From Candidatus Heimdallarchaeum endolithica (GTDB lineage: Archaea > Asgardarchaeota > Heimdallarchaeia > Heimdallarchaeales > Heimdallarchaeaceae), in the NCBI GenBank assembly GCA_021513715.1, contig CP084167.1, forward strand, positions 608,001-672,000: 64,000 bases of DNA, read 5' to 3'. The notes beneath the pieces were generated by a model, which saw nothing but the letters and a program-made list of their open reading frames with translations, was not told where the DNA came from and ran no database searches. This document shows positions 1 through 64,000 of the stretch, piece after piece. Every line of letters starts with the position of its first letter. The stretch's first letter is position 1. The position numbers and the translations under genes were made by a program.

Positions 1-211
1 TGATCAAAAGAATAACCAAATTGTGGTTCTATTTGTACTCCATAATATGACATAACAATATCTGTTTTTCTAATTAAATAAAGGTTATTGTTCCCTAATT
101 TTGCATTTTGGTTTTAGTTATTTTTATATAGGAATAACATTGATAAAACAGTCTATCTTTTCTCCAAATAATAAGGAAGCATTAAAATATAAGTTCAAGA
201 AAAATGTATTT

Positions 212-622
212 ATGCAAGAGTCTGCACTTTTTCGATATTTTGACCAATTAGAAAGAACTGACTTGCTATTTATCAATTTCGCATTTCTGATTATTATAAT
301 TCCAGGACTAATTTTTGGATTGTTAAGTAAAAGCTCATGGATGCTTTATGTAGCTTTGGTCGTACTTTTTTTCTTTGTTTGTTGGAATTGTCTTTATTTC
401 TATACCAAATTCAAACTAAACAAACAAGAAAAAGAACTTCTTAAAACTATTCCCAGTTTTCCACAACTCGACTTCTGTGATTATTGTGGTAAATCATTAG
501 AAGATTCAGCTCCTGCAGTGATTGATAGTAATCTAATCATTGTATGCCCTCATTGTGGAAAAGAAAATATAGTTAAATCAGAGGAAGAAATTGAACAGAT
601 AAATGAAAAAGCAGATTCATAA
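212..622 (+). CDS. Small membrane protein with C-terminal zinc ribbon (first gene of the rSAM operon)
   Basis: Two hydrophobic helices followed by CDYC...CPHC. ATG at 212 preferred over the track TTG at 101. Ends 18 bp before the next gene. Confidence 0.65.
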   Translation: MQESALFRYFDQLERTDLLFINFAFLIIIIPGLIFGLLSKSSWMLYVALVVLFFFVCWNCLYFYTKFKLNKQEKELLKTIPSFPQLDFCDYCGKSLEDSAPAVIDSNLIIVCPHCGKENIVKSEEEIEQINEKADS

Positions 623-640
623 TTTAAGGAGATATAACAA

Positions 641-2329
641 ATGAAAAAAAAAGCAAAAATACTTTTCTTATTAATTATTTTCTCAAATTTACTTTTTGTT
701 TTAACAACAAATACAAACAACATTAATGCTTTGAAAGAGCCTATTAATAGTAATTCTAGTGAATTTAGGGCATATAGTTTCGCTGTTCCTTATATGTATA
801 CTGATGTTACTATTAAAAAAGATGGCTCAATAGATATTTCTTATACCATTAATTTTACAAATTTTATTTTTGGAGACACTATCGACATTGTTGACATAGG
901 CTTTCCTAATAAACATTACAAGCTTAGAAGTGTTCAAGCTTGGATAGATGGTTATGAGATTACTGACATTAGAAAAAGTGAGTACATTAGTATAGGAGTA
1001 GAGATACATTTAGGTAGTCATTCTATTTTACCTGGTGAGAGCGCAATATTGGAAGTTAAAGGAAATAATCCTAAAATGGTCTTTAAAGATGATACAAAAG
1101 AGAATTTTGCTAGTTGTGTTTTTAGGCAAACTTGGTTTAGTTCGCAATTTGCTTTTGGAGAAACAGAAAGAAGAGTAAGATTTTATTTTCCTGAAGACTT
1201 AACTAATATAAGTGAAGTAGAGAAAAGAGTGTCAGATTATAGTGTTGATTTCTCAAGAGCAAGTAATTATGTAGAGTTTTCCAAATCAAGCACTCCTTTT
1301 GATAATGACTTTTATGTGGGTGTAGGAATACCTTCAAAATATGTTGATAGAATGTATAGCGAATTTTGGGTTTACCATTTTGGTGAACTTGTTGCTCAAG
1401 TATTATTCTTCTTAATGTTCTTTGGTTTCTTTGCTTTTTTCTGCTATGGTTTTTGTATTTTACCAATAAAAGAACAAAAGAGATACCTTCCGCCTACAAT
1501 AAAATCCACTGGTGGAGCTGTGAGAATGGGGTTAAAACCCTCTGAAGCAGCTATTATACTAGAAAAACCACTTACTCTTGTTGCTTCTTTAGTTATTTAT
1601 GAAATGATGTCTGAAGGATTGATCTCTGTCAAGCAGAAGGATCCATTAAGATTTAAGGTAGAAATTTCTTCCAAAGAGAAATCTAACTTACCTACTTATC
1701 AGAAACATATAATAAATGGAATAAAAAAGAGAGAAAAATCTGATCTAAAATGGGAAAGAGGAAGTGTTTCTGGTGCTCGCCCTCATGATCCTTTTGACCA
1801 AGATTATATCAGAAAAGCTCTCTTATCTTTAATAAAAGAAACTACCAAGAAAATGAAAGGATTCAACCTGAAGAAAACAAAGAAATACTATAATGAATTA
1901 ATTGAAAGAGCTTGGATAGATATGAAAGAAGAACGCCCAGAACTAGAAAACGCTTTTCTATGGATAATGATTGATGAAGACTATGATGATAGAATGAAGG
2001 AATATTACGATGATTATTACTACCCTTCATGGTATGTTTATCACTATCACACACACTATTATGGCAGAAATAGAGGAGGTTTAGAAAAAGTAGAGGGTAA
2101 ATCAGGATTCAAAAGAACAAAAATTAAAGATAGAGGAAAAATAATTCCTGGACTAGATTTCAAGCGAATACAGAAAAATATAGTAAGAAGTCCCAAAAAA
2201 CTGCTCTCTTCTGTAAAATCTAAAACTAGACCTATATCTAGGAGTTCAGGTAGAAGTGGAGGAGGGGGCGGAGGAGGTTGTGCTTGCGCTTGCGCTTGTG
2301 CTTGTGCTTGCGCTGGAGGAGGACGATAA
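641..2329 (+). CDS. Membrane protein (DUF2207-like layout) with a Gly-rich linker and C-terminal (CA)6GGGR tail; putative rSAM substrate
   Basis: AAGGAG RBS, signal peptide, extracellular beta-rich domain, central TM, cytoplasmic domain ending GGGGGGGCACACACACACAGGGR. Confidence 0.85.
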   Translation: MKKKAKILFLLIIFSNLLFVLTTNTNNINALKEPINSNSSEFRAYSFAVPYMYTDVTIKKDGSIDISYTINFTNFIFGDTIDIVDIGFPNKHYKLRSVQAWIDGYEITDIRKSEYISIGVEIHLGSHSILPGESAILEVKGNNPKMVFKDDTKENFASCVFRQTWFSSQFAFGETERRVRFYFPEDLTNISEVEKRVSDYSVDFSRASNYVEFSKSSTPFDNDFYVGVGIPSKYVDRMYSEFWVYHFGELVAQVLFFLMFFGFFAFFCYGFCILPIKEQKRYLPPTIKSTGGAVRMGLKPSEAAIILEKPLTLVASLVIYEMMSEGLISVKQKDPLRFKVEISSKEKSNLPTYQKHIINGIKKREKSDLKWERGSVSGARPHDPFDQDYIRKALLSLIKETTKKMKGFNLKKTKKYYNELIERAWIDMKEERPELENAFLWIMIDEDYDDRMKEYYDDYYYPSWYVYHYHTHYYGRNRGGLEKVEGKSGFKRTKIKDRGKIIPGLDFKRIQKNIVRSPKKLLSSVKSKTRPISRSSGRSGGGGGGGCACACACACACAGGGR

Positions 2330-2330
2330 A

Positions 2331-3644
2331 ATGTCAAAAGAAGAACAGAAAAAGATGTTTCATCTAAGAAACGAAGAAACCTTTACTAGGATGCATTTAA
2401 GAAAAGAAAAGAAAGGACAAGGAATATTGATTGTTAATGCTAATAGAATTTTTCATCTAAACAAAACAGCTACTGAATTCATTGAATATATAATAAAAGA
2501 GATGAAAGATGAAGAGATAATAAGAAAAATGGTCAATAAATACAATGTCCACGAATCAGAAATAAGGACAGATCTGATGAATCTAAAAATAGCAATAGAA
2601 GATATTGTTAATAAACCAGATATCGACCCTGTTCAAGAATTATTTGACGAAGACATGGAAATAGAGAGAATGATTTTTTCTGCCCCATTAAGAATGGACT
2701 TGGCTATAACCTACAAATGTAATAACAAATGTGTTAAATGTTATGTTGAAAAAAAAAGAGAAATAAAAGAATTAAAAACAGAAGAATGGAAAAAAGTCTT
2801 AGATAAATTGTGGGATATTGGAGTCCCACATGTAACATTTACAGGAGGAGAACCTACAACAAGAAAAGATTTGGTAAAATTAGTAGAGTATGCAGAAGAT
2901 ATAGGTATAGTAACAGGATTAATAACTAATGGAAGAAATCTGAAAGACAAAAATCTGGTAGATGAACTTGTAGCAGCAGGAATAGACCATTTCCAAATAA
3001 CGATCGAAAGCCACTTGCCAGAAGTACATGATAAATTAACGGGAGTAAAAGGCTCGTGGGAAGAAACAGTAGAAGGAATAAAAAATGTTGTACCCACACC
3101 AGTATTTATCATGACAAACACAACTCTAGTCCCAGAAAATATTAATGAAATAGATAAAACAATAGAATTCCTAGCTTCTCTAGGTATAGATCACTTTGCA
3201 GCAAACGGAATAATAAAAGCTGGAGGAGGAAAAAATGACTCACTAGACTTAACAGTAGAAGAACTAAACAAAACCCTAGATACAATCATGAAGAAAGCAG
3301 AAGAAATGAAAATGAGATTCCTATGGTACTCACCAACAAGATATTGTGAATTTAATCCAGTAAAAAAAGGACTAGGAGTAAAACAATGTACAGCAGCTAA
3401 CATAGCTATGGCAATAGAGCCAGATGGACAAGTAATACCATGCCAAAGCTACTTTGATACACTAGGAAACATATTGACCACACCATGGAAAAAAATATGG
3501 AACCATAAAACAGCAAAAAGAATAAGAAAAAGAAAATACTTACCCCAAGAATGTAAAAAATGCCCAGAAAAAGAAATATGTGGAGGAGGATGCCCTCTAA
3601 ATTATGAAGCGCCATCAACAGTCTGTAGAGATGCTCTATCTTAA
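2331..3644 (+). CDS. Radical SAM/SPASM protein with N-terminal PqqD-like RiPP recognition element
   Basis: CNNKCVKC (CxxxCxxC), GGEP, SPASM cysteines (CTAA..IEPDGQVIPC..CKKC..CGGGCP), PqqD-like HLNKTATEF..EEIIRKM..KYNV. ATG at 2331 with GGAGGAGG upstream; the track start at 2256 overlaps the previous gene. Confidence 0.92.
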   Translation: MSKEEQKKMFHLRNEETFTRMHLRKEKKGQGILIVNANRIFHLNKTATEFIEYIIKEMKDEEIIRKMVNKYNVHESEIRTDLMNLKIAIEDIVNKPDIDPVQELFDEDMEIERMIFSAPLRMDLAITYKCNNKCVKCYVEKKREIKELKTEEWKKVLDKLWDIGVPHVTFTGGEPTTRKDLVKLVEYAEDIGIVTGLITNGRNLKDKNLVDELVAAGIDHFQITIESHLPEVHDKLTGVKGSWEETVEGIKNVVPTPVFIMTNTTLVPENINEIDKTIEFLASLGIDHFAANGIIKAGGGKNDSLDLTVEELNKTLDTIMKKAEEMKMRFLWYSPTRYCEFNPVKKGLGVKQCTAANIAMAIEPDGQVIPCQSYFDTLGNILTTPWKKIWNHKTAKRIRKRKYLPQECKKCPEKEICGGGCPLNYEAPSTVCRDALS

Positions 3645-3844
3645 GAAAAGATGTTATTCAATAATAATTGAGAAGGAAGAGATCTGATACAATTTAAACA
3701 GTTGAGAAATTAAAATAGTAATTAATTTATAGATCTCTAATTTTTTCATTCTATTTCTTTCTTATTAATAATATAAACTATATTTATCTGAAAAGAATAG
3801 ATTAAGAAAGCAAAAAAGTTTTTTATAATTATCAAGAATAATAA

Positions 3845-6800
3845 ATGAGTAAATTGTCCAACAAAAAAATAGAGATTATAATCTTAATTTTTCTTCTTAT
3901 TACAATTAAAATCTACCAAGTAGAGCAAATAAAAATCAATAATCAATTTGATGAAGAAAAAAAAGATAATAATAGGAAACATTATACCACAATACATCAT
4001 TCTATTGAAATTACTTCAGATGACAATTTTTCTTCATTTCCTGGTTCTGGTACTAAAGATGACCCATATATTATAAAAGACTATATTATTTATTCATCTT
4101 CCAAATATGGGATATATATTTTTAATACCACAAAATATTTTATTGTACAAAATTGTAAAGTAAAATCTTCATATCTTAGTGGTCTTTATATATCTCATAT
4201 TAAAAATGGAACAGGAAAAATACTAGACAATGAATTCAACAGCGATAATTATGGAATATATGTTGACTCTTCAAATAATCTCTCAATTATTAATAACATC
4301 TATTTAGCTAAATATGGAATATATATGCATAGTTCAGCAAATAATTATATAGCCAAAAATGAATTTTACTCTTTATTTAAAGGAATCAACATTATATATT
4401 CCAATAACATAACAATAGAAAACAATACTTATTTTGAAAGCACACAAATTTCCATACGTCTACTTTATTCTAGTAATAATACAATAATAAATAACACTTT
4501 TACAAAAGTAAAAAAAGCTATTTATATTTATTATTCATTTAACAATTTTCTAACAGGTAATAATTTTACTAATAATGAAGTTGCAATTAATCTCATTTAT
4601 TCTGATAAGAATTTTATCTTTAATAATTCCTTTCAACTTAGTGAAATTAATTCAATAAATTTGGAATCTTCATTAAATAATTCAATAATAAACAATTCAT
4701 GTTTTTATTGTGATAACAATTCTATTTATCTAATTAACTCAGAATATAATTTAATATCAAACAATAGTTGTTACAATTGTAATAGCGCTATTTATCTTCA
4801 TAATTCTAGTTACAATCTACTAGAACACAATAGATTGATAAATAATTTGAAATATGGACTTCTTTTAATATCTTCAAATAACAATGATGTTAAAACTAAT
4901 ATTATAGTAAAAAATTCTTTTTATGGAATAAATCTATTATATTCAAAAAATAATACTATTTGGTTAAATTATATAGTATTTAACAATGTTGCAGTATCAA
5001 ATTCAGTTCAAGTTAACGATAATAATGGATTAAATTATTGGTATGAACCCATAATTAAAAAAGGGAACTATTGGAATGAATTCACTTATGGAAAAAATTA
5101 TTCAATCAACCCAGGACTTACGTCAGACTTATACCCACAAAATTCTACAGATACAGATGATGATGGCTTACAAGATGTAATTGAAATAAACTGTTTCTTT
5201 ACAAACATATTTAGCAATGATACAGACAGTGATGGAATAATAGATTATTGGGAAATTGATAATAATTTTAATCCATTAATTAATGATTCCTCACTTGACC
5301 TAGATAGAGATAATTTATCTAACTTGGCAGAGTATCAAAATAATACAGACCCTCATGATCCAGATACAGATGATGATGATTTAAGAGATGGAGACGAAGT
5401 TAACATTTATCTTACTGATCCTCTTGACTCTGATACTGACGATGATGGTATGCCTGATGGTTGGGAAGTAGAAAATTGTTTAAATCCTCTAGAAAATGAT
5501 AGTTACAATGATCCTGATGATGATAGTTTAGTAAATCTAGAAGAATATAACTATTCAACAAACCCAACTAATAATGACACTGATGGAGATGGTTTATCAG
5601 ACTATAACGAGATATATAGTTATAATAGTGACCCCACAGATATAGACACAGATAATGATGGTTTGTTTGATGGACAAGAAGTTAATTTGTTTTTAACTAA
5701 CCCTTTGGATTCTGACACTGATAATGACAAAATAGATGATTATTCTGAAGTATATTCGTTTTTTACTGACCCAAACTGTAATGACACTGATAATGATGGT
5801 TTGCTTGATGGTCAAGAAGCATATATCTTCTTTTCAGATCCAAATAGTAATGATACAGACCTTGATGGCTTATCAGATTATGAAGAAATAATTTATAATA
5901 CTAATCTAAAAAATAGCGATACAGACTTCGACGGACTTTCAGATTATGAAGAAATAAAAGTTTATTTTACTAATCCAAGAAGTAAAGACACTGATAGAGA
6001 TGGAAGGTCTGATGGTTGGGAAATAGAAAATGGATATAATCCGCTAATGAAAAATGTTTTCTTTGTAAAGAAGAGTATCTTGATGATTCTATTTTATATT
6101 AACATTTCTTATTCTATTCTAATCTTTCTACTCTTGCTATATATTCTCACAATAAAAAAAATTCTAATACAATTTTTTCAATGGCAAGAAGAACATTATT
6201 TAGAATTAAATAAATTATTAATTCAATATGAAAAAGCTACAAAAATTGTTTTTCTTTCTGATTTTATAAAGGATTTAACACCAGTGATTAACCAAACTAA
6301 AGAAGAAGTAAAAAGTTACCCTAAATTAAGTTTAATAAAAAAGATAAATAATACGAAGCAAGCCTATAAACTTTGGAAAAAGAAAATAGACATAAATAAA
6401 TATGAAAAAATGTACAATGATTTTTATTTTAGTGTTACACAATTAAATTTTTCTGAAATCAAGATAATCGATAATAATAATGATATAAGTGTTGAAAATG
6501 AGAAATTTGATACACTCTTAAAAGAAATAATAAATGAAAGAAGAATGTTAAAACAATATAAAAATCTAATAACTGACATGAAGTTTATTTTTTCATTTTT
6601 ACCTCGTTTTTTGGATGAGAACAAGAAGTTATTTTTTAAACAAATAAATGAAGAAATTGAAGAAAAGTTTGAAAATGCAAATTCTTTACTTATTAAAACT
6701 CTGAAATTATCAATAATTAAAGGAAATAAATTGTTAGAAAAAGAAGAACAATTGTCTAAACAAATAATTAAATCACTCTCAAAAGAAATTTTGCATCGTT

Positions 6801-7225
6801 TTGCTATTTATGAGAATGAATTGAAAGAATGGAAGAAAAGAAGTGAAAATGTCTTATCAGAATTATTGGAGGAAGATCTAAAAGAAGTGGAAGATTTGTT
6901 TCAAGAAGAGAAAAACATGCTCAAGGAGATAATAGTTCAGAATGAAATCAAATATAAAGAAGTGAAAAGAGTAAAAGTACTTATAGATGTATTATCAATT
7001 TATAGTGAAATCCCTTTAATTAAGCTACAACGGAAACTTGGTTTTTCAAAATTAGAAGATTTGGAGAAATGGTTAATAGAACTAAGTTCGTTTCTATCAA
7101 TAAAAATAGAAGGAGATAAACTAATTATCTCAGAGAAAGCTACAAAAGAATTAACACAATCAATAGATGAATTAATTAAGAGATTCACTGAATGGGAAAA
7201 AACAGGAGAAGGAAAAAAAACATAG
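3845..7225 (+). CDS. Receptor-like surface protein 1: beta-helix, TSP3-like DxDxDG repeats, TM, coiled coil, PCI-like winged helix (tail type A)
   Basis: FPGSGTKDDPYII motif, NosD-like parallel beta-helix repeats, GNYW, DTDxDG repeats, TM, C-terminus [23 protein letters not shown]. Confidence 0.85.
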   Translation: MSKLSNKKIEIIILIFLLITIKIYQVEQIKINNQFDEEKKDNNRKHYTTIHHSIEITSDDNFSSFPGSGTKDDPYIIKDYIIYSSSKYGIYIFNTTKYFIVQNCKVKSSYLSGLYISHIKNGTGKILDNEFNSDNYGIYVDSSNNLSIINNIYLAKYGIYMHSSANNYIAKNEFYSLFKGINIIYSNNITIENNTYFESTQISIRLLYSSNNTIINNTFTKVKKAIYIYYSFNNFLTGNNFTNNEVAINLIYSDKNFIFNNSFQLSEINSINLESSLNNSIINNSCFYCDNNSIYLINSEYNLISNNSCYNCNSAIYLHNSSYNLLEHNRLINNLKYGLLLISSNNNDVKTNIIVKNSFYGINLLYSKNNTIWLNYIVFNNVAVSNSVQVNDNNGLNYWYEPIIKKGNYWNEFTYGKNYSINPGLTSDLYPQNSTDTDDDGLQDVIEINCFFTNIFSNDTDSDGIIDYWEIDNNFNPLINDSSLDLDRDNLSNLAEYQNNTDPHDPDTDDDDLRDGDEVNIYLTDPLDSDTDDDGMPDGWEVENCLNPLENDSYNDPDDDSLVNLEEYNYSTNPTNNDTDGDGLSDYNEIYSYNSDPTDIDTDNDGLFDGQEVNLFLTNPLDSDTDNDKIDDYSEVYSFFTDPNCNDTDNDGLLDGQEAYIFFSDPNSNDTDLDGLSDYEEIIYNTNLKNSDTDFDGLSDYEEIKVYFTNPRSKDTDRDGRSDGWEIENGYNPLMKNVFFVKKSILMILFYINISYSILIFLLLLYILTIKKILIQFFQWQEEHYLELNKLLIQYEKATKIVFLSDFIKDLTPVINQTKEEVKSYPKLSLIKKINNTKQAYKLWKKKIDINKYEKMYNDFYFSVTQLNFSEIKIIDNNNDISVENEKFDTLLKEIINERRMLKQYKNLITDMKFIFSFLPRFLDENKKLFFKQINEEIEEKFENANSLLIKTLKLSIIKGNKLLEKEEQLSKQIIKSLSKEILHRFAIYENELKEWKKRSENVLSELLEEDLKEVEDLFQEEKNMLKEIIVQNEIKYKEVKRVKVLIDVLSIYSEIPLIKLQRKLGFSKLEDLEKWLIELSSFLSIKIEGDKLIISEKATKELTQSIDELIKRFTEWEKTGEGKKT

Positions 7226-7261
7226 CATTAATATCAACTTTAGAAGTTAAAATTTTTGAGA

Positions 7262-9820
7262 TTACTTCTTCTTTCCTTTTCCTGTACGTTCCCACTCACT
7301 AAATTGTTTGAGTAAATCGTCAATAGCTGTAGTCATATCTTCAGAAACCAATACGCCTTCAAATTGTAAATCGAAGATTACTTCTTCTCCTTCAATCCTA
7401 TTTGGTACATCTTTAGAATAAGCATACAACCACAATTTCATAACTTCTTTATCTTGGAAGCCCAACAAGGGAGAAAGTTTGTTCAAACTTATTTTGTTGT
7501 AAACAGAACTAATTTTCTTAAGCCTATCAAGTAGCATATTATTATGTTTATTAACTTTGATTATTTCAGCTAATTCAGAAAAAATATTGTTATAGTTTTT
7601 TAAGACTTCCTGGAATATAGCTAACTTTTCAGAAGCTAAATCATTAACTTTTGACCATAAAGGTTCAGAGGAAATTTGATTATCAAAAGGTGCAAGAGTT
7701 TCTTCTCTAAAAACAATAACGAGATCTAGGAAAGAAATTAATTTCTCATAACTTATTATTAAATGTTTAAACTTTTTTTCTGACCAATTATGTATTAATT
7801 TTGTTGATACTTTTTTAGTATATTCCTCTAAATTTGCAGGATTAATTAGATCAACTAAAGAAATCACTTCAGTTTGAAGTTCTGTGTTTACGAAAGTAAT
7901 TATTTCATTATAGAGCTTGTTAAATTGTTCTTTTTTATTCTTTACTATTCTTCTTGCATTAATCTGAATAAAAAGTAAATCTTCAAGGAATATTTTTAAC
8001 TTTTCAAAAAAGCTTCTTATTTCGTTTACTGAAGAAACAAATATTATTAATGACGAAATACCTGCAAAAGTTTCCTCGTAAAATTCAATTAACTTAGGTT
8101 TTAAATTAATTACTTTTTTCATTTTCTTCCTTATCTTTACTCTTTTTCTAATTTTATAAATTAACAATAGTAAAAGAATAATAAATAAAGTAAATACAAT
8201 AATATAACCTATTACAATTGAATTAAGGTATACATTCTTTCTTAAAGGATCTTTTCCATTTTCTATTTCCCAACTATCAGACCTTCCATCTCTATCAGTG
8301 TCTTTACTTCTTGGATTAGTAAGATAAATATTTATTTCTTCATAATCTGATAAACCATCATTATCAGTATCAGGGTCTAAAGGGTCAGTAAGGTAAATGA
8401 TAACTTCATCTCCATCTATTAAACCATCATCGTCAGAATCGGTGTTATTAGCAAAAGTGCCAAGATTAAACTCTTTAAGATTTGATAAACCATCACCATC
8501 AAGATCTTCATAAGCATCATCCGCTAGAGGGTTCAAATTACTACATACTTCCCAACCGTCAAGCATACCATCATTATCTGTGTCAGGGTCTAAAGGGTCA
8601 GTAAGGTAAATGATAACTTCGTCTCCATCTATTAAACCATCATCGTCAGTATCAGAATCCAAAGGGGAGGTATTGTTGGTATATTCTTCTAAATTAGTCA
8701 AATTGTCATTATCAGGGTCTAAAGCAGAGTCATCAGTAAGAGGATCTAAACCATTGTCTTCTTCCCATTTATCAGACATATTATCTTGGTCTAGGTCTAC
8801 ATGCATAGGATAAGGATCAAAATTATCAGCTGTACCATCAATTGCATATACTCCTGTTCCACTCCAATCATACCAATAGTTACCTGTTGTACCATAATAG
8901 AATCTATTGTCTATTCCGCAATCATATGCCTGAGAATTAGTAGCTTGATTATTTTTAATAAAGATATTTTTTACAATAGTATTATTAGAACTATCCTGAA
9001 GATAAACTCCATAGGAGCAACTATTTGTGACAATATTTGAAGTAAACGTATTATTTTTAGAATTTGAAGAAAGACAAAATATTCCATATCGATCGTTAAA
9101 TGAAATATTATTATAAATAAAAATATTATTTGAACTAAAAGAAAGCAGTATACCATCATAAATACTATTGGTTACATTATTGGAAGTAAAAGTATTACTA
9201 AAACTAGAAGAAAGAGATATACCACCAATACTGCTATTTATTATTGTGTTAGAAGCAAAAGTATTCCAAGAACTAGAAGAAAGAAAAAATCCATAGGAAC
9301 TACTGTTTGTTATTGTGTTAGAAATAAAAGTATTATTAAAACTAGAAGAAAGAAATATTCCTCTATTATAATTACTTATAGTATTATTCGTTACTATTAT
9401 GGTTCCACTTACAACAGAATCAATATAAATACCAGAAAATGTTGAAATCCTGCCACTAAGATAACAATCACGAATTATAATATATTTAGTTGTACTAGTT
9501 ATCTTAATACCATCAGCACTAGAGCTAGAAATAATGTAGTTTTTTATAATATAAGGGTCATCTTTAGTACCTGAACCAGGAAAAACTGTTAGATCACTGT
9601 CAGAAGTAATAGAAATAGGAGCATGAATGATATAAGAATTCTTCATATTATTATTCTTAATTTTATTAATTATTTGCAGTGATGAAAATACCTTAGTGTT
9701 TGTATGTACATTTACTTCATTTTTTTTGTGAATAGAATAAGAGATTGAAATGTTTAAACATATTATTAATATAAACAATAAACATTTACTCAAATTTTTT
9801 AGTTTTCCCATCTTATTCAT
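7262..9820 (-). CDS. Receptor-like surface protein 2 (tail type B)
   Basis: Same architecture. C-terminus [54 protein letters not shown]. Confidence 0.85.
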   Translation of the reverse strand: MNKMGKLKNLSKCLLFILIICLNISISYSIHKKNEVNVHTNTKVFSSLQIINKIKNNNMKNSYIIHAPISITSDSDLTVFPGSGTKDDPYIIKNYIISSSSADGIKITSTTKYIIIRDCYLSGRISTFSGIYIDSVVSGTIIVTNNTISNYNRGIFLSSSFNNTFISNTITNSSSYGFFLSSSSWNTFASNTIINSSIGGISLSSSFSNTFTSNNVTNSIYDGILLSFSSNNIFIYNNISFNDRYGIFCLSSNSKNNTFTSNIVTNSCSYGVYLQDSSNNTIVKNIFIKNNQATNSQAYDCGIDNRFYYGTTGNYWYDWSGTGVYAIDGTADNFDPYPMHVDLDQDNMSDKWEEDNGLDPLTDDSALDPDNDNLTNLEEYTNNTSPLDSDTDDDGLIDGDEVIIYLTDPLDPDTDNDGMLDGWEVCSNLNPLADDAYEDLDGDGLSNLKEFNLGTFANNTDSDDDGLIDGDEVIIYLTDPLDPDTDNDGLSDYEEINIYLTNPRSKDTDRDGRSDSWEIENGKDPLRKNVYLNSIVIGYIIVFTLFIILLLLLIYKIRKRVKIRKKMKKVINLKPKLIEFYEETFAGISSLIIFVSSVNEIRSFFEKLKIFLEDLLFIQINARRIVKNKKEQFNKLYNEIITFVNTELQTEVISLVDLINPANLEEYTKKVSTKLIHNWSEKKFKHLIISYEKLISFLDLVIVFREETLAPFDNQISSEPLWSKVNDLASEKLAIFQEVLKNYNNIFSELAEIIKVNKHNNMLLDRLKKISSVYNKISLNKLSPLLGFQDKEVMKLWLYAYSKDVPNRIEGEEVIFDLQFEGVLVSEDMTTAIDDLLKQFSEWERTGKGKKK

Positions 9821-10073
9821 CTCTGAACTAATAGTGACAATACAACTTGTTTAAAGGGAAAGAGCTTGGCTGTTTATAATATTTAATAAAGAATAATTAT
9901 CTAATTAACTTTTCGTTTATCTTTAGCAAGATTTTTCACTTGTTTATTAAAAATCAAGTAACTATGAGTTCAAAAGAGATGAAATAATTAATAAACTATA
10001 AGAAGTGTTAGGAAGAATCTAATATTTTTTTGTAAAGAAAAATAACCTTTAAGATATCTTTTTGACTTTTTAC

Positions 10074-13000
10074 TTATTTTTTCTTCCCCTTTCCTGTACG
10101 TTCCCACTCACTAAACTTGTCTATTAGTTCATCAATAGACTGAGTAATCTCTTCAGTGATTTTTTCAACAATAATTAATTTTTCTCCTTCAATTCGAATA
10201 GATAAAATAGAGCCAAGTTCAACCAACCATAATTCAAGATCATTAAGTTCTTCAAAACCTAGTTTTTCCTGCAAAGTAACTAAAGGTATTTCAGAACTAG
10301 TAGATAGAACCTTGAAGAATTCTTTAGCCCTCTTTATTTCAACCTCTCGAGAATCAAAATAATTCATTTTTTCTTCCACTTTTTCTTTTAATCCATAGTA
10401 TTGTTCTATTCGGTTGCTAGTCAACTTTTCTACTGTCTCTGTGTTCATAACCTTACTATAATTTTCTTTCCAGTTAGCTAATTTTTCTTCAAACTCTCTA
10501 AAATATAACTCACTTTCTGTTGTTTTTCCTTTTAGAGAATACACAAACAGATTATCTATTTCTTTTACTAGCTCTTCTCCTTTTTTATCCAATAATATTA
10601 AAGGATAAAGATGAATAAGGTCTAGAACTTCTTGTCTCTTATTTTCTATTTCTTGTGATTCCTCTAACAAATCTTTTTTTTCATCATTTGTTAATCTGTC
10701 AGAAATTACTTTAAGTTTAGATTGGAAAAAATCACGAAAAGCATCTGTTATCTCTGATAACTTTTTTACTTTCTCGAGGTTAAAATTAATGTTTAAGTCT
10801 TGTTGATTAATTATTTCTTTCTCTATTTCAAAAATTTTCTCAAAAGTTTTTTTCTGATGAATCTTCATTTGATTAATAAGAGCATTCAATTCTTCTTTTG
10901 AAAATGACTTGTCTACATCATTAGTTTCATTGATTTTGGAAGAAAGTAAATCATTTCTTATATCTATTTTTTCTATCTCTTCAATATAGGAAAAATACTC
11001 ATCACTTACTTTTTTGAATTCTAAGGTGATTTTGTTTATCTTACTAACATATTCATCTAAATCTATTTTTTGATAATTATTTTTTTGTACATAATTATTG
11101 ATTTTTTGTAAGTCTGAAAGTAAGAATTTTTTCCTTTTCAACACTTTTTCTATTAATAAAGTATATTCATCAGCTATTTTTTTCTTTAATAAACCTCTAT
11201 AATCTAACAACTGGCTAATAAAAATGTCAATTTCTTCTTTTACTTTATCTAATTCAATAGAATTTTTCTTTCCTATAATAATCCTAAATAATTTAAATTC
11301 AGATTGATAAAAAGCAATTATTTTATTAATATAATTAATATTTTTAACACTTTCTTGAAAATCCACAGTTGATAAAGGTTGAAGAAGATATTCATCTATT
11401 TTTTCCTTAAATTTTTCAAATTCCAAAAATTGATCTTGTAATTTATTCTTTAATTTTAAAAGTTTTTCACTCTGTTTTTTCTTAATTAGTAAAATAATTG
11501 TTATTATGCTTCCTATAACTAAAAAACTCAATAGACAAGAAAGCACAATTTTAATTTTTTTTGCTCGAGGATTGCTTAATTTGTTTAATGGATCACTTCC
11601 ATAAATGATTATTTCTTCATAGTCATTAAATTTATCATCATCTGTGTCATTTTTTGTTGGATCTGTGTGGTAGGCATATATTTCTTCATAATCTGTTAAA
11701 CCATCTCCATCAGTATCAGGATTCATGGGGTTAGTTAGAAAAGTTATAACTTCTTGATAATCTGTTAAACCATCATTATCTGAATCTTTTTTATAAGGAA
11801 GAGAATGGAAAACTTTTACTTCTTGATAATAACCTAATTTGTCATCATCAAAATCTTCTTCTCTTATACATCCCCCAAAAGTAACTTCGTCTCCATCATT
11901 AAGGCCATCTCCATCAGTATCAGGATTAAGAGGATAAGCAAACCATTGATATTCTTCTAAATTAGTTAAACCATCTCCATCAGAATCTGCCTTGGGATCA
12001 TCCAAATTATAGACAATTTCCCAACCATCGTCCATTCCATCATTGTCATCATCATTCTCAACAGATACTATTCTTCTTGGAAAAATATCACCAATTTCAG
12101 CACCATATATAGAATAAAAATTGGTAGTACCATCCCAGTCTTCCCACAAATTACCAATCAGTAAAGTAGGAGAATACCAGAAGCTATTAGTTCCATAATC
12201 TTCGTTTAGATCCTTAATTTTCATAAAAGTATTATTGTAGACAATGTTGTATTCTCCTCTTTCACCTATTCTTACGCCCCCTAAACCTGTTCCACAAAAG
12301 AGATTATTATAAACCAAACTGTTACTTACTTCGAAAGCATAACAAATAGCGAAGTTAGTTGAATTGTATATTTTGTTATCATTAATAACAACGTTATTAC
12401 ATCTTTCTAAATTTATTCCATCAGTTGTTGCTCCTTTTATCAAATTATTAGAGAATACAATTTCATTATTGCCACTAGACCATATACCTGGAGCCCAATC
12501 ACTAGTTACATTTTCTAATGTGTTAAAAGTAATAGTAATCTCATTATTTGTATCAAGTCCAATGTTTCCTTCACCATTAAAAATGCATGTGTTTTTAGTA
12601 ACTGTAACATTAGATGATTCAGAAACCAAAATACCAAAACGAGAGTTATTAGCAGAATAATTATTATATACCAAGCTATCTCCTGTTTGGTGAATTAATA
12701 TTCCATCATAATTATAAAGAAGAGTACAATTCTCTACTATTGTACTCCCTGCTCTTGATTCAGAAGCAATCCCAAATCCAAAACCTTGAACAAAACAATT
12801 TCGAATAACTACTGAAGAACTAACATAACTAATAATAATACCACAACCTTCTTTGTTAGTTGCTTCTGTTGAAATCTTATAGTTTTCAATTATGTATGGA
12901 TCATCCTCTGTTCCTGAACCAGGACAACCAAGTTTTGCAAAGTCTTCTTCTCTAGTGATATCTATTGGTGAATGAATAATATAATTAGTCTTTTGGCTAT

Positions 13001-13259
13001 TATTTTTTTCAAAAATTATTTTTTGATAAGAACTATTATGATTTATTTGCCTATTGTTTAGAAATGAATTATGTTCATCAATTGAGAGAGAACTAACAAA
13101 TACTTTTTCAATTTCAGATTTATTGCTACTAAAATTAGAAAACTTGTCATAGTCATGACTATTTATTAAGTAAAAAGATGGAAGGACAAAAAGAAAAATA
13201 ATTAAAGAAAAAACAATATTTCTTCTGAAATTTAGCGATATATTGTTTAATATTTTCAT
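10074..13259 (-). CDS. Receptor-like surface protein 3 (tail type A), close paralogue of 25561-28752
   Basis: Same architecture; ends [23 protein letters not shown]. Confidence 0.85.
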   Translation of the reverse strand: MKILNNISLNFRRNIVFSLIIFLFVLPSFYLINSHDYDKFSNFSSNKSEIEKVFVSSLSIDEHNSFLNNRQINHNSSYQKIIFEKNNSQKTNYIIHSPIDITREEDFAKLGCPGSGTEDDPYIIENYKISTEATNKEGCGIIISYVSSSVVIRNCFVQGFGFGIASESRAGSTIVENCTLLYNYDGILIHQTGDSLVYNNYSANNSRFGILVSESSNVTVTKNTCIFNGEGNIGLDTNNEITITFNTLENVTSDWAPGIWSSGNNEIVFSNNLIKGATTDGINLERCNNVVINDNKIYNSTNFAICYAFEVSNSLVYNNLFCGTGLGGVRIGERGEYNIVYNNTFMKIKDLNEDYGTNSFWYSPTLLIGNLWEDWDGTTNFYSIYGAEIGDIFPRRIVSVENDDDNDGMDDGWEIVYNLDDPKADSDGDGLTNLEEYQWFAYPLNPDTDGDGLNDGDEVTFGGCIREEDFDDDKLGYYQEVKVFHSLPYKKDSDNDGLTDYQEVITFLTNPMNPDTDGDGLTDYEEIYAYHTDPTKNDTDDDKFNDYEEIIIYGSDPLNKLSNPRAKKIKIVLSCLLSFLVIGSIITIILLIKKKQSEKLLKLKNKLQDQFLEFEKFKEKIDEYLLQPLSTVDFQESVKNINYINKIIAFYQSEFKLFRIIIGKKNSIELDKVKEEIDIFISQLLDYRGLLKKKIADEYTLLIEKVLKRKKFLLSDLQKINNYVQKNNYQKIDLDEYVSKINKITLEFKKVSDEYFSYIEEIEKIDIRNDLLSSKINETNDVDKSFSKEELNALINQMKIHQKKTFEKIFEIEKEIINQQDLNINFNLEKVKKLSEITDAFRDFFQSKLKVISDRLTNDEKKDLLEESQEIENKRQEVLDLIHLYPLILLDKKGEELVKEIDNLFVYSLKGKTTESELYFREFEEKLANWKENYSKVMNTETVEKLTSNRIEQYYGLKEKVEEKMNYFDSREVEIKRAKEFFKVLSTSSEIPLVTLQEKLGFEELNDLELWLVELGSILSIRIEGEKLIIVEKITEEITQSIDELIDKFSEWERTGKGKKK

Positions 13260-13488
13260 TTCTAAAACAAGTTATACATTATATAAAAAAATTAAAAGTT
13301 TTTCTCCATTAATTCCCATTTAAAATAAATTATGCATAAAGCATCAAGTTCAACTTGCATAAAAGAATACAAAAACAATAAGAAAAATAGATGAATTAAA
13401 CATAACGAGTACCAGAATAGAAAAAACAAGACAAAATAGAAAAATATTGATATTTGAACAATTTTTATAGAAAATTAAACTTGTGAGA

Positions 13489-16400
13489 TTAGTTTTTCTT
13501 TCCTTCTCCTGTTTTTTCCCATTCAGAGAATCGCGTGATTAACTCGTCTATTGATTGGGTTAATTCTTTTGTAGCTTTCTCAGAGATGATTAATTTATCT
13601 CCTTCTATTTTTATAGATAGAAACGAACTTAGTTCTATTAACCATTTCTCCAAATCTTCTAATTTTGAAAAATCTAGCATTTGCTGTAACTTAATTAAAG
13701 TAATTTCACTATAGATTGATAATACATCTATAAGTACTTTTATTCTTTTCACTTCTTTATATTTTATTTTGTTTTGCGTTATGATTTCTTTTAATTCCTC
13801 TTTTTCTTTTTGAATTAAATCTTTTTCATTTTTTAACTCTTTTATTTCTATTTCTTCTGCTAAGATAATTTCACTTCTTTTCTTCCATTTTTTCCATTCT
13901 TTTTCATATTCTGTAAAACGGTATAAACTTTCTTTTGTTTGTTTCTTTAGTAATATTTTATACACTTTTTCTCCTTCTTCTAATAATTCTCTTCCTTTGT
14001 CTTTTATTAATTTCAGAGGTAGTATTACTAAATGTTCAATTTTTTCTTCTATTTCTTGATGTTTTTCTATTAATCTTTTTCTTTCTTCTTCACTTATTTT
14101 ATTTTCAATACTTTTATATTCTAAATTAAATATTAGATAATATTTCTTTGATATTTTTTCAAAATAATTTTTAAACTCAGTAAACTGTGAAAAAATATCT
14201 GAAGAACTAATTTGTTCAATAACTCTTTTTTGTAAAGTTATAAGTTCTTGTTCAAGTTGTTTTTGATTCAATTCTAATGTGAACTTTGAAAGGATTACAA
14301 GTTTGCTTTGTTTATTTTGTATCTCGTTCTCTACTATTGATGATTTTACTAAATTATCTCCTTGTTCTTTTTTATTTAGATCATCTATTTCTTTCTTAAA
14401 CCTTGACTCAATTTCCTCAATATTGATATCATCCTTCTTTAATAAACTAAGTAAGGTATCTATCTCTTTTTCTAGTATTTTAATTTTGTATTCTTCTGCT
14501 TTATTTATAAGAAGATTTATTTCTTGTTTAAGTTCTTTTAAAAGGTTAATATTTTGTTTTCTGATTGCTGTAATTGATGTTCTTGATATTTTTTCACTTG
14601 TTCGAATAAATGTTTCTAATCTGATAAGTACTGTAGTACATACTTCTAAATATTTATTTTGATTAGCTATTAATATTTTATTTATATCTGATGTTATTAG
14701 TTCAAAATTTAACTTTTCTTCGTTCCATTTTTTAAACTGTTCTAAAATAATCTTTTTGTGTTTTTTACTAATTATGTGGATTATAAATATAAAACAAATT
14801 ATTAAAATTATTGCTATTGTAGCTGATGATATAGAAATTATTATTATTTTGATTTTTTTATTGCTTCTCTTATTTAATGGGTCCGTACCAAATTTATTTA
14901 ATTCATCATAATCACTAAATCCATCTCCATCAGTGTCATAATCTAGTGGATCTGTTAAGTATTCAAAGATTTCCTCATAATCGCTAAGTCCATCTTTATC
15001 AGAATCTGCTTCATTTGGATCAGTATTATACTTGTTTATCTCTTCACCATCAGTTAAACCATCACCATCAGTATCAGAATTAAGGGGGTCAGTATTGTGA
15101 GTTTTAACCTCTTCACCATCAGTTAAACCGTCACCATCAGTATCAGAATTAAGGGGGTCAGTTCTTGCTTGATACTCTTCTAAATTAGTTAAACTGTCAT
15201 TATCAGGGTCTTCTGTAGAGTCATCAGTTAGGGGGTCTAAACCAAAACTTACTTCCCATCCATCAGGCATGCTATCATTATCTGAGTCAGAATCAATTGG
15301 GTCTGTTCCATAAGTGTTAACCTCTTCATAGTCGTTCAAACCATCTCCATCAGTGTCACTGTTATTAGGAATAGTTCCCTCTTTGTACTCTTCTAAATTG
15401 GTTAAACCGTCATTATCAGGGTCTTCTGTAGAGTCATCAGTTAGGGGGTCTAAACCAAAACTTACTTCCCATCCATCAGGCATACCATCAGAGTCAGTAT
15501 CAGAATCTAATGGATCTGTAGAGTAAGTGTATATTTCTAGATTGTCACTTAACCCATCATCATCGGTATCAGAATCTAAAGGATCAGTACCTGCTTGATA
15601 CTCTTCTCCATCAGTTAAACCGTCACCATCGGTGTCAGGATCTAAAGGGTCAGTACCGTAAGTTTTAACCTCTTCATAGTCAAGTAAACCATCTCCATCA
15701 GTGTCAGGATCTAAAGCGTCAGTACCTACTTGATACTCTTCCAAATTTGTCAACCCATCAGAATCTGGATCTTCATTTGCATCATCTGTTAGAGGGTCCA
15801 AACTGTTTTCTACTTCCCAACCATCAGGCATGCCATCAGAGTCAGTATCAGAATCTAATGGATCTGTAGAGTAAGTGTTTACCTCTTCTCCATCACTAAG
15901 TTTATCTTCATCTGAATCTGCTTCATTTGGATCAGTATTATACTTGTTTATTTCCTCTTCATCCATTAACCCGTCATCGTCAGAGTCATGATTTGTTGGA
16001 TCTGTACCATATTCTAATACTTCTTCTTCATCTGTTAATCCATCATTATCAGTGTCAGGATCTAAAGGGTTAGTAAAATAAATTAATATTTCAGTTCCAT
16101 CATCTAATTTATCATTGTCTGTATCGTTGTTACTAGGATTAGTATGCAAAACAATTTCTATAGGATCAACAAGCTCATCTTTATCACTATCGTAACAAAC
16201 AAGAGGAGAAAAATCTTGTGCAGATTCAGTTCCTCCAAAATTGCTGTATGCTCCTACACCACTCCAATCAGACCAATAATTGTTATTCCAATTATTATCA
16301 TCTCCTGAACTTACAGCTTGTTTCTCAACACTTTTAAGGAAGTAATTATAATTTATTTCATTGTTATACCCCAATATACTAATACCACATAAATTATTTT

Positions 16401-16956
16401 TTATTAAAGTATTATTGGTTAAAACATTATCATTAGATATAATTGATATACCTGCATGATTTCCATAAAGAACATTTCCATAAAGAAATATCCCAGAAGA
16501 GTAAATTGAAATTCCATCCTCTCCACAATTTTTACAATAATTATATCTTATCACAATGTTATCTGTTGAGCTAACAGAAATACCATCAGCACCACAATTT
16601 AATATAGTGTTATTTTCTATTCTGCATGTTCCGTCTTTACAGTCCCATATATAGATTCCGAATGAAAAATTTTTTATTGTACAATTTCTAATAATGAAAT
16701 ACTTCGTTGTTCTATAAATATAAATACCATTTCCATCTCCATATTTTCCCTCTAAAATATAGTTCTCAATTATATATGGATCTTCTTCTGTTCCTGAACC
16801 AGGAAAACCTAAACTTATAAAATCACTATCGCTAGTAATACTTATCGGTGAATCCTTTAGATTTATGTTATTTGTTAAATAGATATCTGAAGAAACAGAG
16901 AGGTAAGAAGGAAATAATACTAAAATCAGAACAATGATACTGATTTTATATTTCAT
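13489..16956 (-). CDS. Receptor-like surface protein 4 (long Ca-binding repeat stalk, tail type A)
   Basis: Same architecture with the longest DxDxDG repeat region of the array. N-terminal ~66 aa identical to the gene at 18054. Confidence 0.85.
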
Positions 16957-16999
16957 ATATCTTAGAGAAATAAATGTTTTTTTATTAATTTTTTGTTCT
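16796..16999. repeat. Left arm of a perfect 204-bp inverted repeat (partner 18011-18214)
   Basis: Base-by-base comparison with the reverse complement of 18011-18214. Covers 43 bp of upstream DNA plus the first ~53 codons. Confidence 0.95.
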
Positions 17000-17000
17000 A

Positions 17001-18010
17001 TGTTTACTCAATAGACTTGGGTTACACTTTTGGGTACTAGAGAAACATAGGGGTGATTCATAAATCTTTCTCCTGGGGTGAGGAAGTTAAGAGATTGGTG
17101 AGGACGACTAAAATTGTAGTAAGAGCGGTAGTAGGAGAGATCTGCGTTGCAGTATTTTAGACCTAATCTTTCCATCTCACGGATGATTGTCCCATGTAGT
17201 CTTTCTACTTTTCCACATGTTTCGGGGTGAAAAACTCTAGCTCTGATGTGTTTTATTCCTTCTGTTTGACACCAACGGGAGAAGGTACTTGTTCCTCCTC
17301 TAACGGAAGAGAAGAGTGCTCCATTGTCAGTAAGTATAGACTCGGGGTAACCGTACTCTTTTATTGCTTCCTCTAGCAAACTTATTATCTGCTCTTTTTT
17401 TGGTGCAAAAGGGTGGAATTTAGCTCCCAGACAGAATCGTGAGTGGTCGTCTATCAAGGTTATGAGATGGAGATGTTGTCCCTGTTCTTCTACCCAGAAT
17501 GGTCCTTTCACATCTATTTGCCAGAGTTCGTTAGGTTTTTGACGTTCAAAACTCTTGTATCGAGGTCTTTTCCTCTTTTTTCTATTAACCCATAAAGGAA
17601 GACCTAACTCTTTTATTACTTTCGTCACTGTCGTCTGAGAGAGTGCTTTTCCTTCTCTCTTCAACAAATAAGCTATCTTCTCCACATTCATTCCTTGTTT
17701 TATTCTTAACTCCCTTATCCTCTCTTTTAACTCCTCATCTACTTTCCTGTGTATAGTTTTTGGTCTGGAAGATCTATCTTTCCACCATACTCCTTCAGGG
17801 TTCTCTCTGAACCTCTTCAACCACTTATACACAAACTTCCTACTCACCATATACTTGTGAGCTACCTCTTTTATCTTCTCTCCTTCCAAAGCTTTTTTAA
17901 CCACAATCTTTCTTAGTTTCTCCAGGTTACGTTCGGGTTTGTTCATAATATATCACTTACCCACGTAACCCACTTCTATTTATTTGTTACCAATGTGAGT
18001 TGAGTATACA
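17001..18010 (-). mobile_element. IS481-family insertion sequence, copy 1 (1010 bp)
   Basis: TGT...ACA ends, TIR TGTTTACTCAA / TGTATACTCAA, subterminal AATAGAnnTGGGTTAC motifs. No direct target duplication. Confidence 0.92.
17008..17946 (-). CDS. IS481-family DDE transposase (HTH plus integrase core)
   Basis: WQID, IDDHSR, LTDNG, GKVER and YNxxRPH motifs. Confidence 0.95.
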   Translation of the reverse strand: MNKPERNLEKLRKIVVKKALEGEKIKEVAHKYMVSRKFVYKWLKRFRENPEGVWWKDRSSRPKTIHRKVDEELKERIRELRIKQGMNVEKIAYLLKREGKALSQTTVTKVIKELGLPLWVNRKKRKRPRYKSFERQKPNELWQIDVKGPFWVEEQGQHLHLITLIDDHSRFCLGAKFHPFAPKKEQIISLLEEAIKEYGYPESILTDNGALFSSVRGGTSTFSRWCQTEGIKHIRARVFHPETCGKVERLHGTIIREMERLGLKYCNADLSYYRSYYNFSRPHQSLNFLTPGERFMNHPYVSLVPKSVTQVY

Positions 18011-18214
18011 AGAACAAAAAATTAATAAAAAAACATTTATTTCTCTAAGATATATGAAATATAAAATCAGTATCATTGTTCTGATTTTAGTATTATTTCC
18101 TTCTTACCTCTCTGTTTCTTCAGATATCTATTTAACAAATAACATAAATCTAAAGGATTCACCGATAAGTATTACTAGCGATAGTGATTTTATAAGTTTA
18201 GGTTTTCCTGGTTC
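18011..18214. repeat. Right arm of the perfect 204-bp inverted repeat (partner 16796-16999)
   Basis: Starts at the base immediately after the IS terminal ACA. Confidence 0.95.
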
Positions 18215-20591
18215 TGGGACTGAAGAAGATCCTTATATTATTGAAAATTATTTTATTGAAGGAATACAAAGAAAAGGATTAGGTATTAATATTTTTGGAA
18301 CAACTAAATATTTCATTATTAGAAATTGTATATTAAAAAACTTTGAAAGAGGAATCGTAATATCTAATTGTAAAGAAGGAACTGCTAAATTAGAAAACAA
18401 TACTATTATTAATTGCAGAGAATTGGGAATATATGTTTTTAATACTTATGGCAGTATAATAAAAGATAATTGGTGCGAAGATTGTGAATTATCGGGAATA
18501 AGAACTGAGAATAGTAATGGTTCAATTTTTAATGATAATATTCTTTATCGAAATGAAGAAGGTATTTCAATTTATACCTCTGATGATAATGTTTTAACCA
18601 ATAATACCTTAATAAAGAATAACAGATGGGGTATTGCTTTAATATGGGGGAGTAAGAATAACTCAGTAAATTATAATTATTTTCTTGAAAATGTTGAAAA
18701 GCAAGGCCAAAATGAAGGCACTGATAATAATTGGAATAACAATTATTGGTCAGATTGGAGTGGTGTAGGAGCATACAGCAATTTTGGAGGAACTGAACCT
18801 GTACAAGATTCTTCTCCTCTTGTTTGTCAAGATACCGACAATGATAAGATAATTGATAAAATAGAAAATGTATTTCACACAGAAATTAATGATTCCGATA
18901 CTGACAATGATAGTTTATCTGATTACCAAGAAATACTTTATTCATTTTCTTCTCCGATAGATTCTGATACTGACTCTGATGGTATGCCTGATGGATGGGA
19001 AGTAAGTTTTGGTTTAGACCCCCTAACTGATGACTCTACAGAAGATCTTGATGGAGATGGATTAACTAATTTAGAAGAGTATCAAGCAAGAACTGATCCT
19101 ACAAAAAATGACACTGATGGAGATGGATTCAGCGATTATAAAGAACTAAAAAAATATGGTACAAATCCAACAAATAAGAAAAGTAATCCATTAAAAAAAA
19201 TAATGATAATTTCAACATATGTGATAGTAGGAATTATAATTTTATCTGGAATTACTTTAATTGCTTTATTAATTATTAAGGAAAGGCAGAAGAAGATAAT
19301 TGCAGAACTGTCAGAGAAGTGGAATGAAGAAAAAATAAGATTTGAAGCTATAGCAGAAGAAGCTGATGAAGTAATAAAGTTAGACCAAAATGAGTATTTG
19401 GAAGAATTACCTTTAGTTAGAGCTAAAATAAAAGAGTATATTCAAAAGAATAAGGGATTATTAAAGTCTATACCCTTTACAATTGGAAAACAAAATTCTT
19501 CATTGTTGAAGAAAATAGAAGAGGATATGAACAATTTCATCCCTAAAAACATTAATCAAGTGAAAAATAAACTTTTAGAGAAAGAAATGGAAATCTACTT
19601 CAATCAATGCATGAAATTAATTAGTGTTCTAACAAAAGAAAGTTTCTCTCAAATCACTGATTATGAAAAAGAATGGAAAGAATGGAAAGAGTGGAAGAAA
19701 AGGATAAAGGATACTTTAGAGAGAGAAATGGAAGAAAGAACAGGAGAAGAAAGAGAGATGATTAATAATTATAATAATGAAGCTATTGCTCTTTCAAAAC
19801 TATTAATAGAAAGAAAGCAAGAACAAATGTCTCATGAATTGGAAAAGTTACAAAAACAAATCATCGAACAAACTTTATCTACTAATTTGTTAAACCTAAT
19901 TAAAGAAATTAACAAAAATAGCAAAAAAATCTCAGATTATAATCTAATATTTAATTTAGAATATAAAAGTATTGAAAATAAAATAAGTGAAGAAGAAAGA
20001 AAAAGATTAATAGAAAAACATCAAGAAATAGAAGAAAAAATTGAACATTTAGTAATACTACCTCTGAAATTAATAAAAGACAAAGGAAGAGAATTATTAG
20101 AAGAAGGAGAAAAAGTGTATAAAATATTACTAAAGAAACAAACAAAAGAAAGTTTATACCGTTTTACAGAATATGAAAAAGAATGGAAAAAATGGAAGAA
20201 AAGAAGTGAAATTATCTTAGCAGAAGAAATAGAAATAAAAGAGTTAAAAAATGAAAAAGATTTAATTCAAAAAGAAAAGGAAGAACTGAAGGAAATCATA
20301 ACGCAAAACAAAATAAAATATAAAGAAGTGAAAAGAATAAAAGAATTTGTAGAAGTTTTATCTAACTTTAGCGAAATTAGTCTAGTTGAGTTGCAGCAAA
20401 GACTAGATTTTGCAGAATTACAAGAGCTGGAGATGTGGTTATTAGATCTAAGTTCTGTTCTTTCTATAAGAATAGAAGGAAATAAACTAATTATCCCTGA
20501 AAAAGCTACAAGAGAGATAACTCAATCAATAGATGAATTAATCAAACGATTCTCTGAATGGGAAAAAACAGGAGAAGGAAAGAAAATATAG
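18054..20591 (+). CDS. Receptor-like surface protein 5 (tail type A)
   Basis: ATG at 18054 (MKYKISII, same as the 16956 gene); the track start at 18000 lies inside the IS. Ends [23 protein letters not shown]. Confidence 0.87.
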   Translation: MKYKISIIVLILVLFPSYLSVSSDIYLTNNINLKDSPISITSDSDFISLGFPGSGTEEDPYIIENYFIEGIQRKGLGINIFGTTKYFIIRNCILKNFERGIVISNCKEGTAKLENNTIINCRELGIYVFNTYGSIIKDNWCEDCELSGIRTENSNGSIFNDNILYRNEEGISIYTSDDNVLTNNTLIKNNRWGIALIWGSKNNSVNYNYFLENVEKQGQNEGTDNNWNNNYWSDWSGVGAYSNFGGTEPVQDSSPLVCQDTDNDKIIDKIENVFHTEINDSDTDNDSLSDYQEILYSFSSPIDSDTDSDGMPDGWEVSFGLDPLTDDSTEDLDGDGLTNLEEYQARTDPTKNDTDGDGFSDYKELKKYGTNPTNKKSNPLKKIMIISTYVIVGIIILSGITLIALLIIKERQKKIIAELSEKWNEEKIRFEAIAEEADEVIKLDQNEYLEELPLVRAKIKEYIQKNKGLLKSIPFTIGKQNSSLLKKIEEDMNNFIPKNINQVKNKLLEKEMEIYFNQCMKLISVLTKESFSQITDYEKEWKEWKEWKKRIKDTLEREMEERTGEEREMINNYNNEAIALSKLLIERKQEQMSHELEKLQKQIIEQTLSTNLLNLIKEINKNSKKISDYNLIFNLEYKSIENKISEEERKRLIEKHQEIEEKIEHLVILPLKLIKDKGRELLEEGEKVYKILLKKQTKESLYRFTEYEKEWKKWKKRSEIILAEEIEIKELKNEKDLIQKEKEELKEIITQNKIKYKEVKRIKEFVEVLSNFSEISLVELQQRLDFAELQELEMWLLDLSSVLSIRIEGNKLIIPEKATREITQSIDELIKRFSEWEKTGEGKKI

Positions 20592-20621
20592 AGAACATAG
20601 TTTTATTTTTTCTATTAAAAT

Positions 20622-20731
20622 TAGTACTTCCGCAATAAGTTGACCGATTTCTATAGGTTAAAATTATAGGCGTTCATACTATCATTGGTGTGTTCTCAAT
20701 TCATACTTTTTGAGATAATTCGGAAGTACTA
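20622..20731. mobile_element. Putative MITE (~110 bp)
   Basis: Perfect 11-bp inverted termini TAGTACTTCCG...CGGAAGTACTA, non-coding and less AT-rich than its flanks, between convergent genes. Confidence 0.5.
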
Positions 20732-33307: not shown

Positions 33308-34291
33308 TTATTTTTTCTTTTTTAATTTTATTACAAGCGCTGTTGATAATAATATAATTGTGGAAAAAATTGAACTCATAGAAGAAGTTTTACTTGCTAA
33401 AACTTCTAAACCTAGCTTAACTAACCATATATCAGTTTTTCCTTCACCATAAGAAGCTGTTGTTCCGCAAATAATATACTCATTATCATTCACTTGGCGT
33501 ATAGAATACCCCCCATCATAATCAGTTCCTCCAATGGTTTTTGTCCATTCAATATTTTCCTTGAAATCTGTTTTCACAACCCACAAGTCTAATAATCCAA
33601 CACTATTGGTCCATGTTCCTCCTGATATAATATAACCGTTGTCATTTGTTTGTTCAACAGCAAAACCTAAATCATCATCTGCTCCTCCAAAAGTTTTATT
33701 CCATTCGATAACTCCTTCAGGGTTAAGTTTTACAAGCATACCATCTGATTCTCCCCTTCCATAGTAGCCTGTGTTTCCTAATATTATACATCCTCCATCA
33801 TTGGTTGCAGCAATCGATCGACTTGAATCACCATCTATTCCTCCAAAAGTTTTATTCCAAGCAATATTTCCCCCAGAATCAAGTTTGATGACCCACAAAT
33901 CGCTAGAATTAGAGTTAAAAGACGATGTTTTTCCAACACCAATATAGCTACCGTCAGGATTCTGCTTAAGCGAGTATAAAATATCGTATTTCTCCCCACC
34001 AAAGGTCTTGCTCCATTCTATATTTCCCAAGGAATCAGTCTTAATAACCCAAGCATCATTTGAACCAGAACCAAAAGATTCTGTGCTACCTGCTATAATA
34101 AAACCATCATCAGATATTAGATCCACAGACCAACCATACTCAGTTTCAGGGCCTCCAAATGTTTTATCCCATTCTACCTTTGGTTCAATAGAAACAGAAC
34201 TAGAAAGAAAAGGAGAAATGAAAAAAATCGAAAACAAAGCTAGTTCAACAAGTAAATGAAATTTGATTATTTTAATTCTATAAGAATTCAA
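33308..34291 (-). CDS. Secreted beta-propeller-like repeat protein with C-terminal membrane anchor
   Basis: Repeated W(N/S/T)KTFGG..D...S....DGG.II.G.T units, signal peptide, KTS-TM-KKKK end. Confidence 0.8.
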   Translation of the reverse strand: MNSYRIKIIKFHLLVELALFSIFFISPFLSSSVSIEPKVEWDKTFGGPETEYGWSVDLISDDGFIIAGSTESFGSGSNDAWVIKTDSLGNIEWSKTFGGEKYDILYSLKQNPDGSYIGVGKTSSFNSNSSDLWVIKLDSGGNIAWNKTFGGIDGDSSRSIAATNDGGCIILGNTGYYGRGESDGMLVKLNPEGVIEWNKTFGGADDDLGFAVEQTNDNGYIISGGTWTNSVGLLDLWVVKTDFKENIEWTKTIGGTDYDGGYSIRQVNDNEYIICGTTASYGEGKTDIWLVKLGLEVLASKTSSMSSIFSTIILLSTALVIKLKKKK

Positions 34292-34468
34292 TTTTTCTTC
34301 ACCTACTTTTTGGATAGGGGTATTTAAGACTTCTAACTCAAAAAAATGAAATTCAATTATATAAAATTAATTAAATAAAATCACACTTATTCTTGAAAAT
34401 AAAGATTCTTTGATCACATATCATATTACTCAAAAAGACTTTTTTCTTTTTATGTGCTTATATAATAA

Positions 34469-34852
34469 TCACAAAAATTCAATTTCCAATTCTTTAATTT
34501 TTTCAAAGCCTTTATCCATAGTTACTATTTTCAGCTGATAGTATTTAGCTACTGTATATTGGTATAAATCATCAAAATCCAAATTTAAATAGTTTTTAGC
34601 AGTTATAATTTCATTATACCTATCAAGTGGTAGTGAAATAAGATTTATATTAACTAAAATATCACCAAGAAATTTAGAATAAATCTCTTGTTTGTGATAC
34701 TTAAATAATATTACTCCAATAGAATGAAGTGAAAAATCAGTAATATTTAAACCGTTTTTAATATTAGAATCTAAAAAACTTTTACAAATGTCTTTTTTAT
34801 TTTGTTCTAGCAATATCTCTAAAAATACATTTGTATCAACTAAGAACATCAT
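34469..34852 (-). CDS. vapC: PIN-domain (VapC-like) toxin
   Basis: FLVDTNVF...DFDD...T.D..F PIN motifs; start overlaps the antitoxin stop. Confidence 0.85.
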   Translation of the reverse strand: MMFLVDTNVFLEILLEQNKKDICKSFLDSNIKNGLNITDFSLHSIGVILFKYHKQEIYSKFLGDILVNINLISLPLDRYNEIITAKNYLNLDFDDLYQYTVAKYYQLKIVTMDKGFEKIKELEIEFL

Positions 34853-35061
34853 CTCCACTCCGATGCCTTATGTTGCAATTCAACAGAAGTAAATCTATCT
34901 TTTATATCAGATAATCCTCCTTCCCAGTCAAATTTAAATTTAGTCACTTCTTTTTTTCTATACTTATGTTTAGCTAATAAAAATTCCATATAATCTAAAA
35001 CTTCTTTTTTTAAATATTCAGGAAGTTCACGCATTTTATTCTCTATATCTTTTTCTATCAT
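34849..35061 (-). CDS. Antitoxin (DUF2281-like)
   Basis: LPEYLKKEVLDYMEFL..FDWEGGL..SVELQH, directly upstream of the PIN gene. Confidence 0.8.
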   Translation of the reverse strand: MIEKDIENKMRELPEYLKKEVLDYMEFLLAKHKYRKKEVTKFKFDWEGGLSDIKDRFTSVELQHKASEWR

Positions 35062-35334
35062 TTGTCTAACACCCTTTTTTGTAATAAGTGTTCACAATTT
35101 TTCTTTTGTTAACTTAAACGCTATTGTAATATATAGATTTCTACTTTTTTCTCGATTTAATTATTATTTATCAATAAAGAATGATCAACAGTCGTCAGCT
35201 TTGATTATTGCTTCATAACTAATTTAATCAATCAAAGAATATATTCCTTTTTGAAAATTCTTCAAAGATGTCAATTAAAGTTGTTTTAGAAAATAAATCG
35301 ATTTTATGAAAGTACAAGAATTACATCTTTCGTC

Positions 35335-35856
35335 TCAGAGAATAAAGGTTTTATTTATTTTTTCCAATTTTGGAGCGATAACAGCTCTACAATAAGCTTT
35401 GTTTTTATTCTTTTGATAGTAGTTTTGATGATATTCTTCTGCTCTGTAAAATTTATCTATTATTTTAACTTCTGTAACTATAGGATTGGGGTAATGCATA
35501 TCTAGAGTTAGTTTGAGGATATAATCTTCTATTTCTTTCTTTTGTTCCTCTTCTGCATATAGAATAATTGATCTATATTGAGAACCTATATCATTTCCTT
35601 GTCTATCTAAAGTTGTAGGATCGTGTGCTTCAAAGAATATTTCTAACAATTTCTCAAGACTGATTAAGTTATTAACGTATTCTATTTTAACCACTTCAGC
35701 GTGCCCAGTTATGCCTAAACAAATTTCTTCGTAAGTCGGATTGTCAAAGGTTCCACCTGCATATCCAGAGGTAACTTTTACAACTCCTTTGATCTGTTGG
35801 AAAACAGCTTCTATACACCAAAAGCACCCTCCTCCTAAAAAAATTGTTTTCATCAT
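35335..35856 (-). CDS. msrA: Peptide-methionine (S)-S-oxide reductase
   Basis: GGGCFWC, GYAGG, GHAE, HDPT, QYRS and AEEYHQ motifs. Confidence 0.96.
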   Translation of the reverse strand: MMKTIFLGGGCFWCIEAVFQQIKGVVKVTSGYAGGTFDNPTYEEICLGITGHAEVVKIEYVNNLISLEKLLEIFFEAHDPTTLDRQGNDIGSQYRSIILYAEEEQKKEIEDYILKLTLDMHYPNPIVTEVKIIDKFYRAEEYHQNYYQKNKNKAYCRAVIAPKLEKINKTFIL

Positions 35857-36016
35857 TAATATAATATCCAACTTTCTTTTTATTAAAGATATTTAACTTA
35901 CAAAAATCAGTAAAATTCTTGCTAATATTTGAGAGAATAGCGCTTTATTTTAATGTTTATCCAATTTCGAACTTATTCTTGAAATTAATTTTAAAAAAGA
36001 AAAAATGGATTTATTT

Positions 36017-37057
36017 TCAGCAAACTTTTCTTTTATTACTAAGTACATTTGTTGAAATACTAACAAAGAAAATCAGTAATAGGTATATGCTTAAGAAAGA
36101 TGTTTTAGCTGTTTCATCTCCATTATTGCCTGTACCAGAATTGCTTTCATTCTCCCATCCAGCCAATGTTGCCCATAACCACCAAGCAGAGTAGGCTTTT
36201 AAATTTGCATTTAGGGGTTGAGAATGAGCTGAACCACAATTATACCAATCTACTCCTTCTTCATGTGTATTTTGCCATTCAATAGCCCAATTACCAGAAT
36301 GTGTTCCATTATTCCAACTACAATCATCACTTACATTTTTGTCTCCATAATAGTTTCCATCGGGATCATAAGATTCTATATCTGCAAAGTCATATAACAC
36401 TTTATTATTCTCTTTGCAGAATTCTCTTATTTGCTCGTTCCTTTGGTGTAAGTTTCCTTCTAAACCTGTTCCATCAGTGTGACCAGTCATATAAACAAAA
36501 GTTACATCAGGAAATTCTTGCTCTAGAATGCTCATAGGTGTTAGATAGTGGTTAACTAATTCTTCCTCTGACATCCAACTTAATTGTCCACACCAGCTCC
36601 ACATTATAACATTTACATCTTTATTGTTTATATCTTGTAGAAAGGCTCTTGTAGCATTAGACCATTGAGAATAACCTGCATCAGCAGCTTGACCTGGATC
36701 AGGAGCATAACTAGCTATAGTATTATCTTCAAGAAAAGAAGAATTGTAAGAAAAGAGTCCAGGAGTTCCTCCGTTTGCTTCTTTAAAGGAAGGTAAATCA
36801 GCCATACCTGTAATTATTTGTGAACCGTGGCTGGTATGCTGATAAGCTATATGCAATTTATTCTTTGCTTCAATAATTGCTTCATCTGGAATTTGGTCCA
36901 ATCTAACCAGATTAGCTATAGAATGATCAGCTATTATTGGTGCAGTGTTAGTACTGCCAGAAACAAAACTTCCATTACCTCCAATAAATGGAAGCAAATT
37001 GATAATTAAAATAAAATTCAAGAAAAAAGAGAATTTTTTTGAAAACATCCATTTCAC
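36017..37057 (-). CDS. Secreted protein with C-terminal anchor (possible SGNH-like fold)
   Basis: Signal peptide, HTSHGSQI, MWSWCGQ, YDFADIES, KTSF-TM-KRK end, GGAG RBS. Confidence 0.7.
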   Translation of the reverse strand: MKWMFSKKFSFFLNFILIINLLPFIGGNGSFVSGSTNTAPIIADHSIANLVRLDQIPDEAIIEAKNKLHIAYQHTSHGSQIITGMADLPSFKEANGGTPGLFSYNSSFLEDNTIASYAPDPGQAADAGYSQWSNATRAFLQDINNKDVNVIMWSWCGQLSWMSEEELVNHYLTPMSILEQEFPDVTFVYMTGHTDGTGLEGNLHQRNEQIREFCKENNKVLYDFADIESYDPDGNYYGDKNVSDDCSWNNGTHSGNWAIEWQNTHEEGVDWYNCGSAHSQPLNANLKAYSAWWLWATLAGWENESNSGTGNNGDETAKTSFLSIYLLLIFFVSISTNVLSNKRKVC

Positions 37058-37156
37058 TCCTAAATTAAATAATATTAACCAAGAAACTATTTGAGTATTT
37101 CTAGTAAAAATCTAGCTGATTGATAAGTATTTATAGCAGAAATACTAAGCTTATCG

Positions 37157-37855
37157 GTGACTTATTTGGTAAAAGTAACAGTTATTAACGGTAGCCCTCG
37201 CAAACAGAAGGGTTATTCTGGTTTTATTCTCAAACCTTTTATTAACGGGATGAAAAAGGCAGGAGGAACAATAAATGTTTATTATCCTTCAGAGATGAAA
37301 ATCAAACCTTGTATTGGCAATTTAGACTGTTGGGAAAGTGGAAATAAAGAATGTATAATAAACGACGGAATGCAAGAGATGTATTCAATCTTAAAAGAAA
37401 CAGATATTCTAGCATTAGCTTCACCAGTTTATATTCCCCTACCTTCAAAGATGCAGATATTCATTAACCGTTTGTGCGCTCTTCTAAACCCTAAAACAAA
37501 GTTCATAAAAGGTCGAACTAGAGTATCTTTTCGTGAAAATGTTAAAATCTCCAAGATATTAGGTCTAATAACAGGTGGTTGGTGGGAAATAGAAAACCTT
37601 GATACTGTACAAACTATTTTTAAGGAATTTGCAAATATTGCAAGCGTTGAATTTATTGGTGCTATCCTTCGTCCCCATACTTGGTTATTAAAAGAAAATA
37701 CACAGAAAAACAAAGAAATTTTGGATAAGATAGAATCTTTAGGTAAACAAGTGATTAAAAGTGGACAGATGGATAAAAAAGATTTAGATTTTGTTAGCCA
37801 ACCTCTAACAACAGAACCTGAATTAAGAAAAATGTTGAATAAAATGCATTCTTAA
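37157..37855 (+). CDS. Flavodoxin family / NADPH-dependent FMN reductase
   Basis: INGSPRK, PCIG..CW..C, ASPVY motifs. Confidence 0.85.
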   Translation: MTYLVKVTVINGSPRKQKGYSGFILKPFINGMKKAGGTINVYYPSEMKIKPCIGNLDCWESGNKECIINDGMQEMYSILKETDILALASPVYIPLPSKMQIFINRLCALLNPKTKFIKGRTRVSFRENVKISKILGLITGGWWEIENLDTVQTIFKEFANIASVEFIGAILRPHTWLLKENTQKNKEILDKIESLGKQVIKSGQMDKKDLDFVSQPLTTEPELRKMLNKMHS

Positions 37856-37933
37856 TTAAATATCAACATTATTGTTGGGAGAGATAAACAAGAGCAAAGA
37901 ATAAAGAAAAAAGAAGCTTATAGAAGAAAGAGA

Positions 37934-39093
37934 CTAAATTATCAATACTCGTTTAAGATTTTGTTCAACTATGTTTTTGAGTAATTTTTCTGAAGTTTCA
38001 TCGAAATTTACAAATCCAGGGTCAATTTTTGAAGACTATGCAGGATTTTCTTGTTATTCTCTTAAAAGCACATTTAATACCGTTTCTAAAGTTTTATCAA
38101 ATCTTTCTCCAAAAATATATGCTTGGAGAAATCCTGTGGCTGTTGTTCCTATAACTTTGTCTTTGTAAACGACAGTATTGAGTTCAGATTTTCTTTCCAT
38201 TATTTCTTCTAAAGCTTTGGTTACACCAGATATTAAACCAGAGGTTAAATCTATAGAAACTTCTTTTTTACCTTCTTTTCCAGCCTTATTTTTATCTTCT
38301 TTTTCATCCTCTTTCTTTTCAGAAGTAAAATCATTATAATAAACAGGTAATCCACTATCAGTTGTAATCAATAATTGGTTTATTTTGGCATTAGATATCA
38401 TTATGTTAAAAGGATCAATTATTAAGGTTATAGACCAAATAAACCATCCTGCAGCCATTAAAAATGGTCGTATAGCTCTGAGTATATAATTACTAAAAAA
38501 AATGCAAAAATAACCCATATGATTATAATGATAAATCCAACCACTTGCACAAATAACTGTTTTTTAATGTCTGGATCTCCTGTTCTAAAAAGTTTTGTTG
38601 AAATAGGAAGAATAAAAGAAATAATGAAAAAAAGTAACATAGGAGCTGTAATAGCAGGAATCCATAGACTATACTTCGCAGTCCAAGCGCCAAGAGTTTC
38701 AGAATAACTCAATTCAGTAAAATCAGGTAAAATAAAAGCAAAAAATAATGCTCCACCCAAGAAACTAACGATGTTAACAACAGGATGTAAACGATTTGTT
38801 TTGAAGTAGATAAAGGAGTAAAAAACGAGAATCATACCAAGAATTAATAGACAGTTAAAAAATAACCAAATGGATGAAATTAAGTAAACATTATCAAAGA
38901 TCACCAAGTTTTAAGTAAAAAAGGATGTAATGAAACGACCTATAAAATCAAATGCCAATAAAACATAACTCATTCCCAGAAGAAAATGTGAAAGAAAGTG
39001 TGTTTGTCTGTATGTCTTAAATAAAATAAAACTGCTGGTAATAAAAGTTAGTTGTTCAAACAAAAATAATCCTAGTGAGTAATAAGAAATCAT
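37934..39093 (-). pseudogene. Degraded multi-TM membrane protein with C-terminal longin/roadblock-like domain
   Basis: Three consecutive track fragments (38911-39093, 38458-38907, 38054-38518) joined by frameshifts near A-tracts. Two in-frame stops follow, then an open tail to 37934. C-terminal part reads LLITTDSGLPVY..LTSGLISGV..LEEIM. Confidence 0.65.
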
Positions 39094-39512
39094 GTTTAAA
39101 AGAACGAGAACTAAAAATTAAATATATTGAAGAACTTTGGTGTAATTTTGATAGAAAAAACAGTTTTGCTCATCGAAGTTATCTGATTCTATCATATACC
39201 ATCAGCTTGAGTAGCTTAGTAATGTTAAAATGTTTTTGGTTTTAGTCTCCTCAATCTCTCTTCTTCTCCCACAAAATGGAATATTTATTTACTCTTTGTA
39301 TTCTATAGTACGCATTGTAAGATAAAATTAACACTATTATCAAGTTCAGCTAATTGAATTTATTCTCTAGGTAAGAGCATATCAACGATTTAAAGTTTGG
39401 AAATTTTCAACAAAATATTGAATTTTCTAATTTTAAATTTCCTTTGAATCTACTTTTTCGTAATGTTTATTATTTCTTGCTTAACTTTATTGTACACTAA
39501 GGTAAGCATCCA

Positions 39513-39935
39513 ATGAAAATAGATGAATTTAGGAAAAAAAGATATAGAGATAAATTCAATTATATTACTGATAATCTGAAATGTTTGACTGTAACTCCAA
39601 GAACTGAACTAGAAAAAAAAGGTGTTTTATATTCTGTCCATACAATAATAGAAAGTGTAATTGATCTTGTTGCAATGTTTATCAAAGATTTGGGGTACCA
39701 AGTAGAAGATGATCAAAAAAACATTTCACTATTAGTCAAAAAACTAAATTTAGAACCTGAACTTGAAATTGAATTAAAAAAAGCTAATGGGTTGCGTAAC
39801 ATTTTAGTTCATCGATATAATGGTGTTGACGAGGAAATGGTTTTGAATTCAGTTGATGAAGTTATTAGAGTTACTTCAAAATGGCTTGAAATATTTGAAA
39901 AACTATTCGTAGAGTTGTTTAATGATGAATCTTGA
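39513..39935 (+). CDS. hepT: HEPN (DUF86) toxin-like RNase
   Basis: RNILVHRY (Rx4HxY) motif; coupled to an MNT gene. Confidence 0.85.
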   Translation: MKIDEFRKKRYRDKFNYITDNLKCLTVTPRTELEKKGVLYSVHTIIESVIDLVAMFIKDLGYQVEDDQKNISLLVKKLNLEPELEIELKKANGLRNILVHRYNGVDEEMVLNSVDEVIRVTSKWLEIFEKLFVELFNDES

Positions 39936-40368
39936 AAAACTAAGAATCGATTTACAACCCTTGTCTAATTATGAAGTAGTAGTCTTCGGCTCTCAAGTTA
40001 CAGGTGGAACTAGACCTAGTTCTGATGTTGATATTGCAATTATTACTCGTGAAAAAAATAGAGAAAAAAATATTCAAATGTATAATCAAATATTAGGAAA
40101 AGTACCTTCAAATTACGATATTAAAATTTTTGAGCTCTTACCTATTCACATACAAATGAGTATAATTAATGATCATATTGTTATTTTTGGAGACAAAATA
40201 GAACTCTCTGAATATTTTTACTTTTATCGCAAGATTTGGAATGACTGTAAACATCGTATTCTAGGAGAACAGTTTAATCATTACGAAGAAAAACTAGCTG
40301 CGATGGAATGGTTCGACAAAAACAGAGAAAAGATAATTCAAAAAATAAAAAGTGAATTAAAAAAATAG
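39922..40368 (+). CDS. mntA: Minimal nucleotidyltransferase (MNT) antitoxin
   Basis: VFGS..G...SDVDIA motif; overlaps the HEPN gene. Confidence 0.85.
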   Translation: MMNLEKLRIDLQPLSNYEVVVFGSQVTGGTRPSSDVDIAIITREKNREKNIQMYNQILGKVPSNYDIKIFELLPIHIQMSIINDHIVIFGDKIELSEYFYFYRKIWNDCKHRILGEQFNHYEEKLAAMEWFDKNREKIIQKIKSELKK

Positions 40369-40416
40369 AATAGTAATGAACCAACTTCTTCTGGTAAAAC
40401 TATCTTTGTTTCTTCT

Positions 40417-42813
40417 TTAGAAGATATAAGTTTCTTTTAATATTTCAACAGTTTTGATTTGCAAAATGTTACTTTTTGCTATTGCTATTGCAATAAGATA
40501 AACTGCTAAGGGCAGGAAAATTACGAATTGAACCTCATTAAAACCAAAGTTTATTTCGAGCCAGAAGGGTATTGATATGTTGTTAATGGTTTTCTGCAAT
40601 AATATTTCGCCTAGAAATGTTAGTACGATACTGATGAAAGATACAATAGTTATCAAAAACATTAATTCGTACAACAATATCTTCATTACATCTGTTTTTG
40701 TTCCTCCTATAGCATTTAACAAAGCAAATTCTCTTTTTCTCTCATTTATATTGTGTAGTACAAAATTAAATATTCCAACTGCTAATGCTACCACTGTTAG
40801 AATTGAGAATATGTTTAACATTAAGCTAAAAGTGTCCATAATTTGGCTTAATCCTTCATAAATCACTTGTTTCAGAAAAGCTTGTTTTACTCCTATTTCT
40901 TCATTTTCTAGTTGTAGAAGTAGTTTTTCTAGTGATTCACTTTTACTTTCTTCTTGTGTAAAAGTTACTGCCAGGGTGTTGTAGGGATTTTGTGTAGAGT
41001 TTATTTTATCAGCTAGGAAATCGATGTCTACTAAAAAGGTCATTGAATTCTGCATAACTGTGCTTGCTATTCCACAGATCAATAGTTCTTCTTCGAATTT
41101 CCATTTAAGGTCAAGTTTGGAAGATATAGTTATAGTTTCATTAACTTTCAAATTCTCTAATTTAGCAAATTTCTGAGAGATTACAATTGCTTTTTCTCCT
41201 TCGTTTGGTAATCTTCCTTTGACTATTCTTGGAACATAAAGTTCTCTTTCTTTAGTTGTTCCAACTAAAAGTATTGTATCATTAAGTTCTAATTTTTTAT
41301 TATCTAAAGTTATATTTGTTTCTCCTCTTACAGCGTAAGTCCAGAGATAACCTTCCATTTTTTGAATGTATGGCTTATCAGCTAAAGAACTAATATTTTC
41401 TTGATTTACAAGTTTGCTTGTAAATATTAATCCATCATATTGATTAGCTTCTTGAAATGAGTCTTTTATTGTTCCTACCAGCTGATTAGATACAAAAACT
41501 ATTGTAGCAGCTGCAGAGGTGGCTATTCCTATTCCTAAAACTAGCGCTACAACTTGTTTCTTTTTTCTTACTAAATATCGCATACTGTACAGGAAAAGGC
41601 TGGATAAAGAGGAAACCTTTTTTTTACTCTTTCCTTTCTTTTCTTTCATTTCTTTATTTCCAAAACCTATTTGTAATGCTTCCATTGTAGCCAATTTATA
41701 GGCTTTCAACGCTGGGATCATAGAAAACAAACCTAATAATGATACTGTAAGTAGAAAATTAATAGCCATTCCTTTGAAATCGATAGCAAATATAACTTTA
41801 CCAAGTATGGGATAAATGAAGAACTTAACAACAATAAAATGAATAGCTAAAGCAATCAATATTCCTGCTAAACCACCGAAAAAACTCCATATAATTACTT
41901 GATAGAAATAGTGGAGGATTACTTGTTTTTTAGAAAAACCAATTGCTTTCATTACTGCTGTTTCTCTATACTTTTGACTTGATTGTTGGATTAATATTGT
42001 TGTTATTATAGCCACACCAATTAATAAAATAGGATAGCCAATGATCAAAAAAATTGCTCCAATAATACTTATCTGAGATCTTATTCCTCCAGAAATTGAA
42101 ACTTGTCCTACAACTTCCCAACCGTTATTTTCTAACAAATCTGTTATTTCATTCAAAGTTTCATAAACTTGTGTAATGTCATCTACTTTAATTCGAATAC
42201 CATTGAATTCATCACTCATATTAAGTTTAGATTGTAAATATTCTAATGGAACAAAAACAAAAATGTTGCGAGGAACAGAATGAGAAACAGCCCAAGTAGC
42301 TTTAACTAAAGAAACAATTTCTAATTCAAAAGAACCATTTTCAGAGAAAACACTTAATTGTTCATCTTCTTTTAATCCTAAATAACTTGCCCCTGTTTCC
42401 TCAACAAAGCACTGATTACTGTTCAAAGTTAAGCTCTCGTCGGGTAAAACGAATTTATTCAAAGAAAAATTGTCAGGTACTCCTTCTAATGTTACTCTAG
42501 CATTTTTTTCCTCATTTAACCCTATTCCTTCGATAAAAATCCTTCTTTCAAATATTTCTATATTTTGGACTTGCTCAATCAACATCTCTTCTGTTGTAGA
42601 ATTAAAATTTCTACCCATAGTGTAAATTTCTATTTCTGCTACATTTTCCTGCTTATAGCTATTTTCCTCTGTGATATTTATCGTAGCCACTAAATTATAG
42701 TAAACAGTAGGGACACTTATCATAAGAGCCACAATAGAAGTGATTAAAATTGTCCTAGTTTTATGTTTTTTAATCTCCTTCCAAGTAAACTTTAGAACAG
42801 TCATAGACAACAA
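40417..42813 (-). CDS. FtsX/MacB-like ABC transporter permease (two repeats)
   Basis: Two extracellular domains, two TM clusters, RETAVMKAIG and REFALLNAIG motifs. Confidence 0.9.
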   Translation of the reverse strand: MLSMTVLKFTWKEIKKHKTRTILITSIVALMISVPTVYYNLVATINITEENSYKQENVAEIEIYTMGRNFNSTTEEMLIEQVQNIEIFERRIFIEGIGLNEEKNARVTLEGVPDNFSLNKFVLPDESLTLNSNQCFVEETGASYLGLKEDEQLSVFSENGSFELEIVSLVKATWAVSHSVPRNIFVFVPLEYLQSKLNMSDEFNGIRIKVDDITQVYETLNEITDLLENNGWEVVGQVSISGGIRSQISIIGAIFLIIGYPILLIGVAIITTILIQQSSQKYRETAVMKAIGFSKKQVILHYFYQVIIWSFFGGLAGILIALAIHFIVVKFFIYPILGKVIFAIDFKGMAINFLLTVSLLGLFSMIPALKAYKLATMEALQIGFGNKEMKEKKGKSKKKVSSLSSLFLYSMRYLVRKKKQVVALVLGIGIATSAAATIVFVSNQLVGTIKDSFQEANQYDGLIFTSKLVNQENISSLADKPYIQKMEGYLWTYAVRGETNITLDNKKLELNDTILLVGTTKERELYVPRIVKGRLPNEGEKAIVISQKFAKLENLKVNETITISSKLDLKWKFEEELLICGIASTVMQNSMTFLVDIDFLADKINSTQNPYNTLAVTFTQEESKSESLEKLLLQLENEEIGVKQAFLKQVIYEGLSQIMDTFSLMLNIFSILTVVALAVGIFNFVLHNINERKREFALLNAIGGTKTDVMKILLYELMFLITIVSFISIVLTFLGEILLQKTINNISIPFWLEINFGFNEVQFVIFLPLAVYLIAIAIAKSNILQIKTVEILKETYIF

Positions 42814-42817
42814 CTCT

Positions 42818-43495
42818 CTAATATTGACTATAAGGGACTACTTTTTTGTCTTTGATTGTAATAACTCTCGATGAATATTCTTTAGCAAGAGCATAATCGT
42901 GAGTAACAATGAGCATAGTTACGTTTTCTGAAACATTTAGTTCTTTTAACAACTCAAAAAGCTTTCTGGCATTTTTTTGATCCAGATTACCTGTTGGTTC
43001 ATCAGCTAACAATAAAGAAGGAGAGTTAATCAAAGCTCTAGCTATGGCTATACGCTGCTGTTCTCCACCACTTAATTGAAAGGGGAACTTGTTTTTCTTG
43101 TCAGAAAGACCCATTTTATCAAATAATTCATTAGCAGTTTGAATAATTTCTACTCTTTTTTTACCATCTAATTCAGCGGGAAGAAGAACATTCTCAAGAG
43201 CTGTAAGAGAAGAGAAAAGGTTGAAGAACTGAAAAACAATACCTATTTTCTGACGACGATAAAATGTAAGCTCTTTTTCGTTCATATTAGTTATATCTGT
43301 ATTATCAACAATAATACTACCATCATCACAATGATCTAACCCAGAAACTAAATTAATTAAGGTACTTTTACCATTGCCTGAAGGAGCAACAATAGAAACC
43401 ATTTCTCCCTTATCAACTTTCAAATCTGCTTCATTAAATATCTCAATTTCTTGAACTCCAGAATATATTTTACTAACTTTCTTTAATTCTAGCAT
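42818..43495 (-). CDS. ABC transporter ATP-binding protein (LolD/MacB-like)
   Basis: APSGNGKS Walker [24 protein letters not shown]. Confidence 0.95.
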
Positions 43496-43708
43496 AAAAC
43501 ATCACGATTATAGAAATATTAGACTTCAATACTAGAGAATAAATACACACAATACTCTTTTTGGCAAAAGTGGAATATAAAGCTAATTATTCAAAAAAAA
43601 AATAAATCACAACCATTAATAATTAAATCATACAATTCCATTTTTCTTTATTTACCATTTAAATTGGCTTTCCTTTTAAATTAATCAATTTTATAAAAAA
43701 AAAAGAAT

Positions 43709-54012: not shown

Positions 54013-54554
54013 TTTTTCACCTCAAAATAATTATCTTCTCTGGGATTACTTTCATTATAATATTCTTGTTGTACATATTTTCGCCAGTCGAAGTCCTTTC
54101 TAAACGGAGGAGGGCCATCCCAGTCTTCCAACATTAGTGGAGTAAGATTAATGTTTCCTTTAAAAATCACGCCATAAAACTCATGGCATTCTCTTTCACA
54201 TAATTCTGCATTTTTACTCCATAGAGAAGTAACAGAAGATATTGTAGGATTTTCTCTATTTATCCTTGCTTTTATCGTTAAAAGCATTTTTTCTTTATAG
54301 GACCATAAATGGTAAGCAATTTCAAAATTATTCTTTTCAATCCAATCTGTAACACTTATTGTAGAAAGATGTTCAAAACCCATATCATAAGCAATCGAAC
54401 AAGCATCTACTATTTCTTTAGGTTCAATAGATACCCAAAGTCTTTTTTTTCTTTGGATATTAACCTTCTTGTTTAATTTCTTACTTAAAGCCGTTACAAT
54501 TTTTTCTTCTTTATAATTATTCTTCTCTTTCTCTACTACACTCATTTTACTCAC
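54009..54554 (-). CDS. NuoC/MbxK-like subunit
   Basis: ERECHEFYGVIFKG..L..DW...PPFRKDF motif. Confidence 0.88.
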   Translation of the reverse strand: MSKMSVVEKEKNNYKEEKIVTALSKKLNKKVNIQRKKRLWVSIEPKEIVDACSIAYDMGFEHLSTISVTDWIEKNNFEIAYHLWSYKEKMLLTIKARINRENPTISSVTSLWSKNAELCERECHEFYGVIFKGNINLTPLMLEDWDGPPPFRKDFDWRKYVQQEYYNESNPREDNYFEVKK

Positions 54555-54991
54555 TCATCCGGCATTCCATGAACATGTTGAACTATTTTGAAAACAGCAT
54601 CAAAAACAGCTTCAGGTCTGGGAGGACAACCAGGAATATACATGGTTACAGGAAGATAATCTTCAAGCTTCTTAACAGTGTTATATGAATCCCAATACAT
54701 CCCACCTGTTATTGGACATGAACCCAATGCTAAGACAAACTTTGGATCAGGCATTTGCTCATAAATCTTTTGTGCTCTCTTCATTGATTTTGGTGTCTGA
54801 AAACCAGCAATAAACAACACATCAGCCTTTCTTGGTGAATTAACTGTTATCATTCCAAAACGTTCCATATCCCACCTTGAACCTACAACTGGGACAAGTT
54901 CAGTAAATCCACAAGAGTTAAACCAATTAAAAACCCAAATAGCTTTTACAAAATATTTCATCACAGTTTTCTTCTTAACCATCCTTTCCAC
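54551..54991 (-). CDS. NuoB/MbxJ-like Fe-S subunit
   Basis: DMERFG, SPRKAD, QMPDPKFV..GSC, PGCPPRPEA motifs. Confidence 0.9.
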   Translation of the reverse strand: MERMVKKKTVMKYFVKAIWVFNWFNSCGFTELVPVVGSRWDMERFGMITVNSPRKADVLFIAGFQTPKSMKRAQKIYEQMPDPKFVLALGSCPITGGMYWDSYNTVKKLEDYLPVTMYIPGCPPRPEAVFDAVFKIVQHVHGMPDE

Positions 54992-55575
54992 TTTCTTCTC
55001 TTTTGTTTAGAAACACAATACACAAATTCTTGCTATAATTATTTAAAAAAAAATCTACTTACATATATCTTTTAGGGTAAGGATTTAATCGTTTTGCTAT
55101 ACTTACAAGCCCAAAAATGATAAAATAGGTCAATGACTTTTCGGATAACCGAACATTAATCAGTATAAACACCTGTCTAATCGTGTGAATAATTACGCAC
55201 ATGTTCAAAATGGTGAATAACTGCGAATTAATTAACAATATATGTGTTTAAGAAAAAGCACATCTGCATTTAAGAATAGAAATTAATCAAACTATTAAAT
55301 CTAAGAATTTGAGGAAATAGATAAAAAAGTAAAAAAAAAGGAAAATAAAGAGACATCTACATTTATAACTTATAATACTCAAATAAATAAAAAAATTGTT
55401 ATAAATGTGAAGGAAAATTTGGTTAAGGTGTTCAGGAAAATAAACATTTGTAACGTGGTTCCCGTATGGGTAAGTTAATAACGTACAATCTGTTCTCCAA
55501 TAAGCAAATAAATTTTCTTATCAAATCTTTTAAACTGTTAAATAAAAGAAAGAAGAAAAAAAAAGAGTGTAAAAA

Positions 55576-56136
55576 CTATTTTGATAATAGCTCAATAAAA
55601 TTAGAAACAAATTTTTCGACTTTTTCCCAATCTCGTAAATCGATTACTTTATTCTTTGTATCATCATATTGTTTGGAAATAATTTCGACCATCTTTTTAT
55701 CTAACCAGGTCATTTTGCTTTCAGGAGACAAATCAAGTTTTCCTCCAAATGCTTCAACTAAATTAAAGTTTAATCCGTATTTTTGTAGTCTAGAGAATAT
55801 ATATTCATTCTTTATGCTCTCATATTTCTCAGGATCTGCTGCAAAGGCAGAAGAAACAAAAAAAGCTTTAATTCCAATGTATTTTTTTAATGCTTCCTTT
55901 TCGTTTTTTACGAATTTTTTCACACTTTTTACCCACATAGACATCTTAATTCCAGTTCCAATAATAAGACCAGAATAATTGTTTATTTTTGGAAGTTCTT
56001 GTTTTTGAATTTGACCTAAGTCAATAATTTCAACATAAAAGTTATTTTTTTCCAATAATTCTTTAATTCTTTTAGTTACCTCTTCTTTGGCACCGTATCT
56101 AGAGCCAAAGACAATTAAAATTTTTTTATCATTCAT
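55576..56136 (-). CDS. Flavodoxin-domain (HemG-like) protein
   Basis: FGSRYG, FGGKLD and DLRDWEKV motifs. Confidence 0.85.
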   Translation of the reverse strand: MNDKKILIVFGSRYGAKEEVTKRIKELLEKNNFYVEIIDLGQIQKQELPKINNYSGLIIGTGIKMSMWVKSVKKFVKNEKEALKKYIGIKAFFVSSAFAADPEKYESIKNEYIFSRLQKYGLNFNLVEAFGGKLDLSPESKMTWLDKKMVEIISKQYDDTKNKVIDLRDWEKVEKFVSNFIELLSK

Positions 56137-56213
56137 AAAAAAAGCAATGCTTGGTTATATTAAAATCTAGTGAAATATAATAATTGAAGAAAATTGTAAA
56201 AAAAAGAAAAAAA

Positions 56214-57893
56214 TTATAATCTAATTCCGAATGTGGATAATTTCACACTAAACAAGAAAACAAAGAATACAATTGACCACACAGATCCTATAATACTGAG
56301 AATCAAAGCTTTTTTGTTTATTCCATTTTTCATTTCTGTTTTTTGAGCTTCTTTTGAAATAAAGTAAGAAATAAGAGAAAATGGAAAGATAAATAAACCT
56401 ATTTTCGAAAGTTTAAGTGCAAAACTCGATTCAGTATGTTTTTCTCTATTGTTTCTATTAAGATCTACCCAGTCGACATTGTAAAAGTTCCCTTGAACAT
56501 TCAATATATCTTTCTTCCACCACCTTTTTTCTGTTTCTTGTTTAGGTTCCTTTATGAAAAGATTGCGTAGAAAAACAATTATCCACTTCATGCTACCAAA
56601 ATAGCCTATTTTCTCCCAGAAATAAGTCAAAACGTGGTAAAAAGCAAGCGACAATATTATCACAATAATTGTTCCACTCCAAGGAAGTCTTACATATGTG
56701 TCAGTCATTACTAAGCTAACAATAAAGTAGAACAAATTGTAGAAGTATTGCATGTTGTAAATAGTAAAAGGAATAAAACCTAATCGTCTAATGAATTTAG
56801 TGTGGTTAGCAAAAATAGCACCTTTTCCTCTGAATTCAACTATTCGAAACATTACAGAGATTAAACAAAAGGAAAAACCATTTAAACTCAAAAATTGGAA
56901 AAGCCATCCAACTACTGGAACACCATTCTCTGTTGTCCAATATCTATGTTCACTTATATGTAAATACAAGTTTAGCCCTGCATCCATTCCTTGATTATTG
57001 ATAACTAAGAATACGTTTAGAAAGACACCTATTATTCCAATAACAAACATTGCAATACTTATGAAAAAGAACTTTTTTAGAAAAGAAAGTTTAATTTTCT
57101 CTTCTTTTTGAGAGATATAAATTCCAAAAATACTCCCAGCGAAACTTGCAGTTAAATAAGGAAAGACTGGTTCCCACATTGCAGCTAATGGACCAAGGAA
57201 AAAGCGTAAAACAAACTGTCCGAAGGAAGTTATACCAATTACACCAAATTCTACATTTTTTCCTGTAGCAGGATCAATAGCATAGGGATAACCAGGAACT
57301 AATTTATCTGATATAAACCACATTAGAGGAGTAAAAGCAAGAGCTAACACAGCAAATAAGCTATAGAAAATAATTAAAGTAGAAGGCTTTCTCCATTTTT
57401 CGTTTCGTATAAGAAGCGCATGAACGATACCATTTATAATAATGCACCACGCAATTGTATGAACAGTCTCAAAAAATAAGAAACGCCATAAGGCTTGATC
57501 ATATGTTCCTGCTTTTAAGTTGTTTAAATGAAGAAAAACTTCACCAATTGTTCCGTGATAACCTAAAATAGATTCAGATAACATCGCAAAAAAGAGAAGA
57601 AAAGAACCAGTAATTACTTGACGAAGCATAATCTGTTTCCAATTATCCCCTCTTGCTAATTGTCTTTGCATAGAAATCATATTTCCTATAGCTGAAATAA
57701 TTAGAAAAAGACCTGCAAGTCCGCCTAGAAAAGGAAGAACAACCAGTAATAAAACTTGAAATAAAGGTAATTGATCTAATTTAGCAACTAAGGAATCAAT
57801 ATCAAGGGTATCACTTATTATATGAAGCACAATCATAAGAAAGATAGATATTCCTCTCAAGAAATCAATAGTAAAAAATCGTTTTTTAATCAT
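56214..57893 (-). CDS. Polytopic membrane protein (DUF1624/HGSNAT-like N-terminus), possible acyltransferase
   Basis: RFFTIDFLRGISIFLMIVLH motif and many TMs. ATG at 57893 preferred over the track start at 58010. Confidence 0.7.
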   Translation of the reverse strand: MIKKRFFTIDFLRGISIFLMIVLHIISDTLDIDSLVAKLDQLPLFQVLLLVVLPFLGGLAGLFLIISAIGNMISMQRQLARGDNWKQIMLRQVITGSFLLFFAMLSESILGYHGTIGEVFLHLNNLKAGTYDQALWRFLFFETVHTIAWCIIINGIVHALLIRNEKWRKPSTLIIFYSLFAVLALAFTPLMWFISDKLVPGYPYAIDPATGKNVEFGVIGITSFGQFVLRFFLGPLAAMWEPVFPYLTASFAGSIFGIYISQKEEKIKLSFLKKFFFISIAMFVIGIIGVFLNVFLVINNQGMDAGLNLYLHISEHRYWTTENGVPVVGWLFQFLSLNGFSFCLISVMFRIVEFRGKGAIFANHTKFIRRLGFIPFTIYNMQYFYNLFYFIVSLVMTDTYVRLPWSGTIIVIILSLAFYHVLTYFWEKIGYFGSMKWIIVFLRNLFIKEPKQETEKRWWKKDILNVQGNFYNVDWVDLNRNNREKHTESSFALKLSKIGLFIFPFSLISYFISKEAQKTEMKNGINKKALILSIIGSVWSIVFFVFLFSVKLSTFGIRL

Positions 57894-58319
57894 TAAACAA
57901 AAAAAAAAAAAATCTTTGTTAAAAGTTTTTCCTAATGCTGAAAAAGCGTTTAACTGCAATAAAAAAGTAAAAATTTGTTGGAAATTTAGGTTGTGAATAA
58001 ATAGTATCATAGAAATGAAAAATCAGATTAAAACCATCACTCCCAAGAAAAGATTAAATTTTGGAGTTAGAATCAAAAAGTCATTATAACAAGAAAAAGG
58101 ATTTTTTGGGATTTACTAATTATTATCATCAACTTTGTTTTTGTAAGATTATACTCTTTCTACTGTTATTTTAAAAGCTTATCCAATAAAGTGTAAAAAC
58201 AGTTCTTGTTAGTGAATTTGTTAATAAGAAACAAATAAATGCTCTTTTTTTTCATTAATCACTAATATTCAATTTTAAAATGTTGAAAAATGGAAAAAAA
58301 AGGTAAGAATCAGCTTTTA

Positions 58320-60695
58320 TTATTCTATTTCTTCTTTTGTAACTTTGGGCATTTTCTTTGGCCACCAGTTCCATTTCTGAGCTAATGACATTATTGCTGG
58401 AACCAATATTGTTCTAATAAAGAAAGTGTCAACTAATACTGAAATACACAAGATAAAACCTATTTGATTCAATATCATCTCTGAGCTAATTAACAACCCT
58501 GAGAAGGCTATTGCCATTATTATTCCTGCAGCTGTAATTATTGTTCCTGTTTTTTCTACTCCTTTTATTATTGCTGATCTATCAGAATAACCTTTTTTCC
58601 TATATTCGCTTATCCTACTTAGAAGGAATATATCATAATCAAGTCCTAAACCCAGAACTATTGAAAAGCTAATTATAGGAACAATCCAGTAAAGAGAGTT
58701 CACCCCATTTAATACATTTGGGAATAACCAGTCTAACACATTTTGCTCAAAAACAAGAACTGCTAAACCAAAAATCCAACTTAAGGTTAAGCCTATTGTT
58801 ATTAGCAATCTCAAGGGAATAAAGAGTGAACGAAACATAATTACTATTAGAACGTATACAATCAAAACTACTGTTAAGATCATATAAGGAAAAAGGCTTA
58901 TTGTTGTTTCTAGGGAATCAATCCAAAATATTGCTCCTCCGGCAAGAAAGATCTTATATCCAAACTCTTCTTCAAAATCCTCCATTAATTCTCTTGTGTG
59001 TTTCACCCAATCCAGAGCTTCTTTTCCTTGAGGGTCAAAAGGAGTAATGATTTCAAAGAGTGCAGAAGAATTGTCTGATGTAGCATAATTAATCCACATT
59101 TGTTTATAAAGAACAGAATCACCATCTGATACTGATGGATTCAAAAGCATAGAGGCATAAAACCAAGGAATTGCTTGACCATTCAACCAAGATATACCAG
59201 TAATAGATTCATTCGTCAACATCGTTTCTTGAGATAGATTTGCAATGATCTTCTGACTATTAGTAAAAAAATCTGGTGTTCTTACTCCATTAGTTTCATT
59301 AGTTTGAAAAATTAAATAATAGGGAAGTAACTGACCAGCTTTAAAATCGTCCTCTAAAAGAGCATAAGCATCCCATGTTTGAGTATTTCTAGGTAAAAGA
59401 TGTTTGTTCTCCAAACTAAGATCCATTTTCATTACATTTATAGATATTGGAATAGCAATAACTAAAACTAGTAAAATTATTGCAATTGCATATTTTTGAG
59501 AAAACTTTGTAATAGTGACCCAATTTATTTTCTTTTTTATTTTTTTGATATTTTGTTTAATTCTCTTATTTTTTCCATTATTCTGCATTTTCTCGATTTT
59601 CTTTTCTATTTTCTTGATATATTTTTCATTATAGAAGAATTTACCAAAAGTAAGCAATGCTGCAGGAGTAAAAGTCAGATTTGTAAACAAAGTAACAACC
59701 ACAGTAACGCCAGCTGATAATCCCAAAGAAGCAATAGCATTAACAGGAAAGAACATCAATCCTAGAAAACATACTGCAAGAGTTAAACCAGAAACAAGTA
59801 TTGTATGACCGGAATGCTCATTCATTAATGAAACAGCAGTATAATTATCTTTACCCTTTTCTACTTCTTCTCTATATCTCGTAAGTAAAAACAAACTATA
59901 GTCAATAGATATTGCTATGACTAAAGACATCACAATACTCGGAGCAAAGGAAAGAATAGTATATATGTATGTAAATCCGTAAAGAATAAGAAAAGTTGTA
60001 AAAATACTAATTGCAATGCTAACTAAAGGAAGAATCATAAGTTTAAGTCTTCTAATAACCAACGCTAAAACAATTAGAGCTATAGGTAAAATAAATGAAT
60101 CCATTCGTTTTAAATTATCTATAATTGCAATACTAAAATCTCTGTCCATTACAGCTAATCCTGTAAGAAATATTGTGTATTCTTCATGATTCAAATTTAT
60201 TTCAGAAACAGTCTCTTCTACATAATCAATAAGATCAGCTTCCACTTTCTTATCTTCTACTTCATAAATAACAATAATCAATGTTGAAGTTAAATTCTCT
60301 GAAACAAATGATTGTGCTATATCAGATTGATTAATAGCTTGTAGACCATAATAACTGTAAACACCCTTAATTATTTGACTATCCTCAAATTTATCCAATT
60401 TATCCATTAGAGCAAAAGTATAATTTTGAACCTCTGTATTGAGAATAGACCTATTACTCTCTGATTTAATAATAATAATCAAACTTGTACTATTCGCTCT
60501 TTCAGGGAATTCTTGCTCTAAAAACTGTTGAGCCTTATATCCATCAGTATATAGCGGAGGTTCAACCACATTTTCTGTCCTATCAAAAAAATTAAACCCA
60601 AATGTTATCCCCAAAACAAGTATAATTATCCAAAATACTAGTATTGGTATTTTAAATTTCTTTATGTATTTGTTATATATATCAACAATCCCCAT
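58320..60695 (-). CDS. MMPL/RND-family transporter
   Basis: AISIDYSLFLLTRYREE and GLGLDYDIFLLSRISE motifs. ATG at 60695 with a GGTGG RBS. Confidence 0.92.
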   Translation of the reverse strand: MGIVDIYNKYIKKFKIPILVFWIIILVLGITFGFNFFDRTENVVEPPLYTDGYKAQQFLEQEFPERANSTSLIIIIKSESNRSILNTEVQNYTFALMDKLDKFEDSQIIKGVYSYYGLQAINQSDIAQSFVSENLTSTLIIVIYEVEDKKVEADLIDYVEETVSEINLNHEEYTIFLTGLAVMDRDFSIAIIDNLKRMDSFILPIALIVLALVIRRLKLMILPLVSIAISIFTTFLILYGFTYIYTILSFAPSIVMSLVIAISIDYSLFLLTRYREEVEKGKDNYTAVSLMNEHSGHTILVSGLTLAVCFLGLMFFPVNAIASLGLSAGVTVVVTLFTNLTFTPAALLTFGKFFYNEKYIKKIEKKIEKMQNNGKNKRIKQNIKKIKKKINWVTITKFSQKYAIAIILLVLVIAIPISINVMKMDLSLENKHLLPRNTQTWDAYALLEDDFKAGQLLPYYLIFQTNETNGVRTPDFFTNSQKIIANLSQETMLTNESITGISWLNGQAIPWFYASMLLNPSVSDGDSVLYKQMWINYATSDNSSALFEIITPFDPQGKEALDWVKHTRELMEDFEEEFGYKIFLAGGAIFWIDSLETTISLFPYMILTVVLIVYVLIVIMFRSLFIPLRLLITIGLTLSWIFGLAVLVFEQNVLDWLFPNVLNGVNSLYWIVPIISFSIVLGLGLDYDIFLLSRISEYRKKGYSDRSAIIKGVEKTGTIITAAGIIMAIAFSGLLISSEMILNQIGFILCISVLVDTFFIRTILVPAIMSLAQKWNWWPKKMPKVTKEEIE

Positions 60696-60802
60696 TTCAA
60701 CCACCCAAAATATGTTTATTGTATTGGCAATTTTTATTGTCGGCACTCTAAACATAACAACACCCTTATATAAACATAACCTTAAAACCATTCAGAAGAG
60801 AA

Positions 60803-61492
60803 ATGAATAATGGTTTCAGGATGAGAAAAGATCAAAGAAAAGAGTTGATTAAGCGAGTAACGATACAAAAAATGATTGAAGTGGGTATAGAAAATGTAAG
60901 TATGAAATCAATAGCTGAAGAAGCAAAGATATCAGACACATTACTTTATCGCTATTATCCCAGTAAATATGTGATTTTGTATGACTTTTTTCTGCATGAA
61001 TTTGATAGAATTGATGATAGGATTGAAGAAATCTTTGAAACAATAAAAATAATGATTACTGATCTTTATCAATCAATACCAATTTTAGTTAAAATATTGA
61101 AAAAATTGCTAAAAGAATTCAAGTATGGGTTATTATTATTGATAAATGAAGAAGAAAAATTGTTTACTTACTTAGAAGAAGGAAGAAAAATTTGGGAAGA
61201 GAAAGGAGAGAAAGTCCCCACTCTTTCTGTAGAATACTTTCTAAATAAACAAGCAGTAGAAGTTATTGCAGAGTATTTTTCCAGATGTAAAAAAGACGGA
61301 TTCTTCAAAGAATCAATAGACCCAAAAGTTGCTTCAATGATGCTTATTACAATAATCTGGCAAACAATAATAAAAAGACCATACAAGTTCTTAGAACCAG
61401 AGATGACTGAAGAAGAATACGACAAATTGCTTGATGGACAAATAGATATAATAATCAAGGCTTTGACTCCAAAGTCTAAAAGTGAAAAATAG
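60803..61492 (+). CDS. TetR/AcrR family transcriptional regulator
   Basis: G.ENVSMKSIAEEAKIS..LLYRYYPSK HTH; divergent from the MMPL gene. Confidence 0.9.
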   Translation: MNNGFRMRKDQRKELIKRVTIQKMIEVGIENVSMKSIAEEAKISDTLLYRYYPSKYVILYDFFLHEFDRIDDRIEEIFETIKIMITDLYQSIPILVKILKKLLKEFKYGLLLLINEEEKLFTYLEEGRKIWEEKGEKVPTLSVEYFLNKQAVEVIAEYFSRCKKDGFFKESIDPKVASMMLITIIWQTIIKRPYKFLEPEMTEEEYDKLLDGQIDIIIKALTPKSKSEK

Positions 61493-61536
61493 AATTAAAA
61501 CTTAAGAAATAAAAAAGAAGTAGATCCATTATTAAG

Positions 61537-61953
61537 TTAATCTCTGATAAGTTCAATGAAATCGTTGGCAAATTTTTCTACTTTTTTCCAATCTCTGAAG
61601 TCAACAATATTGTTTTTCAAATCTGGTTCATAAACCCATTTTTCTGGAAATACAGGTTGAACATCATACATGCTGTAAAAGAGAATAGTAGGTCTAGTTT
61701 CATCTTGAATTATTTCCCCATAAACTATTGGATGACCAAATTCTCCTTTTGTTAAATCAACCAAATGAACGTTTTCTCCTCCTAAATGGACAATTTTTTT
61801 CATTAACATTTCCGTCATTTTTTCTATTCCGTTTCCATCAGCGGATACGGAAGGTTGGCGGATAAATCGTCTAATTTCTTCAATATGTTTTGTTTCAAAA
61901 TCTTCCCTTATTTTTGAGTAAATTTTCTCAATATTCAATTTAATCACAAACAA
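61537..61953 (-). pseudogene. Chimeric remnant: M20 peptidase N-terminus fused to a flavodoxin C-terminus
   Basis: IRQPSVSA..PTILFYSMYDVQP..KW (M20 dipeptidase-like), then NNIVDFRDWKKVEKFANDFIEL, which resembles the end of 55576-56136. Confidence 0.7.
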
Positions 61954-62276
61954 GTCATATTGTTTATATAAATAGCTTTTAAGACTCTTTGCTAAAAGTA
62001 CAACTATTTTATTCTACTGTATTGGAGAAAAAGCTATCTTTGACTAAAAAAAACATATTTGTAAATTGAAATATGTGAGGTTATTGGCTTTTTTCTCTTA
62101 TCTCCGTTCTTTATACCAATATTATTAATATTTTCAATTATCTCAAAATTCGAAATATTAACACAGAAAACTTTTGCATAAGCTTTTTCATCGATTTGCT
62201 AAAATCAAAGATTTATTTGTTGAAATATTATTTAAAAAAATAAAAAGAGAAAATAAAGGAATAAAAAAATAATATT

Positions 62277-63917
62277 TTAAGAATTATAAAGTATTAGGAA
62301 ACGCTCCATGTAGTAAAGAAAAATTTGATTGAAATGTCCTGGAAAATAGATATCTGCAGCATGGCTTCCATATGGGAAAGTTAACAACGCACAATCTTTT
62401 CTTCCGTAATTTAAGTAAGTTTCTTTTATCAATTCTGATTCTTCTATTAACCTATCTTTCTCACCTTGAAAGATCAAACATGGAGGAGAATTTTGGTTAA
62501 TTAATAAACTTGGGTTGACCCACTCTTCTTTACTTCTTGTTGCAAATTCATACTGAACATTATTTGCTGGATAATAAGGGATTAACCCTTTTATTGTTAG
62601 TTTATCTGAAAAAATATTTGTATAATTTTCTGAAACTATAGATAACGCTGTTGCACAAGCGAGTTGACCTCCCGCTGATCCTCCTGAAATAAAAACAGAA
62701 GATAAGTTAGCTCCATATTTAGCAGCATTCTTTTCTAAATATAAAGTGAAATTTCCTATATGTCTCAACATATCATCGATTATAAAATCTCCATAGACAT
62801 ATTCGGGTCCTGATTGAAGAGAACCAAAGACTTGTGTATTATTATTTAAGCCATACTGGATATCAAAAACGATGTAGCCCTGAGCGGCTAGATATCTATT
62901 CATCATTTGAACATTCATCATTCCTTTATCTCCAATAACCCATCCTCCACCATGGATTCTGATAATTGTAGCGTTTCTTCCTGGTAAATCATTTGTAGGT
63001 TTTTTTGGTAAATAAGCATCGAAGTAAAGTTTAATGTTTTTATCAACCAAATAATTACTTTCACTCCCATCAAAGAAAAGAACGTTAGATATTGTTTCGC
63101 ATTCCGGATTACCAGTTCCTAGAAAATAACCAGTTAGCTGAAAAGGTGTTTCTAATAGATAATCTTCATAACCTGAATCTTCTATGATTTTTCTCCAATC
63201 ACCGTCGAAATAAGAATTGAACGCGTTACTAAATTCTTTGTCTGTAGAACTAATCGTAGAGGGAATATAGCCCATAGGAATAAAAGATATGGAACTAAAT
63301 GCCAATCCTAAAACAATAATAGTTGTAGCAGTGAATTTCATTTCGCTTATTTTTTTCTTTATTGTGTAAAGAAGGAAGAAAGTAGAATTGTAGATAACTA
63401 TCCCCAGTATTAAAGCTCCTGGAATAAAAAAAACGTTCATGAAGAAAAAGAGCGTGTTTTGAATTCTTGGAGCAAAGAAGATTATTATAGCAAATAAACC
63501 CATAATCATACCAAATAAAGCTTCTATTGTCAAGAGTATTTTCAAAAATTTGTAAAGGATCTTCTTTTTATTTGCTCTTACATCAACTTTGTTTCTGTTT
63601 TCCTCTTTCTTTTTTGAATCTAAAAAGAAAAACAGCAATATCACTAAGGGAATAAAAAAGAGGAGAATAAAGGTTAATAGAATGACTGAACTAAATAAAG
63701 CATTAACTACTTTATCGGGAGTGTAGCCTACAAAATTAATGAAAAAGAGAACAAGAACACTCAGATTTGTATATAGATAAAATATATAAGTTAATATCCT
63801 CACCCTTTTGAGCTCAGTTCCTTCTTTTTCTCTCACTTTGCCTATTAATGCAAAAAACAAACTGTTCAAGAAAATTGTGAGAATAATCAGTAAACCATTA
63901 ATGTTCCAAACAAACAA
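62277..63917 (-). CDS. Membrane-anchored alpha/beta hydrolase (HSL-type carboxylesterase)
   Basis: N-terminal TM bundle, HGGGW, GGSAG, and candidate catalytic Asp and His (GEKD, GSH). Confidence 0.88.
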   Translation of the reverse strand: MFVWNINGLLIILTIFLNSLFFALIGKVREKEGTELKRVRILTYIFYLYTNLSVLVLFFINFVGYTPDKVVNALFSSVILLTFILLFFIPLVILLFFFLDSKKKEENRNKVDVRANKKKILYKFLKILLTIEALFGMIMGLFAIIIFFAPRIQNTLFFFMNVFFIPGALILGIVIYNSTFFLLYTIKKKISEMKFTATTIIVLGLAFSSISFIPMGYIPSTISSTDKEFSNAFNSYFDGDWRKIIEDSGYEDYLLETPFQLTGYFLGTGNPECETISNVLFFDGSESNYLVDKNIKLYFDAYLPKKPTNDLPGRNATIIRIHGGGWVIGDKGMMNVQMMNRYLAAQGYIVFDIQYGLNNNTQVFGSLQSGPEYVYGDFIIDDMLRHIGNFTLYLEKNAAKYGANLSSVFISGGSAGGQLACATALSIVSENYTNIFSDKLTIKGLIPYYPANNVQYEFATRSKEEWVNPSLLINQNSPPCLIFQGEKDRLIEESELIKETYLNYGRKDCALLTFPYGSHAADIYFPGHFNQIFLYYMERFLILYNS

Positions 63918-64000
63918 ATTTGAGGGAAAAATGAAATAAATTGTTCCTGTAATAATGTTAAGAAGATTTAAAGCAAATAAAACCGAACAAATATAGAAAC

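What the first reader, a model, noticed from the sequence alone, without database searches (positions are those of the whole stretch)
641..3644. RiPP-type radical SAM maturase coupled to a full-size membrane protein with a (Cys-Ala)6 tail
Seen in sequence: the 562-aa membrane protein ends SSGRSGGGGGGG-CACACACACACA-GGGR. The Cys codons are mixed (TGT/TGC), which argues for protein-level selection rather than a pure microsatellite. The next ATG is 1 bp after the stop, and its GGAGGAGG RBS is encoded by the final Gly codons. That gene has an N-terminal PqqD-like RRE, CxxxCxxC and SPASM cysteines. I saw no small precursor ORF nearby. Established: RRE-rSAM-SPASM enzymes form Cys thioether crosslinks in sactipeptides and ranthipeptides. 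Inference: the substrate is the cytoplasmic tail of this membrane protein, giving a thioether-stapled or metal-binding tail or a released peptide. A zinc-ribbon membrane protein is a possible third component.
Basis: partly seen in the sequence, partly recalled or inferred. Interest (0 to 1): 0.88.

Follow-up and report, generated by a model that had tools for sequence, protein, structure and literature searches.

The report
Radical-SAM enzyme with Cys-Ala-tailed membrane protein
An Asgard-archaeal membrane protein ends in a nearly unchangeable cysteine-alanine repeat and is inherited together with a peptide-modifying radical-SAM enzyme in many archaea and anaerobic bacteria, so the enzyme most likely cross-links the tail of a whole membrane protein; I found no paper or curated family for this system.

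Summary
Observation confirmed. A 562-aa DUF2207-derived membrane protein ends in a cytoplasmic (Cys-Ala)6-Gly3-Arg tail, and an RRE-rSAM-SPASM gene starts 1 bp after its stop.

The tail is selected as protein: 119 DNA spellings in 120 loci. In 84 of 117 informative tail-selected loci the next gene is this enzyme family, and all 10 genomes checked without an active enzyme in view carry it elsewhere. Among 400 Asgard genomes, 119 of 126 with the membrane protein have the enzyme. Gly-tailed DUF2207 relatives lack both the cysteines and the enzyme. A (Cys-His-x-Ala)n variant and a short gut-Bacilli variant each keep a matching enzyme.

The six active-site residues (Y-T-I-T-Q-S) resemble the sactisynthases StsB and SkfB, not CteB or PqqE. 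Best reading: Cys-to-C-alpha thioether stapling of the tethered tail (0.6; chemistry untested). A predicted complex gave only weak support.

The closest precedent, CrpC/CrpA (2026), is a different family. This scan has reported the same system before in other genomes.

The parts
212..622 (+). Small membrane protein (136 aa from ATG 212; alternative TTG at 101) with two hydrophobic segments and a C-terminal CxxC...CPxC zinc ribbon; divergent ortholog of the cassette's usual first gene
   Evidence: Hydropathy and Cys positions; zinc-ribbon Pfam hits below cut-off; cassette profile 17.6 bits; its best phmmer hits in my loci that I could match are the cassette zinc-ribbon genes; the family is present in 58 of 68 loci with enough upstream DNA
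641..2329 (+). 562-aa DUF2207-derived membrane protein, the presumed substrate: N-terminal signal or anchor (aa 3-26), beta-sandwich ectodomain (about aa 45-240), one transmembrane helix (aa 246-277), cytoplasmic helical domain, disordered tail
   Evidence: DUF2207 likeness is weak by Pfam and clear by profile comparison with a true DUF2207 protein (hhalign probability 98.7, E 3e-16)
2279..2326 (+). (Cys-Ala)6-Gly3-Arg tail, residues 547-562, after a Ser/Gly/Arg linker; presumed core region
   Evidence: its last Cys-Ala columns are invariant in an alignment of 31% mean identity; free synonymous variation
2315..2322 (+). Shine-Dalgarno-like GGAGGAGG inside the last three Gly codons, 8 nt before the enzyme's ATG; translational coupling is inferred
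   Evidence: the Gly3-Arg motif is kept with any codons elsewhere, so the protein motif is not a by-product of the ribosome-binding site
2331..3644 (+). 437-aa RRE-radical SAM-SPASM enzyme, the presumed maturase
2385..2609 (+). RRE (PqqD-like) domain, about aa 19-93
   Evidence: Pfam PF05402 above cut-off; the family profile hits the lasso-peptide RRE TfuB1, PDB 6jx3, E 5e-5; three strands and three helices in the model
2718..2744 (+). CxxxCxxC motif (C130, C134, C137) followed by invariant Y138
   Evidence: Invariant in 67 of 67 family members
3345..3626 (+). SPASM region: C339 (64/67), C353, C371, C408, C411, C417, C421 (67/67), C432 (56/67); Q372-S373 follow C371

Best explanation
The operon encodes a protein-tail maturation system. 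The membrane protein sits with its ectodomain outside and its C-terminus in the cytoplasm (inferred from one transmembrane helix followed by basic residues). The soluble enzyme docks on the cytoplasmic part, probably through its RRE (inferred). It cleaves SAM at the CxxxCxxC cluster, abstracts a hydrogen from a backbone C-alpha of an Ala or Gly in the tail, and joins that carbon to a tail Cys thiol held at the first auxiliary cluster. Each event gives a Cys-to-C-alpha thioether (sactionine, minus 2 Da), repeated along the tail. Ala is the most likely acceptor, because both repeat types put Ala at Cys-1 and Cys+3. The rings would then be short (i-1 thiomorpholinone, or i to i+3); a hairpin onto the terminal glycines as in StsA is the alternative. 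The methyltransferase, where present, adds a later methyl group to the tail (weakly inferred). The product most likely stays on the protein as a rigid tag that replaces the plain Gly-rich tail of ordinary DUF2207 proteins. Shown here: anatomy, conservation, co-inheritance, residue profile. Not shown: binding, catalysis, connectivity, biological role. I put about 0.85 on the tail being the enzyme's substrate and about 0.6 on thioether chemistry.
For: Tail-selected loci: the enzyme family is the next gene in 84 of 117 informative loci and an active enzyme lies elsewhere in the locus in 9 more. All 10 tested genomes without an active enzyme in view have it elsewhere at E <= 3e-153. Enzyme-selected contigs: 6 of 8 show a tailed protein within 5 kb. 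Asgard survey: 119 of 126 genomes with the Cys-tail family have the enzyme; 119 of 138 with the enzyme have the protein, and 3 more have a Cys-His repeat within about 5 kb; 255 have neither. Natural control: DUF2207 proteins of families f7 and f28 end in Gly-only tails and these families have no enzyme match. Tail type follows enzyme clade. The pair survives loss of the cytoplasmic domain and reversal of gene order in gut Bacilli. Six catalytic-proximity positions (defined in PMC10288494): this enzyme Y138-T171-I198-T224-Q372-S373, five of them at least 95% conserved; StsB Y-T-I-S-K-L and CteB F-F-T-S-H-Q; SkfB Y-T-F-S-Q-L and PqqE S-S-I-S-H-A read from alignments. SkfB is the best PDB match by sequence and by fold. 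The gut enzymes keep Y-T-N-T-Q-S but only three Cys in the auxiliary region, which leaves room for a substrate thiol. Complex prediction, enzyme with residues 276-562: weak support, score 0.54 against a best control of 0.00, runs agree in at least 22% of contacts, partner pLDDT at least 69; at 0.60 or under that mark was reached by 7 of 80 solved complexes and by both mismatches that passed. Precedent for a protein substrate: CrpC/CrpA (PMC13692751).
Against: There is no biochemical evidence. The enzyme is below the cut-off of every NCBIfam maturase model checked, and the top scores are PqqE, NirJ2 and AhbD, which are not thioether enzymes. C339 gives most members an eighth SPASM Cys that could fill the first auxiliary cluster, as in anSME and MftC (ligation from my own knowledge, not tested). 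No RRE-binding leader was identified: the helix before the tail is shared with ordinary DUF2207 proteins. In Asgard family f12 the enzyme is in 19 of 19 genomes but the tailed protein was found in only 10, and five re-searched genomes (74-89% complete) gave nothing. Two of eight enzyme contigs show no tail nearby. Related genomes are not independent, and tree congruence is expected from joint inheritance alone. The profile comparison rests on four reference enzymes, and I did not compute the paper's score.
Confidence: 0.6

Rival explanations
1. The tail is the enzyme's substrate but the chemistry is not a thioether: for example Cys oxidation to thioaldehyde or formylglycine (anSME-like), C-alpha epimerisation of alternating residues, C-C coupling, or C-terminal decarboxylation followed by methylation.
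For: Eight SPASM Cys in most members fit fully ligated auxiliary clusters. The top NCBIfam scores are non-thioether enzymes. A methyltransferase stays next to the enzyme even where the membrane protein is elsewhere (f12), which hints at a two-step tailoring. Strict two-residue periodicity would suit alternating epimerisation.
Against: The residue profile matches sactisynthases. The gut branch lacks C339 and the second auxiliary cluster but keeps the same tail core. The gut tail continues past the Arg, which argues against chemistry at the C-terminal carboxylate. The conserved unit is Cys with Ala neighbours in two different repeat types.
Confidence: 0.2
2. The tail is not covalently modified. 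It is a metal, metalloid or Fe-S binding site (CxC, CxxC and Cys-His arrays) on a membrane sensor or scaffold, and the enzyme with the methyltransferase acts on a small molecule or cluster that the tail binds or delivers.
For: Tails contain CxC and CxxC motifs, and one branch adds a His after almost every Cys. A zinc-ribbon partner is common. About 50 of 120 loci carry a catalytically dead paralog of the enzyme that keeps the RRE, which shows that binding alone is selected in some lineages. From my own knowledge, radical SAM plus methyltransferase pairs act on arsenic in the ArsL/ArsS-ArsM systems.
Against: A fused RRE usually marks a polypeptide substrate (PMC10288494). The methyltransferase is far below the ArsM cut-offs. 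No metal transporter, reductase or metal regulator recurs among neighbours. A metal site would not obviously need near-invariant Ala between the Cys. A dead paralog can also be a second substrate-binding subunit.
Confidence: 0.15
3. The two genes are only co-regulated neighbours; the enzyme's real substrate is an unlinked small peptide or a cofactor (PQQ-, mycofactocin- or heme-type).
For: Some genomes have the enzyme without a detected tailed protein (f12; L187, L189). The enzyme is much more conserved than the membrane protein body.
Against: Co-occurrence persists when the genes are unlinked. Three tail types each have their own enzyme clade. No small precursor recurs. Gly-tailed DUF2207 relatives lack the enzyme.
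Confidence: 0.05

Closest known systems
CrpC/CrpA of Methanococcus voltae (TIGR04463; Dieter et al. 2026, PMC13692751)
   Same: Archaeal fused RRE-rSAM-SPASM enzyme next to a full-size protein with C-terminal Cys repeats; shown to install thioethers on a protein rather than a small peptide.
   Different: Different enzyme family (48.8 bits against a cut-off of 525). CrpA is a 29-kDa protein with an N-terminal leader-like domain and ten 17-residue repeats, and the links were assigned as ranthionines. Here the substrate is an integral membrane protein with a 16-residue tail and the enzyme profile is sactisynthase-like. At about 1.6% Cys this protein would not pass that paper's filter.
StsB/StsA of Streptomyces sparsogenes (NF045574; PMC10288494) and SkfB/SkfA of Bacillus subtilis (PDB 6efn, TIGR04403)
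   Same: Closest active-site profile (3 of 6 identical plus one Ser/Thr exchange for each). StsA has a CxCxC core followed by glycines. SkfB is the best structural match.
   Different: Both act on small precursor peptides. The enzyme scores 107 against 625 for StsB and 106 against 300 for SkfB. StsA has a four-residue loop and a GxGxG acceptor strand, which this tail lacks. No exporter or protease recurs here.
QhpD/QhpC of quinohemoprotein amine dehydrogenase
   Same: RRE-bearing radical SAM enzyme that installs thioethers on a protein subunit which stays in a functional complex (as summarised in PMC13692751).
   Different: QhpC is a small soluble subunit with Cys-Asp and Cys-Glu ranthionine links; the (Cys-Ala)n tail has no acidic acceptors. 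Family membership was not scored directly.
Enteropeptins (Enterococcus cecorum; PMC12395415)
   Same: Precedent for a sactionine between Cys and the residue just before it, giving a six-membered thiomorpholine ring, with N-methylation in the product; it fits an Ala-Cys dyad model.
   Different: Small peptide, one ring, acceptor is N-methylornithine. An analogy only; no homology was tested.
DUF2207 membrane proteins (Pfam PF09972 and PF20990)
   Same: Same overall plan: ectodomain, membrane span, cytoplasmic helical domain, Gly/Ser-rich tail; homologous up to the tail.
   Different: Below both Pfam cut-offs. True DUF2207 proteins in Asgard families f7 and f28 end in Gly only and have no such enzyme.

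Membership tests
RRE-dependent radical SAM/SPASM maturases (broad class) | CxxxCxxC radical SAM domain | tested here: met
   PF04055 E 1e-28; C130, C134, C137 invariant
RRE-dependent radical SAM/SPASM maturases (broad class) | SPASM or twitch auxiliary-cluster cysteines | tested here: met
   PF13186 45.5 bits; six invariant plus two mostly conserved Cys
RRE-dependent radical SAM/SPASM maturases (broad class) | RRE (PqqD-like) domain | tested here: met
   PF05402 above cut-off, TfuB1 hit, model topology
RRE-dependent radical SAM/SPASM maturases (broad class) | RRE binds a leader segment of the substrate | tested here: inconclusive
   Complex prediction weak (0.54 against best control 0.00, no interface given); no leader motif identified
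Sactipeptide systems (SkfB, StsB) | Small ribosomal precursor peptide in the cluster | tested here: not met
   No recurring small ORF; the Cys motif sits on a large membrane protein in 102 of 102 evaluable loci
Sactipeptide systems (SkfB, StsB) | Sactisynthase-type catalytic-proximity residues | tested here: met
   Y-T-I-T-Q-S against StsB Y-T-I-S-K-L and SkfB Y-T-F-S-Q-L; compared by eye, the paper's score was not computed
Sactipeptide systems (SkfB, StsB) | Score above the curated family cut-off | tested here: not met
   StsB 107/625, SkfB 106/300, AlbA 80/850
Sactipeptide systems (SkfB, StsB) | Cys-S to C-alpha thioether in the product | not testable with these tools
   Needs mass spectrometry and desulfurisation
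CrpC family (TIGR04463) | Score of 525 bits or more | tested here: not met
   48.8 bits
CrpC family (TIGR04463) | Adjacent large protein with C-terminal Cys repeats | tested here: met
   but membrane-bound and with a different repeat
Ranthipeptide maturases (CteB, PapB) | CteB-type proximity residues F-F-T-S-H-Q and family score | tested here: not met
   0 of 6 identical; PapB model 72.7/340
CXXX-repeat (TIGR04115), ACGX (TIGR04340) and His-Xaa-Ser (TIGR03977) systems | Enzyme score above cut-off | tested here: not met
   35/350, 73.8/400 and 89.1/267.9
PqqE, MftC, NirJ/AhbD cofactor enzymes | Enzyme score above cut-off and cognate pathway genes nearby | tested here: not met
   PqqE 151/381, MftC 104/265, AhbD 126/500; no such pathway genes recur in the loci
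DUF2207 (PF09972, PF20990) | Pfam gathering score | tested here: not met
   14.8 bits against 33 for the C-terminal model; at most 3 of 44 family members match at E <= 0.01
DUF2207 (PF09972, PF20990) | Shared architecture and detectable homology | tested here: met
   hhalign probability 98.7; Atlas feature hit to a DUF2207_C cluster 0.89; Atlas fold TM 0.47, under the 0.5 mark

The most novel reading that the evidence does not exclude
A widespread, undescribed post-translational modification in which a radical SAM enzyme converts the cytoplasmic tail of an intact integral membrane protein into a chain of short Ala-Cys thioether rings (for example consecutive thiomorpholinones), then methylated, serving as a covalent structural or signalling tag in Asgard archaea, Chloroflexota, Planctomycetota, Thermoplasmatota, Bathyarchaeia and gut Bacilli.
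Probability: 0.3. Interest if true: 0.88.

Novelty: new variant of a known kind. Interest (0 to 1): 0.72.

Why it matters
RiPP-type radical SAM chemistry on whole proteins has few proven cases (QhpC, and CrpA in 2026), and I found none on an integral membrane protein. This system is broad. It also shows how such a system can arise, by adding a Cys repeat to the Gly-rich tail of a DUF2207 protein, so it offers a way into the function of that uncharacterised family. It is directly testable: the substrate is a short soluble tail, the assays are standard, and a cultured carrier exists (Ornatilinea apprima P3M-1, locus L058, with all five genes).

Tried and rejected
Microsatellite or sequencing artefact: rejected (119 DNA spellings in 120 loci).

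Gly3-Arg as a by-product of the ribosome-binding site: rejected (codons vary freely; the motif is internal and gene order is reversed in gut Bacilli).

Free small precursors with the same tail: four short tail ORFs (L045, L050, L075, L087) are frameshifted ends of the membrane gene.

Membership in CrpC, StsB, SkfB, PapB, CXXX, ACGX, HxsC, PqqE, MftC, AhbD or ArsM families: all below cut-off.

Pre-tail helix as a dedicated leader: not supported, because it aligns with ordinary DUF2207.

Foldseek of the membrane protein against PDB gave only low-TM beta-sandwich matches (aminopeptidase N-terminal domains, an oligosaccharyltransferase subunit; TM about 0.24), which say nothing about function.

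Enzyme/substrate tree congruence (Mantel rho 0.81) is reported but given little weight.

RNA runs: no RNA holder was listed, which is no evidence either way.

Literature searches for the motif, DUF2207 with radical SAM, Cys-Ala repeat, and Heimdallarchaeum with radical SAM returned nothing; subscription journals are mostly not covered. The CteB structure paper was not held. The first adjacency count (61) had a coordinate fault and was replaced.
Full report
Source. The window is G000:C1:608001-672000 of a 3,326,783-bp single-contig genome of 31% GC. The nearest homologs are from Heimdallarchaeaceae. The same-genus genome G015 has the contig length of Ca. Heimdallarchaeum aukensis PM71. The genus has two named species, so this is probably Ca. 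H. endolithica (inference).

Observation. Three co-oriented genes follow each other: 212-622 (136 aa, two hydrophobic segments, zinc ribbon), 641-2329 (562 aa) and 2331-3644 (437 aa). The middle protein has an N-terminal hydrophobic segment, a confidently modelled beta-sandwich ectodomain, one membrane helix followed by basic residues, a helical domain and a disordered end. Its C-terminus should therefore face the cytoplasm (inference). It ends in Gly7-(Cys-Ala)6-Gly3-Arg. The third protein has PqqD, Radical_SAM and SPASM domains above Pfam cut-offs and belongs to no curated NCBIfam maturase family that I could score.

The tail is under protein-level selection. Of 104 homologs, most at 23-45% identity, 95 end in the same ten residues. 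In the alignment the last Cys-Ala columns are invariant against a mean column identity of 31%. A scan of species-representative genomes for DNA encoding those ten residues plus stop hit its limit at 120 loci, from Chloroflexota, Planctomycetota, Thermoplasmatota, Asgard archaea and several other lineages. These loci use 119 different DNA spellings. In 102 of 102 loci with enough upstream DNA the tail sits on this same membrane family, detected with a profile that omits the tail.

Tail and enzyme travel together. Among 117 informative tail-selected loci the next gene is an active family member in 78 and its N-terminus, cut by the locus end, in 6. An active member lies elsewhere in the locus in 9, 8 show only frameshifted or dead copies, and 16 show none in view. 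All ten genomes tested from the last two groups have the enzyme elsewhere. In the reverse direction, 6 of 8 enzyme contigs have a tailed protein within 5 kb, as do 7 of 7 evaluable metagenome loci. In 400 Asgard genomes I counted 119 with both, 7 with the membrane protein only, 19 with the enzyme only and 255 with neither; three of the 19 have a Cys-His repeat beside the enzyme. Kin are not independent, so I give no P value. The main exception is family f12: the enzyme, with its methyltransferase where I looked, is in 19 of 19 genomes, but the unlinked membrane gene was found in 10, often at contig ends, and not in five re-searched incomplete genomes.

A natural control. Eleven Asgard genomes gave only weak matches to the membrane profile. 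Four of the five re-examined show proteins ending in Ser/Gly only, two of them confirmed as DUF2207 above Pfam cut-off, and their families have no enzyme match. The family profile aligns with one of them up to the point where the tail begins (hhalign probability 98.7). The simplest history is that a DUF2207 lineage gained a Cys repeat in its Gly-rich tail together with the enzyme (inference; no rooted tree was built).

Variants. Most bacterial and several Asgard members have one Gly inside the repeat; Bathyarchaeia-type members have Cys-Val-Ser or Cys-Ala-Ser inserts. A large Asgard family (f31, probably Thorarchaeia) and others carry a (Cys-His-Ser/Asp-Ala)n tail with an enzyme from a distinct clade. 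Hybrids with both repeats exist (P0262, L177). Ala stands at Cys-1 in 84% and at Cys+3 in 72% of positions in the His type, and in 67% and 64% in the Ala type. Gut Bacilli (Erysipelotrichaceae, Anaeroplasma and others) have a 310-345-aa version that keeps the ectodomain, membrane helix and tail, drops the cytoplasmic domain, and extends the tail past the Arg by a conserved Ala-Gly-Cys segment. Its enzyme overlaps the start codon upstream in all three look-ups, is 33-38% identical to the window's enzyme, and has lost C339 and the second auxiliary cluster motif.

Other cassette genes. A class I methyltransferase is present in 43 of 65 loci with enough downstream DNA. Its ortholog in this genome lies at 673,503-674,285 (279 bits), 62 kb from the enzyme and just beyond the window; in G015 it is 48 kb away. 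It was not found with a single-protein query in two His-type genomes. The two-helix zinc-ribbon gene is present in 58 of 68 loci; the window's 212-622 gene is its divergent ortholog, and I did not detect it upstream in three other Asgard loci. About 50 loci, mostly Chloroflexota, carry a paralog of the enzyme that keeps the RRE but lacks CxxxCxxC. No protease, exporter or small precursor recurs.

What chemistry. The best PDB match of the enzyme by sequence and by fold is the sactisynthase SkfB, though only at about 21% identity. The catalytic site proximity paper (PMC10288494) defines six residues lining the active site that sort thioether enzymes better than overall identity. Here they are Y138, T171, I198, T224, Q372 and S373; five are conserved in at least 64 of 67 family members, and the gut enzymes read Y-T-N-T-Q-S. 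StsB has Y-T-I-S-K-L, SkfB Y-T-F-S-Q-L, the ranthisynthase CteB F-F-T-S-H-Q and PqqE S-S-I-S-H-A. This points to Cys-to-C-alpha links. StsA has a CxCxC core with Gly acceptors, enteropeptins show a ring between Cys and the preceding residue (PMC12395415), and CrpC shows that such an enzyme can process a whole protein (PMC13692751). Against this, C339 could saturate the first auxiliary cluster in most members, and no leader could be identified. The complex prediction gave weak support: 0.54 against a best control of 0.00, with 22% contact agreement, partner pLDDT 69 and no interface shown; the tool notes such passes are more often wrong than right unless the guess was likely beforehand.

Verdict. 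I estimate 0.85 that the tail is the enzyme's substrate and 0.6 that thioethers are formed, with non-thioether chemistry (0.2), an unmodified metal-binding tail (0.15) and mere neighbourhood (0.05) as rivals. It works like a sactipeptide or CrpC-type maturation but is a member of neither family. What is new is the substrate, the cytoplasmic tail of an integral DUF2207-derived membrane protein, and the enzyme family. Full-text searches found no description, with limited coverage of subscription journals. This scan has flagged the same system before in other genomes, in all three tail types. Those notes supplied the CrpC, StsB and CXXX leads, which I checked here, and are not counted as support. 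Interest 0.72; new variant of a known kind.

Noticed in passing
genome G000:C1:673503-674285 (+), about 1.5 kb beyond the right end of the window: Displaced ortholog of the cassette methyltransferase (261 aa, 279 bits); the H. aukensis copy is likewise 48 kb from the enzyme.
   Followed up: yes
window 3845-7225 (+), 7262-9820 (-), 10074-13259 (-), and further ORFs of about 1000 aa up to 32165: A run of large paralogous surface proteins directly after the enzyme: Asn-rich beta-helix-like repeats, Asp-rich calcium-binding-like repeats, one membrane helix and a shared C-terminal end. They occupy part of the interval that separates enzyme and methyltransferase. Only the first three were read.
   Followed up: no
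L058, L105, L040, L041 and about 50 loci; L069, L097, L110, L073, L108: A paralog of the enzyme lacking CxxxCxxC but keeping the RRE follows the active enzyme. In five loci it is the gene directly after the tail, with the active enzyme elsewhere. It may be a binding subunit or regulator.
   Followed up: partly
L055, L093, L105; genome G401 (L029 and L153): Two membrane proteins of this family in tandem or in one genome, so one enzyme may serve several substrates.
   Followed up: partly
L128, L198-L203; proteins P0376-P0495: Minimal two-gene version in gut Bacilli: shortened enzyme followed by a 310-345-aa membrane protein with a His/Tyr-rich linker, the Cys-Ala tail and a conserved extension containing one more Cys.
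   Followed up: yes
L130-L139, L176, L177; proteins P0234-P0336: (Cys-His-Ser/Asp-Ala)n tails on longer homologs. In family f31 the membrane gene and enzyme are divergently transcribed, often with a conserved gene of about 140 aa between them. The repeat also reads as overlapping CxxxCH motifs.
   Followed up: partly
L172-L175 (Asgard family f12): Enzyme and methyltransferase stay adjacent while the membrane gene is unlinked or not found.
   Followed up: partly
L150, L184, L188: In Bathyarchaeia-type loci the cassette follows an aldehyde:ferredoxin oxidoreductase, ThiS and a second, unrelated radical SAM/SPASM gene.
   Followed up: no
L005, L012, L016, L021, L031, L068, L087: A conserved protein of 113-114 aa that looks PAS-like by eye is inserted between the active and dead enzyme genes in some Anaerolineales.
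   Followed up: no
L122-L124, L128, L129: A second, different methyltransferase-like family (about 255 aa) lies near the cassette in both Heimdall and gut loci; may be coincidence.
   Followed up: no
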